The position numbers were made by a program, and so were the translations under genes. Positions 1-64,000 of a stretch of 64,000 nucleotides of DNA are shown one piece after another. The stretch spans positions 32,001 to 96,000 of the forward strand of contig JANNXA010000034.1 of assembly GCA_031409275.1 (NCBI GenBank), given 5' to 3'. How positions within the stretch are numbered: the stretch's first letter is position 1; each line of letters starts with the position of its first letter. The notes beneath the pieces were generated by a model. That model made no database searches. It saw only the letters and a list, made by a program, of their open reading frames with translations, and was not told where the DNA came from. This DNA is from Planctomycetota bacterium (lineage in GTDB: Bacteria > Planctomycetota > B15-G4 > SIAN01).

Positions 1-1
1 C

Positions 2-1135
2 GCGGTCGCGTGGTTCGTCGACGACGCGGAACTCTTCGTGATGCAGTCGGAACTCTTGGGCAGAAGGATCGAGGGGGCCTCCACCGCGGCCGACGGTGGT
101 TTCGAACTGCACGGGGTCCCGGTGGGTGTCGCGCTGCATGTCAGCGCGACGGCGACACCGGAGCGGCAGATCACGGTTGCAGTGGCCGCCGACGCCCGCT
201 CCGTGCGCATCGTCCTGCCGCGCCTCGGCTCGATCGCCGGCCTCATCCGGGTGGGCCCGGGGGTCGCGGCCGAGGAGCTCTTCCTCAGCGTGACCTCGCA
301 CGACGGCGCTCCAGGCGCGGCGGCCTGGGGCACCGGAGGCTTGGAGCTCGCCACGCGCGCGCAAGCGACTCCCGATGGACGATTCGAGCTGCTCCACGTT
401 CCGGTGGGCGAGTGGACGCTTCACGTGGACCACTGCGGGCTCGGAGTGAGCCTGCGCGTCGCCGAAGTGGCGGGAGTTTCCGCCGTGGCCGACTCGGCTC
501 CGCCCGATCCGCGCCTGTCGCCGCTCGACCTCACCGCGGTGCTGCGAGCGGTCACCGTCGAGGTCGTCGCTGCCAACGGCGCGCCCGTCTCCTCCGGCTG
601 GTGGACGCTCGCGCGCGCAGCGGACGGCCGCCCCATCAGCGACCGCGACGCCATGCCGACCGATGCGATCGCTCCCGCGCCGCCTCCGATGCCGCTCTGC
701 AAGCCGTTCGGCTCAGGTCGCTTCACCGTCAGCGTGCCGAGCGGCTCGCGCCATCGCCTCCACGTCGCCGCGCCAGGTCATCGAGTCGCCGCCGCCGACC
801 TCTCCGAGTCGCAGGTGCGCGTCATCGTCGGACCGCCGGTCGTGCTGCGTGTCGCCCTCGACTCCGAGCTGCGCGAACTCGCGCGCCTCGCCCCCGCGAA
901 CCTCACGCTGGCCAGCCACGACCGCTGGAGCATCGAGGAGTTCCTCGGCAGCGAGGCGCGTTTCGATGCAGACGGCCGCGCCGAGATGCCGCTCAACTTC
1001 GTCGGGTGGTTGGCGCCGAGGGCGTTCATGCGCTCCTCGCACGAGGCGGAGCTGTCGAGTTGGGTCGACCTCGAACCGATCGAGGTGGGCGAGACAGTCG
1101 GCAACGAGTGGATCGAACTGCGGAGAGCACGATGA
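2..1135 (+). CDS. Hypothetical protein with carboxypeptidase-regulatory-like (Ig-like) repeats, 5'-partial
   Basis: Frame is open from the window edge. Repeated 'STAADGGFELHGVPVG' and 'TPDGRFELLHVPVGEWTL' motifs; coding-like codon usage. Confidence 0.6.
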   Translation, partial: AVAWFVDDAELFVMQSELLGRRIEGASTAADGGFELHGVPVGVALHVSATATPERQITVAVAADARSVRIVLPRLGSIAGLIRVGPGVAAEELFLSVTSHDGAPGAAAWGTGGLELATRAQATPDGRFELLHVPVGEWTLHVDHCGLGVSLRVAEVAGVSAVADSAPPDPRLSPLDLTAVLRAVTVEVVAANGAPVSSGWWTLARAADGRPISDRDAMPTDAIAPAPPPMPLCKPFGSGRFTVSVPSGSRHRLHVAAPGHRVAAADLSESQVRVIVGPPVVLRVALDSELRELARLAPANLTLASHDRWSIEEFLGSEARFDADGRAEMPLNFVGWLAPRAFMRSSHEAELSSWVDLEPIEVGETVGNEWIELRRAR

Positions 1136-1152
1136 AGCTAGGAGGCCGCGGC

Positions 1153-4089
1153 GTGAAACGGACCATCGGCGCGTGGCGCGTGGTCGCGAGCCTCGCCTTC
1201 GCAGCGCTCGCTGCCGCTCCCGTGCGCGCGCAGGTGATCGCCTACGACGAGTTCGACGGGCGCTGCCGCAACGGCTGGAAGAGCGCGGGGCTTGGCGAGT
1301 GGAAGGCGTGCGGCGGCGTCGAGCGCGATGGCGCCTTCGTCACCGAGCGCGGCAACGATTGGCGGGCGCTCGACCATTCGGTGGAAGGCGTCGTCTGGTA
1401 CGCGCTCACGTTGCGCCTCGCCACGCCGATCGAGGGCTACGTGACGGTGGCGCCCTCCGACACCGCGCGCGGCCAGTTCAGCGAACTCGGCTTCAACTCC
1501 GGCTACGCGACGCCGGCGCCGCTGTGGACATCGAGTCGCGGCGTCGTGAAAGCGGAGGCGCTTGGCGACGGGACACGGCCGGTCACCTTCCTGCAGCGCT
1601 ACGACTTCGCGCACGACACCTGGAGTGCGTGGGCCGTGGCCGGCGATGGCGCGTCCTTGCTGCCGACCGCCGAAGCGATCGCAGCGGCTTCCGTCGAAGG
1701 CGACGCGCTGCCCGCGGCGCAGCCGCAGGTGCGTGACGCGAAGTGCGCGTGGAACGGCATCGGCTGGCTCTACCTCAGCAAAGGAAGCGCACAAGCCGTC
1801 GCGATCGAGCGGGTCGCCTTCGCGCGCACCGCTCGCGAAGCGCTGACCCCGGTCACCGATCCGGCGACTCCGGTCGAGAGCGGCGCGGCAGCGCTCGAAG
1901 CGGTAGAGCAAGGTGGCGCGGCCGCGATCGCGAACGCGGCGATCGGGACGGCGGGGCGGCGCGATCTGTTCGGCGCCACGTCGCTGCTGCGCGACGGCGA
2001 TGTCGTGTCGTTCTTCGGCGACTCGCTCACGTGGCAGGGGGGCTACGTCGATCGCCTGGCGCAGGAGTGCGCCGCGGCGCTGCCGGGGCGCGACGTGAAG
2101 TGGATCAAGCGCGGCATCAACGGCGGCAAGTCGACTGATCTGCTCGCGGGCTGCAAGGAGCTCTACGGCTGCACGCAGCCCGCTCTCGCCGAGTGCATCG
2201 CGCAGGATCGCGGCAGCGTCGTCGTGATCCTGATTGGCATCAACGATGTCTGGCACGGCGAGCAGGGCAACGCGCCCGACGTGTACGAGGCGACGCTGCG
2301 CTCGCTGGTGCAGCAGGCGCAGAAGGCGGGCGCGGCGGTCGTGGTCGCGACGCCGCCGCTGATCGGGGAGAAGGCGCGCGGCGGCAACTCGCTCGACGCG
2401 AAGCTCGACGAGTACGCCGCGATCGCGCTGCGCGTCGCGGCGGAGAGGGGTGCGGTCGGAGTGCCGCTGCGCGATGCCGCTTTCGCCCAGCTCGCCGCGC
2501 GCAACCGCGCCGACGCCGAGAGTGGCGTCCTCACCTACGACGGCGTTCACCTGAGCGAGCTCGGCAACGAGTGGCTGGCGGAGGAGTTCGCCAGCGCCAT
2601 CGCGCAGGCGCTTGCGCCCATGCGGCTGCTGTCGATCGTCCCGTGGCCGCGTGAGGTGGAGCGCCTCGGCGTCGCGCGCTGGGCGTTCACCGTCTGGGAG
2701 GTGGTGGCGAGCGAGCTGGCGTTGGGGCCGCTCGGAGAGGCGACAGCGGATGCGCTCCATCGCGGGTCGGGCGTGGTCGCACGATGCAGCACGGTTCGTC
2801 CGCACAACGGCGAAGGGAGGGTCGAGCTGATGCTCGATGCAGCCTTAGCGGCCGAGGAGTACGAGCTGCGCATCGACGACGGCGTGACGATTCGCGGCGG
2901 TTCGCCGCGCGCGGTGGCGTGGGGCGTCGCGAGCCTGCTGCAGCTCGTGCCCGTGCGGCCGCCGGGCGAACTGCTGCTGGGGAACGGCGGCGATGCAGTC
3001 GTCTTCGAGCCGCTCGCGCTGCCCTCGCTGCTCGTCCGCGACGCTCCCGACTGCAGCTACCGCGGCCTGCTGGTCGACGTCGCGCGACAGCCCCACACGC
3101 TCGCCACGCTGAAGCAGCTGGTGACCCTCTGTTGGCTCTGCAAGGTGCCGTGGCTGCAGCTCCACCTGACCGACGACCAGGCGTGGACCGTGCCATCGCG
3201 CCGCTTCCAGAACCTCGCCACGCCCGGCCATTCGTTCACGCGCGAAGAGATCGGGGAGCTCGTGCGTTTCGCCGCCGCGCGCGGCGTGGCGATCGTCCCG
3301 GAGATCGACATGCCGGGCCACTGCGGCGCGCTGATCGCCGCGCAGCCGCTGCTCTTCAAGGCGCACGAGCTGCACCACGCGACCATCGCCTTCGCCAAGC
3401 CCGAAGTCATCGCGGCGATGAAGTCGCTCGTCGACGAAGCGATCGAGCTCTTCCCAGGCGCGCCGTGGTTCCATCTCGGCGGCGATGAGTGCGACCTCGA
3501 GCACGTCGACGAGAACCCCGCGTTTCGCGAGGCGTACGCGCGCGTCGGCGTCGCCGACAGGCACGGTCTCTACCTCGCGTTCCTGCGCGAGATGACCGAC
3601 CACGTGAAGGCGCGCGGCCGCCAGCCGATCGTCTGGGAAGGCTTCGGTCATGGCTCGCAGCCGGAGCTGCCGCACGACGTCACGGTGATGGCGTACGAGG
3701 CGCTCTACCACCTGCCCGACTGCCTGTTGCGCGACGGCTGGCCCGTCATCAACACCAGCTGGGAGCCGCTCTACGTGGTGAATGACCGCTGCTGGTCTCC
3801 GCAGCGAATCCATGGCTGGAACCGTTTCCAGTGGGATCACTTCGTCGAGGGCTTCCCCGCGTACGACGGCCTCGTCGTGCCGCCCTCCGATGCCGTGCTG
3901 GGCGGACAGCTCTGCAGCTGGGAACAGCCCGATTCCCTCGAATTGTCGAGCCTGCGCGCGCGCCTTCCCGCGATGGCCGAGCGCCTCTGGGCCGAGCGTG
4001 CCGACCGCGGCTGGTCGGACTTCGCCTGGCGCGCCGCGCGGCTCGAACGCGCGCTGGCACGACAGCTCGACGAGACGCCGCAGCGATGA
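1153..4089 (+). CDS. Secreted fusion of SGNH/GDSL esterase and GH20 beta-N-acetylhexosaminidase
   Basis: AGGAGG RBS before GTG 1153 (alternative ATG 1132); signal peptide ending AVRA-Q. SGNH motifs FFGDSLT, GING, IGIND, DGVH. GH20 motifs RGLLVDVAR, HLTDDQ, PEIDMPGH, HLGGDE. Confidence 0.85.
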   Translation: MKRTIGAWRVVASLAFAALAAAPVRAQVIAYDEFDGRCRNGWKSAGLGEWKACGGVERDGAFVTERGNDWRALDHSVEGVVWYALTLRLATPIEGYVTVAPSDTARGQFSELGFNSGYATPAPLWTSSRGVVKAEALGDGTRPVTFLQRYDFAHDTWSAWAVAGDGASLLPTAEAIAAASVEGDALPAAQPQVRDAKCAWNGIGWLYLSKGSAQAVAIERVAFARTAREALTPVTDPATPVESGAAALEAVEQGGAAAIANAAIGTAGRRDLFGATSLLRDGDVVSFFGDSLTWQGGYVDRLAQECAAALPGRDVKWIKRGINGGKSTDLLAGCKELYGCTQPALAECIAQDRGSVVVILIGINDVWHGEQGNAPDVYEATLRSLVQQAQKAGAAVVVATPPLIGEKARGGNSLDAKLDEYAAIALRVAAERGAVGVPLRDAAFAQLAARNRADAESGVLTYDGVHLSELGNEWLAEEFASAIAQALAPMRLLSIVPWPREVERLGVARWAFTVWEVVASELALGPLGEATADALHRGSGVVARCSTVRPHNGEGRVELMLDAALAAEEYELRIDDGVTIRGGSPRAVAWGVASLLQLVPVRPPGELLLGNGGDAVVFEPLALPSLLVRDAPDCSYRGLLVDVARQPHTLATLKQLVTLCWLCKVPWLQLHLTDDQAWTVPSRRFQNLATPGHSFTREEIGELVRFAAARGVAIVPEIDMPGHCGALIAAQPLLFKAHELHHATIAFAKPEVIAAMKSLVDEAIELFPGAPWFHLGGDECDLEHVDENPAFREAYARVGVADRHGLYLAFLREMTDHVKARGRQPIVWEGFGHGSQPELPHDVTVMAYEALYHLPDCLLRDGWPVINTSWEPLYVVNDRCWSPQRIHGWNRFQWDHFVEGFPAYDGLVVPPSDAVLGGQLCSWEQPDSLELSSLRARLPAMAERLWAERADRGWSDFAWRAARLERALARQLDETPQR

Positions 4090-4475
4090 CGTTGGGCCAC
4101 CCCTTCTTTCGCTACGTACTGGTCGGGCTCGGCAGCCTCGCCACCGACTTGTCGCTTTTCGCGCTGCTGACGCATGGCGCCGAGCTCGACCCGCTGGTCG
4201 CGAACCTCATCAGCCGGCCGATGGGTGGGCTGGTCTGCTACCTGCTGAATCGTCGCTTCACCTTCCGCTCGACCGGGGCCGTGCCGGGCGAGCTGGCGCG
4301 CTTCACCGCCGTCTTCCTGGTGAGCCTCGGCCTGACCGAGGCGCTGCTCGCCCTCTTCTGCCACGTGCTCACGTTCGGGCCGGTGGTGGGGAAGGACCTT
4401 GCGGAAGCGTGCGCCTTCTTCTTCAACTTCTTCGCGCTCAAGCACTTCACTTTCCGTCGGAGTCGCGCCGCATGA
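4086..4475 (+). CDS. GtrA family membrane protein
   Basis: ATGA overlap with the upstream stop; FFRYVLVG...ANLISR...LNRRFTF...FTF pattern; about 4 TM segments. Confidence 0.85.
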   Translation: MTLGHPFFRYVLVGLGSLATDLSLFALLTHGAELDPLVANLISRPMGGLVCYLLNRRFTFRSTGAVPGELARFTAVFLVSLGLTEALLALFCHVLTFGPVVGKDLAEACAFFFNFFALKHFTFRRSRAA

Positions 4476-5710
4476 TCGCCGCCTCGTCCCGTCTCCTGGT
4501 CGCCTTCGCGTGCGCTTGGTTCCTGCCGGCGCAGTGGTGCGCGGCGCTCGCGTCGCCGCAGGACAAAGGCAAGAAGGGCAAGCTCGCGCCGACCGAGCAG
4601 TCGATGGTCGCGCCCGGCCTCGGCTACGCGCGATGGGAACAGCCGGGCGTGATCGCCCATGTGCTGGCCATCGACCTGAAGCAGAAGGCGCTGCACATCC
4701 GCAGCGTGAAGTCGAAGGGCAAGGAGTCGTTGCGCGAGATCGCGGATCGACTCGGCGCCGGCGACGAGGAGGTGCTCGGCGGCATCAACGGCGACTACTT
4801 CCGCCAATCGAGCGAAGCGGGCCTTCCGTATGGCGCGCAGGTCTGCGACGGCCGCCTCTACTTCGCGCCGATGAAGCGCTCGCTGCTGAGCTTCGCCGCC
4901 GACAACGAACCGACCATCGGCATCGCCGAGCTGAAGGCGAAGTTCACGCTGGCCGGGAAGGACAGCCTGAGCGACTCGTCATGGTTCAAGCTCGACGACG
5001 TGAACCAGGTCGAGCACGAGGATGCGAGGAAGAGCGGCATCTACCTCTACACGCCGGCGTTCCTCGGCCTCTCGAGCGCGCGACCGAAAGGGACGATCGC
5101 GGTGATCGACACCATCGAGCCGGCGCTGCAGGTAGGCGACGTCTGCACCGGCACGTTGGCGCGCGTCGAGCCAGCCGGGACGCCGGTCGACATCCCGGAG
5201 AACGGTTGCCTGCTCTACTTCTTCGGCGACTCGCACAAGTCGATGGCGGCTGGCTTGAAGCCCGGCCGACCGGTCGCGCTCAAGCTCGAGCTGCCGCCCG
5301 TCACCGGCAGCGTCGTGCAGGCGATCGGCGGCGGCCCGCGACTGCTGCGGAACGGCAAGGTCGCCGTCGAGCTCGACAAGGAGGAGTTCGATTCGGTCTA
5401 CGCCATGGAGATCTCGAAGCGCCACCCGCGCTCGGCCGTCGGCTTCGACAAGGCCAAGGAGACGCTCTGGCTGGTGATGGTGGAGGGGCGCCACGAAGGC
5501 AGCCGCGGCATGACGTTCGGCGAGCTGGCGGCGTTCCTCGATCAGCTCGGCTGCTGGCAGGCGATGGCGTTCGACTGCGGCGGCTCGGCCGGCCTCTTCG
5601 TCGGCGGCAAGGGGATCGTGTCGAAGAGCATGGGCGGCCAGAACCAGCCCGAGGAACGCGAACTCGCCAACGCGCTGTTCCTCACCGCGGCGAAAGCGGG
5701 GCAGCAGTGA
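4472..5710 (+). CDS. Phosphodiester glycosidase (NAGPA-like) family protein
   Basis: ATGA overlap; signal peptide; GINGDYF, AIGGGPRLL, HPRSAVG, VEGR and AMAFDCGGS motifs. Confidence 0.85.
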   Translation: MIAASSRLLVAFACAWFLPAQWCAALASPQDKGKKGKLAPTEQSMVAPGLGYARWEQPGVIAHVLAIDLKQKALHIRSVKSKGKESLREIADRLGAGDEEVLGGINGDYFRQSSEAGLPYGAQVCDGRLYFAPMKRSLLSFAADNEPTIGIAELKAKFTLAGKDSLSDSSWFKLDDVNQVEHEDARKSGIYLYTPAFLGLSSARPKGTIAVIDTIEPALQVGDVCTGTLARVEPAGTPVDIPENGCLLYFFGDSHKSMAAGLKPGRPVALKLELPPVTGSVVQAIGGGPRLLRNGKVAVELDKEEFDSVYAMEISKRHPRSAVGFDKAKETLWLVMVEGRHEGSRGMTFGELAAFLDQLGCWQAMAFDCGGSAGLFVGGKGIVSKSMGGQNQPEERELANALFLTAAKAGQQ

Positions 5711-6399
5711 CGCGCGCGACGCAGGGACGTTGGCTGCTGTTCCTGGGTGGGGCGCTGTTGGTGGCCGGCTTCGCGTGGCCCGAGCTGCGCGTCGCGGTGG
5801 GCAACGCGCTCGATGCCGCGCGCACGAGCGGTGCTCACGCGCACGGCGCGCCGCAGCGTTCGCACTGGTTCGTCCTGCAGGAGAACCTCGACATGCTCTC
5901 CGAGCCCGACGAGACGAGCCCCGCCTACTTCACCGTGTGGTACGGCGTGCAGGTCGCGGGCCTCGCGTGGTTCGGGCTGGCGGGCGCCGTGCTCGCGCTG
6001 TCGGCGCTCTTCTCGCGGTCGCGATTCGTCGCGGCGCTGATCAGTTGCTTCCACGGCGGCGCGCTGCTGCTGCTTGCCGGTGGCGCAACCTACGTCTTCG
6101 CGTCGCTGCCGCCGCCATCGCCTGGCCACTCGGCGTTGGTGACGTTGGGGCCGGTGGTGCTGTTGTGGGTGCTCTTCCTCGGGCAGACATTCCTGAGCTT
6201 CAAGGCGGTGAGCGGCGGGATGGCCCGTTTCGTCGCCGTCGACGTGGCCAACGCGTTGCCGCTGCTGTTCCTGCTGCTCGCCAACGCCGGATTGTGGATC
6301 GCGCTGCGCGGCCACCCGAACTGGCCGGCGAGCGGCTACCTCGTTGGTGCGATCGGCGCAGCGTTGGCGCTGCTCGGCGTGCTGCGAAGGGGACGGTGA
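5707..6399 (+). CDS. Hypothetical integral membrane protein
   Basis: GTGA overlap with the upstream stop; about 6 hydrophobic segments. Confidence 0.65.
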   Translation: MTRATQGRWLLFLGGALLVAGFAWPELRVAVGNALDAARTSGAHAHGAPQRSHWFVLQENLDMLSEPDETSPAYFTVWYGVQVAGLAWFGLAGAVLALSALFSRSRFVAALISCFHGGALLLLAGGATYVFASLPPPSPGHSALVTLGPVVLLWVLFLGQTFLSFKAVSGGMARFVAVDVANALPLLFLLLANAGLWIALRGHPNWPASGYLVGAIGAALALLGVLRRGR

Positions 6400-6421
6400 C
6401 AGCGACGGCGTGAACGGGAGG

Positions 6422-7105
6422 TCAGCGCAGCCGCCGCAGCGTGCGCGCGACGCGGATGCCAATCTGCACGAAGTCGCGCACCGGCCGGAAGTGGGTGACG
6501 CGGCCGCCTTCGGGCGTGTAGGTCACGCGGATCGGCACTTCGCGAATCGGGATGCCGGCGCGCGCCGCCGCGAAGAGCACCTCCATCTCGAGGTCGTAGC
6601 GGTCACCCTGCAGCGGCAGCGCCCCGATCGCAGCGAGCGGGTAGCTCCGGAAGCCGCTCTGCGTGTCGTGGCAGCGGATGCCGGTGAAGAGGCGCAGCGC
6701 CGTGTTCGCGCAGCGCAAGCCGAAGCGGCTCTTGCGCGGCGCCCCCGCCGCCTTCATGTCGCGCACGCCGATCACCAGCGCGCTCGGCTCGGCGGTCGAT
6801 GCCGCCAGCAGCAGTGGCAGGTCCTCCGGAAAGTGCTGCGCGTCAGCGTCCAGCGCGATGGCGTGCGTGAAGCCGGCGGCCGAGAGCGCCGCGAAACCGT
6901 CGCGCAGCGCCGCGCCCTTGCCGAGGTTCTTCGGGTGGCGCAGCGACCGGATGCGGTCGCGAAACGACTCGATCACTGGCCATGAGCCATCGTGCGAGCC
7001 GTCGTCGACCACCAGCACGTCGGGGATCACCGCCAACGTCCGCTCGATCACGCCGCCAAGCGTCCGGCCGTTGTCGTAGTTGGGGATGAGGGCGGCGGCG
7101 CGCAT
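6422..7105 (-). CDS. Glycosyltransferase family 2 (polyprenol-phosphate glycosyltransferase-like)
   Basis: IPNYDN, VVDDGSHD, NLGKGAA, LDADAQH and DTQSGFR motifs; ATG at 7105. Confidence 0.9.
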   Translation of the reverse strand: MRAAALIPNYDNGRTLGGVIERTLAVIPDVLVVDDGSHDGSWPVIESFRDRIRSLRHPKNLGKGAALRDGFAALSAAGFTHAIALDADAQHFPEDLPLLLAASTAEPSALVIGVRDMKAAGAPRKSRFGLRCANTALRLFTGIRCHDTQSGFRSYPLAAIGALPLQGDRYDLEMEVLFAAARAGIPIREVPIRVTYTPEGGRVTHFRPVRDFVQIGIRVARTLRRLR

Positions 7106-7114
7106 CGCGGGACG

Positions 7115-7281
7115 GTAGCGTCCGGGAACAGAAGTTCGCTTCCACGAAACCGGGCGCTCTTTGCGCCATGCTTCGTCTCGCCTCGTCACCAACTGCCAGG
7201 GAAGTTGCTTCGTCGGCACTCCTCGCCTGACCCAAACATCGCCTCGGTCCGTGTTCGCGAACTTCTGTTCCAGGACGCTCG
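7115..7281. mobile_element. 167-bp palindromic MITE-like interspersed element, copy A
   Basis: 23-bp terminal inverted repeat (7117-7139 vs 7257-7279, 1 mismatch); interior homologous to 55564-55730. Confidence 0.6.
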
Positions 7282-7301
7282 CACGCCGCCGCGCGGGCGT
7301 C

Positions 7302-8003
7302 CTATTTCAAGTCGAAGAGGAGCGCCTCGAACGCATCCGTCGCGGTGAGGGTGAGCTTCCCGGCGTCCTCGGTGCAGGCGCCATCGCCCGCGGCCAGGGC
7401 GATGCCGTTCAGCGTGGCGCCGCCGCGCGCGACCTGCAGCCAGACGCCGCGGTCCGCCGTCACTTCGTGCTCGAGCGACTCGCCCTTTTTCAGCAGCACG
7501 CGCCAGACGTTGGCGTCTTGATGGATCTTCGCGCTGCCGTCGCGCCCGTCCATCGACAGCAAGAGCACCTTCGCGGTCCCCGCGTGCGCAGCGTTCGGCT
7601 TCCATTCGGTGTAGCTCGGTTTCAAGCCGCTCATGTGCGGCTCGATCCAGAGCTGCAGGAAGTGGGTCGGCTCCGTCTTGCTTGGGTTGAACTCGCTGTG
7701 GCGGACGCCGCTGCCCGCGCTCATCAGTTGCACCTCGCCCGGCCGCAGCGTCCGGCCGTTGCCCATGCTGTCCTGGTGTTCGAGCGCGCCCGCCAGCACG
7801 TAGCTGAAGATCTCCATGTCGCGGTGGCCGTGGGTCGGGAAGCCGCCGCCCGCCGCGACACGATCCTCATTGATGACGCGCAGCGTCTTGAACCCCATCT
7901 GCTGCGGGTCCCAGTACTCGCCGAAACTGAAGGTGTGGCGGCTGTCGAGCCAGCCGAAGTCGGCGCGGCCGCGGTCGGCTGCCTTGCGAAGGGTGATCTT
8001 CAT
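7302..8003 (-). CDS. Pirin family protein (YhhW-like)
   Basis: GWLDSRHTFSF, LRVINEDRV, GFPTHGHRDMEI, MSAGSGVRHSEFN, FLQLWI; GAGGAG RBS. Confidence 0.95.
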   Translation of the reverse strand: MKITLRKAADRGRADFGWLDSRHTFSFGEYWDPQQMGFKTLRVINEDRVAAGGGFPTHGHRDMEIFSYVLAGALEHQDSMGNGRTLRPGEVQLMSAGSGVRHSEFNPSKTEPTHFLQLWIEPHMSGLKPSYTEWKPNAAHAGTAKVLLLSMDGRDGSAKIHQDANVWRVLLKKGESLEHEVTADRGVWLQVARGGATLNGIALAAGDGACTEDAGKLTLTATDAFEALLFDLK

Positions 8004-8059
8004 TGCGGTCGCTCCTCGCCAGGGGCGATCGAGCGAGCCTCGGCCGAAGCGGCCGCTGC

Positions 8060-8551
8060 TCAGCTGCCGATGACGAGCACGCCGCTCGCGTTGATCTCGT
8101 AACCGACGCGCGCGATCGCCTTGCCGCCCGACTCGCTCTCCAAGTGCTGCGCATCGGCCTCGCTGATTTCCTTGGGATAGAAGCTGCCCTGGATCAGGAC
8201 GCGCTTGCCGATCGCCTCTTTCGGGAACTTGTACTGGCCGCCGCAGCCCGCTTCCCAGCGCACCATCGCCTTGTGGCCCTGGTCCTCGATCTGCATCCAG
8301 CAGCCCATCTTCTGGCAGACGTTGGTGATGGTCGCCTCGACCAGCAGCGTCTGCTCGAAGTACTTGGCGGGATCGGCGTCGACGGTCGCGAGCGGCAGCA
8401 CGTCGCGCACGGCAACCGGCTCGCCGATGGCTTCGCCGGCCGGCAGTGGGCGTGGGCCGGAGCTGCACGCAGAAGCGATCCACGCCAGCGCGGCGCTCGC
8501 GAAGAGCAGCGGACGGCGCGCAGCGGAACGGGCGGCGACGAACTTGTTCAC
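8060..8551 (-). CDS. DUF4920-like lipoprotein
   Basis: Lipobox ASAC; VCQKMGCWM motif; AGGAG RBS before the GTG. Confidence 0.75.
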   Translation of the reverse strand: MNKFVAARSAARRPLLFASAALAWIASACSSGPRPLPAGEAIGEPVAVRDVLPLATVDADPAKYFEQTLLVEATITNVCQKMGCWMQIEDQGHKAMVRWEAGCGGQYKFPKEAIGKRVLIQGSFYPKEISEADAQHLESESGGKAIARVGYEINASGVLVIGS

Positions 8552-8688
8552 GGAGGGATCTCCTGTTCTCGCGAGGAAGGTCAGATCGGTGGAACCATCT
8601 ACCCGACCGCGACCGCGGATGCGACCGGCAGTCGCTCCGCGTAGGCTGCGCCGTGCCGCGCTCTTTCAGGCCTCGCGAGAGATTTCCC

Positions 8689-9873
8689 ATGTCGTGTCGC
8701 GCTCTTCTCCTCGCTCCGTTCGTGGTGGCCGCCGCGTGCCCCGCGGCATTGCCGCTTGCGCAGGAAGCAGCCCCCGCGGCCGGACTCTCTGCCGATTCGC
8801 GCGCGGCGCTGCTCGCTGACCTTGACGCGATGCGTCGCCGCAACGGGATTCCAGGCATCAGCGTCGCGCTGATGCAGGGCGGCACGATCACGCTGGCTGA
8901 GGGGCTCGGCGTGCGCCGCGCGGGCGACGAGCCGAAGGTCGATGGCGACACGCTCTTCCAGGCAGGTTCGATCAGCAAGCCGGTCGCGGCGATGGCGGCG
9001 CTGCGCCTCGTCGCGTCGGGCGTGCTCGATCTCGACCGCGAGGTGAACGAGCAGCTCGCGAGCTTCGTCATTCCCGACAGCCCGCTGCGCAACGGCAAGA
9101 CGATCTCGTTACGCAGCCTTCTTTCGCACACGGCCGGCCTCTCGGTGCACGGTTTCCTCGGCTACCTCGGCGACGAGCCGATTCCCTCGCTGCTCGACAT
9201 CCTCGAAGGCGTCGCGCCGGCCAACTCGCCGCCGATCGTGATCGAGCTCGAGCCGGGCACGAAATGGCAGTACTCGGGCGGCGGCTACACCGTGATGCAG
9301 CAACTGCTGATCGACGTGACGGAGCGCGACTTCGCCGAGCTGCTGCAGGAGCAGGTGCTCGTGCCCGCGGGCATGACGCGCAGCAGCTACGAGCAGCCGC
9401 TCCCGCCCGAGCGGCGCGGAAACGTCGCGGCGGGGCACGGCTTCCCGCCCAAGCCCTTGCGCGGCGATGCACCGACGATGCCCGAACTCGCCGCCGCCGG
9501 CTTGTGGACGACGCCGAGCGATCTGCTGCGGTTCGGGCGCGCGCTGCAGAAGTCGCTGCTCGGTGACGAAGGGGCGTTGCTGCCGCAGCCGCTGATGGAG
9601 CAGGCGTTGCGGCCGGTGTGCGATGGCGACTACGGACTGGGCTTCGAGCTGTTCAGCGACTCGGGGATGCCGCTGTTCGGTCACAGCGGCGCGAATCAGG
9701 GATTCCGAGCGTTCCTCCTGCTGCGCCGCGATCGGGAAGAGGGGATCGCGCTGATGATGAACAGCGACAGCGGCGATGCGATGTTCGCACCGGCGCGCGC
9801 GCGGCTCGTCGAGGCGCTCGGATGGAAGCCGGCCGCCGCGCCCAGTAGCGCGCCGCCGAAGAAGGACGGCTGA
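8689..9873 (+). CDS. Serine hydrolase, beta-lactamase/AmpC-like family
   Basis: Signal peptide; FQAGSISK (SxxK), LLSHTAG, WQYSGGGY and FGHSG motifs. Confidence 0.9.
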   Translation: MSCRALLLAPFVVAAACPAALPLAQEAAPAAGLSADSRAALLADLDAMRRRNGIPGISVALMQGGTITLAEGLGVRRAGDEPKVDGDTLFQAGSISKPVAAMAALRLVASGVLDLDREVNEQLASFVIPDSPLRNGKTISLRSLLSHTAGLSVHGFLGYLGDEPIPSLLDILEGVAPANSPPIVIELEPGTKWQYSGGGYTVMQQLLIDVTERDFAELLQEQVLVPAGMTRSSYEQPLPPERRGNVAAGHGFPPKPLRGDAPTMPELAAAGLWTTPSDLLRFGRALQKSLLGDEGALLPQPLMEQALRPVCDGDYGLGFELFSDSGMPLFGHSGANQGFRAFLLLRRDREEGIALMMNSDSGDAMFAPARARLVEALGWKPAAAPSSAPPKKDG

Positions 9874-9913
9874 TCGAGCCGGCGATGGACCCGCTCGCGC
9901 GCTGTCCTCAGGC

Positions 9914-9982
9914 TGGATGAAAAATCCCCGCCACCTGTTACGCCGGTGGAAGTGGATGAAAGATCCCCGCCACCTGTGACGC
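9914..9982. repeat. Two-copy 30-bp direct repeat with 39-bp period
   Basis: tggatgaaaaatccccgccacctgttacgc (9914-9943) and tggatgaaagatccccgccacctgtgacgc (9953-9982), 28/30 identical, between convergent genes. Confidence 0.85.
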
Positions 9983-9984
9983 GG

Positions 9985-11205
9985 CTACTTCGCGGCGTGG
10001 GCCTTCCAGTGCTCGCCCATCTCGCGGTGGATGCGCTCCATCATCCCCTTGGGCCAGAGCTCGGGGTGGGGCTGGTAGATGGAGCCGTGGTCGCGGCCTT
10101 CCACCAGGACGATCTCGGCGTCGGAGCCGAGCTCGGCGAGCTCGTCCTTCAGCAGCAGGGCCGGCCCTTCCAGCCGGAAGGTGTCGATCGTTCCGCAGTA
10201 GAGATGGAGCTTGCCGGTGAGCTTCGGGCCGATGGTGGGCCACTCGCGCTTCAACTTGAGCGCGATGTCGTAGGGCTGCCACGAGTCGGCGACGGCGGCG
10301 TCGATCGCACCGGTCTTCACGTCGACGAGCGACTTCGGCATTCCGTCAGGGCCGAGCTCGCTGAAGACAGCGTTGAAGCTGAAGAACTGGCCGCCGATCG
10401 GCTCCTGCGCCTGCTCCATCTGCATGAACTGCTGGATCGAGGTGGTGAACTTCCCGCCGCGCCGCATCAGCATGATCGGCTGGCCTTCGGGGTCGGTGAA
10501 CGCATTCTCGTAGCTGTAGATGTCGATGCCGGTGAAGTCGCGGAAGTCCGTCGAGTCGGGCGAGGTGGCCCAGCAGCCGCCGAAGAAGTCGGGGTAGGCG
10601 ACTTGCAGCCAGAAGACCGACCAGCCGCCGCTCGAGTGGCCGGTCAGCAGTCGTCCGGCTGGCACGCCGGCCGCGCCGTACTTCGCTTCGAGCGCAGGGA
10701 TGAACTCCTCCGTCAGCGCCTTGCCCCAGGGGCCGGCGGCGCGCGAGTCGGCGAACTCGTGATGGCCCCACTCCCACTGCGCGTTCAGGAAGACGTAGAG
10801 CATTCGCGGCGTCGCGCCGCTGTTCATCGCGGCCTGCAGCTGCGGCCCCTGGCCCCATGCGATCGTGTGGTCGCCGCCAAAGCCGTGCACGTTGAAGATG
10901 ATCGGCAGCTTCTCGTCGGGCTTGCGATCGAGCGGCTCGACGACGCCCGCCTCGATGAAGCGGTCGATGCCCCAGAAGTCGCTGACGCAGCTGCTGCGCA
11001 GCTTGAACTCGCTGATGCCCGGCAGCTCGACCGCCGGGAGGCGCGGTTGCGGCTTGGCGCCGGAGAGCTTCGGGCGGATCGCCGGCGCGGTCGCCGTGCC
11101 CGTGGCGCCTTGCTGCGCGCGAGCTTCAAAACTCGGAGCGGCGAACGCGACCGTGAAGAGCGCCAGCGCGAGCGACGCGCGGCGCAGGCAAGACAGTGTC
11201 GACAT
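9985..11205 (-). CDS. Secreted alpha/beta-hydrolase (putative esterase, Fes-like)
   Basis: Signal peptide; HGFGG, GHSSGGW nucleophile elbow, GTIDTF and GRDHG motifs. Confidence 0.85.
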   Translation of the reverse strand: MSTLSCLRRASLALALFTVAFAAPSFEARAQQGATGTATAPAIRPKLSGAKPQPRLPAVELPGISEFKLRSSCVSDFWGIDRFIEAGVVEPLDRKPDEKLPIIFNVHGFGGDHTIAWGQGPQLQAAMNSGATPRMLYVFLNAQWEWGHHEFADSRAAGPWGKALTEEFIPALEAKYGAAGVPAGRLLTGHSSGGWSVFWLQVAYPDFFGGCWATSPDSTDFRDFTGIDIYSYENAFTDPEGQPIMLMRRGGKFTTSIQQFMQMEQAQEPIGGQFFSFNAVFSELGPDGMPKSLVDVKTGAIDAAVADSWQPYDIALKLKREWPTIGPKLTGKLHLYCGTIDTFRLEGPALLLKDELAELGSDAEIVLVEGRDHGSIYQPHPELWPKGMMERIHREMGEHWKAHAAK

Positions 11206-11303
11206 CGGGTTTCGATCCTCTTCGCAAGCGATCCGTGGAGGCGCGGGAGGATAGCGGGCGTCGATCGGTGCACGGCGCGCCGCGGTGCGCCAAGATGCAC
11301 GCC

Positions 11304-11654
11304 ATGACACGCCTCACCACCGCTGCCGAACTCGCGGCCGCCATCGCCGCGCCGCGTTTCCTGCTCTTCAAGCACTCGACCCGCTGCCCGATCTCGGCGG
11401 CCGCGCACGAGGAGTGGGTCGAGTGGCAGCGCGTGCACCCCGATGCGCCGACCGCTTGGATCGACGTGATCGAGCAGCGGGAGGTGGTGCGCAACTTCGC
11501 GGCACAGTGCCGCGTGCGTCACGAGTCGCCGCAGGCGCTTTGGTTCGTCGCCGGCCAAGTGGTGTGGCACGCCTCGCACGGCGACATCACGGTGGAGTCG
11601 CTGCAGGCGGCTACGCCAGCAGCTCCCGCACCACCTCGCCGTGGACATCCGTGA
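11304..11654 (+). CDS. ytxJ: YtxJ (DUF2847) thioredoxin-like redox protein
   Basis: FKHSTRCPIS, VRHESPQAL and WHASH motifs; alternative start 11295. Confidence 0.85.
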   Translation: MTRLTTAAELAAAIAAPRFLLFKHSTRCPISAAAHEEWVEWQRVHPDAPTAWIDVIEQREVVRNFAAQCRVRHESPQALWFVAGQVVWHASHGDITVESLQAATPAAPAPPRRGHP

Positions 11655-13083
11655 GCCGCATGTCGCGGCCGCCGTGGCGGTAGGTGAGCTGCGTGTGGTC
11701 GATGCCCAGCAGGTGGAGCATCGTCGCGTGGAGGTCGTGCATCTCGAGCTTGTTCTCGACGGCGAAGTAACCGTAGTCGTCGGTCGCGCCGTAGGTGCTG
11801 CCGCCCTTCACGCCGCCGCCCGCCATCCAGACAGTGAAGCCGTAGGGATTGTGGTCGCGGCCGTCGCTGCCTTGCGCCATCGGCGTGCGGCCGAACTCGC
11901 CGGCCCATACGACCAGCGTCGTTTCGAGCAGCCCGCGTTGCGCCAGATCGCTCAGCAGGGCCGCGATCGGCTGGTCGGTAGCGAGCGCGTTGGCCGCATG
12001 CGCGTTGGTCAGGTCGGCGTGCTGATCCCATCGATCGCCGGCCGCCGGCGGGCAGGTCAGCTCGATGAAGCGCACGCCGCGCTCGATCAGGCGCCGTGCG
12101 AGCAGGCAGACGCGGCCATAGCGGCGCGTGTGGTCGTTGGGCGAATCGAGGCCGTAGAGCGCCTTCGTCGCGGCACTCTCGCCAGCGAGGTCGGCGACTT
12201 CGGGGACCGCGGTCTGCATCCGGAACGCGAGTTCCTGGTTCTTGATCGCCGCCTCGACAGCGCCGCGATCGCCCACGCGGCCGAGCGCGGCGCGATCGAG
12301 CTCCGCCAGCAGCGCGAGCTTCGACTGTTGCGCGGCGCTGCTCGCCTCTCGCGGCGCGGTGTCGGCGACGAGGCCGGCCTCCGGCTTGAACATCGAGGCC
12401 TGGTAGCTCGCGGGCAGGAAGCCGTTGCTGAAGGTCTCGAGTCCACCCGGTGGCACGAGGCCGCCGTTCAGCACGACGAAGCCCGGCAGATTGCCGCATT
12501 CGCTGCCGAGCCCGTAAGTCACCCACGAGCCCATGCTCGGGCGACCGGTCTGCCCGAGCCCGCTGTGGAGGAAGTAGTTGGCGCCGGGATGCTCGCTGAA
12601 CTTCGACGTCAGCGAACGCACCACGCAGAGTTTGTCGGCGTGCTGCGCGATGCATGGGAGCAGCTCGCTCACCATCAGGCCCGATTGGCCGCGCGGCTTG
12701 AACTCCCACGGACTCTTCAGCACGCTGCCGACGTTGGCGAACTGTGTTTTCGGGACATTGGCCAACTGGATTGGCTGGCCATGCTCCTTGGCGAGACGCG
12801 GCTTCCAGTCGAAGGTGTCGACCTGCGATGGCCCGCCGTCCATGTAGAGGAAGATCACCTGCCTGGCGCGCGCCGGATGGGGCGGCGCCTTCGGCAGCAG
12901 CGGATCGTCGTCCGAGGTCGCGCGCAGCAGGGCACCGTACGCCGACTCCTGCCACAGCGCGGCCGCGGCCAGCGCGCCGAATCCGTTGGCGCACTGCAGC
13001 AGCATCTCGCGGCGCGTGGTGGGGCGCACCGGCCGATGGAGCGGCGTCGCGGGCAGCTCGAAGCGATGGGCGAAGCGCGGCAT
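11611..13083 (-). CDS. DUF1501 domain protein (Tat-like RRE leader)
   Basis: TRREML leader; MDGGPSQVDTFD, ERGVRFIE, WDQH, GEFGRTP, GRDH and DLHATMLHLLG motifs. Confidence 0.9.
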   Translation of the reverse strand: MPRFAHRFELPATPLHRPVRPTTRREMLLQCANGFGALAAAALWQESAYGALLRATSDDDPLLPKAPPHPARARQVIFLYMDGGPSQVDTFDWKPRLAKEHGQPIQLANVPKTQFANVGSVLKSPWEFKPRGQSGLMVSELLPCIAQHADKLCVVRSLTSKFSEHPGANYFLHSGLGQTGRPSMGSWVTYGLGSECGNLPGFVVLNGGLVPPGGLETFSNGFLPASYQASMFKPEAGLVADTAPREASSAAQQSKLALLAELDRAALGRVGDRGAVEAAIKNQELAFRMQTAVPEVADLAGESAATKALYGLDSPNDHTRRYGRVCLLARRLIERGVRFIELTCPPAAGDRWDQHADLTNAHAANALATDQPIAALLSDLAQRGLLETTLVVWAGEFGRTPMAQGSDGRDHNPYGFTVWMAGGGVKGGSTYGATDDYGYFAVENKLEMHDLHATMLHLLGIDHTQLTYRHGGRDMRLTDVHGEVVRELLA

Positions 13084-13158
13084 GACGGCCGGGCATGATG
13101 CCGCGATGCGCCGGTTCGTCCATGGAGGACGCGCGACGGAATCGCGCAAGGAGCGCCG

Positions 13159-14256
13159 ATGAAGCCTGGGATTGCGACCGCTGCGACGCTGATCGTCGGT
13201 CTGGTCACCGGATTCGTGGCGGGGCGCGCGTCGGTTTCGCGCGGAGCACTCGCGGCGCCCGACGCGGCGCGGCTTTCGGGTCCAGGAGCGCACGCCGACG
13301 GGGCGACGCCGGCCGCCGCCGCGGAACGCGTCCACGGGGCCGGCATCGAGGCACCCGCAACGCAGCGCGTCGTCGCTCCCGCTTCGTCCGACGCGATCGC
13401 GGCAACGCCGGAGGGCGTCGCGGCTGGAAGCGTCGGCCCCGCCACCGCGCCCGCCAGCGCCACCGTCGAGTCACCGCCCGAGTTGACGTTGCGCGAGCGT
13501 CTCCTCGCCGCGTCGGAGGTGGAGCGCGCGCAGATGCTTGGCGCGCTCGTCGCGGAGCTGCGTGGGGCCGAGCCTGAGTCGCGCGCGCAGCAACTGCACG
13601 AACTCTTCAAGGCGGACGGATGGTTCAACGATCACCCGGGGCCGGCGCTCGACGACGCGAGTTGGCGCCTGGCGGCCGACACGCTGCGTGAGCTGCCCGA
13701 CGGCGGCGCGCGCGACGAGCTGCTGCAGACGCTCGGTCAGCAGCTAGCGCGCGTACGCGGGACCAACGCGATGTCGACGCTGGTGTCGCTGTCGACGCTG
13801 ACGCTTGCCGACGAGGCGGCGCGCATCGCAGGCCGCGCGTCCGATCCCGATGCGGCTGCCGTGGCGCAGATGCGCCAACTGCTCGCCGATTCGGCGGCGG
13901 ACGGCACCCTCGATGAGGAGTCGGCGCTCGACGCGGCGTTCGGGATCGGCGGCGCCAGTGCGAGCATCGACGATCAGCGGACTCTGATACGACTGGCGAG
14001 CGAGGGCCGCATGCCGCGCATTCGCCTCTCGGGCTACTTCGCCCTGGCCACGACGCCACCGAGCGCTGAGGTCGACGCCTTCCTCGTCCACGATGCCAGC
14101 AGCGCCGGCAGCTCCTGGAAGACGCGTGCGATGGCGTGGCAGGCACTGGTTCGCCGTGGTCGCGAAGAGCTGCTGCCTGCCCGCGTCGTGCAGGAGATCC
14201 TGGTCGAGTGGGAGCGCTCGGGCTCGACCGATCTGGAGCAGCTGTTCAACGAGTGA
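13159..14256 (+). CDS. Hypothetical membrane-anchored alpha-helical protein
   Basis: AAGGAG RBS; N-terminal TM/signal segment, Ala/Pro linker, helical C-terminus. Confidence 0.65.
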   Translation: MKPGIATAATLIVGLVTGFVAGRASVSRGALAAPDAARLSGPGAHADGATPAAAAERVHGAGIEAPATQRVVAPASSDAIAATPEGVAAGSVGPATAPASATVESPPELTLRERLLAASEVERAQMLGALVAELRGAEPESRAQQLHELFKADGWFNDHPGPALDDASWRLAADTLRELPDGGARDELLQTLGQQLARVRGTNAMSTLVSLSTLTLADEAARIAGRASDPDAAAVAQMRQLLADSAADGTLDEESALDAAFGIGGASASIDDQRTLIRLASEGRMPRIRLSGYFALATTPPSAEVDAFLVHDASSAGSSWKTRAMAWQALVRRGREELLPARVVQEILVEWERSGSTDLEQLFNE

Positions 14257-15223
14257 CCGGCGCGTTCCATTCGCCGAGCAGGAACGCCTGCGCGTCGGGC
14301 AGCAGCGGGAATGGCTTGAACAGCAGCTGCAATTGCACGCCGCTCGCGGCGGCATCGACGACGAAGCGCACCACCCGTGTTTCATCGACGTCGAGGCGAT
14401 CGTCGGCACGCGACTCCGTCTTGCCCGGCTTGCGCAAGGTGACGTACTGCGGCTCGCCGCCATCGACGACAAGCTTCAGCTGGAAGACTCGCGATGGGAT
14501 CTCGCCCGGAAAGCGATGGCCGGTGCGGTTGCGCAGCGTGACGCGTACTTCACCGCCGTCGCGCACGCACTCCCAGCCGATGGCGCGTCGGACGAAGTCG
14601 GGGTTCAGCCCGCCGTTGGGTCCGTGGCTGCGTCCCGCTCGATTCGTCGCTTGCGGCATGTGGCAATCGACGCATCGCACGCCGACTGCGTGGGCATCGG
14701 AGCGCTCGTACTCCTCGAACGCGTGGTGGGTCGGCTCGTGGCAGGGCCAGCACGACTGCGCCGACACGAACGCTTCGACGTAGCGCGGCCGGCACGGCGC
14801 GTCGACGACGGTGCGCGCTGCTGCGACGCCGTCGTCGAGCCCGTGGCACGACAGGCAGTGGACCCCATCGAGCTGGTTGAAGTCGCGATAGCGCGGCCGT
14901 TGATCGAGTCCGCTGGCCAGCACCGGCAACGGACTGTGGCAGGCGCGGCAGCCGGTCTGCGCGAAGTCGTTGGTTTCGGCGCGCACGTTCTCGTTGGTCC
15001 AGGCGTGCTGATGGAGGCTCTGCGACCACTCGCGATAGACCTCGAGATGACACGGGCCGCATGCCGCCAGCGACGGTCGATCGATCTGCTGCCAGGGCGG
15101 ACGCGCCTCCGCGAGCGTCGCCGATTCGTCGCTGGCCGGCGTCGGTTCCTGCTGACACGCGGCGAGCGCCGTGGCGACCGTCGCCGCGCGCACTCGCGCC
15201 CACCCCCGCGGCACCCGCCTCAT
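14246..15223 (-). CDS. Pentaheme c-type cytochrome lipoprotein (c554/c552-like multiheme)
   Basis: Lipobox LAAC; five CxxCH motifs (CGPCH, CRACH, CLSCH, CWPCH, CVDCH); GHRFPG; ATGA overlap with the upstream stop. Confidence 0.85.
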   Translation of the reverse strand: MRRVPRGWARVRAATVATALAACQQEPTPASDESATLAEARPPWQQIDRPSLAACGPCHLEVYREWSQSLHQHAWTNENVRAETNDFAQTGCRACHSPLPVLASGLDQRPRYRDFNQLDGVHCLSCHGLDDGVAAARTVVDAPCRPRYVEAFVSAQSCWPCHEPTHHAFEEYERSDAHAVGVRCVDCHMPQATNRAGRSHGPNGGLNPDFVRRAIGWECVRDGGEVRVTLRNRTGHRFPGEIPSRVFQLKLVVDGGEPQYVTLRKPGKTESRADDRLDVDETRVVRFVVDAAASGVQLQLLFKPFPLLPDAQAFLLGEWNAPVTR

Positions 15224-17673
15224 CGGCGACTCGTCGCGAGGAAGCGCGCCCACTCGACGTAGGCCGCTTCGCGCTCGGCAGGATCGCCATCGATCCAGTT
15301 CGCACACCAATCCTGGCTGGTGAGGCGGCGCAACGAGAGCCACGCGCACAGGCGCACGAACGGATCGTCGGCGCGCAGCAGGTAGGCCAATCGCGGCGCC
15401 ACGTCAGGGCGTTGCGTCGCGCCGAGCGCCACGCAGGAGGCGGCCTGCTCGGGGTAATGAGCGTTGCGCGCGCGCGCGGCCAGCGCCTCGACCGCGTCGT
15501 CGCCGCCTTGGCGCGCCAGCTCCATCAGCAGCGTCTCGCGCAGCGGGATCTCGGCGAAGAGGTCGCGCTCGACGGCGGTGGATCGCGGCGCCCGTCGCGA
15601 CGCTTCGAGGTGGTCGAGGATCGCGTCGCGCGCCGCGGCGCGCACTTCGGGCTGCTTCGGATGCTCGATCGCCGCTTCGGCCTGGCCGGCGAGCCACTCG
15701 ATCTGCTGCGCGACCTCCTCGTCGGATCGGCGGGGCATCGCCGCCGTCGTCACCAGCCGCTCCATCAGCTCGGCGGCCAGCTTGCGAAGTCGAAGTCGCT
15801 TCGGGCCGATGGCCACGGCGTCATCGAGGAAGGCGTCGACCCATGCGGTGAGGTCGTTGCTGGCGCGAGGCGCCTCTGGATCGGTCGATTGCAGTGCGGC
15901 GATCAGCTCGGCGTTGGCCAGTTTGTGGCGTCGCCCCAACACCTGCACCACCAGCAGCAATCGCCAGTGCTCCTCGGGCAGCTTGGGGGAGAGCAGTCGC
16001 AGTCCATCGGCTCCGATGAGGCTGCGCGCCACCTCGAGCGCGCGCAGGTCGTTGGCACGATCGAGCAGTTCGAGCAGCGCCAGACGCCACGGCAGCTCGT
16101 TCGTCGAGTCGAGCGCCATCGCGGCGGCGACATCGAGTCGATCGGGGTTGGGCAGTCCGGCGACGGCCGCCAGCCGCAATTCCGGCTCGCACGCCACGTC
16201 AGCGGCAATCTTGCGCAGCCGTGCGCTGCCGGCGTCGCCAAGCTCGCCCAATACGTCGACGAAGACGTGGCGCGCCAACGGTGCCACCCCGCCGAAACTC
16301 GGGCTCTCGAATCGCGTCAGGCGGCCCCCCGCAAGCGACGGCTCGTCGAAGGGCTGCACCGCGAGGCGTGCGCGTGCGGCGTCGTCGGGAGCGAGCCGCC
16401 ACGCGATCAGTCGCGCCAGCTGCACGATGGCTCGCGCGCGCAGGTCGGGCGGATCGGGGACGTCGGGTGAGTGATCGGGGCGGTCCACTTCGGCGAGGCT
16501 GCGCACCGCTTGCGTGAGCTCCTGGTAGGGCGCGATGAAATCGGCGAGCGCGCTCGTGTGGCGTCCGGGTTCGATGCGCGCCAGCGCGCAGAGGCGCCCG
16601 ACCAGCGGCTCCGCCTGCTGCGTCAGGAGTTCATTGGGTCGCACCAGAAGCGCGATGGCGGAAGCGTCTCCGAAGCTGCCGAGTGCGTGGACCAGCAGCG
16701 CGGCGAGGAACGGATCGACCTTGCTGGCCAGCGCCGCGCGCAGCACCGGCGCCGCGCCGCGCGCCCGCCGCCGACCCAGCGCGTCGATGGCGCGGGCGCG
16801 CGCGACCGGATCGTCGGAGGTCGCGACGACGCGCGTCAGCGCTTCAGTCGACGTGGTCGTGTCGATCATCCCGAGGAAGGCGACGGCGTTGCGACGCAGC
16901 AGCGGCGCGTCGCTGTCCGCCAGTTGCGCAGCGATGGGCAGCGCTTCCTCGCGCAGCAATGCGAGGCGACGGCCGAAACGGAAGTCATTGGAGTAGGGGC
17001 GCGCGGCGCAGAGCTCTTCAGCGACGAAGCGGCGCAGCAGCGTCGTCGATGGATCGAAGTCGCCGGTCGGGGGCAGCGGTCGCAGCGGCATCGGGCCGAT
17101 CGACCTGCGCAACGCTGATGCGAGGTCGGCCACTTCCGGGAGCGAGCCGCCCGCCTCGATTCCGGCGCGCGCGCCTTCACCGAGCAGGAGCAAGCGCGCG
17201 CCGATCTCGGAGCGCAGCACTCGGCCTGGATGGAGCATCGCCTGCAGCAGCAAACCGCTCGCGCGCCAGTAGAGCTCCTCGTCGAACGGCAGCGGCCACG
17301 CGTGGCCGAGCGCCGAGCGATTGCCTGTGACGGACGCGCCGCTGCCGGTGGTGGCGGGCGCGGCCCAGTTCAAATGGTTCGCAAAGTCGACCGTCAACAG
17401 TTCGCTCGGCTGTGCGATGCCCAGCACGGGAAGCGTCGGGCGCGCCGTGGGCGATGCGTAGCGACCACCGTCGCCGCTGCGCGCCAGCTCGAACGCCCCT
17501 TCCGGTCGCACGTAGCGCTGCGGCGTGAGCGGGGTCCAATCGAGCGGCGTGCCGGCGGCGACGTGGACATCGAGGTCAGGTGCGCCCGCGGCGGCGAGCG
17601 CGGCGAGGGCGATGACCGGCGCGACGGCGGCCGCGAAGATCCCGGCAACGACGATGGATCGGCAGCGCGACAT
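15220..17673 (-). CDS. Secreted HEAT-repeat protein
   Basis: Signal-like N-terminus; HEAT-like repeats (DSDAPLLRRNAVAFLG, DDPVARARAIDALG, DDPFVRLCAWLSL); alternative GTG 17694 coupled to the upstream stop. Confidence 0.7.
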   Translation of the reverse strand: MSRCRSIVVAGIFAAAVAPVIALAALAAAGAPDLDVHVAAGTPLDWTPLTPQRYVRPEGAFELARSGDGGRYASPTARPTLPVLGIAQPSELLTVDFANHLNWAAPATTGSGASVTGNRSALGHAWPLPFDEELYWRASGLLLQAMLHPGRVLRSEIGARLLLLGEGARAGIEAGGSLPEVADLASALRRSIGPMPLRPLPPTGDFDPSTTLLRRFVAEELCAARPYSNDFRFGRRLALLREEALPIAAQLADSDAPLLRRNAVAFLGMIDTTTSTEALTRVVATSDDPVARARAIDALGRRRARGAAPVLRAALASKVDPFLAALLVHALGSFGDASAIALLVRPNELLTQQAEPLVGRLCALARIEPGRHTSALADFIAPYQELTQAVRSLAEVDRPDHSPDVPDPPDLRARAIVQLARLIAWRLAPDDAARARLAVQPFDEPSLAGGRLTRFESPSFGGVAPLARHVFVDVLGELGDAGSARLRKIAADVACEPELRLAAVAGLPNPDRLDVAAAMALDSTNELPWRLALLELLDRANDLRALEVARSLIGADGLRLLSPKLPEEHWRLLLVVQVLGRRHKLANAELIAALQSTDPEAPRASNDLTAWVDAFLDDAVAIGPKRLRLRKLAAELMERLVTTAAMPRRSDEEVAQQIEWLAGQAEAAIEHPKQPEVRAAARDAILDHLEASRRAPRSTAVERDLFAEIPLRETLLMELARQGGDDAVEALAARARNAHYPEQAASCVALGATQRPDVAPRLAYLLRADDPFVRLCAWLSLRRLTSQDWCANWIDGDPAEREAAYVEWARFLATSRR

Positions 17674-17690
17674 GAACGGCTCTATCGCCG

Positions 17691-18269
17691 TCACGGCCGG
17701 CGGTAGCGCCCCGCCATCAGCACCAGCGAATCGCCGTAGCGACCCATGCCGTCGATTTCGTAGCGCGCGTCGGTGCCAGTGCCGAGGCAGCGCTCGCGGA
17801 ACGTCTCGCTGCGGCCGTCGCTCTGCACCGACCAGACCAGCTCCTCGTCGCCGTCGGGCCCCTTCACGAGCCGGCCGACATGCTCGACGTGGTCGCCGCT
17901 CTCCTTGTCGACGATGCAACGCAACTCGAGCGAGCCATCGGCGCGCCGCGTCGCGAGGTTCTTGCCGCGCCCCTTGGTGGTCTTGCCGCTCGCATCGGTG
18001 TCCGCCAGCACCACCTCCTGCGTGTTGGCATCGAGGCGCCGGTAGCTCTGTTTCACCGCGATGCGGTAGAGCTCCTTTCCGCTCGCGTCCCAGCCCACGA
18101 AGGAGCCCACCCAGTCGCCATCGAGCCCGGCGAAAACGGCGACGGGCTCGTCGGCGAGCGATGCCGTCGATGGCGGTGGCGTTGCGGCGGGTTCACCAGC
18201 AGCCAGGGTTGCCGACAGCAGCAGCGGCATCGCGCTCAGCCACCGGCGCGAACGGGTGAAATGGGCCAT
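17691..18269 (-). CDS. Secreted hypothetical protein (beta-rich, possibly lipocalin-like)
   Basis: GAGGAG RBS; signal peptide; LDGDWVG start of a beta-strand-rich domain. Confidence 0.65.
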   Translation of the reverse strand: MAHFTRSRRWLSAMPLLLSATLAAGEPAATPPPSTASLADEPVAVFAGLDGDWVGSFVGWDASGKELYRIAVKQSYRRLDANTQEVVLADTDASGKTTKGRGKNLATRRADGSLELRCIVDKESGDHVEHVGRLVKGPDGDEELVWSVQSDGRSETFRERCLGTGTDARYEIDGMGRYGDSLVLMAGRYRRP

Positions 18270-18301
18270 GGAAGACTCCTCGCTTTGCATTCCGGGCCCC
18301 C

Positions 18302-21300
18302 TCACTCCACGAAGACGAAGGCCTTCGCGCAGAAGAGCACGTGGATCCAGTCGCTCCAGAGCGCGGCGTCGTTCCAGGCGACCTGGCGTGATGCGAGCTC
18401 TGCGTTGAGCCAGGCGAGCGAGGCGTCGATCTCCTCGTCGCGCGGCGGGCGGCCGAAGGTGGTGCGCAGTAGCGACTCGACGCGCGCGGCGGGGGATTGC
18501 GGCGGGCCGGCCAGCGAGCGGCTCGCGCAGCGACGTGCCATCTCCTGCACGAGCTCGCCATTCATCAGCGCCAACGACTGCGCGGGCACATTGCTGACGC
18601 TGCGCCGACCGCAGGTGGCCGCGGGGTTGGGGAAGTCGAAGGCGAGCAGGAATGGGTCGAGGAAGTTGCGCCGCACCGAGAGGTAGAGCGTGCGGCGGCC
18701 GTTGCCATCGAGCGGTCCTTCGCCGGGTCGACCACGCCCCTCCATGAACGGGGTCAGGTGGGTGGGGACCGCCGGCCCGAAACGGGTGGAATCGAGCGAG
18801 CCGGAGACGGCCAGCAGCGCGTCGCGCAACTGCTCGGCGGTGAGGCGGCGGACCGGCATGCAGTGCAGCCATCGATTCGACGGATCGACCTCGCTCGCGC
18901 GCGGATCGGCGCCGCTGCTGCTCATCGCGTAGGTGCGCGACAGGACGAGGCGGCGGATCAGTTGCTTCTGCGACCCGCCGCTCTCGATGAACTGCGCCGC
19001 CAACGTGTCGAGGAGCTCGGGGTGGCTCGGTCGTTCGCCCAGCGTGCCGAAGTCGTCGACGCTCGCCACGAGGCCGCGGCCAAAGAGGTGGTGCCAGATG
19101 CGGTTCACGGCGACGCGCGGCACCAGCGGATCGGTCGGATCGGTGAGGCGTTGCGCGAGCGCGAGCCGGCCGCTGCCGGGCTCGTCGGCAGCCAACGGCG
19201 CCGTGCCATCGATCGCTTCGAGGAAACGACGCGGGGCCGCCTCGCCTTGCGTGCGCCAACTGCCGCGGATCAGCACCGCCTCGTCGAATGCGCTTCCGTC
19301 GAGCAGCGCCGGTGCGACGCGCGAGCCGTCGCGCATCTCCGCCAGCAGCGCCGCCTGCGCCGCACCAAAGCGGGCGAGCGCACCGTCCGCCGCGCCTGAC
19401 ATCACCGTGCGCAGCTCCTCGGCCGGCACCTTCGCCAGAACCGCGTCGAGCAGCGCCGCCACGTCGCCGCGGTTGGCGCTGTTCCCCAGCTCACCGCGCG
19501 CGAGCGAGTCGATGGCTGCGTCGAATGCGGCCGCCAGCGTTCGTCCTTCCAGAAGTGCGTTCGCGCGCGCCTCGATCTGCGGCGGCTGCGCCGCGTCCCA
19601 CAGCGCCGCGACCTCGAGGTCGGGCGCGATGCCATGCTCATCGAGCGGCGCGAGACCGATCTCGCTGTGCATCCGCAGGCCGACGTAGTCGGGGAGATCC
19701 TGCGTGACGACCCGCCATGCGCCGCCCGTGTCGACCTCCATCAACGTCTGCGTGTGGAGCGGTCCCTCCAGCGTGCGATGCGAAGCGACGCACGCGAAGA
19801 GGATCCCCTTGCCGCGCACCAGCCAGTGGAGCTTGCCGTGCTGCAGCGCGAAGCTGCGGGTGCGTGCCACGCGGCCGGGTTCGAGCAGTCGCGCACGCGT
19901 CGGGTCGATCTCGCGATCGGCGGCGACGCGCACGTGGTCGAGCGCGGCGTCGCGCGCGAGCACTCCGACGGTGGCGAAACCGGCGATCGGCGCCGCGGGG
20001 TCGCCGCGAAAGCGCAGGGCACCGCTCGTCAGCGGAGCGACACCGAACGCCACGCCGTCCTGGTTCCAGTCGCCCGGCCGCGGTGCCGCGAAGTCGACGA
20101 CGGTGCCACACTGATCGGCGGGCAGCACGACCCGCGGGGCGGTCGCTTCGCGCAGCGCCGCGGCGAGTTCGGGCTCGACGTCGACGCGCGCGGTGAGCTT
20201 CGTGGCAAGCGGGCGCAGCGCCTGCGCGACTTCCTCTTCGAGCGCTCGATGCTGCTGTGCGCGCAGCGCTGCCACCGCCTGCGCCGCCCGTTCGTTGGTG
20301 GGCAGCGCCTCGTAGGGCGTCTGCCGTGCGCTGGCGCCGGCGAGGAAGCTGCTGAAGGCGTAGTAGTCGTGTTGCGTCAGCGCGTCGAATTTGTGGTCGT
20401 GGCAGCGCGCGCAGGCGAGCGTCACGCCGAGGAACGCCTTGCTGAAGGTGTCGATCTGGTTGGCGACGCGATCGCACTCGTCGCCGCGGATGTCGACGGG
20501 CGAGTGGACCGCTTCGCCCAGCAACCAGAAGCCGGTGGCGACGATCGATTCGTTGGCGCCGCTCGCCGGATCGAGGCGCGGCGGCTGCATCAGATCGCCG
20601 GCGACGTGCTCGCGCAGCAGCTGGTCGTACGGCACGTCGCCATTCAGGGCCCGCACGAGGTAGTCGCGATAGGCCCATGCGTTGGGCAGCGTGAAGTCGA
20701 ACTCGTGACCGCGCCCTTCGGCGTAGCGGGCGAGGTCGAGCCAGTGGCGCGCCCACGCCTCGCCGAACGTCGGTGCGGCCAGCAGTCGGTCGACCACGCG
20801 TGCGCGTGCATCGGCGCGCTCGTCCGCGAGGAAAGCGTCCTGCTCGGCGAGCGTTGGCGGCAACCCGGTCAGATCGAACGTCACACGACGCAGCCACGTC
20901 GCGCGCGGCGCGTCGGGCGCGGGCGCGAGGCCGACGCTTTCCAGTTTCGCGAGGAGGAAGCGGTCGACGTCATCGAGCGGCCAATCGCTGCGCTGCACCG
21001 CGGGCGCAGCGACAGGCGCGAGCGGTGCCCAGGCCCAGTGGAGTTTGCGGGCGGCCAGGTCGAACGGCGGCGCGCCGCTCTTGGCGCCGCTTGCAGTGGT
21101 GTCGCTGTCGCCGGCAGCGGGGCCGCTGGGTAGCGCGGCGCCGCCGCGAATCCACTCCGCGATCGTCTCGCGCAACGACTCGTCGAGCTTGCCCCGTGGC
21201 GGCATCTGCAGGTCGTCGCGTTCCCAGGCGAGCGCCGCGACGATCAGGCTCTCCTCGGGCTTGCCGGCGACGAAGAGCGCGCCGCGCTCGCCGCCTTTCG

Positions 21301-21490
21301 CGACTCCCGCCACCGTGTCGAGTCGCAGCCCCGACTTCTGCCGATCGGGACCGTGGCACTTGACGCAGTGCTCGTGGAAGAGTGGTCGGATCGAGTTCTC
21401 GAAATCGGCGACGCCGTCGCCTGCGCCGCGCGCGGCGAGCGCGAGCGGAGCGACGAGCAGCGCGAAGAGTGCGGGCGCGATCGAGTTCAT
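18302..21490 (-). CDS. PSD1/planctomycete cytochrome c protein (PSCyt1 + DUF1549 + DUF1553)
   Basis: CVKCHG, RRVTFDLTGLPP, RHWLDLARYA, CARCHDHKFD, VNRIWHHLFGRG, PSHPELLD, QSLALMN. Confidence 0.92.
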   Translation of the reverse strand: MNSIAPALFALLVAPLALAARGAGDGVADFENSIRPLFHEHCVKCHGPDRQKSGLRLDTVAGVAKGGERGALFVAGKPEESLIVAALAWERDDLQMPPRGKLDESLRETIAEWIRGGAALPSGPAAGDSDTTASGAKSGAPPFDLAARKLHWAWAPLAPVAAPAVQRSDWPLDDVDRFLLAKLESVGLAPAPDAPRATWLRRVTFDLTGLPPTLAEQDAFLADERADARARVVDRLLAAPTFGEAWARHWLDLARYAEGRGHEFDFTLPNAWAYRDYLVRALNGDVPYDQLLREHVAGDLMQPPRLDPASGANESIVATGFWLLGEAVHSPVDIRGDECDRVANQIDTFSKAFLGVTLACARCHDHKFDALTQHDYYAFSSFLAGASARQTPYEALPTNERAAQAVAALRAQQHRALEEEVAQALRPLATKLTARVDVEPELAAALREATAPRVVLPADQCGTVVDFAAPRPGDWNQDGVAFGVAPLTSGALRFRGDPAAPIAGFATVGVLARDAALDHVRVAADREIDPTRARLLEPGRVARTRSFALQHGKLHWLVRGKGILFACVASHRTLEGPLHTQTLMEVDTGGAWRVVTQDLPDYVGLRMHSEIGLAPLDEHGIAPDLEVAALWDAAQPPQIEARANALLEGRTLAAAFDAAIDSLARGELGNSANRGDVAALLDAVLAKVPAEELRTVMSGAADGALARFGAAQAALLAEMRDGSRVAPALLDGSAFDEAVLIRGSWRTQGEAAPRRFLEAIDGTAPLAADEPGSGRLALAQRLTDPTDPLVPRVAVNRIWHHLFGRGLVASVDDFGTLGERPSHPELLDTLAAQFIESGGSQKQLIRRLVLSRTYAMSSSGADPRASEVDPSNRWLHCMPVRRLTAEQLRDALLAVSGSLDSTRFGPAVPTHLTPFMEGRGRPGEGPLDGNGRRTLYLSVRRNFLDPFLLAFDFPNPAATCGRRSVSNVPAQSLALMNGELVQEMARRCASRSLAGPPQSPAARVESLLRTTFGRPPRDEEIDASLAWLNAELASRQVAWNDAALWSDWIHVLFCAKAFVFVE

Positions 21491-21624
21491 CGAGGCGGGT
21501 GGCTCCGGTCGGCCATCGAAACCGTTGCCGGTCGCCGCAGCAAGCCCCCGTTACCATCGCGCCCGGTTCCGCTTGCCGCTGGCTTCGAGCGCGCACCGCG
21601 TCGCAGCCCGTTGGAGGTGTCCCG

Positions 21625-22899
21625 GTGGTCCCATTGCTGCTTTCGTCGCTCGCCTGGATCTCGTCGTCGTCTGCGAGCGTTCCATTCGTCGCGCCACTCG
21701 TCGCGCCCGTCGCCGACGGAAAGGCGCTCTATCGCGAGCATTGCGCCGGTTGCCACGGCGGCGATGGCGGTGGCGATGGGCCGTTGGCGAAAGAGCTGCG
21801 CTTCAAGCCGCGCGCCTTCAAGGAGGGCAAGTTCGCGTTCGGCAACACGCCGGAAGCGATGGGGAAGACGGTGCGTTCGGGCATTCCCGACGCGCAGGGT
21901 TTCCGCATGCCAGCGTTCGCCACTGTCCTGAAAGAGGAAGAGATCGCAGCGGTCGTCGACTTCGCGCGATCGTTGATGCCGGCGTCACTCGATCCCGCGG
22001 CCCCCGCCGACATGGTGTTGGAGGTCGGCGCCGAGGCGAAGTTGGCGCGCGGCGTCTTCCCGCCGCTGCGCGACGGTGCGCCGGTGCAGGCGCGCGGACT
22101 GCTGGCGGGACTGCCCGGCGGCGCGTCGTTTCAGTACGCGACCGATCCGCTCCACCTCGTGGCGATCCGCCGCGGCGGCTTCGTGTCGCGCACCGACTGG
22201 CTCGAGCGCGGTGGCAAGCCGCTGACGCCGCTCGGCAGCGCGGTCTGGGTGGCGCCGGAGCCGGAGCAGTGGCTCCCCTTCGCGCTCGCCGACGTGCCGG
22301 TGGGCGACGCGCCACCCGCGTTCGCCTTCGCGTCGACCAAGTTGCGCGAGACGACGGTGCGCGGCGCCGTCGTGGAGCTCAAGGCCGACCTGCTCGATGC
22401 AGGAGGCCGCTTGCGCGCGCACGTGATCGAGCGGCCGCTCGCGCTCGAAGTGACCGGCGGCTTCGGCGTGGTGCAGGAGTTCGAGTTGCTGGCGACCGAC
22501 GAGCCGGTGGTGGTGCTCGCCTCGCTGGCGCTGGCGTGCGACCCACGCCGCTCGATCGCCCCCGACCAAGGCGGGGACGCGCCCGCGCGCCCCCTGCTCC
22601 CTCCGCTCCGCCACGCCGCCGAGCAGCAGCAGCTCCTCATCGCGACCGGCTGGTTCGTGGTTCCATCGCCGGACGGCAGCTTCGCCTGCGTGCGAATCGT
22701 CGCGCCGCCGGCGGCGAACGAGAGCCGCTTCAACGGCCCGGCGCACGATTGCCGCGACGTGACGATCGCGCTTCGCGAGGAGCTGGTGCTGCTGCGTCGC
22801 ATCGTCGTCGTCCGGCAGGAAGTGAGTGTCGCGGTGCTGCAGCAGATGACGCGCGAAGTCGATGCGGCGCTCGACGCGGCGCAAGCGGGGAGCAAGTGA
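21625..22899 (+). CDS. c-type cytochrome with C-terminal domain of unknown function
   Basis: GGAGG RBS before the GTG; GKALYREHCAGCHG, GDGP, MPAF (axial Met). Confidence 0.8.
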   Translation: MVPLLLSSLAWISSSSASVPFVAPLVAPVADGKALYREHCAGCHGGDGGGDGPLAKELRFKPRAFKEGKFAFGNTPEAMGKTVRSGIPDAQGFRMPAFATVLKEEEIAAVVDFARSLMPASLDPAAPADMVLEVGAEAKLARGVFPPLRDGAPVQARGLLAGLPGGASFQYATDPLHLVAIRRGGFVSRTDWLERGGKPLTPLGSAVWVAPEPEQWLPFALADVPVGDAPPAFAFASTKLRETTVRGAVVELKADLLDAGGRLRAHVIERPLALEVTGGFGVVQEFELLATDEPVVVLASLALACDPRRSIAPDQGGDAPARPLLPPLRHAAEQQQLLIATGWFVVPSPDGSFACVRIVAPPAANESRFNGPAHDCRDVTIALREELVLLRRIVVVRQEVSVAVLQQMTREVDAALDAAQAGSK

Positions 22900-25685
22900 T
22901 GGACGCCACGAAGCTCGCTTGGTCATTCAAGATGGGGCGTGAGATCGCCGGCGCGGCGCTGCCGCTCCTCGTGCTCGCGGCGCCGCTCCACGCGCAGGAG
23001 CCCGCTCGCGAAGCGGACTACTACGCCGTCGACTTCCTGCCGACGCCGGCGGGGTCGCTCGAAGTGGGCGGGCTCGCCTTCCTCCCCGATGGACGACTCG
23101 CCGTCAGCACGCGCCACGGGCAGGTCTGGCTGGTCACGAACGCGCTCGCCGCGAATCCGGCCGACACGAAGCTCTCCCTCTTCGCGGAGGGGCTCTACGA
23201 AGGGCTCGGCCTGAACGTCGTCGACGGCGAGCTCTACGTCGTGCAGCGCACCGAGCTGTCGCGGCTGCGCGACACCGACGGCGACGATCGCTGCGACACC
23301 ATCGACACCATCAGCGACGCATGGGGAGTCTCGGGCAACTACCACGAGTTCGCCTACGGATTGCCGCGCGACACGGCTGGCAACTTCTACGTCTCGCTGA
23401 ACGTCAGCTTCTTCGATCCGAAGTGGTGGCACGGCAAGTCGCCGGCGAAGTGGCGCGGTTGGATCGTGCAGATCGCGCCGGACGGCAACGCGACACCGTG
23501 GGCGACCGGTCTGCGCAGCCCCAACGGCATGGGCTTCAACGCGGCGGGCGACCTCTTCGTCACCGACAACCAGGGCGACTGGATGCCGGTCGGCCCGCTC
23601 TTCCACGTCAAGCAAGGCGCGTTCTACGGCCACCCCGCCGGGCTGCGCTGGACCGACGACTACCAGCGCGCGCAGCGCGATCCGAGCGACACGGAGCCGC
23701 CGCTGCGTCCGCGCGATCCGGCCGCTGTCTGGTTCCCCTACGGCCTTTCGCGTAGCGCCGGCAATCCGCTGCTGGACGACACCGCGGGCAAGTTCGGGCC
23801 GTTCGCCGGCCAGATGTTCGTGCCTGAACTCACCAACGGCAGTGTCGTGCGGGTCGATCTCGAGCAGGTCGAAGGCGAGTACCAGGGCGCCTGTTTCCAG
23901 TTCCGCCGCGACACCGGCTCGGCCAACCGCATCGCCTTCGCGCCCGACGGCACGCTCTTCGTCGGCCTCACGAACCGCGGCTGGGGCGGTGCGCCGCCTG
24001 GCGACGGCATCGCGCGATTGCGCTGGCTTGGCCGCGTGCCGATGGAGATGGCGAGCGTGCGCCTCGCCGACGACGGTTCGAGCGGCTTCGACGTCGCCTT
24101 CACGCTGCCGTTGGCCGACGACTGCGTGCCCGCACCCGCCAACGTCCGCCTCGCGCAGTACGACTACGCGAGCTGGTGGGACTACGGCAGCCCCGAACTG
24201 CACGTCACGAACGTGCCGGTCACCGCGGTCAAGTGCTCGGGCGATCGGCGGATGATCCGCATCGACGCGCCGCAGCTGCAGGCGGGGATGGTCGCGCGCC
24301 TCGTGCTGGACGGCATCGTCGGACAGAGCGCGCGCGGCCGCGAGCCGCTGCTGCATGTGCAGGCCGACTACACGGTGAATCGGCTGCACGGGATGAAAGA
24401 GGCCGTGCCGGTCGCGAAAGGTGTCGCGCCGCCGACCGCGCGCGAGGATCAGGAGGAGGGGTGGGTCACGCTGTTCAATCGCCGGTCGATCGCCGCGTGG
24501 GAGGCGCCGGGTTGGAAGCTGGCCGCGATCCACCTCGACGAGCGTGACCCGACGCGCTTTGCCGAGCACCCGATGGTGGACGACTGGGACGGGCTGCTGG
24601 TGGCGGGGCTCGGTGACGGCGGATCGAGCGACGCGATCAGCACGGTGCAGCACGGCGACTGCGACGCGCGCATCGAGTTCTGCCTGCCGAGCGGCGGCAA
24701 CTCGGGCGTCTATTTCCAAGGGCGCTACGAGGTGCAGCTGCTCGACAGTTTCGGCAAAGCGAGCGTCGGCTTCGGCGATTGCGGCGGCATCTACGCGGGC
24801 GAAAGCGCGTTCGCCGGCAGCGCGCCGCAGATCAATGCATGCAACGCGCCGGGCGAGTGGCAGCGGCTCGACGTCCGCTTCCGCGCGCCGCGCTTCGATG
24901 AGTGGGGGAAGAAGATCGCCGACGCCCGCTTCGACTGGGTCGAGCTGAATGGCCAGCGCGTGCAACAGGACGTCGTGCTGCCCGAACCGACGCGCGGCGC
25001 AATCGCGCGCGAGGAGGTCGCATTCGGGCCGCTGCGGTTGCAGGGCGACCACGGGCCGGTCGCCTACAAGAAGGTGCGCCTCAAGCGGATCGAGTCGGAC
25101 GAAGACGCCGGAGCGACCGGTGCGATGCGACTGCTGGTGCGCGCCGCGCAGGGCTGGCACCCGCTCTTCGACGGCGCGTCGCTGCAGGGGTGGAGCAGCG
25201 AGGGCGCGGCGCAGTGGCGGTTCGAGGAGGGGGCGCTGGTGGCCGAGGGAGGCAGCGGCGTGCTGCGGAGCGCGCACCGCGACTTCGCGAGCTTCGAACT
25301 GCGCGCGCAAGTGCGCGGCGAGTGGGGCGCGAGCGGGGCGATCGAGCTGCGCCGCAGCGGTGGCGCGGAACAGCCGCGCGGCGTCGCGCTGCTGCTCGTG
25401 CAATCGAACGAGCCCGAGCGCGCCAAGAGCGGCAGCCTCGTGGCGATCGGCACGAAGCCGATCGTGGCGCCGGTGGTGGCGCCGCTGGTGGTCGATTCGG
25501 TCTGGCACGACGTGCGAGTGCGCGTCGTCGAGCGGGCGGGGGTGCTGCACGTCACCGCGTGGCTGAACGAGATGGAGGTCGCGTCGGCGGAGATCGAAGC
25601 GGGCCCCGTCGGCTCGATCGAGCTGCGCCACGACGAAGGGCCGGCCCGTTGGTTCCGCGACCTCGAGGTGAGGAAACTGCAATGA
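22899..25685 (+). CDS. Large secreted protein: sugar-dehydrogenase-like beta-propeller plus two DUF1080 (3-keto-glycoside hydrolase-like) domains
   Basis: GNYHEFAYG, GLRSPNG and TDNQGDW propeller motifs; GWVTLFN, GNSGVYFQGRYEVQLLDS, LQGDHGPV and GWHPLFDG DUF1080 motifs; start overlaps the upstream stop. Confidence 0.8.
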   Translation: MDATKLAWSFKMGREIAGAALPLLVLAAPLHAQEPAREADYYAVDFLPTPAGSLEVGGLAFLPDGRLAVSTRHGQVWLVTNALAANPADTKLSLFAEGLYEGLGLNVVDGELYVVQRTELSRLRDTDGDDRCDTIDTISDAWGVSGNYHEFAYGLPRDTAGNFYVSLNVSFFDPKWWHGKSPAKWRGWIVQIAPDGNATPWATGLRSPNGMGFNAAGDLFVTDNQGDWMPVGPLFHVKQGAFYGHPAGLRWTDDYQRAQRDPSDTEPPLRPRDPAAVWFPYGLSRSAGNPLLDDTAGKFGPFAGQMFVPELTNGSVVRVDLEQVEGEYQGACFQFRRDTGSANRIAFAPDGTLFVGLTNRGWGGAPPGDGIARLRWLGRVPMEMASVRLADDGSSGFDVAFTLPLADDCVPAPANVRLAQYDYASWWDYGSPELHVTNVPVTAVKCSGDRRMIRIDAPQLQAGMVARLVLDGIVGQSARGREPLLHVQADYTVNRLHGMKEAVPVAKGVAPPTAREDQEEGWVTLFNRRSIAAWEAPGWKLAAIHLDERDPTRFAEHPMVDDWDGLLVAGLGDGGSSDAISTVQHGDCDARIEFCLPSGGNSGVYFQGRYEVQLLDSFGKASVGFGDCGGIYAGESAFAGSAPQINACNAPGEWQRLDVRFRAPRFDEWGKKIADARFDWVELNGQRVQQDVVLPEPTRGAIAREEVAFGPLRLQGDHGPVAYKKVRLKRIESDEDAGATGAMRLLVRAAQGWHPLFDGASLQGWSSEGAAQWRFEEGALVAEGGSGVLRSAHRDFASFELRAQVRGEWGASGAIELRRSGGAEQPRGVALLLVQSNEPERAKSGSLVAIGTKPIVAPVVAPLVVDSVWHDVRVRVVERAGVLHVTAWLNEMEVASAEIEAGPVGSIELRHDEGPARWFRDLEVRKLQ

Positions 25686-26299
25686 GCGACGGTGCGATTG
25701 GCGAAGCGTTGTTGGTGTGGCTGCCCGACGTGATGGTGGAGGACGACGGCGGCTGGCTCACCGGATTTGCGCTGCGCGTGGTCGCGGCCGCCGCGCTCGG
25801 GATCCTGGGACTGGGCTGCGTCGTGATCACGGTGCTCGGGTTGCCCGGGCTGTGGCTGCTGTTGCTGCTGGCCGGCGCGCTGCAGTTCTCCGACCGGTGG
25901 CTGCGCAGCGACGGCAGCTCGACCTTCAGCCATTGGACGCTGATCGGCGCCGTCGCGGCGGCGTTCGCCGCCGAGTTCGCCGAGTTCGCGGCGGGTGCCA
26001 GCGGTGCGAAGCAGGCGGGCGCCAGCAAACGCGGCATGGTGGGCGCGATGGTCGGCGGCATCGCCGGCGCGATCCTCGGTGCGCCGTTTGGGCTGTTGGT
26101 GGGCGCCATCGTCGGCGGAGTTGCGGGCAGCGCGATCGGCGCAATCGTCATGGAGCTGACGTTGCCGCACCAGACTCTTGAAGGAGCATTGAAGCCCGCG
26201 CACGGCGCCGCGATGGGCCGCCTGAAGGGCATCGCCCTCAAGCTGTTGGTCACCACCGCGCTGTGGATCGCGCTGACCGCGGCGGCGTTCGTCGAGTAG
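25682..26299 (+). CDS. DUF456 family membrane protein
   Basis: LGLPGLWL, GAKQAGASKRGMVGAMVGG and a Gly-rich TM pattern; ATGA overlap. Confidence 0.8.
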   Translation: MSDGAIGEALLVWLPDVMVEDDGGWLTGFALRVVAAAALGILGLGCVVITVLGLPGLWLLLLLAGALQFSDRWLRSDGSSTFSHWTLIGAVAAAFAAEFAEFAAGASGAKQAGASKRGMVGAMVGGIAGAILGAPFGLLVGAIVGGVAGSAIGAIVMELTLPHQTLEGALKPAHGAAMGRLKGIALKLLVTTALWIALTAAAFVE

Positions 26300-26376
26300 C
26301 GCGACGGACGCGGCCGTTCGCGAATCGAGCGTCTGCGAGGGGCGTGCGCGCGCGCTTCGGCGGCCGGCTCGGCACA

Positions 26377-29300
26377 ATGCGCACGATGAGCGCCTCCCAC
26401 CGCTGGCACCTCCGCTCTCGCGTGCCGCAGGCAGTGGCGCTGTGGTTCCTGCTGGCACCCTCCGTTCGTGCGCAGTCCGTGGTCGACTTCGCGCGCGACA
26501 TCGAGCCGCTCTTCGCGCAGCGCTGCGTCAAGTGCCACGGCCCGGCGCGCCAGAAGGGCGGACTGCGGCTCGATCGCAAGGCGGCGGCGCTGCGCGGTGG
26601 CGACGACGGGCCGGTCATCGTCGCGGGCGATCGCGCGAAGAGCGTGCTGATCCAACGAGTCAGCGGAGTCGATCCCGAGAAGCGGATGCCCCCGACCGGC
26701 GAGCCGCTCGATGCCGAATCGCTGCGACAGCTTGGCGATTGGATCGATGCGGGGGCGGCGTGGCCCGACGAGACGGCGTCGGGCGCGGCGGCTGCCATCG
26801 AGAGCGATCTCTGGTCGCTGCAACCGGTGCGCAAGGTCGTGCCGCCGGCGGTGGCGCGCGCCGAGTGGGTTCGCAACCCGGTCGACGCGTTCGTGCTGGC
26901 GAAGCTCGAGTCGGCGGGGCTTGCTCCGGCGCCGGAGGCCGATCGCGCCACGCTGATCCGCCGGCTCTATTTCGATCTGCTCGGACTGCCGCCCGAACCG
27001 GCTGAGATCGACGCTTTCGTCGCCGATCCCGATCCGCGCGCGTTCGAGGAGCGGGTCGACGCGCTGCTCGAATCGCCCCACTACGGCGAGCGCTGGGGGC
27101 GCCACTGGCTCGACGTCGCGCGCTTCACCGAGAGCCAGGGCTTCGAGTACGACCGTCTGCGCGACCACGCCTGGCCCTACCGCGATTGGGTCATCGCCGC
27201 GTTCAACGACGACCTCCCGTACGACCGCTTCATGCAGCTCCAGATCGCCGGCGACGTGATCGAACCGGTCACGGCGGAGGGCATCGTCGCGACCAGCCTG
27301 CTGGTCTGCGGGCCCTTCGACGAGGCGGGGAATGCGCAGGCGAATGTCACTCAGCGCCAGCGCACGCGCGAAGAGGAGATGGAGGATCTGGTCAGCGTCG
27401 TCGCGCAGTCCTTCCTCGCGCTGACCGTGAACTGCGCGCGCTGCCACGCGCACAAGTTCGACCCGATTCCGCAGGAGGACTACTACCGCATGCGCAGCGT
27501 CTTCGACGGCGTGCGCCACGGTGAGCGGCCGAGGGTCGCGCCGCGCGAGGAGCAGGCGCGCGCCGAGCAGGTCGCCGCCGAGCGAGACGCCATCGCGGCG
27601 CTCGAAGCGGAGGTCGCCGCGATCGAGGCGACGGTTCGCGACGCGATCGCGGCACAACGCCGTGCAGTCGAGTCGTCGACCGCGCCGCGCGGCGCGGACG
27701 GCCCAGCGCCCTTCGCGCGATGGGAGTTCGAGGGCGATGCGACGGACGCGCTCGGCACTCTGCACGGGACGTTGGTGGACGGTGCGCGGATCGCGGGCGG
27801 TCGCCTGCTGGTCGACGGGCGCGGCGCGTTCCTGCAGACCGCGGCGTTGTCGCGCGACCTCATCGAGAAGACGCTCGAAGTCTGGCTCGTGCTTCCCGAT
27901 GTCGAGCAGGGGGGCGGCGCCGCGATCTCGGTGGAGAGCGGCGACGGCGCGACCTTCGATGCGCTCGTCTTCGCCGAGCGCGAAGCGCGGCGCTGGATGG
28001 CGGGCAGCAACGGCTTCCGTCGCACCCGCGAATTCGGCGGCGCGGCGGAGGCGCCAGGCGCGCTGGTCCATCTGGCGCTGGTCTACGGCGCCGATCAGAC
28101 CATCCGCTGCTACCGCAACGGCGAGCCCTACGGCGCGGCGTACGCATCTCCGGAGCCGCTACCGACGTATCGCGCCGGCGCTGCGCATGTGCTGCTCGGC
28201 AAGCGGCACGCCGCCGGCGCCAACGTCTTCCTCGCCGCCGAGATCGAGCGGGCGGCGCTGTACGACCGGGCGCTCGACGCCGCGGAGGTTGCCGCTTCGT
28301 TCGCCGCCACCGGCGACGTTCCGACTCGCGCGCAGGTGGTGGCTGCGATGACGCCCTCGCAGCGCCGTCGTCACGCCGAGTGCATCGCGCAGCTCGAACA
28401 CGAGGCAACGCGACTCGAGGCGCTCGCGGTCGCACCGCCGATGGTCTACGCGGGGCGTCGCGAGCAGCCGGAGCCCGCGCACCGGTTGTTGCGCGGCGAC
28501 GTCACCCAACGGGCGGAGGTCGTGGCTCCAGGCGGGCTGTCGGCGATCGCCGAGCCGGCCGCCGACTTCGCGCTTGCGCCCGACGCGCCGGAAGCGCAGC
28601 GGCGGCTCGCGCTGGCGAAGTGGCTCGCCGACCCGCGCCATCCGCTGCCGGCGCGCGTCATGGTCAATCGCCTGTGGCATCACCACTTCGGCCGCGGGAT
28701 CGTCGGTACGCCGAGCGACTTCGGCGTCAGCGGCGAGCGGCCGTCGCATCCGGAGCTCCTCGACTGGCTGGCCGCCACGTTCGTCGAAGGCGGCTTCAGC
28801 GTGAAGGCGATGCATCGGCTGCTGTTGAACTCGGCGAGCTGGCGCCAGAGCTCCGATGCGAACGACGCGGCCGCCCGCCTCGACGTCGAGAATCGGCTGG
28901 TGTGGCGACACGAGCCGCGCCGGCTCGAAGCGGAGGCGGTGCGCGACGCGATGCTGGCGGCGAGCGGCCAGCTGAATCGGGTGTTGGGCGGGCCGAGCTT
29001 CCGGCCGTTCGACACTTCGAGCTTCGGCTCGACCTTCTATGCGCCCGTCGACAAGCTCGGTCCCGAGTTCGATCGGCGGACCGTCTACCGGATGAACGTC
29101 AATTCGGGGAAGGAGCCGCTGCTCGACGTCTTCGACTGCCCTGAGCCGTCGGTGAAGACGCCGGCGCGTCGAGCGACGACCACGCCACTGCAGGCGCTCA
29201 GCCTGATGAACGGCTCCTTCGTGGAGCGGCAGGCGGCGGCGTTGGCGGCGCGCGCCACGCTGGAATCGGGCGGTGAAACGACGGCCGCCATCGAGCAGGC

Positions 29301-29433
29301 GTATCAGCGGGCGCTTGGGCGTCGCGCCACGCCGGCCGAACTCGACCGCGCAGCCGTCCTCGCTCGCGACCACGGCCTTGTCAGCGTCTGCTGGGCGCTG
29401 TTCAACAGCTCGGAGTTCCTCCATGTTCGCTGA
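26377..29433 (+). CDS. PSD1/planctomycete cytochrome c protein with inserted LamG/concanavalin-like domain
   Basis: CVKCHG, RRLYFDLLGLPP, CARCHAHKFD; LamG-like ARWEFEG...TLEVW...HLALVY...ALYDRAL; DUF1553 motifs. Alternative start 26386. Confidence 0.9.
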   Translation: MRTMSASHRWHLRSRVPQAVALWFLLAPSVRAQSVVDFARDIEPLFAQRCVKCHGPARQKGGLRLDRKAAALRGGDDGPVIVAGDRAKSVLIQRVSGVDPEKRMPPTGEPLDAESLRQLGDWIDAGAAWPDETASGAAAAIESDLWSLQPVRKVVPPAVARAEWVRNPVDAFVLAKLESAGLAPAPEADRATLIRRLYFDLLGLPPEPAEIDAFVADPDPRAFEERVDALLESPHYGERWGRHWLDVARFTESQGFEYDRLRDHAWPYRDWVIAAFNDDLPYDRFMQLQIAGDVIEPVTAEGIVATSLLVCGPFDEAGNAQANVTQRQRTREEEMEDLVSVVAQSFLALTVNCARCHAHKFDPIPQEDYYRMRSVFDGVRHGERPRVAPREEQARAEQVAAERDAIAALEAEVAAIEATVRDAIAAQRRAVESSTAPRGADGPAPFARWEFEGDATDALGTLHGTLVDGARIAGGRLLVDGRGAFLQTAALSRDLIEKTLEVWLVLPDVEQGGGAAISVESGDGATFDALVFAEREARRWMAGSNGFRRTREFGGAAEAPGALVHLALVYGADQTIRCYRNGEPYGAAYASPEPLPTYRAGAAHVLLGKRHAAGANVFLAAEIERAALYDRALDAAEVAASFAATGDVPTRAQVVAAMTPSQRRRHAECIAQLEHEATRLEALAVAPPMVYAGRREQPEPAHRLLRGDVTQRAEVVAPGGLSAIAEPAADFALAPDAPEAQRRLALAKWLADPRHPLPARVMVNRLWHHHFGRGIVGTPSDFGVSGERPSHPELLDWLAATFVEGGFSVKAMHRLLLNSASWRQSSDANDAAARLDVENRLVWRHEPRRLEAEAVRDAMLAASGQLNRVLGGPSFRPFDTSSFGSTFYAPVDKLGPEFDRRTVYRMNVNSGKEPLLDVFDCPEPSVKTPARRATTTPLQALSLMNGSFVERQAAALAARATLESGGETTAAIEQAYQRALGRRATPAELDRAAVLARDHGLVSVCWALFNSSEFLHVR

Positions 29434-30880
29434 GCCACGCGACCGTGCCGGCGAGATCGCGGCGCTCTCGCGGCGCGAGTTCCTGTGGCGAACGGGCGGC
29501 GGGCTGGGCGGGATCGCGCTGGCGTGGATGCTGCAGCGAGAGGCGCGCGCGGCGATGGGTGGCGCCGGTGATGGAGCGCTCGCGCTGCCGCACCACGCGC
29601 CGCGAGCCAAGCGCGTCGTGCAGCTCTTCTGCCTCGGCGGCGTCAGCCACATCGACACCTTCGACTACAAGCCGGAGCTCGAACGCTTCCATGGCAAGTC
29701 GCTGGTGGGGAAGGGCGAGAACCTCGGCTTCTTCGGACAGCCCGGGAATGTGATGAAGAGCCCATGGGCCTTCCGTCAACACGGCGAGTCGGGCGCGTGG
29801 GTGAGCGACCTGCTGCCTCACCTCGCCCGGCGCGTCGACGACCTCGCGTTCATCAAGTCGATGGTGGCGAACAGCAACAACCACACGCCGGCCACCTTCC
29901 AGATGAACACCGGCTTCACCATGAACGGCTTCCCGTCCATGGGCGCGTGGCTGAGCTACGGGCTCGGGACCGAGAACGAGGACCTGCCGACCTTCGTCGT
30001 CCTGCCCGATCCGCGCGGGCTTCCGGCGGGCGGCTCGATCAATTGGACCGCCGGCTTCCTGCCCGCCACCCATCAGGGAACGCCGTTTCGCACCGACTCG
30101 CCCGAGCCGATCGTCGATCTCGCCACACCGACGGGGACCAGCTCGAATCGGCGCGCCGCCGAGCTGGAACTGCTGCGCCAGATGAACACGGAGGCGGCGG
30201 CGCGGGACCCTGGCGACAGCGTGCTCGCGGCCCGATTGCGCGCCTACGAGCTGGCGCAGCGCATGCAGACCAGCGTTCCCGGTGCCATCGACCTCGCCGA
30301 CGAGCCGGAGTCGATCCGGCGCATGTATGGGCTCGATCGTCGCGAGACCGCCGGCATGGGGCGCAACTGCCTGCTCGCGCGTCGCCTGCTCGAGCGCGGC
30401 GTCCGCTTCGTCCAGCTACTGAACGGCGGCGCTTTCGGCAGCCCACGCATCAACTGGGATGCGCACGAGAACCTCGTCGAGAACCACTCCGCGATGGCGG
30501 CCGGGGTCGACCAGCCGGTGGCGGCGCTGCTCGAGGACTTGAAGCAACGCGGCATGCTCGAGGACACGCTCTTCTTGTGGACCACCGAGTTCGGGCGCAG
30601 TCCCGCCACGCAGGGGCTCGAGTCGACCGGACGCGATCACCACCCGAGCGCCTTCACCTGTTTCCTCGCCGGCGCCGGCGTGAAGCCTGGGATCACCTAC
30701 GGCAGCTCCGACGAGGTCGGCTACTTCGCCGCCGTCGACCGCGTCGAGATCCCCGATCTGCATGCGACGGTCCTGCACCTGCTTGGTCTCGACCACAAGC
30801 GCCTGACCTACTACCACAACGGAATCCAGCGCCGCCTGACCAACGTCAGCGGCGAGGTGGTGCAGGGAATCCTCGCGTAG
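29423..30880 (+). CDS. DUF1501 domain protein
   Basis: SRREFL leader; GGVSHIDTFD, ERGVRFVQ, WDAH, EFGRSP, GRDHH; overlaps the end of the PSD1 gene. Confidence 0.9.
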   Translation: MFAEPRDRAGEIAALSRREFLWRTGGGLGGIALAWMLQREARAAMGGAGDGALALPHHAPRAKRVVQLFCLGGVSHIDTFDYKPELERFHGKSLVGKGENLGFFGQPGNVMKSPWAFRQHGESGAWVSDLLPHLARRVDDLAFIKSMVANSNNHTPATFQMNTGFTMNGFPSMGAWLSYGLGTENEDLPTFVVLPDPRGLPAGGSINWTAGFLPATHQGTPFRTDSPEPIVDLATPTGTSSNRRAAELELLRQMNTEAAARDPGDSVLAARLRAYELAQRMQTSVPGAIDLADEPESIRRMYGLDRRETAGMGRNCLLARRLLERGVRFVQLLNGGAFGSPRINWDAHENLVENHSAMAAGVDQPVAALLEDLKQRGMLEDTLFLWTTEFGRSPATQGLESTGRDHHPSAFTCFLAGAGVKPGITYGSSDEVGYFAAVDRVEIPDLHATVLHLLGLDHKRLTYYHNGIQRRLTNVSGEVVQGILA

Positions 30881-31094
30881 GTCCGAGCGGCGAGTCGCGA
30901 AAGAGACGGGCCGATCCCGGTCGAAACTCGATCGCCGTGTCCCGGCCTCTGCCGACCGGAATCAACTCATGAAGACCTTCGGAGCGGCCTTGTCCGCGCT
31001 CGTCAGCAACGCCTTCCCATCGATCGCCTGGAGCCGCGCCGCCGCACCGCGTGCTCGACCATTCGAGACGCGCGATGCGGCGGTGTGCGGCCAG

Positions 31095-33983
31095 TCAGTT
31101 GCCTGCGGTCGCCGCTGCGAACCCGCTCCAGTGGTCGACGGTCGTCTGCAGCGCTTCGGTCAGCGTGCCGTCGGCGGCGAAGAAGAGGGTCGTCGGCATC
31201 GGGAGCCGCTCCGGGTCGAGCAACTTCTCGAAAGGCTGTCCCGTAGCGAAATAGCTCGGCAGTTTCATGCCGAGCTTGGCCAGGAGTTCCGTCGCGCGAC
31301 CGAAGTCCTCCAGGCCATCGAGGCTCACCAGCACGACGTCATTGCCGGCAGCGGCGAGCTTCGCGAGGTCGCCCATCTCGGCGACGCATGACTTGCAGTA
31401 GGTCGCCCACAGGTTGACGATCAACGGCTTGGTCCGCCCCGTGAGCGGCAGGCTGACCGTCTTGCCATCAGCGCCGCACAGCTCGAGCTTCTCCATCCGC
31501 GCGCCGACCGCGAACTGCAGCCCCGGCACTCCCGGGTCCTTGAGCTCAAACGTCTTGCGCGGCAGGTCGCTCGCCTTGCCGGTGCCCTCGACCAGCAGCA
31601 CCTTGCGGCCGGCCTTCACCACGCCGAACGACTCGACGGCGCGGCCTGGCCAGCGCACGGTGAGCGTCGCCTCGGCCGCGTCGCCGCAACCGAAGATCAG
31701 CTCCGCGGCGTTCTGCGATTCGAAACCGGTGCCGACGGACATCACTTGCGCGGTGGTGCGCGCGCCCGCCGTCGAGCGAACGATCGCGCCCGGAGCCTGC
31801 CACGGCCCCTTGGTCGCCTGCAGCTGCACTTTCACGCCGCGAGCGCCGAGGTTGACATCGTTGCGATACAGCATGTGCCGCTCGCGCTGGATGTTGTGGA
31901 CGAAGAACTCGGGGTCGCCGTCGTCGTCGAAGTCCGCCACGCATAGCGCGCGGCCATCGCCGTCGTCGTCGGCACCGGAGACGTCGGAGACGTCGAGGTA
32001 CTGGTCGTCGAGCTTCAGGAAGATCTTGTCCTTCTCGAATCCGGAGAAGGAGAAGCCGTCCCCGAAGATCTGGCCCATGTGCTTGTTGGTGTAGCTGCTG
32101 TCGTTCACCTTCTGCGTGCCGAACTCGTCCCGAGCATCGAGAGTGGACGCCACCACGTGGCGCCAGTACGTGCTTCAGGTGTCTTTCAAACTGTTCCCGG
32201 AGATGAATCCGTTCGCGCACGCGAGGTCGAGGTCGCCATCGAGGTCGAGGTCGAGGAACTGCGGTGCCCAGGCCCACGCGGCTCCGACGCCGCCGAACTT
32301 CGAGGAGACCGTCGTGAACTTGCCGTCCTGGAATTGGAACAGCGTGTTGCCGGCCGCGAGCTTCTTCAGCGTCTTCTCGCGCTGATCGCTCGTGTCGCTC
32401 TTCACCAGCCGCGAGAGGATGCGGTTGCCGGCGCTCGACGACATGTTCGAGGCGTAGAGATCGATGTCGCCGTCGGCGTCGTAGTCGCCGAAGCAGCAAC
32501 CCATCCCGTTGCCGACGTCGACGACGCCGACTTCCGTGGCGATGTCGGTGAACTTGAGTGCGCCGTCGTTGCGCCAGAACTCCTTCACGCCGTAGTCGTT
32601 GGCGACGAAGAGATCCTGATCGCCGTCCTCGTCGAAATCGTGCCAAGCCGCGGCATAGGTCCAGCGGTTGGCCGGGAAGCCCGCTTCGGCGCTGCGCTCG
32701 CTGAACGTGCCGTCGCCGTTGTTGACGTAGAACGCGTTCTTGCTGCCGTTGTCGGCGGCGAACCACGAGTTGGGACCGGCGAAGCTGCCCTTCTGGTAGC
32801 CGGGGATGAAGAGGTCGAGATCGCCGTCATTGTCGGCGTCGGCCGCGCACGGCGAGAAGCCTTGCAGCAGCTCGGTGAAGCCGGCGGCCGCGCTGACGTT
32901 CACGTACTTGCCGCCCTCGTTGCGATAGAGCTGGGTCGGCCGACCGACTTTCTCGGCCCCCTCCATCCACCCCGAATGCGCGACCAGCAGGTCGAGGTCG
33001 TTGTCGTTGTCGTAGTCGAAGAAGATGGCACCGGTGCCGGCGGGCGGCTGTGCGACTCCGACCTTCGCGGCGACGTCTTCGAACGTGCCGTCGCCCTTGT
33101 TGCGGTACAGGAAATTCTCGTTCTGCGACGGGACGAAGAGGTCCCACAGGCCGTCCCGATCGAAGTCGGCGACGGCCGCGCCGTTCCAGAAGAACGACTT
33201 GTTGCCGTCCTTGCCGAACTGCGGGCCGCGATGGGCGATGCCTGCCGAGCGCGCAACCTCGGTGAAGATCGAGGCGGGCCGTTCGATGTCGGCGAGCGAG
33301 GTGACCGTCCACCGGTCGACCTGCCACTTGCCGGCGACCTTCTTGATGTGGACGCGGCCGAACTCCTCGCGACCCATGCGGCCTCCGCCCGACTTGCGCC
33401 CGATCACGTTCACGCGCACGGTCAGCGCGCCCTCGACCGGCGTCGACTCGGAGAACTCGGCGCCACGCACCTTCACGAAGAAGAACTCGATGGTGCCGAA
33501 CGGTGCGATGAACTCGCGCCAGCTCTCCAGGAAGCCGCTGCGGTTGACGACCGTGAGACCTGCCTTGGTGTCCCAGGTCGACTTCGTCACGTCGAGCGGG
33601 AACGATTTGCTCTCCGCCTTGCCGGGCTTCGCGAGGTCATGACCGACGAAGTCGGCGGTGAAGAGCCCCTTGGCGCCGTGGAAGTCGCGCAGGCGGATCT
33701 TGTCGCCCCACTCGACGAAGGTGTTGGCGACATCCTCGGAAAAATCTTCGACCTCTTCGAGCGACTTGAGTCGCGCTGCCGGATCCTCGATGGCCGGCAG
33801 CGTCGCCGGGAGCTGCGCAACCGCCACCTCGACTTCAGTGACGGGTGCCGGAGCTGCCGCGGTGGCGGCCCCTTCCGACGGCGGCGCCGGAGTCGGCGCC
33901 TCGTCGCTGCAGGCGGCGACGAGCAGCGCGCATGGCGCGGCCGCTCGTCGGACCCAATTCGCCGTTCGATTCCGAATCTGCAT
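31095..33983 (-). CDS. Probable selenoprotein (Sec603, 962 aa): lipoprotein with FG-GAP repeats, ASPIC/UnbV and TlpA-like thioredoxin (CKSC)
   Basis: ORFs 32175-33983 and 31095-32156 share a frame and are separated by one TGA (32175-32177): ANGFISGNSLKDT*STYWRHVV. FG-GAP repeats continue on both sides; SECIS-like hairpin follows; AAGGAG RBS and LVAAC lipobox. Confidence 0.75.
32133..32177 (-). promoter_or_regulatory. Candidate bacterial SECIS element
   Basis: mRNA reads UGA-AGCA-cguac-UGG-CGCCAC-GUG-GUGGCG-u-CCA-cucucga-UGCU. The apical loop starts with G, 18 nt after the UGA. Confidence 0.6.
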
Positions 33984-34186
33984 CGCTGACTCTCCTTGCC
34001 GCGGTCGACCCGATCGTTCGCGATTCAGTGCGAACCGCTCCGGGCGTGATCATGCGTTCCTCGACACTCCTTGCCGAGCAACTCGAACCGGGTCGATTCG
34101 AGTCGTCCCCTCATCGGGTTGGGGCGACTTGTCTCGCGGCAAGGGCGAGTCTTTCCGCTTGCGGGGGTGCCGACGGCGCAGCGGGT

Positions 34187-34205
34187 TAGGCACACGCATT
34201 GCCTA
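34187..34205 (+). promoter_or_regulatory. Candidate sigma54 (-24/-12) promoter or palindromic operator
   Basis: taGGCACacgcaTTGCcta fits GG-N10-GC with GGCAC and TTGC. It is also the palindrome TAGGCA-N7-TGCCTA, in a divergent intergenic region. Confidence 0.45.
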
Positions 34206-34264
34206 GCGGGAGCCAGCGCGCACCGCTGCGCACCACACCCCGCTCTCCATGAGGCCTCCCAACC

Positions 34265-35545
34265 GTGACCGCCACCCGCCGCCTTTCGCCTCGCTCTCTC
34301 GTTGGCCCGCTCGCCGCCGCTGCCGCACTTGCCGGCTGCAGCGCGACGTTGCCCACCAATACCCGTGTTCCGATGCAGCCCGAGGAGGCCGGTGGCTACC
34401 GCGGCAATCCGACCAAGCCGTTCGGCTCGCTGTCGCAGGATCTGACCGCGGTCGACCTCGAACCGCAGGCGGATGGCCGCTACACGCTGCGCACCGCGCC
34501 GACGGCGGGCGCGCCGGAGTGGAAGGACCTCGACCTGCGCTGGTTCGTGCCGCGCATCCCGGCGCTCGCGAAGGGCAACGACACGTTGACCCGCGTCGCC
34601 CTGATGCAGCGCGAGTTCAACCGCAACGAGACGAAGTTCGGCGCGGTCGGCGACTACGCCGAGACGAAGATCGCCAACAACTGCCTGCGCGCCGGAATGT
34701 GGGAGGTCGTCCTCGAGAAGAAGAAGGAGGACGGCTCGATGGGCATGACCTATCACGGCTGGTTCGACTTCCCGCTCGACCACTACGCCGCGCTCTTCCA
34801 GCAGGCGAACGGGATGACGTTCGACGCCGCGCGCGAGCTCGTCATCGGCTACCCGGCGTTCGGCGGCTTCGCCTTCCCGCTCGATCAGCTGCGTACGGTG
34901 GAGCGCGAGCGCGTCGTCTCCGCCGCGCAGATCGACCGCCACGCCGCCGACAAGCTCGCCCGTCTGCCCGAGCAGACGCGCAAGGCGGCGCTGGTGCTGA
35001 CGCCTGGCATCGAGACCTACGGCGACTACAGCGATCCGGCGAAGCAGCCGATCCGTGTGGCCGAGTTCAGCGAGCCAGGCTTCTACAACCTCGACAAGCC
35101 GGTCGCGTTCGACTTGTCGTGGCTCGCGAAGCCCGAGTCGATCGCGTGGCGCGCGGTGAAGGGCGTGCAGGCTCCCATCGAGCTGAACGAGCTCGAGATC
35201 CGCTTCGCCGGCGGCCCGCGCATCGTCATCGGGGACGAGGGAATCGCCGCGCTGCCGGTCCGCGAGGCGGCACCGACCAAGGAGTCGGAGACGTTGCGAC
35301 TGACCTTCGGCATCGGCACGCCCGACATCTACGCGACGCTCGCCGAGCGAAAGGCGGAGTTCGAGGGCGGCCGCGCGAACTACCTGCTGCTGCTCGACGC
35401 GCACGGCCAGCACCTCGACAACCACCTTGGCGGTTGCGACCGCGTCTACCTGTGGCGCACCGCGGATGCGTTGCACGTCTACCTGATCGGCTACGAGCGC
35501 ATGACGATCGTGAGCCACCTCACGATCCCGTGGCAGCTGCCCTGA
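34265..35545 (+). CDS. Hypothetical lipoprotein
   Basis: Lipobox LAGC; strong coding bias; no family recognised. Confidence 0.75.
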   Translation: MTATRRLSPRSLVGPLAAAAALAGCSATLPTNTRVPMQPEEAGGYRGNPTKPFGSLSQDLTAVDLEPQADGRYTLRTAPTAGAPEWKDLDLRWFVPRIPALAKGNDTLTRVALMQREFNRNETKFGAVGDYAETKIANNCLRAGMWEVVLEKKKEDGSMGMTYHGWFDFPLDHYAALFQQANGMTFDAARELVIGYPAFGGFAFPLDQLRTVERERVVSAAQIDRHAADKLARLPEQTRKAALVLTPGIETYGDYSDPAKQPIRVAEFSEPGFYNLDKPVAFDLSWLAKPESIAWRAVKGVQAPIELNELEIRFAGGPRIVIGDEGIAALPVREAAPTKESETLRLTFGIGTPDIYATLAERKAEFEGGRANYLLLLDAHGQHLDNHLGGCDRVYLWRTADALHVYLIGYERMTIVSHLTIPWQLP

Positions 35546-35584
35546 TCGCCGCGAGGTTCGGCGCGAGCGGATGAAGCGAAAGAT

Positions 35585-35623
35585 GCGGCCGGCTTCGTCA
35601 GGCGAGGCCGGCCGCTTCACTTC
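35585..35623 (+). terminator. GC-rich hairpin, possible terminator or attenuator
   Basis: gcggccggcttcg-tcagg-cgaggccggccgc followed by ttcacttc, about 40 nt after the lipoprotein stop. Confidence 0.4.
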
Positions 35624-35756
35624 GTCCCGTGAAGCGGCCATGCTCGCCCGCACTCCCGGGACCCACAGCAGTCGATGACGCAACGAGGGGAGAGCGCGCG
35701 CCGCTGGGTCGCGACGGTGCATCTCCCTTCGAATCATTGAAGAGGGAGACACGCGG

Positions 35757-37043
35757 ATGATGCGGATCAAGGAAACGGCGACGCTCTGCGCGCTCTGCGC
35801 GCTCTGCGCGCTCTGCGCGCTGGCGTTGCCGGCGTCGGCGCAGTCGGAGCTCGACCTCAAACTGAAGAAGCTGAACGACGCCGCGCAGGCCGATCCGGGG
35901 CTTTCGGCCGACTTCAAGGCGGCCCTCGCGGACGTCGCGGGAACGCTCGGCAAGGCGCAGGGTGGTGGACTCGGTCCCTGGGTCGACAAACTCAAGTTCT
36001 ACGGCGACTTCCGCCTGCGCCACGAGACCGACTTCCACCTGGACGACCAGGAGAGCCGCAATCGCGAGCGACTCCGCTTCCGGGTGGGCGGCGACTACGC
36101 CGTGAACGACGAGATGAGCGTGGGCGCGCGGCTGGTCACTGGCAGCGCCACCGATGAGAACTCGCCGCACCAGAACCTCGGCGCGACGTTCGACAAGTTC
36201 TCGATCAGCCTCGATCGCGCCTTCGTGACCTGGAAGCCGGCGGCGATCGCCGGCACCTGGATCACGGGCGGCAAGTTCGGCCACCCGATCGAACGCAACC
36301 CTGTCTACGGCGAGCTCATCTGGGACGACGACGTGCAGCCGACCGGCATCGCGGCTGGCGGGACGCATGGCGCCTTCAAGTGGATGGCGGGCGAGTACCT
36401 GCTGCTCGACAACTCGAACAGCGGCACGCTCGAATCGGCCGCGGCCCTGGTCGCGCAGGCGAGCGCCACTGGCAAGCTGAACGACGCCAACAAGGTCACC
36501 GGCGCGCTGACCTTCTATCGCTACAGCCGGTTGAACCCCGATGACGTGAACGGCGGCCGCCTGTTCAGCGAGAACTTCGGCAACGTCGGCGTCGACACGA
36601 CGGGCGACGCCACGCTCGACGACTACCTGTCGCGCTTCACGATCTACAACCCGATGGTCGCGCTGGAGAACAACAGCTTCTCGCAGCCGTTGATCTTCGC
36701 AGCCGAGTACCTCCTGAACCCGCGCGCGAAGATCGACGCCGACTCGGGCTACTCCGTCGGCGTGAAGTGGGGCAAGAACAAGGCGAAGGGCGATTGGCAG
36801 GCCTACTACAACTGGCAGGCGATGGGCCAGGACGCGGTGCTGTCGAACTTCACCAACGACGACTTCCTGTTCGGCACCAACTACCGCGGCCACCTCGTCG
36901 GCGTGAAGTGGCAGTGCCTCGACAAGGCGGAACTCCACTTCTGGGGCTCGGCGATGCGCCGCTCGAACCTCGGCACGTCGGCAACCACCGACGACGACCA
37001 GCTGCAGATGCGCGCGCGGGTGGACCTCAACATCCGGTTCTGA
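35757..37043 (+). CDS. Putative porin (outer-membrane beta-barrel)
   Basis: Signal peptide; LKFYGDFRLRHE, RERLRFR, LDRAF, ELIWDDDV and GTNYRG motifs; C-terminal Phe (DLNIRF). Confidence 0.85.
   Translation: MMRIKETATLCALCALCALCALALPASAQSELDLKLKKLNDAAQADPGLSADFKAALADVAGTLGKAQGGGLGPWVDKLKFYGDFRLRHETDFHLDDQESRNRERLRFRVGGDYAVNDEMSVGARLVTGSATDENSPHQNLGATFDKFSISLDRAFVTWKPAAIAGTWITGGKFGHPIERNPVYGELIWDDDVQPTGIAAGGTHGAFKWMAGEYLLLDNSNSGTLESAAALVAQASATGKLNDANKVTGALTFYRYSRLNPDDVNGGRLFSENFGNVGVDTTGDATLDDYLSRFTIYNPMVALENNSFSQPLIFAAEYLLNPRAKIDADSGYSVGVKWGKNKAKGDWQAYYNWQAMGQDAVLSNFTNDDFLFGTNYRGHLVGVKWQCLDKAELHFWGSAMRRSNLGTSATTDDDQLQMRARVDLNIRF
35782..35821 (+). repeat. 9-bp tandem repeat (cgctctgcg x4.4) in the porin signal peptide
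   Basis: Encodes CALCALCALCAL. Confidence 0.9.
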
Positions 37044-37061
37044 GCGAGATCACGTTCCCGA

Positions 37062-38645
37062 TCAGCGGCGCGCGAAGCTCACGCGCTCCCGGCGTGGCGC
37101 GCCGCTGATCGGGTCCTTGCTCGCCGCGCCGAGGTCGAAGTCACGCGCCGTGCCGCGGTCAAGGTCGCTCGACGGCCGGGCTCGCGCCAGCGCCGCTTGC
37201 CACGCCTCGTGCTGCGCTTCCGGAAAGGGCGCCTCGTTGTCGCGATAGGTGACGGTCCAGAGGTGCCCGCCCGGCCCTGTCGCATCGGGCGCCCACAGCA
37301 GCTCGACGCCGCGTTGGCGGGCGAGCAGCAGCAGCTCGTAGCGCAGCCGCCCTGCCGAGCCGCGCCAACCGCGCAGGTCGGGGCCGACGGTGTTCTCCGC
37401 GTAAGCGCCAAAGACCGCGATGCGATCACCTGGCGCGAGCTGCTCTGAGAACCACTGAAACGCCGCGCGGCTGTTGCGATCCTGCGCGGTCTTGTAGGGC
37501 TGAAGGACGTCGCGCACGGCGCTGCCAAGCGCGAAGAGCGCGAGTGCCAGCGTCGCGATGCGACCGGCCGTGACCGCGCCCCGCGCACCGCGCCAACGCG
37601 CCGTGATGGCGACGACGCCGCTGGCCGCCAACAGGCAGATCGGTACCGCGAGGTGGAGCGTGATGCGGGCGCTGCCACCGAAGGGGTACTTGCGCAGCGC
37701 GGAGGCGACCAACATCGGGAGGAGCGGCGCCAGCAGCAGCAGCAACGGAACGCGCCGACCGCGTCGCCACCACGCGACGGCGCCGGCGACGACCAGCAGG
37801 AAGGTCGCGCTCGAGCCGAAGTTCGGGCCTCCATTGGGGTAGGCGAGCATGTTCCCGGTCAGCTCGCGCAGCAGCCACCAAGGCCAGCGCCACGGCGCCG
37901 ACAGAGGCAGAAAGGCATCGGCCCAGTGGCGCGCGTCGGCGATGCGCTCCTCGCTCCACTGCTGCGCGTGGCCGAAGGCGAAGTACATCACCGCGAAGCT
38001 CGTCAGGATCGTCGCACCCGCAAGCAGCGCCGCCATGCGTCGTTCGCGCCGCGCCCGCATCGCCAGCACGACGCCGCAGCCCGCCGCCACGAAGATCGCC
38101 GGGTAGCTGCACCACACCGCGACCGCACCGATCAGCGCGAAGCGCAGCCACGCTCGTCGCTCGTCGCGCGCCACCCGCAGCGCCGCGTCGTAGAGCAGCA
38201 CGCCCGCCAGCAGATCGAAGGCGTAGGGCTTCACCTCGGCGCCGTGGCGGATCAAGTAGTAGGAGCCGCCGAACCAGGCGATGGCGGCCAGCGCCGTGAC
38301 GCGCGGCAGCAGCCGACGCGCGACTCCGGCGAAGAGCAGCAGCGCCGCGATGCCGGCCAGCAACGCAGGCAGCCGCAGCACCAACGTCTCACCGCCGAAG
38401 TGCTGCACCAGCCAGCCGGTCGGCAACAGCCAGCCAAGCGGCACGACCATCTCGAACTCGAGCGGCTGCAGCAGTCCGTGTCGATCGCGCGCCAGCAGGC
38501 TGCACGCGACGAATGCCTCGTCGCCCCAGATCGGGAAGTCGACCGCGTAGCGAACCACTCGCGCCGCCAGCGCGAGCGCAACGACGATCCAGAGCGCCCT
38601 TCGCCCGCGCATCGCGGCGTGCAGAGCGCGCCGCAGCTCGCTCAT
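37062..38645 (-). CDS. GT-C fold membrane glycosyltransferase (GT39/ArnT-like)
   Basis: IWGDEA, LRLPALLAG and EVKPYA motifs; many TM segments; ATGA overlap. Confidence 0.75.
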   Translation of the reverse strand: MSELRRALHAAMRGRRALWIVVALALAARVVRYAVDFPIWGDEAFVACSLLARDRHGLLQPLEFEMVVPLGWLLPTGWLVQHFGGETLVLRLPALLAGIAALLLFAGVARRLLPRVTALAAIAWFGGSYYLIRHGAEVKPYAFDLLAGVLLYDAALRVARDERRAWLRFALIGAVAVWCSYPAIFVAAGCGVVLAMRARRERRMAALLAGATILTSFAVMYFAFGHAQQWSEERIADARHWADAFLPLSAPWRWPWWLLRELTGNMLAYPNGGPNFGSSATFLLVVAGAVAWWRRGRRVPLLLLLAPLLPMLVASALRKYPFGGSARITLHLAVPICLLAASGVVAITARWRGARGAVTAGRIATLALALFALGSAVRDVLQPYKTAQDRNSRAAFQWFSEQLAPGDRIAVFGAYAENTVGPDLRGWRGSAGRLRYELLLLARQRGVELLWAPDATGPGGHLWTVTYRDNEAPFPEAQHEAWQAALARARPSSDLDRGTARDFDLGAASKDPISGAPRRERVSFARR

Positions 38646-40381
38646 CCGTTCGCGCCGCGCCGCGCCACCCACGCTTCCATCCGCGCGCTCAGCAGATCGA
38701 GCGGCAGCGCCCCTTCGCCCAGCAGCTCGTCGTGGAAGTCGCGCAAGTCGAAGCGGGGGCCGAGCTCCGCCTGCGCGGCGCGTCGTAGCTTCCAGATCGC
38801 CAGTTCGCCGAGCTTGTAGGAGAGCGCTTGCGCGGGCCACACGATGTAGCGATCGACCTCGACGATGATGTCATGCAGCGGCTTGCCGGTGTTGTTGGCG
38901 AAGTAGTCGATCGCCTGCTGGCGCGTCCACCCCAGCGCATGCAGTCCCGTATCGACCACCAGACGGATCGCGCGCCACATCTCGTAGGAGAGCTGGCCGA
39001 AGCGCGAGTAGGGATCGGCGTAGAAGCCCATTTCGTAGCCGAGCGCTTCGGAGTAGAGCGCCCATCCTTCGACGTACGCGTTGCAGCCGCCGTGGCGGCG
39101 GAACTCGGGCAGGTCGAGCTCGGCGGCCAGAGCCAGCTGCAGATGGTGGCCCGGCACCGCTTCGTGCAGCGCCAACGCCTCCATCTCCCAGCGCGGCCGC
39201 GAGTCGAGCATGCTGGTGTTGGCATAGAACCAGCCCGGTCGTCCCGCCTCGAGCGAGCCCGGCAGGTAGTAGGCCATCGTCTGCGATTCGGCGCTGAAGG
39301 CGGGCACCTCGATCACGCCGTAGGGCAGGCGCGGCAGCTTTCGCACCAGCTTCACGAGCTGCGGATCGACGCGCTTGCAGAAGTCGCGGTACTCGGACAA
39401 GAGCTGCGCCGCGCTGGTGCAATAGAAGCGCGGGTCGGTGCGCAGGAAACTGCAGAAGTCCGCGAAGCTGCCCTGGAAGCCGCTGTCGCGCACGGTCTGC
39501 TCGAGCGCGCCGCGCAGCCGCGCCACCTCTTCGAGTCCGATCTCGTGGATCGCGCGCGGCGACAACGAGGTCGTCGTCTGCTCGCGCACCTTGAAGGCGT
39601 ACCACGCCTCGCCGTCGGGAAGGTCGCGCCACGCCGTCGATGGGCGCGACCCGGGCAGGTAGCGCCGGGTGAGGAAGTCGCGCAGCGTGACCAGACGCGG
39701 CGCGATCCGCTCGCGCATCAGCGTCGAAGCGTCCTCCTTCATCAGCGTCGCCGCCGGGCCGTCGGCATGCAGGGCGGCGCTGACGATCGGCGCGAGCAAC
39801 GGGCTTTCGAGCGGATCGGCGGTGTAGAGCGCGTCGACTTGGTTCGGCACGTCGCGCAGCGTCACCTGCGGCGGCGTGATCCCGCGCGCGAGCCCTTCGC
39901 GCAGCAGCTCGAGACTCTGGTCGAGGAGCAGCGGCAGCGCCTCGAGGCGCGCCAGGAGGTCGGCACGATCGCGTTCCGTGGCCGCCGGCGCCGCGGCCAT
40001 CAACTGCACCGGATCCTGATGGACGCCGTCCATCTGGGAGATGCAGAGCAGCTCGAAGGGCCAGCGCGTCTCCTCGATCGACTGCTCGCAGTCGCGCACG
40101 AAGAGGTCGAGGTTCAACTGATCCGCGACCGCGAGCTCGCGCCGCGGCAGCGTGCGCGCAGCCGCCAGCGGAGCCTGCAGTTCGCCGCGGCGCCGCTCGA
40201 TGGCCGCGCGCGAACGATCGGAGAAGCGGTGGTTCTCGCCCGGGAAGCCGTGCCACGTCGCACGCTCGGGGAACTCGTGCATCTCCCAGGCCCAGGTCGC
40301 CTGCAGCAGCTCGTGAAGCCGCGCGGCCGCGCTGGTTGCCGGCCGTGCAGCGATCTCCTGGCAACGTCGGGCGAAGTCCAT
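38642..40381 (-). CDS. DUF885 family protein (putative metallopeptidase)
   Basis: LHEAVPGHHLQ, EGWALYSE, RAIRLVVDTGLH, EVDRYIVWPAQALSYKLG, FHDELL. Confidence 0.92.
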   Translation of the reverse strand: MDFARRCQEIAARPATSAAARLHELLQATWAWEMHEFPERATWHGFPGENHRFSDRSRAAIERRRGELQAPLAAARTLPRRELAVADQLNLDLFVRDCEQSIEETRWPFELLCISQMDGVHQDPVQLMAAAPAATERDRADLLARLEALPLLLDQSLELLREGLARGITPPQVTLRDVPNQVDALYTADPLESPLLAPIVSAALHADGPAATLMKEDASTLMRERIAPRLVTLRDFLTRRYLPGSRPSTAWRDLPDGEAWYAFKVREQTTTSLSPRAIHEIGLEEVARLRGALEQTVRDSGFQGSFADFCSFLRTDPRFYCTSAAQLLSEYRDFCKRVDPQLVKLVRKLPRLPYGVIEVPAFSAESQTMAYYLPGSLEAGRPGWFYANTSMLDSRPRWEMEALALHEAVPGHHLQLALAAELDLPEFRRHGGCNAYVEGWALYSEALGYEMGFYADPYSRFGQLSYEMWRAIRLVVDTGLHALGWTRQQAIDYFANNTGKPLHDIIVEVDRYIVWPAQALSYKLGELAIWKLRRAAQAELGPRFDLRDFHDELLGEGALPLDLLSARMEAWVARRGANG

Positions 40382-40450
40382 GCGGCGCGCGCTCCGGTCC
40401 GCGAGTCGATGCGGAAAAGCGCGAGAAACTAGCAGCGCGCGCGTCCGCCG

Positions 40451-41125
40451 TCAGGCCGTCGGCTTGGCGTCGCCGTCGTCCTTCTTCGATTCGGGTGGCG
40501 GCGGTGGCGGGGGCAGAGGGGTTGCCGCGTGACGCGCCAACGCACCGCGCGCCCGCTCGGCGACGTCGAGCTGCGAGTAGAGCTCGATCATCGTCGTCAC
40601 GTCGAGCTTCAAGTGCAGCAGCAGCAGGTCGGTCAGCTGCCCGATCGGCACGTTCTGCGGCAGGACGACGCTGGGGCTGCGCGCCTTCACGGCGACCATC
40701 AGCTCCTTGCGCAGCGGCGTGGTGTCAGCGGCGGCCGGCGGCTTCTCCGCGAGCGGCGCGACCTCGACCTTTCGGTAGGGGCGATCGCTCGAGACTTCCG
40801 TGAGGCGCACGCGCTTCAGGCCGACCACGAAGATGAGGAAGCGGCCGTCGGGGTAGCGCTCGTGGCGGGCGATCTCGCCGAGTCCGGCGATCTCGTGGAC
40901 CGGCGGCGCGCCAAGGAGCTCGTGCTCGTGGCCGGGGACCACCGTGCCCAGCACGAGGCGACCGTTGCGATCGAGGAGGTCCTCGATCATCTGGCGGTAG
41001 CGCGGCTCGAAGATGTGCAGCGGCAGCGCCGTGCCCGGGAAGAGGAAGAGGCCGGGCAGAGGGAAAAGCGGTACGACGCCATGCGAGGCGGGCGTTGCCG
41101 TGGGGCTGTCGATCGATTCGGTCAT
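40451..41125 (-). CDS. LON peptidase substrate-binding domain protein
   Basis: VPLFPL..LFPG..LPLHIFEPRYRQMI; DGR; no ATPase domain. Confidence 0.88.
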   Translation of the reverse strand: MTESIDSPTATPASHGVVPLFPLPGLFLFPGTALPLHIFEPRYRQMIEDLLDRNGRLVLGTVVPGHEHELLGAPPVHEIAGLGEIARHERYPDGRFLIFVVGLKRVRLTEVSSDRPYRKVEVAPLAEKPPAAADTTPLRKELMVAVKARSPSVVLPQNVPIGQLTDLLLLHLKLDVTTMIELYSQLDVAERARGALARHAATPLPPPPPPPESKKDDGDAKPTA

Positions 41126-41160
41126 TGGGCGCGATCGTACCGCCGCGCGCGGCAGCGCGA

Positions 41161-41649
41161 TCAGCTCGCTGGCGGCGCCGACCACGGATGACGACGGCGG
41201 AACTCGCCGAGCGCGAGGGCGGCCGCGGTGCTCTGGTTCAGCGAGCGCACCACGCCGCGCACCTGCGGGATCGAGACGCAGCGGTCGCTGCGGGCTTCGC
41301 GCAGCGGGCGCGGCAGCCCTTCGCTCTCGCAGCCGAGCACGAAGACGGTGCGCTCCTCGAAGGGCACGTCGTAGAGCGAGCGCGGCGCCTCTGCCGTGAG
41401 GAACCACGCTTCGCCCAGCGCCGGAAGCGCGGTCAGGAACAGGTCGAGATCGCGGTGGAGGCGCGGATGGACGTGCGGCCAGTAGTCGAGGCCGGAGCGG
41501 CGCACCGCGCTCGCATCGAGCGAGAAGCCGAGCGGCTCGACGAGGTGGAGTTGCGCGCCGAACGCGAGGCACGAGCGGGCGGTGTTGCCCGTGTTCCACG
41601 GGATCTCGGGCCACACCAGCGCGAGATGAAGGTCATGCGTCGGGTCCAT
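41161..41649 (-). CDS. trmL: tRNA (cytidine(34)-2'-O)-methyltransferase
   Basis: PEIPWNTGNTARSC, LHLVEPLGF, RRSGLDYW, GCESEGL, RSLN. Confidence 0.9.
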   Translation of the reverse strand: MDPTHDLHLALVWPEIPWNTGNTARSCLAFGAQLHLVEPLGFSLDASAVRRSGLDYWPHVHPRLHRDLDLFLTALPALGEAWFLTAEAPRSLYDVPFEERTVFVLGCESEGLPRPLREARSDRCVSIPQVRGVVRSLNQSTAAALALGEFRRRHPWSAPPAS

Positions 41650-41715
41650 CGCCGCGAATGTACGCGCGCGCCGTCTCGATAGCGTTGGACGCGATCGAGT
41701 CGCGGGGAGGAAGCC

Positions 41716-43323
41716 ATGCGCAGTGCCGTTTCACGGATCCTGGCGGGAGTGAGCGTCATCGTGCTCGCGGTCGCGGGAGGGGGCGCGCGCGCACGCGAGG
41801 TCGCGAAGCCGCCCGAACTGTGGCTCTACCTCTCCACCAACCTGCTCGTGGACGAGAACGTCGCGAAGGCGCAGGCGCTGCTCGAGCGGGCCGCGCGCGC
41901 CGGCTACGCCTGCATCGTGCTGGCGGACCACAAGCTCTCGCTGCTCGATCAGATGGAGGAGCGCTACACCGGGAACGTGCAGCGTTTCCTGGCGACCGCG
42001 CGCGAGCAGAAGCTGCGCGTGGTGCCGGCGATCTTCCCGGTCGGCTACTCGGAAGGGCTGCTGCACCACGATCCGAATCTGGCCGAAGCGCTGCCGGCGA
42101 AGGCGGTGCGCTTCGTGGTGCAGGACGGGAAGGCACGCGAAGTGGCGCAGCGCCAGGAGCTGCTGCAGCCGGAATGGAAAGACGAGTGCTGGCACGAGGA
42201 GGCGCCCGGCGCGTGGCGCTGTCGCGCCCCCAACGGCAATGCGCGTGTCGTCTTCCGCGTGAAGGTGAAGCCGTGGCATGCCTACCACGTCGCGTTCACC
42301 GTGGAGACCAAGGAGTTCGAGGGCGAGCCCAAGGTGCAGGCGCTGGTGGGGGATCGCGGGCTGATCTTCTCGAACCTCGGCGCCGCGCGCACCCAGCCGC
42401 CGACGCTCCATCACGCCGTCTTCAACTCCTTCGAGCACGAAGAGCTACGGCTCTACTTCGGTGCGTGGGGCGCCGGCGGCGGGGATCTCGTCGTGAGCGG
42501 CGCGTCGCTCGAGGTGGCGGGAATGGTGAACCTCGTGCGTCGCGACGGCGCGCCGTTTCAGGTTCGCGACGTCGGCGGTCGGTTGCTGAAGGAGGGGCGT
42601 GACTACGAGCCGGTTCGCGATCCGAAGATGGGGGTGACGCCCTGGGTCGGCTCGTTCGACGTGTGGCACGAACCGCCCGCCATCGCCACGCGGCTTCCCG
42701 ATGGCACTCCGCTCGACGTCAGCTTCCATCACGTCGTCACGGTACACGACGGTCAGGTGATGATCTGCCCGTCCGAGCCGGCGACGCTCGCCGCACTGGC
42801 CGATCAGGCGCGCCGCGTCGCGGAGTTGTTCGGCCGCGAGGCCTTCTTCCTGTCGCACGACGAGATCCGCGTGCTGAACCAGGACGACTCGTGTCGGCGC
42901 CGGGGCCTCGATGCGGGAGCGCTGTTGGCCGACCACGTTCGCGCCTCCACGCAGATCGTGCGCAAGGTCGCGCCCAAGAGCGAGCTGTGGATCTGGAGCG
43001 ACATGTTCGATCCGCAGCACAACGCGCACGCCGACTACTACCTGGTGCGCGGCGACCTGGCCGGCGCCTGGGAGGGGGTGGCGAAGGAGGTCGGCATCGC
43101 CGCCTGGTACTTCGAGCAGCGCGACACGAGCCTGAGCTTCTTCAAGCAGCGCGGCCACCGATTGCTGATCGCCGGCTACTACGACGGCCCGGTCGCGGCG
43201 ATCGACGAGTGGCTCGTCTCGGCGAAGGCCGTGGGTGGCGTTGCCGCGGTGATGTACACCACCTGGCAGGCGCGCTACGACGACCTCGAGGCGTTCGCCG
43301 CGCGGGTGCGCGCCGCGAAGTGA
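41716..43323 (+). CDS. Secreted hypothetical protein, GH20-like TIM barrel with CBM-like insertion
   Basis: GAGG RBS; signal peptide; FFLSHDEIR, WIWSDMF, IAGYYD, MYTTW. Confidence 0.6.
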   Translation: MRSAVSRILAGVSVIVLAVAGGGARAREVAKPPELWLYLSTNLLVDENVAKAQALLERAARAGYACIVLADHKLSLLDQMEERYTGNVQRFLATAREQKLRVVPAIFPVGYSEGLLHHDPNLAEALPAKAVRFVVQDGKAREVAQRQELLQPEWKDECWHEEAPGAWRCRAPNGNARVVFRVKVKPWHAYHVAFTVETKEFEGEPKVQALVGDRGLIFSNLGAARTQPPTLHHAVFNSFEHEELRLYFGAWGAGGGDLVVSGASLEVAGMVNLVRRDGAPFQVRDVGGRLLKEGRDYEPVRDPKMGVTPWVGSFDVWHEPPAIATRLPDGTPLDVSFHHVVTVHDGQVMICPSEPATLAALADQARRVAELFGREAFFLSHDEIRVLNQDDSCRRRGLDAGALLADHVRASTQIVRKVAPKSELWIWSDMFDPQHNAHADYYLVRGDLAGAWEGVAKEVGIAAWYFEQRDTSLSFFKQRGHRLLIAGYYDGPVAAIDEWLVSAKAVGGVAAVMYTTWQARYDDLEAFAARVRAAK

Positions 43324-43373
43324 CGGCTCTCGCTACGCTGCGCACCCCTCGCGCCCTTCCGGAGACGCTCTGC

Positions 43374-43862
43374 ATGACTCCCGCCGGCCTGCTGCCGCTC
43401 TGCCCGACCTGCTTCGATCGCGTGCTGGCGTGGAGCGCCGCCAAGTGCCCGAGTTGCGCGAAGGACTCGGCCGTCGCCCAATGCGACAGTTGCCAGAAGT
43501 CGCGAGCGGGCGCCTTCGTGCCGGAGGCTGCGACGAAGGACGGATCGAGCGGTGGCGCCCAGCGCTTCGTCTGCTCCGATTGCATGGAGGAGATGTTCGA
43601 GAGCAACGTCTCCGACACGATGTTCAACGCCGTGTTGACCGTCGGCCTGAGCGTCGTCGCCGTGCGCTACTACGGACGCTTCACCTTCCTGCCGGTGGTG
43701 ACGGTGGTCCTCTTCGCGGCATCGCTGGTCTGCCTTGCGATCTGGTGGCAGGCGGCGGCGCGGCGACGAACTCCCAAGCGCTGGTCCACCTCCGCGTGGA
43801 AGCTCTTCGCGAAGCGCGTCGAGAAGGTGATCGCCAAACGACCCGGCGCCCGCTCGCGTTGA
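43374..43862 (+). CDS. Double zinc-ribbon membrane protein
   Basis: Four CxxC motifs (CPTC, CPSC, CDSC, CSDC) then 2 TM helices; GGAG RBS; alternative GTG 43320. Confidence 0.6.
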   Translation: MTPAGLLPLCPTCFDRVLAWSAAKCPSCAKDSAVAQCDSCQKSRAGAFVPEAATKDGSSGGAQRFVCSDCMEEMFESNVSDTMFNAVLTVGLSVVAVRYYGRFTFLPVVTVVLFAASLVCLAIWWQAAARRRTPKRWSTSAWKLFAKRVEKVIAKRPGARSR

Positions 43863-43898
43863 GGGGCGCCGTGGCGTCGAGTCGAACTTGCGGCGCTC

Positions 43899-44609
43899 TC
43901 AGTTCAGCGCGCGCCAGAGTTGACCATCGACCGACGGCGCTGGATTGCCCGCCATCGAGAAGACGCCGGTGATCAGACCGGTCGAGCCGGTCTCGAAGGC
44001 GGCATCGGGTGGCGGCACGTTGCCGAGTCCCGAGTAGGTGCCGTTGGTGCCACCGACATTGTCGGACTGCACGAGGTCGCCGCCCTGGTTGACGGCGAAG
44101 ACGCGCTTGCCCGCGGTTCCGTAGCCCGCGGGCCACGCGTAGCAGACCCAGGCCACCTCGCAGAGGTTCGGATCTTCGCCGGCCGGCGAACCGCCGCCGC
44201 CCGCTTCGGTCACTGGCGCACCGCCGGGTGCCGGCAGCGCGAGACGGAAGACGTAACCCGACTTGGACACGACGCCGTTCGCGTTCACGACTCCGAGCGA
44301 GCGGGCGAGCGACGAGGGCGTCATGATCGCGCCGCCGTTGGGACCGGTGTTGTCGCGCACCGGCACCATGCCGCCCATTTCGGCGAACCAGCAGTACTCG
44401 CCGAGGCCATCGGTGTCCTGGTCGATCACCGCGGCCGTCTGCGCGACCGACTGCGCCGAGACGATGTGCTTCATCGTCGAGATCGCGGCCGATTCGTTGG
44501 CGCCGATGCGTGCGGACAACAGGTTCGGAAGCGCGATCCCCGCGATGATGGCGATCATCGAGACGACGATCAGCAGCTCCATCAAGGTGAAACCGTTTTG
44601 ACGACGCAT
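43899..44609 (-). CDS. Prepilin-type N-terminal cleavage/methylation protein (DUF2950-like C-terminus)
   Basis: GFTLMELLIVV, IALPNL..AR..ANE.AA, KSGYVF, AWP..YG..GKRVFAVN; GGAGG RBS. Confidence 0.88.
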   Translation of the reverse strand: MRRQNGFTLMELLIVVSMIAIIAGIALPNLLSARIGANESAAISTMKHIVSAQSVAQTAAVIDQDTDGLGEYCWFAEMGGMVPVRDNTGPNGGAIMTPSSLARSLGVVNANGVVSKSGYVFRLALPAPGGAPVTEAGGGGSPAGEDPNLCEVAWVCYAWPAGYGTAGKRVFAVNQGGDLVQSDNVGGTNGTYSGLGNVPPPDAAFETGSTGLITGVFSMAGNPAPSVDGQLWRALN

Positions 44610-44715
44610 CGTGAGCCTCCCAGGTTCGTTCCTGGGTCGGTTGTCGTCGGCTGCGGGTTTCCACTCAAGGGTCGTGGGCGCGTCGGCACGTCGAACGGAA
44701 GCGATTGCGCGTCGT

Positions 44716-46800
44716 TCAGGGCTTCACGAGGTGGCGCGCCGCCCAGGTGGCCAGCGCCGGGCGGGTCGCCGCAAGCGCCGCCAGAGCCGTACGGGCCTCG
44801 CCGCTCGTCGCATCACGCGCCATTTCGAGCAATTGCAGCGCGGCGCCGTCGTCGAGGCCCGGCAGCGCATCGCGCACCCGTGCGATCGCGTCCGACTCGC
44901 GCGCGCCGTCGAGGCGAGCGGTCGCCGTGGCGCGCGGGCTCGACCAGCCGGCGACATGGTCGCGATCGATCCAGATCGGATTGGTGATCGCCAGCGCACG
45001 CGGCAGGCTCATCGGCCAGTAGGGGGCGGTCACCTTCGGCGCGCTGGCGATCGCCACCAACCAGCTGTCATGGTCGGGGACACGCACGCGCACGCGGCGC
45101 ACGCGCTCGCGCGGGCCGTCGCCTGGCTGCATCTCGTCGAGCGCAACCGCTGCGGCCAACGTGCCGTCGATGACGATCTCGACCTGCTTCGGCGTGATCC
45201 ACGCCGGGTGGCGCACGCGCACCAGCGCTTCGACCTCGTCGCTCGCCGGCTCGACCGTGTCGCCCATGCCGCGCCCCTCGATCTCGATGGTGGCAAACAG
45301 GCCGTAGCTCACGCTGACTCGTCCTTCCTTGAACGCGCGGCAGGCGGCAGCGACGTCGATCTGCGCCGGATCGTCGGTGACGCTCGGCACGTAGGTGCGC
45401 CCCTGACCGACGATGACTCCGACCGCGTGCGAATCGGACGAACCGATCGCGGTGAAGCGCTCGCCGCGATTGAGCAGCGCAAACCACGCGGGGAGCACGC
45501 CTTCCGGAGGCGCCGTCGGGCCATCCGAGTTGACGATCTCGATGCAGTCGAACAGGAAGCGCTGACCGGTGCCGCGCTCGCCGCTCTGATCGTCGAATCG
45601 AAACGCCGTGAGCGGATCCTTGCCGTTCTCTGGCCAGCGCGGGTGATTCAGGATCACGACCTGCGCCCCCTTGGCTCGGATCCCCTCGACGAGCTTGCCC
45701 CAGTCGGTCTCCTTCCAAGGCGGGACGTCGGTCCCGGCCGGCAGCGGGAAGGCGTTCATGTGGCCGTTGTCGCTGGTCACTTCGTTGCCGACGACGGGCG
45801 TGAACCACCGCGTCAGTTGCAGGGCCTGCTGCGTCGGCCGGTAGTCGATCTGATGGTTGTGGTCGGTCGCGATGGGCAGCTCGAGCCCTTCGCCCGCGAT
45901 CGTGAACATGCGCTCTACGACCGTGGCGTCGCCATGCCCGCTGTGCGTCAGCGTGTGGATGTGGGTGTCGCACGCGACCCAGCCCGCCGTGTCGACCTCG
46001 CGCGCGATGACCAGCTCGACCTTGCGCGTGGCGCCGGTCACGACCTCGACGGCGACCTGCGCGACGCTCCATTCCATGCCGCGGCCGGCCCACACCGTCA
46101 CCGGGCCGGGCGGCAGCTCGAGCAGCGCGTGGCCCGCCTGCGTGTAGGCGATGCCGCGGCGCACCGCGGTGGAGCGCGCGTCGGCGTAGTAGAGCTCGAC
46201 GAGTGCGCCGCCTCGGTCGGTGAAGGTGAGGCGCGCGGGCAGCGGCTCGCCGTCGGGATCGTGCACGTCGACCTCAAGGCGCCCGAGCTGCAGCGCTTCG
46301 CGAAGCGAGCGCTGTTCGAGCCGCGCGCGGCCGACCAGCATGTCGTCTTTGGGGTCGCTGGCGATGATGCGCAGCTCGTTCTTGCCGGTCGCGACCGCGC
46401 CGGGCGGCACCACGAAGCGCAGCTCGGTCAGCGCCTTCACGCGCGCCAGCAGGCCGAGCGCCCGCCCATTCAGCTCGACGCTCCAATCGCTGTCGATGTC
46501 GCGTGCCGACAGGTAGAGCAGCCACTCGCCGGCGTTGGCCGCCGCCTCGAAAACGATCACCAGCGGAGCGGCCTCGGGTGGCGCGGGCGCCTCGGTCCAC
46601 TCCGGAGTCGGGTCGTCGCCGACGTGATGCAGCGTCGCGTCGAGCACTCGGCCCTCTACCTGTTGCGGTGCCAGGTCATGGCTGGCGGCGGTGAGCAGCA
46701 GCGGTGCGCTGGCGAGCGCGACCGCGAAGAGCGCGAGGCAGCGCGCGACCGCCCCTTGGCGAGTCGTCCGCGGCGAGCGAGCGCGAGTCGTCATCGTCAT
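44716..46800 (-). CDS. CehA/McbA family (PHP-like) metallohydrolase, secreted
   Basis: CDTHIHT..HSGHGD, ATDHN, GNEVT..GHMN, NHP, SSDSH; start uncertain (46800 or 46794). Confidence 0.85.
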   Translation of the reverse strand: MTMTTRARSPRTTRQGAVARCLALFAVALASAPLLLTAASHDLAPQQVEGRVLDATLHHVGDDPTPEWTEAPAPPEAAPLVIVFEAAANAGEWLLYLSARDIDSDWSVELNGRALGLLARVKALTELRFVVPPGAVATGKNELRIIASDPKDDMLVGRARLEQRSLREALQLGRLEVDVHDPDGEPLPARLTFTDRGGALVELYYADARSTAVRRGIAYTQAGHALLELPPGPVTVWAGRGMEWSVAQVAVEVVTGATRKVELVIAREVDTAGWVACDTHIHTLTHSGHGDATVVERMFTIAGEGLELPIATDHNHQIDYRPTQQALQLTRWFTPVVGNEVTSDNGHMNAFPLPAGTDVPPWKETDWGKLVEGIRAKGAQVVILNHPRWPENGKDPLTAFRFDDQSGERGTGQRFLFDCIEIVNSDGPTAPPEGVLPAWFALLNRGERFTAIGSSDSHAVGVIVGQGRTYVPSVTDDPAQIDVAAACRAFKEGRVSVSYGLFATIEIEGRGMGDTVEPASDEVEALVRVRHPAWITPKQVEIVIDGTLAAAVALDEMQPGDGPRERVRRVRVRVPDHDSWLVAIASAPKVTAPYWPMSLPRALAITNPIWIDRDHVAGWSSPRATATARLDGARESDAIARVRDALPGLDDGAALQLLEMARDATSGEARTALAALAATRPALATWAARHLVKP

Positions 46801-46826
46801 CCCCCGATCGAATCGGCGGCCGAGGA

Positions 46827-46944
46827 TATCCCGCCTGATTCACGATCACCGTGGCGAGGCGCCGGAACGTCGGCTCCGAACGACAAGGAGAGGCGCGTCC
46901 TCCCGACCGGTCCGCAGCAGGGGCTTCGTGAACGACGCGGGATA
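46827..46944. repeat. Inverted-repeat-bounded 118-bp intergenic segment
   Basis: tatcccgc-ctga-ttcacga (46827-46845) vs tcgtgaa-cgac-gcgggata (46926-46944), 15/19 complementary. Confidence 0.45.
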
Positions 46945-46997
46945 GAGTCGCGCCGTGCCGCGCCGCGAACCGCGCGCGCTCGCGGAAGGAGATCACC

Positions 46998-48266
46998 GTG
47001 CTGCATCTGGCTGCGCTCGCCCTCGGCTTCTCGATGGTGTCTGCGGTGGCGAACGGCGGCGCCGGTCAAGCGGCCGAGGCGATCGTCTGGGAGCGGGAGG
47101 TCGCGGTCGCGCAGGCGCGCGCCGCTCGCGAGCAGAAGCCGTTGCTGATGGTGCTGCGCTGCGAGAGGTGAGTGGATTGCAGCGCGTTCGACGGCCAGTT
47201 GGCCGCCGCCACCCCCGAGATCGTCGCGCTGGCCGCCAGCTTCGTCTGCGTGCGCGTCACCGACCTGCGCACGCTCGACCTCGCCCGCTGGCGCGTCGAC
47301 TTCGATCTCACGTTCGCCGCGCTGACCGCGACCCCGGAAGGTGCCGTGCTCCATCGCTACGGCGGCCGCGATGCGCGCGACGCCGAGGCGTTCCTCTCGC
47401 TGCCGTCGTTCGCGGCGTTCCTGCGCGGCTCACTGGCGCGCTTCACGGATGCGGCGCAGCGCCCGGCCGCGCCACCGGCCACGCTGGCGCCCCGCACGAT
47501 CGAGGCTTCGCCGACCTTCGCGCGACGCGATGCCGAGAAGCGCGTCGATTGCGTCCATTGCCACACCGTGAACGACTTCGAGCATCACGACGCCGTGGCC
47601 GAGGGCCGCTTCCGGCGCGACCAGATCTTCGTCTTCCCCGATCCTGCTCGGCTGGGTCTCGAAGTCGAGCGCGACGATCAGCAACAGGTCGCGCAGGTGA
47701 CGGCCGGCGGTGCTGCGGGGCGAGCGGGCCTTGCCGTTGGCGATCGACTGGCCACGGTCGCCGGGCAGCCGCTGTTGACGCGCGCCGACCTGCAGTGGGT
47801 GCTGCACCAGCAGCCGACGGGCGCGTGCGTGGTCGAGGTGGGAATCGTGCGGGCGGGCGCATCGCAGCGGTTGCGAATCAACCTGCGCGCCGGCTGGAAG
47901 GAGGCGGACGCCCTCGAGTACGCGTGGCGGCCCTACAAGTGGAACCTCACGCCAGGACCGGGATTCGGCGGCAAGCTGCTCGACGCGAAGCGCAAAGCGG
48001 AGCTCGGCCTCGCGCCCGACGCCTTCGCTCAGGAAGTCGGCTACCTCGTGACGTGGGGCGAGAAGGCGGCGACCGGCAAGAGCGCCAGCGCGGCAGGCTT
48101 GAAGAAGGGCGACGTCGTGGTCGGCGTCGCCGGCCAGCGCGACTTCAAGAGCGAGGACCATTTCCAGGCGTGGTTCCGTCTCACGCGCAAGGTGGGCGAA
48201 GTGGTCGATCTCGACATCATCCGCGCCGGCAAGCGCCAGACGCTGCGGATGAAGGTGGTCGAGTAG
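46998..48266 (+). CDS. Probable selenoprotein (Sec58, 422 aa): thioredoxin-7-like CxxUxxC, CxxCH and PDZ-like domains (Trx7/PDZ type)
   Basis: AAGGAG RBS, GTG 46998, signal peptide, then 'IVW...AAREQKPLLMVLRCER*VDCSAFD' with in-frame TGA at 47169-47171 running into ORF 47172-48266; CVHCH; two AA..AGL..GD PDZ motifs; SECIS-like hairpin. Confidence 0.85.
47169..47212 (+). promoter_or_regulatory. Candidate bacterial SECIS element
   Basis: UGA-GUGG...CGGCC-AGUU-GGCCG-ccg-CCAC. The apical loop has G at position 2 and starts 25 nt after the UGA. Confidence 0.55.
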
Positions 48267-48293
48267 CCCGCGCGCTTCGCGGGCGTCCGTGCG

Positions 48294-49778
48294 CTAGCGC
48301 GAGGCCGGCTGCGGAGCGGTGTCGAGCGTCGGCATCACGGCGGGCACGCCGTTGGGGAACAGCTGCTGGCGCTGCTTCACGATTTCGAGCGCGGCGACGC
48401 GGTACGCCTCGGCCAACGTCGGGAAGTTGAAGATGTTGTCGACGAAGCAGTCGACCTCGGTGTCGGCGATCAGCGCCATCTGGCCGACGTGGATCAGCTC
48501 GCAGGCGCCTTCGCCGACGATCTGCACGCCGAGCATCCGCTTGCCGCCGGGATCGGCCACCAGCTTCAGCATCCCGTCCTGGATCGCGCTGATCTGGCCG
48601 CGCGCGAGCTCTTCGTAGCGGGCGCGCCCGACGATGCAGCCGCCGTACTTCTTGATCGCGTCGACCTCGGTGAGGCCGACCTGCGACATCTCGGGGATGG
48701 AGTAGATGCCGGCCGGGATCGTCTCCGAGCCGTGGCCCAGCGTGAGGCCGAGCGCGTGGCAGACCGCGCGCCGCCCCTGCTCCATCGAGGAGGAGGCGAG
48801 CGCGGGCGGCCCGATCACGTCGCCGACGGCGTAGATGTGCGGCACCGTGGTGGCGCAATGGGCATCGACGGCCAGCAATCCGCGGTCGTTCACGGCGAGG
48901 CCGGCGGCCGCGAGGTTGAGCTCATCGACGTTGGACAGGCGACCGAGGCAGCAGAGCAGCCGCTCGGATCGCACCTCGGTGCCATCGTCGAGCGTGGTGA
49001 CGACGGTGTCGATGCCATCCCATTCGACCTTCACGTGGCGGCGGCCGCCGAGGTACTTGCCACCGCTGCGGTGGAAGGCGACGACGAACTTGTCGGTGAT
49101 CTCGGAATCGAGGAAGCCGAGCGGGCGCGGGCCCTTGTCGATCATCGTCACCTTGACGCCGAGCGCCGCGAAGATCGACGCGTACTCGCTGGCGATGACG
49201 CCAGCGCCCAGCACGGTCAGCGACCTCGGCATCCACGTCATCGAGAGGATCGAGTCGCTGTCGAGGATCTTGTCGTGGTCGACCGGCACGTCGGGGGGAG
49301 TGCGCGGGCGCGAGCCGGTGGCGACGATGATCAGATCCGCGCGGGCGCGACGGATCGAGCCGTTGACCAGCTCGATCGCGATGGTGTGCGCGTCGAGGAA
49401 GCTCGCGCGACCATGGAGCTTGGTCGCGCCGTTGCGCTTCAACTGCTCGGTCATGAAGCGCTCGTGCGCCTTCACGACCTCTTCCATGCGCGTCATCAGG
49501 CTCGCGACTTCGAGGTCCTCGCGCACGGTGATCGGGAAGACCTCGCCGGTCTTGCGCCGGAACGCGGTGAAGGCGAGCGCCGTCTCGCGCAGCGTCTTGC
49601 TCGGGATGGTGCCGCGATGGACGCAGGCGCCGCCCACATGGGTCTCGCGTTCGATGAGGAGCACCGTCTTGCCGGCCTTGGCGGCCTGGATGGTCGCCTT
49701 GTGACCGGCCGGACCGCTGCCGATCACGATCACGTCGAACGGTTCGATCTCGCCGTGCGCGGCCGGGCCGGTGCTCAC
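48294..49778 (-). CDS. sthA: Si-specific soluble NAD(P)+ transhydrogenase
   Basis: VIGSGPAG, GGACVHRGTIPSKTLRE, GAGVIASEYASIF, GDVIGPPALAS.SMEQGR, ELIHVGQ, FNFPTLAEAY; GTGA overlap. Confidence 0.92.
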   Translation of the reverse strand: MSTGPAAHGEIEPFDVIVIGSGPAGHKATIQAAKAGKTVLLIERETHVGGACVHRGTIPSKTLRETALAFTAFRRKTGEVFPITVREDLEVASLMTRMEEVVKAHERFMTEQLKRNGATKLHGRASFLDAHTIAIELVNGSIRRARADLIIVATGSRPRTPPDVPVDHDKILDSDSILSMTWMPRSLTVLGAGVIASEYASIFAALGVKVTMIDKGPRPLGFLDSEITDKFVVAFHRSGGKYLGGRRHVKVEWDGIDTVVTTLDDGTEVRSERLLCCLGRLSNVDELNLAAAGLAVNDRGLLAVDAHCATTVPHIYAVGDVIGPPALASSSMEQGRRAVCHALGLTLGHGSETIPAGIYSIPEMSQVGLTEVDAIKKYGGCIVGRARYEELARGQISAIQDGMLKLVADPGGKRMLGVQIVGEGACELIHVGQMALIADTEVDCFVDNIFNFPTLAEAYRVAALEIVKQRQQLFPNGVPAVMPTLDTAPQPASR

Positions 49779-50656
49779 AGGACGGTCTCCGCAGCGGTAG
49801 CGATCGCTTCCTTCTTCTTCAGCAGGCCCTCGAGCTCGTCGCGATAGACGTTCAACGGCACGAGCATCGGATGGGAGCGGAGCGACTCTTCGGCGACTTC
49901 GCGCGGGCCCACCGCGAAATGGGCGAGGTCGTCGGCGAGGTTCACCATCATCGCGCTCTGCGCGAAGTTGGGCGCTTCCTGCGGACGGTGGTGGTAGGCG
50001 ATGGTCTCGGCGATGCGCTCGGGGAGCTTCCAGCTCTCCACGAGCTGCGAGCCGACCGCGGCGTGCATGCTGTCGAGGATGTCGTCGACCAGGTTCGACT
50101 CGACGCCGAGCTTGAGATCGCGCTGCACGTCGGCAAGGAGCTGCCAGAGGACCGGCTTGCCGGCGTCGTGCAGCAGCCCGCACAGGAAGGCGTCCTCGAC
50201 GTTCCAGCGGCGCAGGCGGGCGATCTCCTGCGCGAACGCGGCGGCGGCGATCGAGTGCTTGAAGATCGCGCGGACCTGGACGTCGTAGCCGGGGACCCGG
50301 AAGACCTTGGTCTGCGTCGCGATCAGGAGCGCGATCTCCCTGATCTTCTTCATGCCGAGCCGGCTGACCGCCTGCTGCAGCGAGACGATCGGCGCCGTCG
50401 GTGCGTAGAGGGCGGAGTTGGAGATGCGCAGCACGTGCCCGGCCAGCGACGCGTCACGCTGGATGATCTCGCCGAGCTTGCGCACCTCGCAGTTCTCGTC
50501 GGCGGCGGCCTGCATCACGCGCGATGCCGCCTCGGGCAGCATCGGCAGGTCGAAGGAGCCAGCGGTGATCTTGTCGAGGAAGTGCCCGCGGAAACGCGCG
50601 ACCGTGTCGGCCACGCTGCCGATTCCAGCCGTCGTCGCTTTCACGCTGTCCGCCAT
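49775..50656 (-). CDS. HDOD domain protein
   Basis: LPMLP, D.SLA..VLRISNS.LY, AVSRLG, GLLHDAGK, H..VG..L...W.LP, IAYHH. Confidence 0.92.
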   Translation of the reverse strand: MADSVKATTAGIGSVADTVARFRGHFLDKITAGSFDLPMLPEAASRVMQAAADENCEVRKLGEIIQRDASLAGHVLRISNSALYAPTAPIVSLQQAVSRLGMKKIREIALLIATQTKVFRVPGYDVQVRAIFKHSIAAAAFAQEIARLRRWNVEDAFLCGLLHDAGKPVLWQLLADVQRDLKLGVESNLVDDILDSMHAAVGSQLVESWKLPERIAETIAYHHRPQEAPNFAQSAMMVNLADDLAHFAVGPREVAEESLRSHPMLVPLNVYRDELEGLLKKKEAIATAAETVL

Positions 50657-50781
50657 TCCGCGCGCTCTCCCGTCTCCTCTTCGGCGAGAAGAGGCGTGTG
50701 ACTGGGATGGACGTGCGCGAGGAAGGCGGCGGGGACGCGAACTTTTTTCGAGGGGAGCGGCCGCGGCCGGCTCCCGTTCGG

Positions 50782-52596
50782 TCAGTGGGTGCCCTGGCCC
50801 TCGGTGACCACGTGCTCGCGGTCGAGCGCGAGGTCGGCGAAGCGCTCGCGCTTGCCCGACGGCCAGCGCACCTCGACGGTCGCCGTCGTCTCCGTGGTCG
50901 AGCCGAGCCCGAAGGTCGCCGCGATGTCGCATTGGCTCAGGTACGAGGAGCCGGTGCGCACGTCGCGACGCAGCGTCTTGCCGCCGGTGGTGAGCGTGAC
51001 CACGGCGCCGATGGCGTCGCGGTTCTTCCCGGTGCCGCGCGGGCGGATGCGCAGCCAGCGGTGCTTGAGCGCCTGGTCGTTGCGCATGACGATCGCGGCG
51101 CGGCCGTTCTGGGTCATGACGAAGTCGAGGTCGCCGTCACCGTCGAGGTCGCCGGAAGTGGCTCCGCGCGCGACGACCGGGCGGGTGAAGACCTCGCCCG
51201 ACTTCGCGCTGACGTCGGCGAAGGTGCCGTCGCCGCGGTTCCAGAACAGCTGGGTCGGCTGCTCGTAGGCGACGTCCTTCTGGACCGACTGGATCTCCGG
51301 CTCGATGTGACCGTTGCAGACGAGGATGTCGTGGCAGCCGTCGAGGTCGTAGTCGCAGAAGACGACGGCGAAGGTCAGCGAGAGGTTGGTCGGCGTGGCG
51401 ACGCGCGCGGCGCCGGCGCGATCGATGAAGAAGATCTTGTCGCCGGTCTGCGTGTACATCGCGATCGGCTCCTTCGAGAAGTTGCCGATCGAGATGACGA
51501 GCTTGCCGTCGTTGCACACGTCGCAGGCGTCGATGCCCATGCCCGCTCGTGCGCGGCCGATCTCGTCGAACGCGATGCCCGCCTCGTTGGCCATCTCGGA
51601 GTAGCGGCCGTCGGGCTGGCTCACGAAGAGGTAGTTCGGTTCGGTGTCGTTGCTGACCGCGAAGTCGGGGCGGCCATCGCCGTTCACGTCGGCGACGGCG
51701 ACGCCGAGCGCCTTGCTGTCCTTGCGCAGGATGCCGGCGCGCTCCGTGACGTCCTCGAAGGAGCCGTCACCCTTGCCGCGCCACAGGCGGCAGCTGTCCG
51801 CTTCGTACTTGGTGGGGATGGTGTAGGCCTTGACCGACCCCAGCATCTCGAGGACGTCGTTCTCGATCGACCAGTGCACGTAGCCGCAGACGAACAGGTC
51901 GAGCACGCCGTCGCAGTCGTAGTCGACCCACGCGGCGCTCGTCGACCAGGCCGGGTGCACGCGCCCCTGCTTGTCGGTCCAGGTCGTGGTCTTCAGGCCC
52001 GAAGCTTCGGTGACGTCGACGAACTTGCCGCCATCGTTGCGCAGCAGGTGGTTTGGCCCGAGCGCGGTGATGAAGAGGTCCGCGTCGCCATCGCCGTCGT
52101 AGTCGGCCGCCGTCGCGCCCATGCCGATCAGCGACAGGCCGCAGCCGGCGGCTTGCGTCACATCCTCGAACTTCATGCCGCCGAGGTTCTTGTAGAGCTT
52201 GCAGGTCGGCGCCGGGTCGCTCGCGTGGTCGGGCCACTCTGCGCCCTGCAGGAAGAAGAGGTCTTGCTTGCCATCGGCGTCGTAGTCGAGCATCGCGACG
52301 CCCGCGCCCATCGTCTCCGGCAGGTACTTCTTGCCGCGCGCGCCGCTCACGTGGGTGAAGGCGATGCCGGACGCCGCAGTGGCATCCGCGAAGGCAACGG
52401 CGGGCGCCGCTTTGCCGCCGGTGTCGCGCGGGTCGAACTTCTCCTTGGGAACGTAGGTCTCGGGCGCGATGGGCGTCACCACCTCGACCTTCTTCTCTTC
52501 GCCGCAGCCGGCAAGGAGAGCGACGGTGGCGAGCGAGCTCGCGCCGAGGGTGGTGAAGGTGACGAGTCGAGCGGGACGCGAGTGCGAGCGGGGCAT
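50782..52596 (-). CDS. CRTAC1-family lipoprotein (FG-GAP repeats + ASPIC/UnbV)
   Basis: Lipobox LAGC; ETMGAG, repeated DxDGDG motifs, NRDAIGA.V, GSSYLSQ, FGLG, VRWPSG; alternative GTG 52668 coupled to the upstream stop. Confidence 0.9.
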   Translation of the reverse strand: MPRSHSRPARLVTFTTLGASSLATVALLAGCGEEKKVEVVTPIAPETYVPKEKFDPRDTGGKAAPAVAFADATAASGIAFTHVSGARGKKYLPETMGAGVAMLDYDADGKQDLFFLQGAEWPDHASDPAPTCKLYKNLGGMKFEDVTQAAGCGLSLIGMGATAADYDGDGDADLFITALGPNHLLRNDGGKFVDVTEASGLKTTTWTDKQGRVHPAWSTSAAWVDYDCDGVLDLFVCGYVHWSIENDVLEMLGSVKAYTIPTKYEADSCRLWRGKGDGSFEDVTERAGILRKDSKALGVAVADVNGDGRPDFAVSNDTEPNYLFVSQPDGRYSEMANEAGIAFDEIGRARAGMGIDACDVCNDGKLVISIGNFSKEPIAMYTQTGDKIFFIDRAGAARVATPTNLSLTFAVVFCDYDLDGCHDILVCNGHIEPEIQSVQKDVAYEQPTQLFWNRGDGTFADVSAKSGEVFTRPVVARGATSGDLDGDGDLDFVMTQNGRAAIVMRNDQALKHRWLRIRPRGTGKNRDAIGAVVTLTTGGKTLRRDVRTGSSYLSQCDIAATFGLGSTTETTATVEVRWPSGKRERFADLALDREHVVTEGQGTH

Positions 52597-52664
52597 GTCA
52601 GGTTCCGGAAGAGGAGGTCGTGAGAGAGGAGGTCGACCGGCCAGGCGGAGCGATGGCGCTCGAG

Positions 52665-55523
52665 TCACGAGCCGCCGGCCTTCGGCTTGGCCGGCAGCGG
52701 CGCGAGCTCATGCGCGTGCACGGTGTTCGTCTCGAGGTTGGCGTGCGGATCCTTGTGGCGGAAGTCGTTGGTGAGCGCCTGCGCCGACTCGTCGATCTGG
52801 TACTTCTCGTACGCCTTCGACGCCTCCTCCGCCTCGGCCGTGCGACCGAGCGCCTGCAGGTTCAGCATGCGGTGGTAGTGCGCCTCGCGGTCCTCGGGAT
52901 CGATGTCGAGCACCATCCCGTAGGCCTCGAGCGACTCGGGGAACTTCTGGTCGAGGTAGTACGTGCGGCCGAGCCGGCGCCACGTGTCGCGATCGGCGGG
53001 GAACTCCTGCAGCACGCGCTGGTACGCCTCGATCGCCTGCGCGTAGCGGCCATCTTCCTGCAGGCCGTTGCCCCAGACCCAGGCGGTCTGCGGATCGCCC
53101 GGCGCGAGCTCCTCGCACTTCGACAACAGCTCGAGCGCGCGCGCGATGCTGCCGTCGGTCAGCGCGTTGCGCGCCATGTTGCGGAAGCCGTCGACTTTCG
53201 CCGGCGCCACGCGCTGCACTTCGGCGAACCCGATCTCGGCGAGGCGCGTGTCGCCCTTCAGCATCATCGCGATGCCGTAGTCGTTGGGTCGGATCCACTG
53301 GTCGGGCGAGGCGTAGACGGCCGGCGGCGTCGGGTGCACCGTTTCGCCCATGGCGGCGACGCGCAGCGACACCTTGCTGCCGGCGATCTTGGTGACCGGG
53401 AGGTCGATCTTCTTGTCCGGGGTCTTCGCGAAGACGAAGTCGGTGTAGTGCTGCTTGAACTTGCGCCATTGGAGGTTCGCGGTGAGATCGAGCGTCGTGC
53501 CTGCCGCGCTCGCCGGCACCACGAACTGGTAGCGCACCACGTCGGACGTCGAGGGACCGATCACGTTGGCGTAGAGGCCGACGTGGAAGTCATGCGGATT
53601 GCGCAGCTTCGCCTCGGTCCCGTCGTGGGCGATGATCACCGCGCCGTAGCGATGCGCTGCCGGGTCGAGGTGCTGGTCGGGGCCGATCCAACCGCTGTGC
53701 AGCAGCTGGCCGCCGCCCTGCTGGTCGACCATGAACTCGAGGAAGCCTTCGTTGCTGTCGTTGGTGCCGCCCGGGAAGGTGTGTCCCACTCCCTTGTTGC
53801 GCACGACGACCTGCACTTCGATTCGCTCGCCCGGCACCAGGACCGGCTGGGTGCGATCGAGCGCGGTGACGACTTCGGTCTCGTTGCCCTGCGCGTCGAG
53901 GCGCCGCAGCGCGAAGACGTCGACGCGCATCTTCTCGTCCTGGAGGAAGTGCTCGATCCGCTGCAGCGTGTCGGTGTCGCCGCGCAGCGCCGGCAGCCCC
54001 GTGTTGGCCGCGAGGAAGCGGTGCGACTTGACCTTGCCGTCCTTCGAAGAGACGTCGCCGAGCGGCGCCTCCTCGAGCGGCATGTGGCAGTCCTGGCAGT
54101 TCTTCTTCACCGGAGCGCCGGTGACCGGATCGCGCGGTCGGTAGAAGGTGCGCGCGGCGTTCTGCGCCACGCCGCTGTCGTGCCAGTTGTCGTATTCGTT
54201 CTGTCCGCGGAACCAGCGGTACTTGTTGACCGGCACGTCGAGCGCGACCTTGTGGCACGTCGCGCAGAACTCGCTGGTCTTGAAGAACGGCTTCAGCATC
54301 CGTTCCTTGTGCACGTTCGGCTTCGCCTTGAGGACGATGTCGCCGATCGCGCGCAACGTCCCTTCGCTGGTGTCGTCGAAGAGGTAGGGCGACTCGCGGT
54401 CGTCGGGGATGTTGTAGGCGCCGTTGCCGGTCCGATTGTGCAGCGAGTCGATCGTGTGGCAGGCCAGGCAGGTGAGTCCTGCCTGCGCGTTGGGGCCGTC
54501 CGGATCGAATTCCTTGCCGATCTCGCCGGCCAGCATCAGTGCCGGCTCGTGGCAGCCCGAGCACCACTGCGACGGCTGCTTGCCGATGTCGGGCCGCTCG
54601 CGCATCGCGAGGAAGGACGCCCGATAGAACGGGTTGTTCATCGAGCTGAAGCGGTGCGCCGACTTGCTCCACTGCTCCACCACGTCGGGGTGGCAGCGCT
54701 GGCAGGTGACCGCGCCGATCTGGATGTCCTTCACGTAGCCGTACTTCGCGACCTCATCCTTCAATTGCGCCGCGTCGGGCAGCTCGCCGCGCGTGACGAC
54801 GGCCGACGCCATCCATTCGCCGGTCGCCGTGGTCGCCGGCGACGGGAAGAAGCGGCTGCTCGTGGGCACTTCGGTGAACGAGACGAAGGGGTGGAACGGG
54901 TCGATCGACGCGTCCTGCAGCAGCTCATCTTTCGGGACGGTGGCGAGCACGGTGCCGCGATCGATCGCGATGATGCGGTCGGAACGTTTGGGCAGCGTGA
55001 CCACATGGATGCCGAGCGCGAGGATGGCTGCGACGCAGGCACCGCCGATCGCCTTGCCGATCGAGCTCCAGGTCGGCGGCGTGACCGACGTCACGCGGTG
55101 GATGATGTAGACCAGCGGCAGCCCGACGCCGAGCCCGATGTGCGTCCAGTACTGCGGTTGGTTATCGCGGCTGTTGGCGGCCGTCATGATGAACAAGCCG
55201 CTCAGCATCAGGCCGACCATCGCGAGGATCAGCGAGACGCCGGTGCTGACGGCGACACCGTGGCGGCGCGCCCACGCGCGACCGAGGTGCCACACGGCGA
55301 AGATCAGCGCGCACGGGGTCAGCGCGATGCCGAGCAGCGTGTGGCCGAGCACCATCGACTGATAGAAGACGGGCAGCGTGTCGGGCGGCAGCCGGAACTG
55401 CTCGGTCGCTTCGGTCACGCGGAAGAGCAGCAGGAAGAGCGCGTTCGCGAGCATCGCGAGCCCGCCCCAGACGATGACCTTCAACAACACCCGCTGCGCG
55501 GGCGTCAGGATGCTCTGTCCCAT
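52665..55523 (-). CDS. Membrane-anchored pentaheme c-type cytochrome with C-terminal TPR repeats
   Basis: About 5 N-terminal TM helices with His pairs; CQRCH, CSGCH, CLACH, CATCH, CQDCH; GHTFPGGT; TPR-like C-terminus; GGAG RBS. Confidence 0.88.
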   Translation of the reverse strand: MGQSILTPAQRVLLKVIVWGGLAMLANALFLLLFRVTEATEQFRLPPDTLPVFYQSMVLGHTLLGIALTPCALIFAVWHLGRAWARRHGVAVSTGVSLILAMVGLMLSGLFIMTAANSRDNQPQYWTHIGLGVGLPLVYIIHRVTSVTPPTWSSIGKAIGGACVAAILALGIHVVTLPKRSDRIIAIDRGTVLATVPKDELLQDASIDPFHPFVSFTEVPTSSRFFPSPATTATGEWMASAVVTRGELPDAAQLKDEVAKYGYVKDIQIGAVTCQRCHPDVVEQWSKSAHRFSSMNNPFYRASFLAMRERPDIGKQPSQWCSGCHEPALMLAGEIGKEFDPDGPNAQAGLTCLACHTIDSLHNRTGNGAYNIPDDRESPYLFDDTSEGTLRAIGDIVLKAKPNVHKERMLKPFFKTSEFCATCHKVALDVPVNKYRWFRGQNEYDNWHDSGVAQNAARTFYRPRDPVTGAPVKKNCQDCHMPLEEAPLGDVSSKDGKVKSHRFLAANTGLPALRGDTDTLQRIEHFLQDEKMRVDVFALRRLDAQGNETEVVTALDRTQPVLVPGERIEVQVVVRNKGVGHTFPGGTNDSNEGFLEFMVDQQGGGQLLHSGWIGPDQHLDPAAHRYGAVIIAHDGTEAKLRNPHDFHVGLYANVIGPSTSDVVRYQFVVPASAAGTTLDLTANLQWRKFKQHYTDFVFAKTPDKKIDLPVTKIAGSKVSLRVAAMGETVHPTPPAVYASPDQWIRPNDYGIAMMLKGDTRLAEIGFAEVQRVAPAKVDGFRNMARNALTDGSIARALELLSKCEELAPGDPQTAWVWGNGLQEDGRYAQAIEAYQRVLQEFPADRDTWRRLGRTYYLDQKFPESLEAYGMVLDIDPEDREAHYHRMLNLQALGRTAEAEEASKAYEKYQIDESAQALTNDFRHKDPHANLETNTVHAHELAPLPAKPKAGGS

Positions 55524-55563
55524 TCCGTCTGCATCTCCGTCAGAGTCGCGATGGTCGCCGGCC

Positions 55564-55730
55564 TTGGAGTCCTGCTCCCGAAGTCTGCCTCACCCTTCGG
55601 GGCGCCCTTCACGCATGACTTCGTCGGGCCTCCTCATCGACTTCCCTCGAAGTCGATGTCGTCGGCCCGCCTCGCCTTGCACGAATCTCGCCTCGGACTC
55701 CTCTCCCGAACTTCGGGATGAGGACACTAG
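55564..55730. mobile_element. 167-bp palindromic MITE-like interspersed element, copy B
   Basis: TIR gtcctgctcccgaagt (55569-55584) / acttcgggatgaggac (55710-55725); ends in CTAG; interior homologous to 7115-7281. Confidence 0.6.
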
Positions 55731-55755
55731 GAGCGTGATCGGCCGCTGCCGCCTC

Positions 55756-55770
55756 GCGAGTGGGGTGCCA
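55756..55770 (-). promoter_or_regulatory. Candidate sigma54 promoter for the pentaheme-TPR/CRTAC1 operon
   Basis: Minus strand reads TGGCAC-CCCAC-TCGC (GG-N10-GC). Confidence 0.35.
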
Positions 55771-56105
55771 TCTTGGGCATTCGCCCCGCGGGGCTCGCGA
55801 AGCCGAGTGGATGGCACGTCGCAAGCCGAAGCGAACGTGCCGCTGGCCGGTCGCCGAGAAATTCACGACACGATCGTTAAGTCATTTCAGAATAGACAGT
55901 TGCGTCATTCACAGGAACGCCGGTGGCAGCGCCGAACGGGTGCGACCCGAGGTGCTTTGGGACGTCGCGTCCTGACCTCGCGCGGCCATCGGGACGCGAA
56001 GTCTCAACTCGCTCGCGAGGCTGCGTACGGGGATGCCGTGCCCGCGCGCGTGTCGCCCCAGCAAGTTCGCGCGCCTCGCGTGGGATTTCGAGCCGAGCGG
56101 CGTGC

Positions 56106-56552
56106 TCAGTCGGCTCGCATCCCCTTTGACTCCTCGGGCGCCGGCGCCGCCGCCGGCGCCGGCTTCGGTTCGGGTTCGCTCCAGCCGTAGCGCGATGGCA
56201 GCGGCAGCGGATCGTGGAAGAGCGTGCCCGCGCCGATCTCCAGCATCAGCACGCGCACGCGAGCACCGACCACGCCGACGCCCACTCCCGCCAGCGGCCA
56301 GAGGTCGAGGGAGAAGAACTCGCCATCACGTTCGGCTTCGTTCAGCAGTCCGAGCTCGATCAGGTTGCCGTTCCAGCGCGGCCAGGCGCTGGTCGTGGCG
56401 TAGATCACGCCCGGCCCGTCGACCTCGAAGCGATCGGGCGAGTCCTCGAAGCCGCACGTGACGTGGATGCATCCGGGCGCCGCAAGGCCGACGGTGGCAA
56501 GCAGCGCCGCCGCTGCGAGGCGGCAGACGGGACGAGCGGGCGCGATCGGCAT
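56106..56552 (-). CDS. Hypothetical lipoprotein
   Basis: AGGAG RBS; hydrophobic leader ending APGC. Confidence 0.6.
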   Translation of the reverse strand: MPIAPARPVCRLAAAALLATVGLAAPGCIHVTCGFEDSPDRFEVDGPGVIYATTSAWPRWNGNLIELGLLNEAERDGEFFSLDLWPLAGVGVGVVGARVRVLMLEIGAGTLFHDPLPLPSRYGWSEPEPKPAPAAAPAPEESKGMRAD

Positions 56553-56645
56553 CGAAGGGCTCCTGAGCAACCACGGCGGCGGGCGTCGCTCGCGCGAGTG
56601 GCGGTCGACCGGGGAGTCGCGGTCGGCACGAAGCGTTGGAATCGT

Positions 56646-57044
56646 TCACGGCGGCGGCGCGAACTCGGTCTCGCGCGGCGGGTCGAGACGGAGGTCGAAC
56701 GCCAACCACAGCGCCCGCGCGTAGCGGAAGAAATAGAGCCCGAACAGCGCGATCAGTGCGCCGATCGACACCAGCTGAACGCGCATGGGCACCTGCCAGA
56801 CGAACTGCATCAACAGGAGCAGCGGCAACGCCAGCACGATCGCGACGCCGTAGTTGATGTAGATCGAGCCGAGGAAGTAGCCCTGCTCACGCTCGAAGCG
56901 CAGTCCGCAGCTCGAACAGCGCGCGGCCATGCGAAACCACCCGGAGAAGAGGCGTCCGCCCCCGCACCACGGGCAGAGAAGCGCCAGCGCCCGTTGTCGC
57001 AGCTTCTGACCGCGGCCCGCCGCCGTGGTCGGCGTTTCGCTCAC
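56646..57044 (-). CDS. DUF983 family protein
   Basis: CPWCGGGRLF..WF...CSSCG..FERE.GYF.G; 2 TM segments; GTGA overlap. Confidence 0.85.
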   Translation of the reverse strand: MSETPTTAAGRGQKLRQRALALLCPWCGGGRLFSGWFRMAARCSSCGLRFEREQGYFLGSIYINYGVAIVLALPLLLLMQFVWQVPMRVQLVSIGALIALFGLYFFRYARALWLAFDLRLDPPRETEFAPPP

Positions 57045-59218
57045 TGCTTCGCCGACCCGTTCATTCCGAGCGCCTTGATCAGGAAGGCGTACATGTCGGC
57101 CTTCTCCTCGATCTCCATCTGCGTCGACTTGCCGGCGCCGTGGCCGGCGCGCGTCTCGATGCGGATCAAGGTCGGCGCGCTGCCGCCCTGCGCCGCCTGC
57201 AACGCCGCCGCGAACTTGAACGAGTGGGCGGGCAGCACGCGGTCGTCGTGGTCGCCGGTGAGGATCAGCGTGGCCGGGTATTTCGCGCCAATGCCCAGCG
57301 AGTGGAGCGGCGAGTAGGCGTGCAGGAAGGGGAACTGGGCCGGGTCATCCGAGCGGCCGTATTCGCTGGCCCAGGCCCAGCCGATGGTGAACTGGTGGTA
57401 GCGCAGCATGTCGAGCACGCCGACCGCCGGCACCGCCGCCGCGAACAGGTCGGGTCGCTGCGTCATGCAGGCGCCGACCAGCAGTCCGCCGTTGCTGCCG
57501 CCGTGGATCGCCAGCTTGTCGCTGCGGGTGTAGCCCTCGTCGATCAGGTGCTCGGCGACGGCGATGAAGTCGTCGAAGACGTTCTGCTTCTTGCCCAGCA
57601 TTCCGGCGGCGTGCCACTCCTCGCCGTACTCCGCACCGCCACGCAGCATCGCCTGCACGTAGATCCCGCCGAGCTCGAGCCAGGCGAGGCGATCGGTGCG
57701 AAAGCTCGGCGTGACGGCGATGTTGAAACCGCCGTAGCCGTAGAGGAGGCATGGGTTGCGGCCGTCGAGCGTGGTCTCTTTGCGGCAGGTGATGTGGATC
57801 GGGATCCTGGTGCCGTCCTTGCTGCGCGCGAACGCGAAGCGCGTTTCGTACGGCGACAGGTCGAACGGGATCTTGGGAGCGAACCACGGCGCCGCCTTGC
57901 CGGTCGTGAAGTCGTGGCGGTAGACGGTGGTGGGCGAGGTGAACGAAGTGAACGAGTAGTAGGTCTCGGTGTCGCTGTTCTTGCCGCCGAAGCCGCTGGC
58001 GGTGCCGATGCCCGGCAGCGTCAAGTCATGCGCCTCGCCGCTCTTGACGACGTGGACGCGGATGCGCGTGCTGCCGTCGTGGAGGTAGTTGAGCAGCAGT
58101 TTTCCGTTCACCAGGGTCGCGCTGCCGAGCGGATCGTCGCTGGTCGCGACCACTTCCTTCCACTGATCGCGCGCGGGTTGGTTGAAGTCGACCGCGATGA
58201 CGCGGCCGCGCGGGGCATCGAGGTCGGTGCGGAAGTAGAAGGTCGACCCGACCGCGCCGATGGTGTCGTAGCTCGCGTCGAAGTCATCGAGGAGCGGTCG
58301 CATCGATCCCTTGCCGTCGGCGAGGTCCTGCACGTAGATGCGATTGCGCCGATCGGTGCCCTGGCTCACGTTCAGCAGCAGGAAGCGGCCGTCGTCGGTG
58401 ACCCACGGGCTGAAGCCCCATTCGCGCTGATCGGGCCGCTCGTAGACCAGGCGGTCCTGCTCCTGCGTCTCGCCGAGCTTGTGGAAGAAGACCTTCTGGT
58501 CGTAGTTGGTCGCCTCGAGCTCGCTGCCGGCCTCGGGCTGCGGGTAGCGGCAGTAGTAGAAGCCCGAGCCGTCGGCCGCCCACGCGGCGCCGGCGAACTT
58601 GCTCCAGCGCACAACGTCGGCGGTGTCCTGCATCGTCTGCAGGTCGCGCACGTGCCAGGTCTTCCAGTCGGAGCCGCCGTCCGACGTCGCGTAGGCCAGC
58701 CAGCGCGCGTCGTCACTGGGCTCGAAGCTCGAGATCGAGACGGTGCCGTCTCGGCTCAGCGTGTTGGGATCGAGCACCACCAGCGGTTCCGCGTCCTTCG
58801 GCCCCTGCTTGAAGAGGACGGCCTGCGCGGTGAGGCCGGGGTTGCGCGAGAAGAACAGCGTGCCACTGCACTTGGTGATGACGATGCGTCGCTCGTAGGC
58901 GAAGAGCTCGGTGAGCCGCTTGGAGATGCGCGCGCGTTCCGGGATCGTCGTCAGGTAGCTCTCGGTCAGCGCGTTCTGCGCCGCGATCCACGCCTTCGTC
59001 TCGGGGGAGTCGACGGCTTCGAGCCAGCGATACGGGTCGGCGACCTTGGTGCCGTGGTAGTCATCGACCTGCTCGACGCTGTTCGTCTTCGGGTAGCTCA
59101 ATTTCATCGGCGGGATCGTTCCGGTCGCTTGGGGGACGCCGAGTGCGGCGTGAAACGGAACGAACAGCACGGCGCCGGCGACGACGCCGCTGCGCACGAT
59201 GGGATCGACGATCGACAT
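57041..59218 (-). CDS. Prolyl oligopeptidase (S9A)
   Basis: VADPYRWLE, LYGYGGF, RGGAEYGEEWH, GGSNGGLL, DDRV and AGHGAGK motifs. Confidence 0.95.
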   Translation of the reverse strand: MSIVDPIVRSGVVAGAVLFVPFHAALGVPQATGTIPPMKLSYPKTNSVEQVDDYHGTKVADPYRWLEAVDSPETKAWIAAQNALTESYLTTIPERARISKRLTELFAYERRIVITKCSGTLFFSRNPGLTAQAVLFKQGPKDAEPLVVLDPNTLSRDGTVSISSFEPSDDARWLAYATSDGGSDWKTWHVRDLQTMQDTADVVRWSKFAGAAWAADGSGFYYCRYPQPEAGSELEATNYDQKVFFHKLGETQEQDRLVYERPDQREWGFSPWVTDDGRFLLLNVSQGTDRRNRIYVQDLADGKGSMRPLLDDFDASYDTIGAVGSTFYFRTDLDAPRGRVIAVDFNQPARDQWKEVVATSDDPLGSATLVNGKLLLNYLHDGSTRIRVHVVKSGEAHDLTLPGIGTASGFGGKNSDTETYYSFTSFTSPTTVYRHDFTTGKAAPWFAPKIPFDLSPYETRFAFARSKDGTRIPIHITCRKETTLDGRNPCLLYGYGGFNIAVTPSFRTDRLAWLELGGIYVQAMLRGGAEYGEEWHAAGMLGKKQNVFDDFIAVAEHLIDEGYTRSDKLAIHGGSNGGLLVGACMTQRPDLFAAAVPAVGVLDMLRYHQFTIGWAWASEYGRSDDPAQFPFLHAYSPLHSLGIGAKYPATLILTGDHDDRVLPAHSFKFAAALQAAQGGSAPTLIRIETRAGHGAGKSTQMEIEEKADMYAFLIKALGMNGSAKQ

Positions 59219-59318
59219 TTCGGCTCTCCGAGCTTTCGTCAGATGGACGCTGCGAGCGCCACAGGATGACGGTGCCGGCGCGCCCGCACAAGCGCCGCCG
59301 ATCCCGCGAGATCCGGCG

Positions 59319-60821
59319 TCAAAGCGTCGCGCGGAGGTCCGCTTCGGCGGTGGCCGGCACCACGTCGAGGCGGGGGTAGCGCGCATGGTCCTGGCCCGGC
59401 ACCGCCTTCCAACGCACGCGAATCAGCGGACCGAACAGGTCCTCGACGTCGCCCTCCTCGAGCGGCGGCAGCGCGCCATCGACCACGATCGCGCGCAACT
59501 GCTCGGCGAACTCGGCCGAAGTCTCGTCAGCGACCCGCTCGAGCAACGCCGCCGTGTCGGCGTTCGCTCCGCCGCGCGCCGCAGCCACGACATCGCGCAT
59601 GAAGTCGTCGAGCGAACGCGCGCCGTCGGAGCTCGCGCGGATCTCGCGATCGAGCAGCGCCGCGACGATCGCGCCGCGTTGGTAGGGGAGGTCGCTGACG
59701 TTGCGGTCGCTCCAGAACTCCTGCGTGATGCGAGCCGCGGGTGCGTTGCGCGCAGGATTGGAGAGGAACGCCTGGAGGCAGTGGTTCCACTCTCCTTGCC
59801 AGTGGGCGATGCTCCACGTGCCGCTGCGGACCATGAGGCGGCGCGTGAAGAAGTCGGTGAATCCCTCGGAGAACCAGTATCCGAGCCCTTCGGTCTCCGT
59901 GCCGCGCACGATCTCGCCGTTCCAGTGGTGGAAGTGCTCGTGCGCCAGCAGGCCGGCGATGCGGAAGCGGTCGTCGCTTCCAGGTGCGAGCGTGAATGCG
60001 GGCGTCATGCATAGCGCGAAGCTGCGCGTCAGTCCGGTGCCGCCCAGCGAGTTGCGGTTCGCGTTGCTCGGGTCGAGCGCCAGCGTGAGCACGAAGAGAT
60101 CGTCGCCCGAGTCGGCGAAGAAGGCGCGCTCGTCGCGGATGATCTGCGTGGCGAGGTCGACGAAGTCGTCGTCGGTGAAGCGCAGCGTCCCGGTCAGCGC
60201 CATCAGCAGCTTCTTGCCGGCGAGGTCGCGTTCGTGGAGCCGCACCGCTCCGCCGATGAAGATCGAATGGCAGAAGGCGTCGAGCGTCTCCTCGACCTCG
60301 ACGTGCGGTCCGCGTCCGAACGAGCACGCGGCCCCGCGGCCGGGCGCGTCACACCCTTCGAAGTCGACGACGAAGCGGTGGCGCTCGCCGTCGGCAAGCG
60401 CGTCCGCTCGCAGCAGGCCGATGCTGCCGAGGAATCGAAACGCCTCCGCCGTCACGCACGGGCGGTAGTCGTTGCCCGTGCTTTTCGAGGGTGGCTGCGG
60501 TTCGCCGATCCACCAGGTGGCGGTCAGCGCCGCTTCGGCGGCGTGCGTGACTCGGAAGTCGTTGGCTTCGATCCGCTCGAACGCGAGCGGCTGGCCTGCC
60601 GGATCGTGGAAGGCGAGGTCGTGGAGATGGTCCACGATCGCGTCGACGCCGCCCCAATCGTCAGGTACCGAGAACGACGAGTCGCCATCGGCATCGCCGG
60701 CGACGTGGAGCTCGAACTCGACGCGCGGCGTCGGCACGACCACATGGCGAACGACGTAACGCGCGGCGGGCGCCGTTGCGGAGGTCGCGATGGGGAGAGC
60801 CAGCAGGAGCGTCGCAAGCAC
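59319..60821 (-). CDS. M61-like (glycyl aminopeptidase) zinc metallopeptidase
   Basis: Signal peptide; AHEHFHHWN, WFSEGFTDF, PYQRG, SLDDFMR; GTG start inferred. Confidence 0.8.
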   Translation of the reverse strand: MLATLLLALPIATSATAPAARYVVRHVVVPTPRVEFELHVAGDADGDSSFSVPDDWGGVDAIVDHLHDLAFHDPAGQPLAFERIEANDFRVTHAAEAALTATWWIGEPQPPSKSTGNDYRPCVTAEAFRFLGSIGLLRADALADGERHRFVVDFEGCDAPGRGAACSFGRGPHVEVEETLDAFCHSIFIGGAVRLHERDLAGKKLLMALTGTLRFTDDDFVDLATQIIRDERAFFADSGDDLFVLTLALDPSNANRNSLGGTGLTRSFALCMTPAFTLAPGSDDRFRIAGLLAHEHFHHWNGEIVRGTETEGLGYWFSEGFTDFFTRRLMVRSGTWSIAHWQGEWNHCLQAFLSNPARNAPAARITQEFWSDRNVSDLPYQRGAIVAALLDREIRASSDGARSLDDFMRDVVAAARGGANADTAALLERVADETSAEFAEQLRAIVVDGALPPLEEGDVEDLFGPLIRVRWKAVPGQDHARYPRLDVVPATAEADLRATL

Positions 60822-61072
60822 GGGAATCTCGTCGAGGGAGAGGAGTCGAATGGCGGTCCAATCGATCGGGGTGAAGAAATTGCGGGAAAGTCCTGCCGTG
60901 TCCGGAGCAGCCTCCGGGGCGGCGAGGGGCGGGAACGAGCGGTGAGGATCGTCCCGCCTTGAGCGATTGGCGCCAGCCGCCGAAGAACCATGCACGAACC
61001 TGAGCCCGGTTGCCGCATGCGATCGGGGAACTTCGAGCGGCAGACGCGAACCCTGCCGTTCCGCAAGCGAAG

Positions 61073-61115
61073 AGCGGCGCGACGCCGAACCCGTCGCGCC
61101 GCTGCTTTTGTTTTC
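61073..61115 (+). terminator. Rho-independent terminator-like hairpin with T-tract on the + strand
   Basis: Perfect 12-bp stem agcggcgcgacg-ccgaacc-cgtcgcgccgct followed by gcttttgttttc. Confidence 0.65.
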
Positions 61116-61120
61116 GGGTC

Positions 61121-62305
61121 CTACGTTGCCGCCATCGGGGCCGTTGGGCGCTTGCGGCCGAGCTGCTCGGCGAGCAGGTCGGCGATGAACGCGGCGTTGC
61201 GCCGCTGCTCATCGGCGTCGGGAGCGCCGCTCGGCCGCGCCACCGCCGGCTTCGCCAGCAGCTCGCGCAGGCCATCGGCGATCACCGCGATCGAGGGCGC
61301 TGCGGCGGCGGCCTCGGCGGACAGCCGGCGCACTCCGAAGCGCTCGGCGTGGTAGTCGACGTGGCGCGACTGCAGCGGGTGGCCCGCGATCGGCAGCGCC
61401 AGCGTCGGCAACCGCAATCCAGCGCACTCGGCCAGCAGCGAGAGCCCGCCGGTCACGACCGCCGCGTCGGCGATCGCGAGCCAGCGACAGAGTTCCGCCG
61501 GCGGTCCGGCGCGGCCATCGTCGAGCGCTAGTTCCGGCCCGGAGAAGTGGCGCACGACGAGGTCGCCGCGCTCCTTGGCGATGACATCGACCGCTGACAA
61601 CGCCGCTTCGAACTGCGGCGCTGCGTAGGCGCTGCCGGTGGCCACGACGACCAGCTTCTTCTTGCCGAGCCCGACTTCGTCGCGCAGCGTCGTGCACTCG
61701 CGAAGGTGCAGGCGTGCGAGGCCCGACACCGGGCCTGAGTAACGGAAATAGCGTCGCGACCAGACTCGTAGTTCGGGCTGCGCGAGGTAGCTCGGTTCGC
61801 CGAGGAAGAAGCGCAGCCGCGTGCTGGCGACGACGGCGCGGCGCACCATGCGGGTGGCGGCGGCGCGCGCGAGGCCGTTCTCCGCGGGCGCATCGCGGAA
61901 GTGGTCGGTCAGGAAGACGACGTCGAAGCCGCCGCGTCGCAGCACCGGCGGCGCCGCGAAGAGCGAGTCGACCACGACGAGCTCGGCGCGCAGCGCTTTC
62001 GCGGCGCGCAACGCCGCGTGCGCGTGCGCGGGCGCGAGGCGTCTCACTTCACGCTCGGCGGCGAGGGCCAGCGCGGTCGGCGTACGCTCGGCTGAGGCGA
62101 GTGCCGCCCGATCGGGCACCACCGCCGCCAGCGAGTCATCGACTGGGAAGTTGCACGCCGCGCGCAGCAGCGTCCCCGTCGCCGGGCCAGCCAGGAAATG
62201 GGGTGAAATCACCGGGAACAGCGAGTGGAGCTGCTCGGCAATGGCGAGGCTGCGCCACGCTTTGCCCGTGCCGAGCGGTTCGGTGACGAAGAGGACGTTC
62301 CTCAT
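61121..62305 (-). CDS. GT-B fold glycosyltransferase (GT28/MurG-like)
   Basis: LFVTEPLGTG..WRS, VVVDS, YSGP, VVVATGS, ADAAVVTGG...AEC..LPTL..P...H..Q. Confidence 0.7.
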   Translation of the reverse strand: MRNVLFVTEPLGTGKAWRSLAIAEQLHSLFPVISPHFLAGPATGTLLRAACNFPVDDSLAAVVPDRAALASAERTPTALALAAEREVRRLAPAHAHAALRAAKALRAELVVVDSLFAAPPVLRRGGFDVVFLTDHFRDAPAENGLARAAATRMVRRAVVASTRLRFFLGEPSYLAQPELRVWSRRYFRYSGPVSGLARLHLRECTTLRDEVGLGKKKLVVVATGSAYAAPQFEAALSAVDVIAKERGDLVVRHFSGPELALDDGRAGPPAELCRWLAIADAAVVTGGLSLLAECAGLRLPTLALPIAGHPLQSRHVDYHAERFGVRRLSAEAAAAAPSIAVIADGLRELLAKPAVARPSGAPDADEQRRNAAFIADLLAEQLGRKRPTAPMAAT

Positions 62306-62324
62306 CGTGCGCGCTGCCGGCCGT

Positions 62325-62825
62325 TCACGACGCCGTGGCTTCCGCGTCGTCGCGCACGTTTGCGGCGCGCGCGTCGAGGTGCATCGCGTCGGTGATTCCG
62401 GCGACCACGCCGACGAAGAAGCCGGAGATCCAGACCACCCCGGCGCTCTCCATCGCATGCGGATCGGCCGAAGCGGCGGTGAGCGCCGCCAGGATCGACG
62501 ACGGGAAGGAGCCGCAGACCGCGCCGATCAGCAGGCGACGCAAGAAGCGCAACCAGGTGCTCGGCGAACGTTCCGGGAAGAGGCGCAGCAACCACAGCGT
62601 GGGCGCCGTCAGCAGCGCGACGAGCGGCGCCACCAGGAACGCGCCACCCGGCGTCGTGCCGTCGCGCTTCGCCCCCTCGTTCAGCGCCCACATCACGCCG
62701 AGCGCGACGAAGCAGAAGGTCGCGAACAACCACGCGCGCAGGTAGAGGTGCCACGTCGCGCGCCGAGCGGCGACGCGGTGCGGACGCGCAGGGTCTTTCG
62801 CAGGAGTGTCGGCTGGCTCGTTCAC
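62325..62825 (-). CDS. Hypothetical membrane protein (4 TM)
   Basis: GTGA overlap with the upstream stop; four hydrophobic segments. Confidence 0.6.
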   Translation of the reverse strand: MNEPADTPAKDPARPHRVAARRATWHLYLRAWLFATFCFVALGVMWALNEGAKRDGTTPGGAFLVAPLVALLTAPTLWLLRLFPERSPSTWLRFLRRLLIGAVCGSFPSSILAALTAASADPHAMESAGVVWISGFFVGVVAGITDAMHLDARAANVRDDAEATAS

Positions 62826-63343
62826 CGGGCGTCGGAGCTTAGCGGCGCGAGCCAGTGCCGCAGCCCGTCGCCGAACTCCTGCCACGGTTCGAGTGCGCGA
62901 TCGACCGGACCGCCTTTCGCGAGCGGTCGCTCGAGACCCAGTCGCGGCATCGGCGGCAGCCAGCGCTCGATGCGAGCCCCGAGCTCGAGCGCTTCGTTCG
63001 CCAGGCTCGCGACCACCGCGTCGCCACTGGCGGGACGGTGCGGAGCGAATCGGGGAACCAGCGGCGCCAGCAGCGCGATCAGCAACACGAAGCCGGCCGC
63101 TTGCGCGAGCAGCAGGAAGCGCTGGCGGTGCGGGCCGGCGAGGAGCGTCGGTGCGGGCGACGGTTCTTCAGCGTCGCTGCGGACGGGGCCGTGGCGTCGC
63201 TCGCGCGCCAACGCCCGCTTCAGCAGCATGCGCGCCGCTGCGACCTCGGTCGGGGCGGGGCCGCGATCGCGAGCGAAGAGCGCGGCGAGGCGCGGATCGA
63301 GGTCGCCCTCGTCGCCGTCCGGCGGAAGCACTTCGCGATTCAT
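62822..63343 (-). CDS. Putative single-TM anti-sigma factor
   Basis: ATGA-coupled to the ECF sigma gene; one TM segment; function inferred from position only. Confidence 0.5.
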   Translation of the reverse strand: MNREVLPPDGDEGDLDPRLAALFARDRGPAPTEVAAARMLLKRALARERRHGPVRSDAEEPSPAPTLLAGPHRQRFLLLAQAAGFVLLIALLAPLVPRFAPHRPASGDAVVASLANEALELGARIERWLPPMPRLGLERPLAKGGPVDRALEPWQEFGDGLRHWLAPLSSDAR

Positions 63344-63927
63344 GGCATCTCCCCCGGACCGTCGCCCGTCGTGTCGAGCAGCTCCTGGCGCAGCCGCTTC
63401 ATCCCCTGGTAGTGGTTGGCGCGCGCGGCGTCCTCGCGGATCGAGAGGAGCTGCGCGATCTCGGCGAACGAGAGGCCCTGATCATGGCGCAACACCACCA
63501 CTTCGCGCTGCCTCGGCGGCAGCTTGGCGAGGGCGCGGCGCAGCGCGGCGACGTCGTCGGCGAGCTCGAGCGGATCGCCCGCGTCGGCGGCGGCGAAGAG
63601 TTCCGGCTCCAGGGCCGCGGTCGGCGCGCGCCGTGCCTGCTGGCGCCGCCGCCCGCGGCGGACCGTGATCTGCAGGAGCCAGCCGCGGAACGCCTCTGGA
63701 ACCCGAAGCTGGTGGAGCATCCGGTAGCACTGCAGGAAGACGTCCTGGAACAGGTCGGCAGCGTCGCTGGCGCCCACCAGGCGCTGGCAGAGGTGGAGCA
63801 CGGTTCGCTGGTGGCGATCGACGAGCCTTTCGAAGGCCTCCTCGTCGCCCGCCAGGAACGCGCGCACCTCGTCCGCATCGGTCGCGGAATCAGGAGGCTT
63901 GGCCGGGACGGTCATCGCGTGGATCAT
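63340..63927 (-). CDS. ECF-type RNA polymerase sigma-70 factor
   Basis: GDEEAFERLV..HQ, AADLFQDVF, FRGWL, LPPRQREVVVLR..QGLSFAEIA. Confidence 0.92.
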   Translation of the reverse strand: MIHAMTVPAKPPDSATDADEVRAFLAGDEEAFERLVDRHQRTVLHLCQRLVGASDAADLFQDVFLQCYRMLHQLRVPEAFRGWLLQITVRRGRRRQQARRAPTAALEPELFAAADAGDPLELADDVAALRRALAKLPPRQREVVVLRHDQGLSFAEIAQLLSIREDAARANHYQGMKRLRQELLDTTGDGPGEMP

Positions 63928-64000
63928 TCCTCGCCCTGGGAGTCGCGCCAGGGCGCGGTCGTGAAATCGCCGGGCGGCGATGGGAAAGGAGGGCGCAACT

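Follow-up and report, generated by a model that had tools for sequence, protein, structure and literature searches.

MccSep (ExtKL, NF040886), a multiheme polysulfide reductase, combines a His/Cys-ligated heme with a nearby selenocysteine (Sec) nucleophile that attacks polysulfide and with an anion-binding arginine, as described in PMC13510729. The NCBIfam family NF041199, named Trx7/PDZ (seleno)protein, has featured in the literature as a predicted selenoprotein since 2008, when it appeared as a 'putative secreted serine protease MucD' with a CxxU motif (Zhang & Gladyshev, PMC2398784, accessible part); two sequences deposited in the supplement carry R-C-x-P-U, the same motif as the family. 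The available portions of further papers describe the family as 'MucD fused with PDZ' with extra conserved Cys 'without clear function' (PMC9402790), as a 'PDZ domain-containing protein' (tables of PMC9312934) and as CxxU with one Sec (PMC13188914, Table 1).

Here we describe a gene of this family in a window of 64,000 nt, the whole stretch of Planctomycetota DNA that was analysed. The read-through product matches NF041199 with 350.4 bits (cut-off 300) over the whole model, in agreement with the original prediction, which had stated that such a family was already named. It had also stated that no function is known to be established for the family, and our full-text literature search indeed yielded neither a functional study of NF041199 nor an experiment on any of its members. 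With its C55-E-R-U58 motif the gene is one more member of a catalogued, uncharacterised family, in exactly the catalogued form (one Sec, CxxU). The family is present in 137 of 401 sampled genomes of the phylum, about a third, and as a gene call alone the locus is routine, a mis-started catalogued member. Its value beyond the gene call lies in the family comparison, which reveals an invariant CxHCH motif, a dispensable C61, a missing cis-proline and UxxU as the commonest form. The CxHCH motif, a heme, the third Cys with the dispensable C61, the missing cis-Pro and the UxxU form are absent from the accessible parts of the published descriptions examined, and other literature may have them.

Gene model and domain architecture

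The gene and its parts are as follows (window coordinates).

46986..46991, plus strand: Shine-Dalgarno-like AAGGAG, with a 6-nt spacer to the GTG start, read from the sequence
46998..48266, plus strand: whole CDS, 422 aa with Sec58, NF041199 member (350.4 bits against 300; profile positions 2-390 of 390)
46998..47072, plus strand: predicted signal peptide with hydrophobic core LAALALGFSMV; the hydrophobic stretch upstream of the domain is present in nearly all family copies
47076..47453, plus strand: thioredoxin-fold domain, residues 27-152, of the DsbD-gamma/DsbH/AGR2/ERp18 class, no cis-Pro (Pfam, model and fold matches)
47160..47162, plus strand: Cys55 (TGC), an additional thiol located three residues N-terminal to the nucleophile; 73 of 163 copies have TGA here and the others Cys
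47169..47171, plus strand: TGA taken as Sec58, the thioredoxin nucleophile position; TGA in 131 and Cys in 32 of 163 copies, aligned with the active Cys of AGR2
47178..47180, plus strand: Cys61, which occupies the canonical resolving position and is dispensable in the family (150 of 163 copies have Cys, none TGA)
47192..47205, plus strand: upper stem of a bacterial SECIS (bSECIS) element, CGGCC-AGUU-GGCCG, whose loop lies 25 nt downstream of the UGA and has G as its second base
47490..47645, plus strand: small helical subdomain with CxHCH, residues ~165-216, from the model's secondary structure; barely covered by matches to solved structures
47550..47564, plus strand: C185-V-H187-C188-H189, putative heme c attachment motif, invariant in the family
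47649..47885, plus strand: PDZ domain 1 (DegP/DegQ type), from Pfam PDZ_2 at residues 218-296 and structure matches
47961..48260, plus strand: PDZ domain 2 with approximate limits, from a second PDZ_2 stretch, model strands and DegP tandem-PDZ matches

The table-11 list of open reading frames places the gene start at 47172, immediately 3' of the TGA. The original prediction had extended the frame upstream through TGA 47169-47171 to a GTG preceded by AAGGAG, and this reading is confirmed in the sequence: a single gene of 422 codons occupies 46998..48266 (+), in which 57 sense codons from the GTG at 46998 lead to the TGA at codon 58, followed by 364 codons and a TAG at 48264-48266. The predicted upstream signal peptide also stands, in that 155 of 160 distinct copies have a hydrophobic stretch ahead of the domain, compared with 22 of 489 control windows. 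The protein is thus very probably exported, judging from this signal-like stretch.

A divergent gene for a CehA/McbA-type metallohydrolase and a convergent gene for a soluble transhydrogenase flank the locus, so that the Trx7/PDZ gene is probably transcribed alone; a promoter scan returned no sigma-70-like site for it. A search of sequencing runs listed no RNA data set with the gene, a result that says nothing about its expression. Clustering of neighbouring genes across 124 loci, based on crude custom gene calls, gave no conserved neighbour beyond genus-level synteny, the next largest clusters being found in 16 and 10 loci. The divergent neighbour (44716-46800, minus strand; NF038032, 159 bits against a cut-off of 80) is kept alongside the gene at loci L061, L071 and L072. 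Two further genes upstream are a 535-aa protein gene with a signal-like N-terminus (41716-43323, plus strand), conserved at L061 and L072 and free of NCBIfam and Pfam matches, and one for a prepilin-type N-terminal methylation protein with a weak DUF2950 match (43899-44609, minus strand). On the other side, a 952-aa protein (52665-55523, minus strand) that is hydrophobic near its N-terminus and carries several CxxCH motifs (Cytochrome_C554 match) and TPR repeats is encoded upstream of an FG-GAP/ASPIC-UnbV protein (50782-52668, minus strand), and this pair is syntenic with the selenoprotein gene in close relatives only.

The thioredoxin-7-type domain and tandem PDZ of the original prediction were both recovered by Pfam: Thioredoxin_7 (PF13899) matches residues 31-89 with 34.8 bits (cut-off 27), largely over sequence that precedes or spans the TGA, and two PDZ_2 (PF13180) stretches lie C-terminal to it. 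AlphaFold2, run on the mature chain with a 134-row alignment, gave a confident four-part model (pLDDT 96.2, pTM 0.92). No solved structure matches the whole model, with TM-scores of at most 0.26 among the entries listed (PDZ parts of DegP/DegQ). The N-terminal half matches 3f9u (Z 14.2, rmsd 2.3, 117 residues aligned), 2lst (11.7), AGR3 (11.0) and DsbH (10.2), as well as DsbD-gamma. In the motif L-R-C55-E-R-U58-V-D-C61, U58xxC61 lies at the start of helix 2, the classical CxxC position; U58 is matched by the active Cys of both AGR2 (CPHS) and an ERp18-like protein (CGSC), and C61 falls at the resolving position. The claim that the TGA falls on the active-site position is therefore borne out. 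The thioredoxin cis-proline, which binds polypeptide substrates and excludes metals at CxxC according to the accessible part of PMC2757866, was not found: the reference Pro aligns near F106, where D-L-T-F is present instead, this copy has no Pro at 103-108, and in the 163 copies the six most frequent residues at each of these positions do not include Pro. Conserved arginines are R54, R86, R120, R124 and R311.

The 119 database proteins nearest to this one are all 326-395 aa long and without a Thioredoxin_7 match, which is what gene calls restarted downstream of the UGA would give, and all 120 database matches to a Cys-only member carry Thioredoxin_7. In databases the Sec forms appear truncated under the names 'PDZ protein' or 'serine protease Do', and the named members come from Planctomycetota, Poribacteria and Verrucomicrobiales. 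One verrucomicrobial protein (P0364) has C61 replaced, CTECH in place of CxHCH and a C-terminal extension of ~180 aa. Among the best 150 of 2701 matches to a profile of the N-terminal half, none shows a clearly different architecture; of the entries without CxxCH in that set, three family-like ones are truncated or frameshifted (those read) and most others are short. The same profile also drew one ERp18-like repeat protein and one protein with a C-terminal extension.

Evidence for selenocysteine at codon 58

To compare codon states we assembled 163 full-length copies (150 matches listed, with 32 weaker ones outside the list, plus 17 added loci, minus three duplicates and one frameshifted copy). 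The excluded copy (L070), from a close relative, has its match split over two frames after the Sec motif, by a frameshift or an assembly error. The original prediction had called for an alignment of homologues at codon 58, and this position is TGA in 131 copies and Cys in 32, with nothing else observed. Positions 55 and 58 are always Cys or Sec, as UxxU in 73 copies, CxxU in 58 and CxxC in 32; UxxC does not occur among the 163. The commonest form is thus UxxU, with two UGAs 9 nt apart, whereas the published table gives one Sec. Position 61 is never TGA: 150 copies have Cys there and 13 have G, N, A, F or S, and Cys61 is also missing in further Cys-only database proteins. On a FastTree tree computed with the Cys/Sec motif masked, position 55 has changed from Cys to Sec or back at least 24 times and C61 is lost about ten times, while 55 and 58 are never lost; the Cys state at 58 needs only four changes, so that kin are not independent. 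The predicted UxxC register accordingly stands structurally, U58 being equivalent to the active Cys of AGR2 and C61 to the resolving position, but the invariant pair in the family is 55/58, not 58/61. Two or three paralogues are present in 26 of 119 genomes, often as a mix of CxxC, CxxU and UxxU; two paralogues lie within a few kb at L081, L135 and L151 (genomes G104, G229 and G305), as adjacent tandem UxxU pairs in G229 and G305.

The decoding machinery, for which the original prediction had asked as selABCD, is present in the gene's own genome, with selA (484 bits), selB (334) and selD (338) all above their cut-offs and tRNA-Sec (selC) at 76 bits against 47; selD has an in-frame TGA of its own and adjoins selA. 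ARAGORN with default settings called only one tRNA-Sec, and a second Rfam tRNA-Sec match (C50:268209-268302, minus strand; 49.2 against a gathering threshold of 47) is probably an ordinary long-arm tRNA. Across the 119 family-holding genomes, selA was found in 92 of the 95 with a TGA copy, and the three without it are fragmented MAGs (92, 84 and 67% complete). In the 24 Cys-only genomes selA is absent from 16, weakly matched in two and clear in six.

The hairpin after the UGA matches the bSECIS description used here (loop of 3-9 nt located 16-37 nt after the UGA, G among the first two loop nucleotides, at least 4 stem pairs, minimum free energy of -7.5 kcal/mol or lower; consensus model in the legend of Fig. 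2A, PMC13188914, seen in part), with loop AGUU 25 nt after the UGA, 5 pairs and -11.3 kcal/mol. This confirms the presence of the predicted CGGCC-AGUU-GGCCG element, which in TGA copies is conserved with compensatory changes, but in this gene alone it is indistinguishable from chance: z was +0.67, +0.82 and -0.78 in three windows, and 38.5% of synonymous recodings of the stretch also pass the bSECIS filter. The hairpin is significant only across the family. A family filter requiring a loop 24-26 nt past codon 58, a G at one of the first two loop nucleotides and at least -7.5 kcal/mol was passed by 119 of 131 TGA copies, comprising 67 of 73 UxxU copies (12.6 expected from synonymous recoding) and 52 of 58 CxxU copies (11.8 expected), compared with one of 31 distinct Cys copies (2.2 expected). 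Stem pair 23-33 varies in a compensatory manner (GC 64, CG 17, AU 13, UA 4, GU 2; n=100), and 104 of the 131 TGA copies have the rare TTG or GTT as their loop codon (background 6-9%), a pattern that fits the bSECIS model as given in the accessible part of PMC13188914. A second hairpin just after codon 58 is found in 28 of 73 UxxU copies (7.4 expected), one of 58 CxxU copies and none of 32 CxxC copies; it is absent from the present gene and from the other 45 UxxU copies. A sign test over 11 independent tree pairs gave a median p of 0.06, so the tie between this proximal hairpin and the UxxU form is suggestive only.

Taken with the machinery and the codon states, these patterns make it almost certain that UGA58 is read as Sec by SelB acting on the in-gene hairpin. 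Gene callers begin the protein after the TGA and sources call relatives 'serine protease Do', as would fit a true stop in a pseudogene or split gene, or a MucD/DegP-type serine protease, an explanation to which we give hardly any credence. The TGA occurs only at Cys positions of the motif, together with a covarying hairpin and selA, and all five close relatives found in the gene's own genus and family keep one in-frame TGA, at codon 58 in the three that were read; the pseudogene reading was rejected. A protease was likewise rejected: NCBIfam, Pfam and structure matches reveal no protease domain, trypsin-like or other, the protease-like matches are confined to the PDZ part, and the N-terminal half folds as thioredoxin.

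The original prediction had called this the second selenoprotein of the window, a count that we did not confirm; a crude scan gave three other in-frame TGAs with coding-like flanks and one further site, none with a Cys-type motif. Elsewhere the genome is selenoprotein-rich, with ~15-18 other in-frame TGA sites that combine bSECIS-like hairpins with redox-type motifs on contigs C3, C6, C7, C9, C23, C28, C30, C33, C34 (outside the window), C40, C43, C45, C47, C50 and C51. From their motifs we take these to include three near-identical thioredoxin-like genes (FWG(F/Y)W-U-GPC), two peroxiredoxin-like ones (TPG-U-TKE) and a deiodinase-like one (GSFT-U-GP); the motifs VPG-U-STC and GVG-U-SG and the selD gene are also among the sites.

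The CxHCH motif and its surroundings

C185, C188 and H189 are present in all 149 non-redundant copies and H187 in 162 of 163. Apart from H187 inside the motif, the 163 copies contain no other near-invariant His or Met as a candidate distal ligand. CxxCH occurs in 69 of 2504 coding-like reading frames of the gene's own genome, and here it is conserved in a likely exported protein of a host with a maturation gene, the combination taken to mark a c-type cytochrome. The cytochrome c assembly gene (PF01578) was detected in the gene's own genome and in every one of the 72 genomes tested out of the 136 others that hold the family; such genes are probably near-universal in the phylum, so that this co-occurrence counts only weakly for heme. 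Fold searches returned no cytochrome, and their matches cover mainly model residues 1-130, with the CxHCH subdomain poorly covered. The original prediction had taken CVHCH as a hint of heme c; from the invariance of the motif, export and the maturation genes we infer that heme c is probably attached to C185 and C188 with H189 as the proximal ligand.

Mean-field co-evolution analysis with custom code, which was shallow (195-285 effective sequences for 396 columns) and blind to invariant residues, coupled thioredoxin segment 90-99 to the CxHCH subdomain (all-sequence run: T92-E169 at rank 6, R99-E195 at 17, T92-V186 at 68 and R91-F174 at 69) and the same region to the end of the active-site strand (full-length run: L53-L93 at rank 11, L53-V100 at 28). 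These pairs locate CxHCH at the face that bears the active site, towards C55, and on balance the putative heme subdomain seems to pack there against the thioredoxin domain. PDZ1 co-evolves with the far helix of the thioredoxin domain (R148-L260, A140-D227, R120-W267), implying that part of the PDZ conservation reflects packing.

Possible mechanisms and comparison with known systems

The protein combines a likely exported, invariant CxxCH that lacks a distal His or Met with an obligatory extra thiol predicted to face it, a Sec nucleophile and several conserved arginines, and the simplest reading of this set is a catalytic unit of heme c and Sec. We tentatively propose a reductase of S-S bonds, with Sec58 attacking the substrate and Cys55 providing the connection to the heme. 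UGA58 would be decoded as Sec by SelB via the in-gene hairpin and the protein exported by its signal peptide; heme c would then be held on C185/C188 with H189 as proximal ligand, in a subdomain lying against the active-site face beside Cys55. Sec58 would serve as the nucleophile, Cys55 as its obligatory partner, either a distal heme ligand or a relay to the heme edge, and Cys61 as an optional resolving thiol. By analogy with MccSep, periplasmic cytochromes may supply electrons that the heme hands to Cys55/Sec58 for transfer to a disulfide, persulfide or polysulfide substrate, and the PDZ pair may act as a scaffold that docks protein clients. The direction of electron flow is a guess. Against a reductase, one heme carries one electron and S-S cleavage needs two, and no conserved neighbour gene at the 124 loci hints at an electron donor or substrate. 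The broader idea that NF041199 is a widespread class of mono-heme c selenoenzymes, in which the thioredoxin domain caps a mini-cytochrome, residue 55 is the sixth ligand or a direct relay, Sec58 is the catalyst and the UxxU form has a His/Sec-ligated or Sec-wired heme, is speculative and on present evidence unlikely.

The closest solved folds (the DsbD-gamma-like 3f9u, DsbH, AGR2/AGR3 and ERp18), the canonical register of U58xxC61 with C61 kept in 150 of 163 copies, and a tandem PDZ resembling that of DegP/DegQ quality-control proteins would also suit an ordinary exported thioredoxin-type selenoprotein, an isomerase, reductase or redox chaperone (DsbH/ERp18/AGR2-like) working on PDZ-captured misfolded proteins, with CxHCH forming a structural or shuttle disulfide or an uncoupled heme. 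We consider this somewhat unlikely, because it leaves unexplained why position 55 is never lost and is often Sec; the polypeptide-binding cis-Pro is missing, both CxHCH histidines are invariant (H187 in 162 of 163), and the PDZ1 helix co-evolves with the thioredoxin domain, so that PDZ conservation is in part packing. Alternatively, the three closely spaced Cys/Sec residues C55, U58 and C61 might form a site for a soft metal or metalloid (Cu, Hg, As or Fe-S), freed by loss of the cis-Pro, which reportedly keeps metals from binding at CxxC (cited in PMC2757866) and perhaps helped by the near-invariant H187 (162 of 163), which would make the protein a periplasmic metal chaperone or sensor. This is improbable in our view, since 13 of 163 copies, together with further Cys-only proteins in databases, have lost the third ligand, and no metal-transport gene is evident, judged from sequence, among the most shared neighbour clusters.

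The same heme-coupled architecture could run in reverse, as a self-contained thiol oxidase passing electrons from client dithiols through Sec58/Cys55 and the heme to the respiratory chain, a QSOX-like logic with heme in place of FAD. The exported location, the fusion of a thioredoxin domain to a cofactor domain and the PDZ client-binding modules agree with such an oxidase, yet UxxU is the commonest form, and selenylsulfide and diselenide centres have low redox potentials that favour reduction; the chance that the protein is an oxidase appears slim. Returning to the proposed heme c/Sec reductase, if CxHCH does carry heme beside the Cys/Sec pair, the protein would be a compact model of selenium chemistry wired to cytochrome electron flow, and the heme idea can be tested on Cys-only members from cultured Planctomycetota, without Sec machinery.

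Compared with the HtrA/DegP/DegQ/MucD proteases, the Sec58 protein has the C-terminal tandem PDZ in common but lacks a protease domain, with the whole-model TM-score at or below 0.26 to the entries listed. Like the magnetochrome proteins MamP and MamE, as described in the available part of PMC3971196, it pairs a very small CxxCH unit with PDZ domains; it differs in having a single motif and, in place of a trypsin domain or none, a thioredoxin domain. Assignment to the magnetochromes was rejected: the sequence does not follow [P/T/H]H-x5-9-CxxCH (PMC3971196, same part), there being no His in the 30 residues before C185. With the exported folds of DsbD-gamma, DsbH, AGR2-AGR3 and ERp18 it shares fold and active-site register, and in contrast to them it lacks the cis-Pro and adds a Cys (Cys or Sec in the family) three residues before the nucleophile, the CxHCH subdomain and two PDZ domains.

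MccSep likewise joins Sec to heme c, here putative, in one exported protein. The two are not homologous, MccSep having five hemes and an Ig-like domain and the Sec58 protein a single CxxCH, a thioredoxin fold and PDZ domains; NF040886 gave no match on the Sec58 protein and a weak, motif-only match on a neighbour. The Cys heme ligand of MccSep serves as the model for the mechanism proposed here, by functional analogy only.
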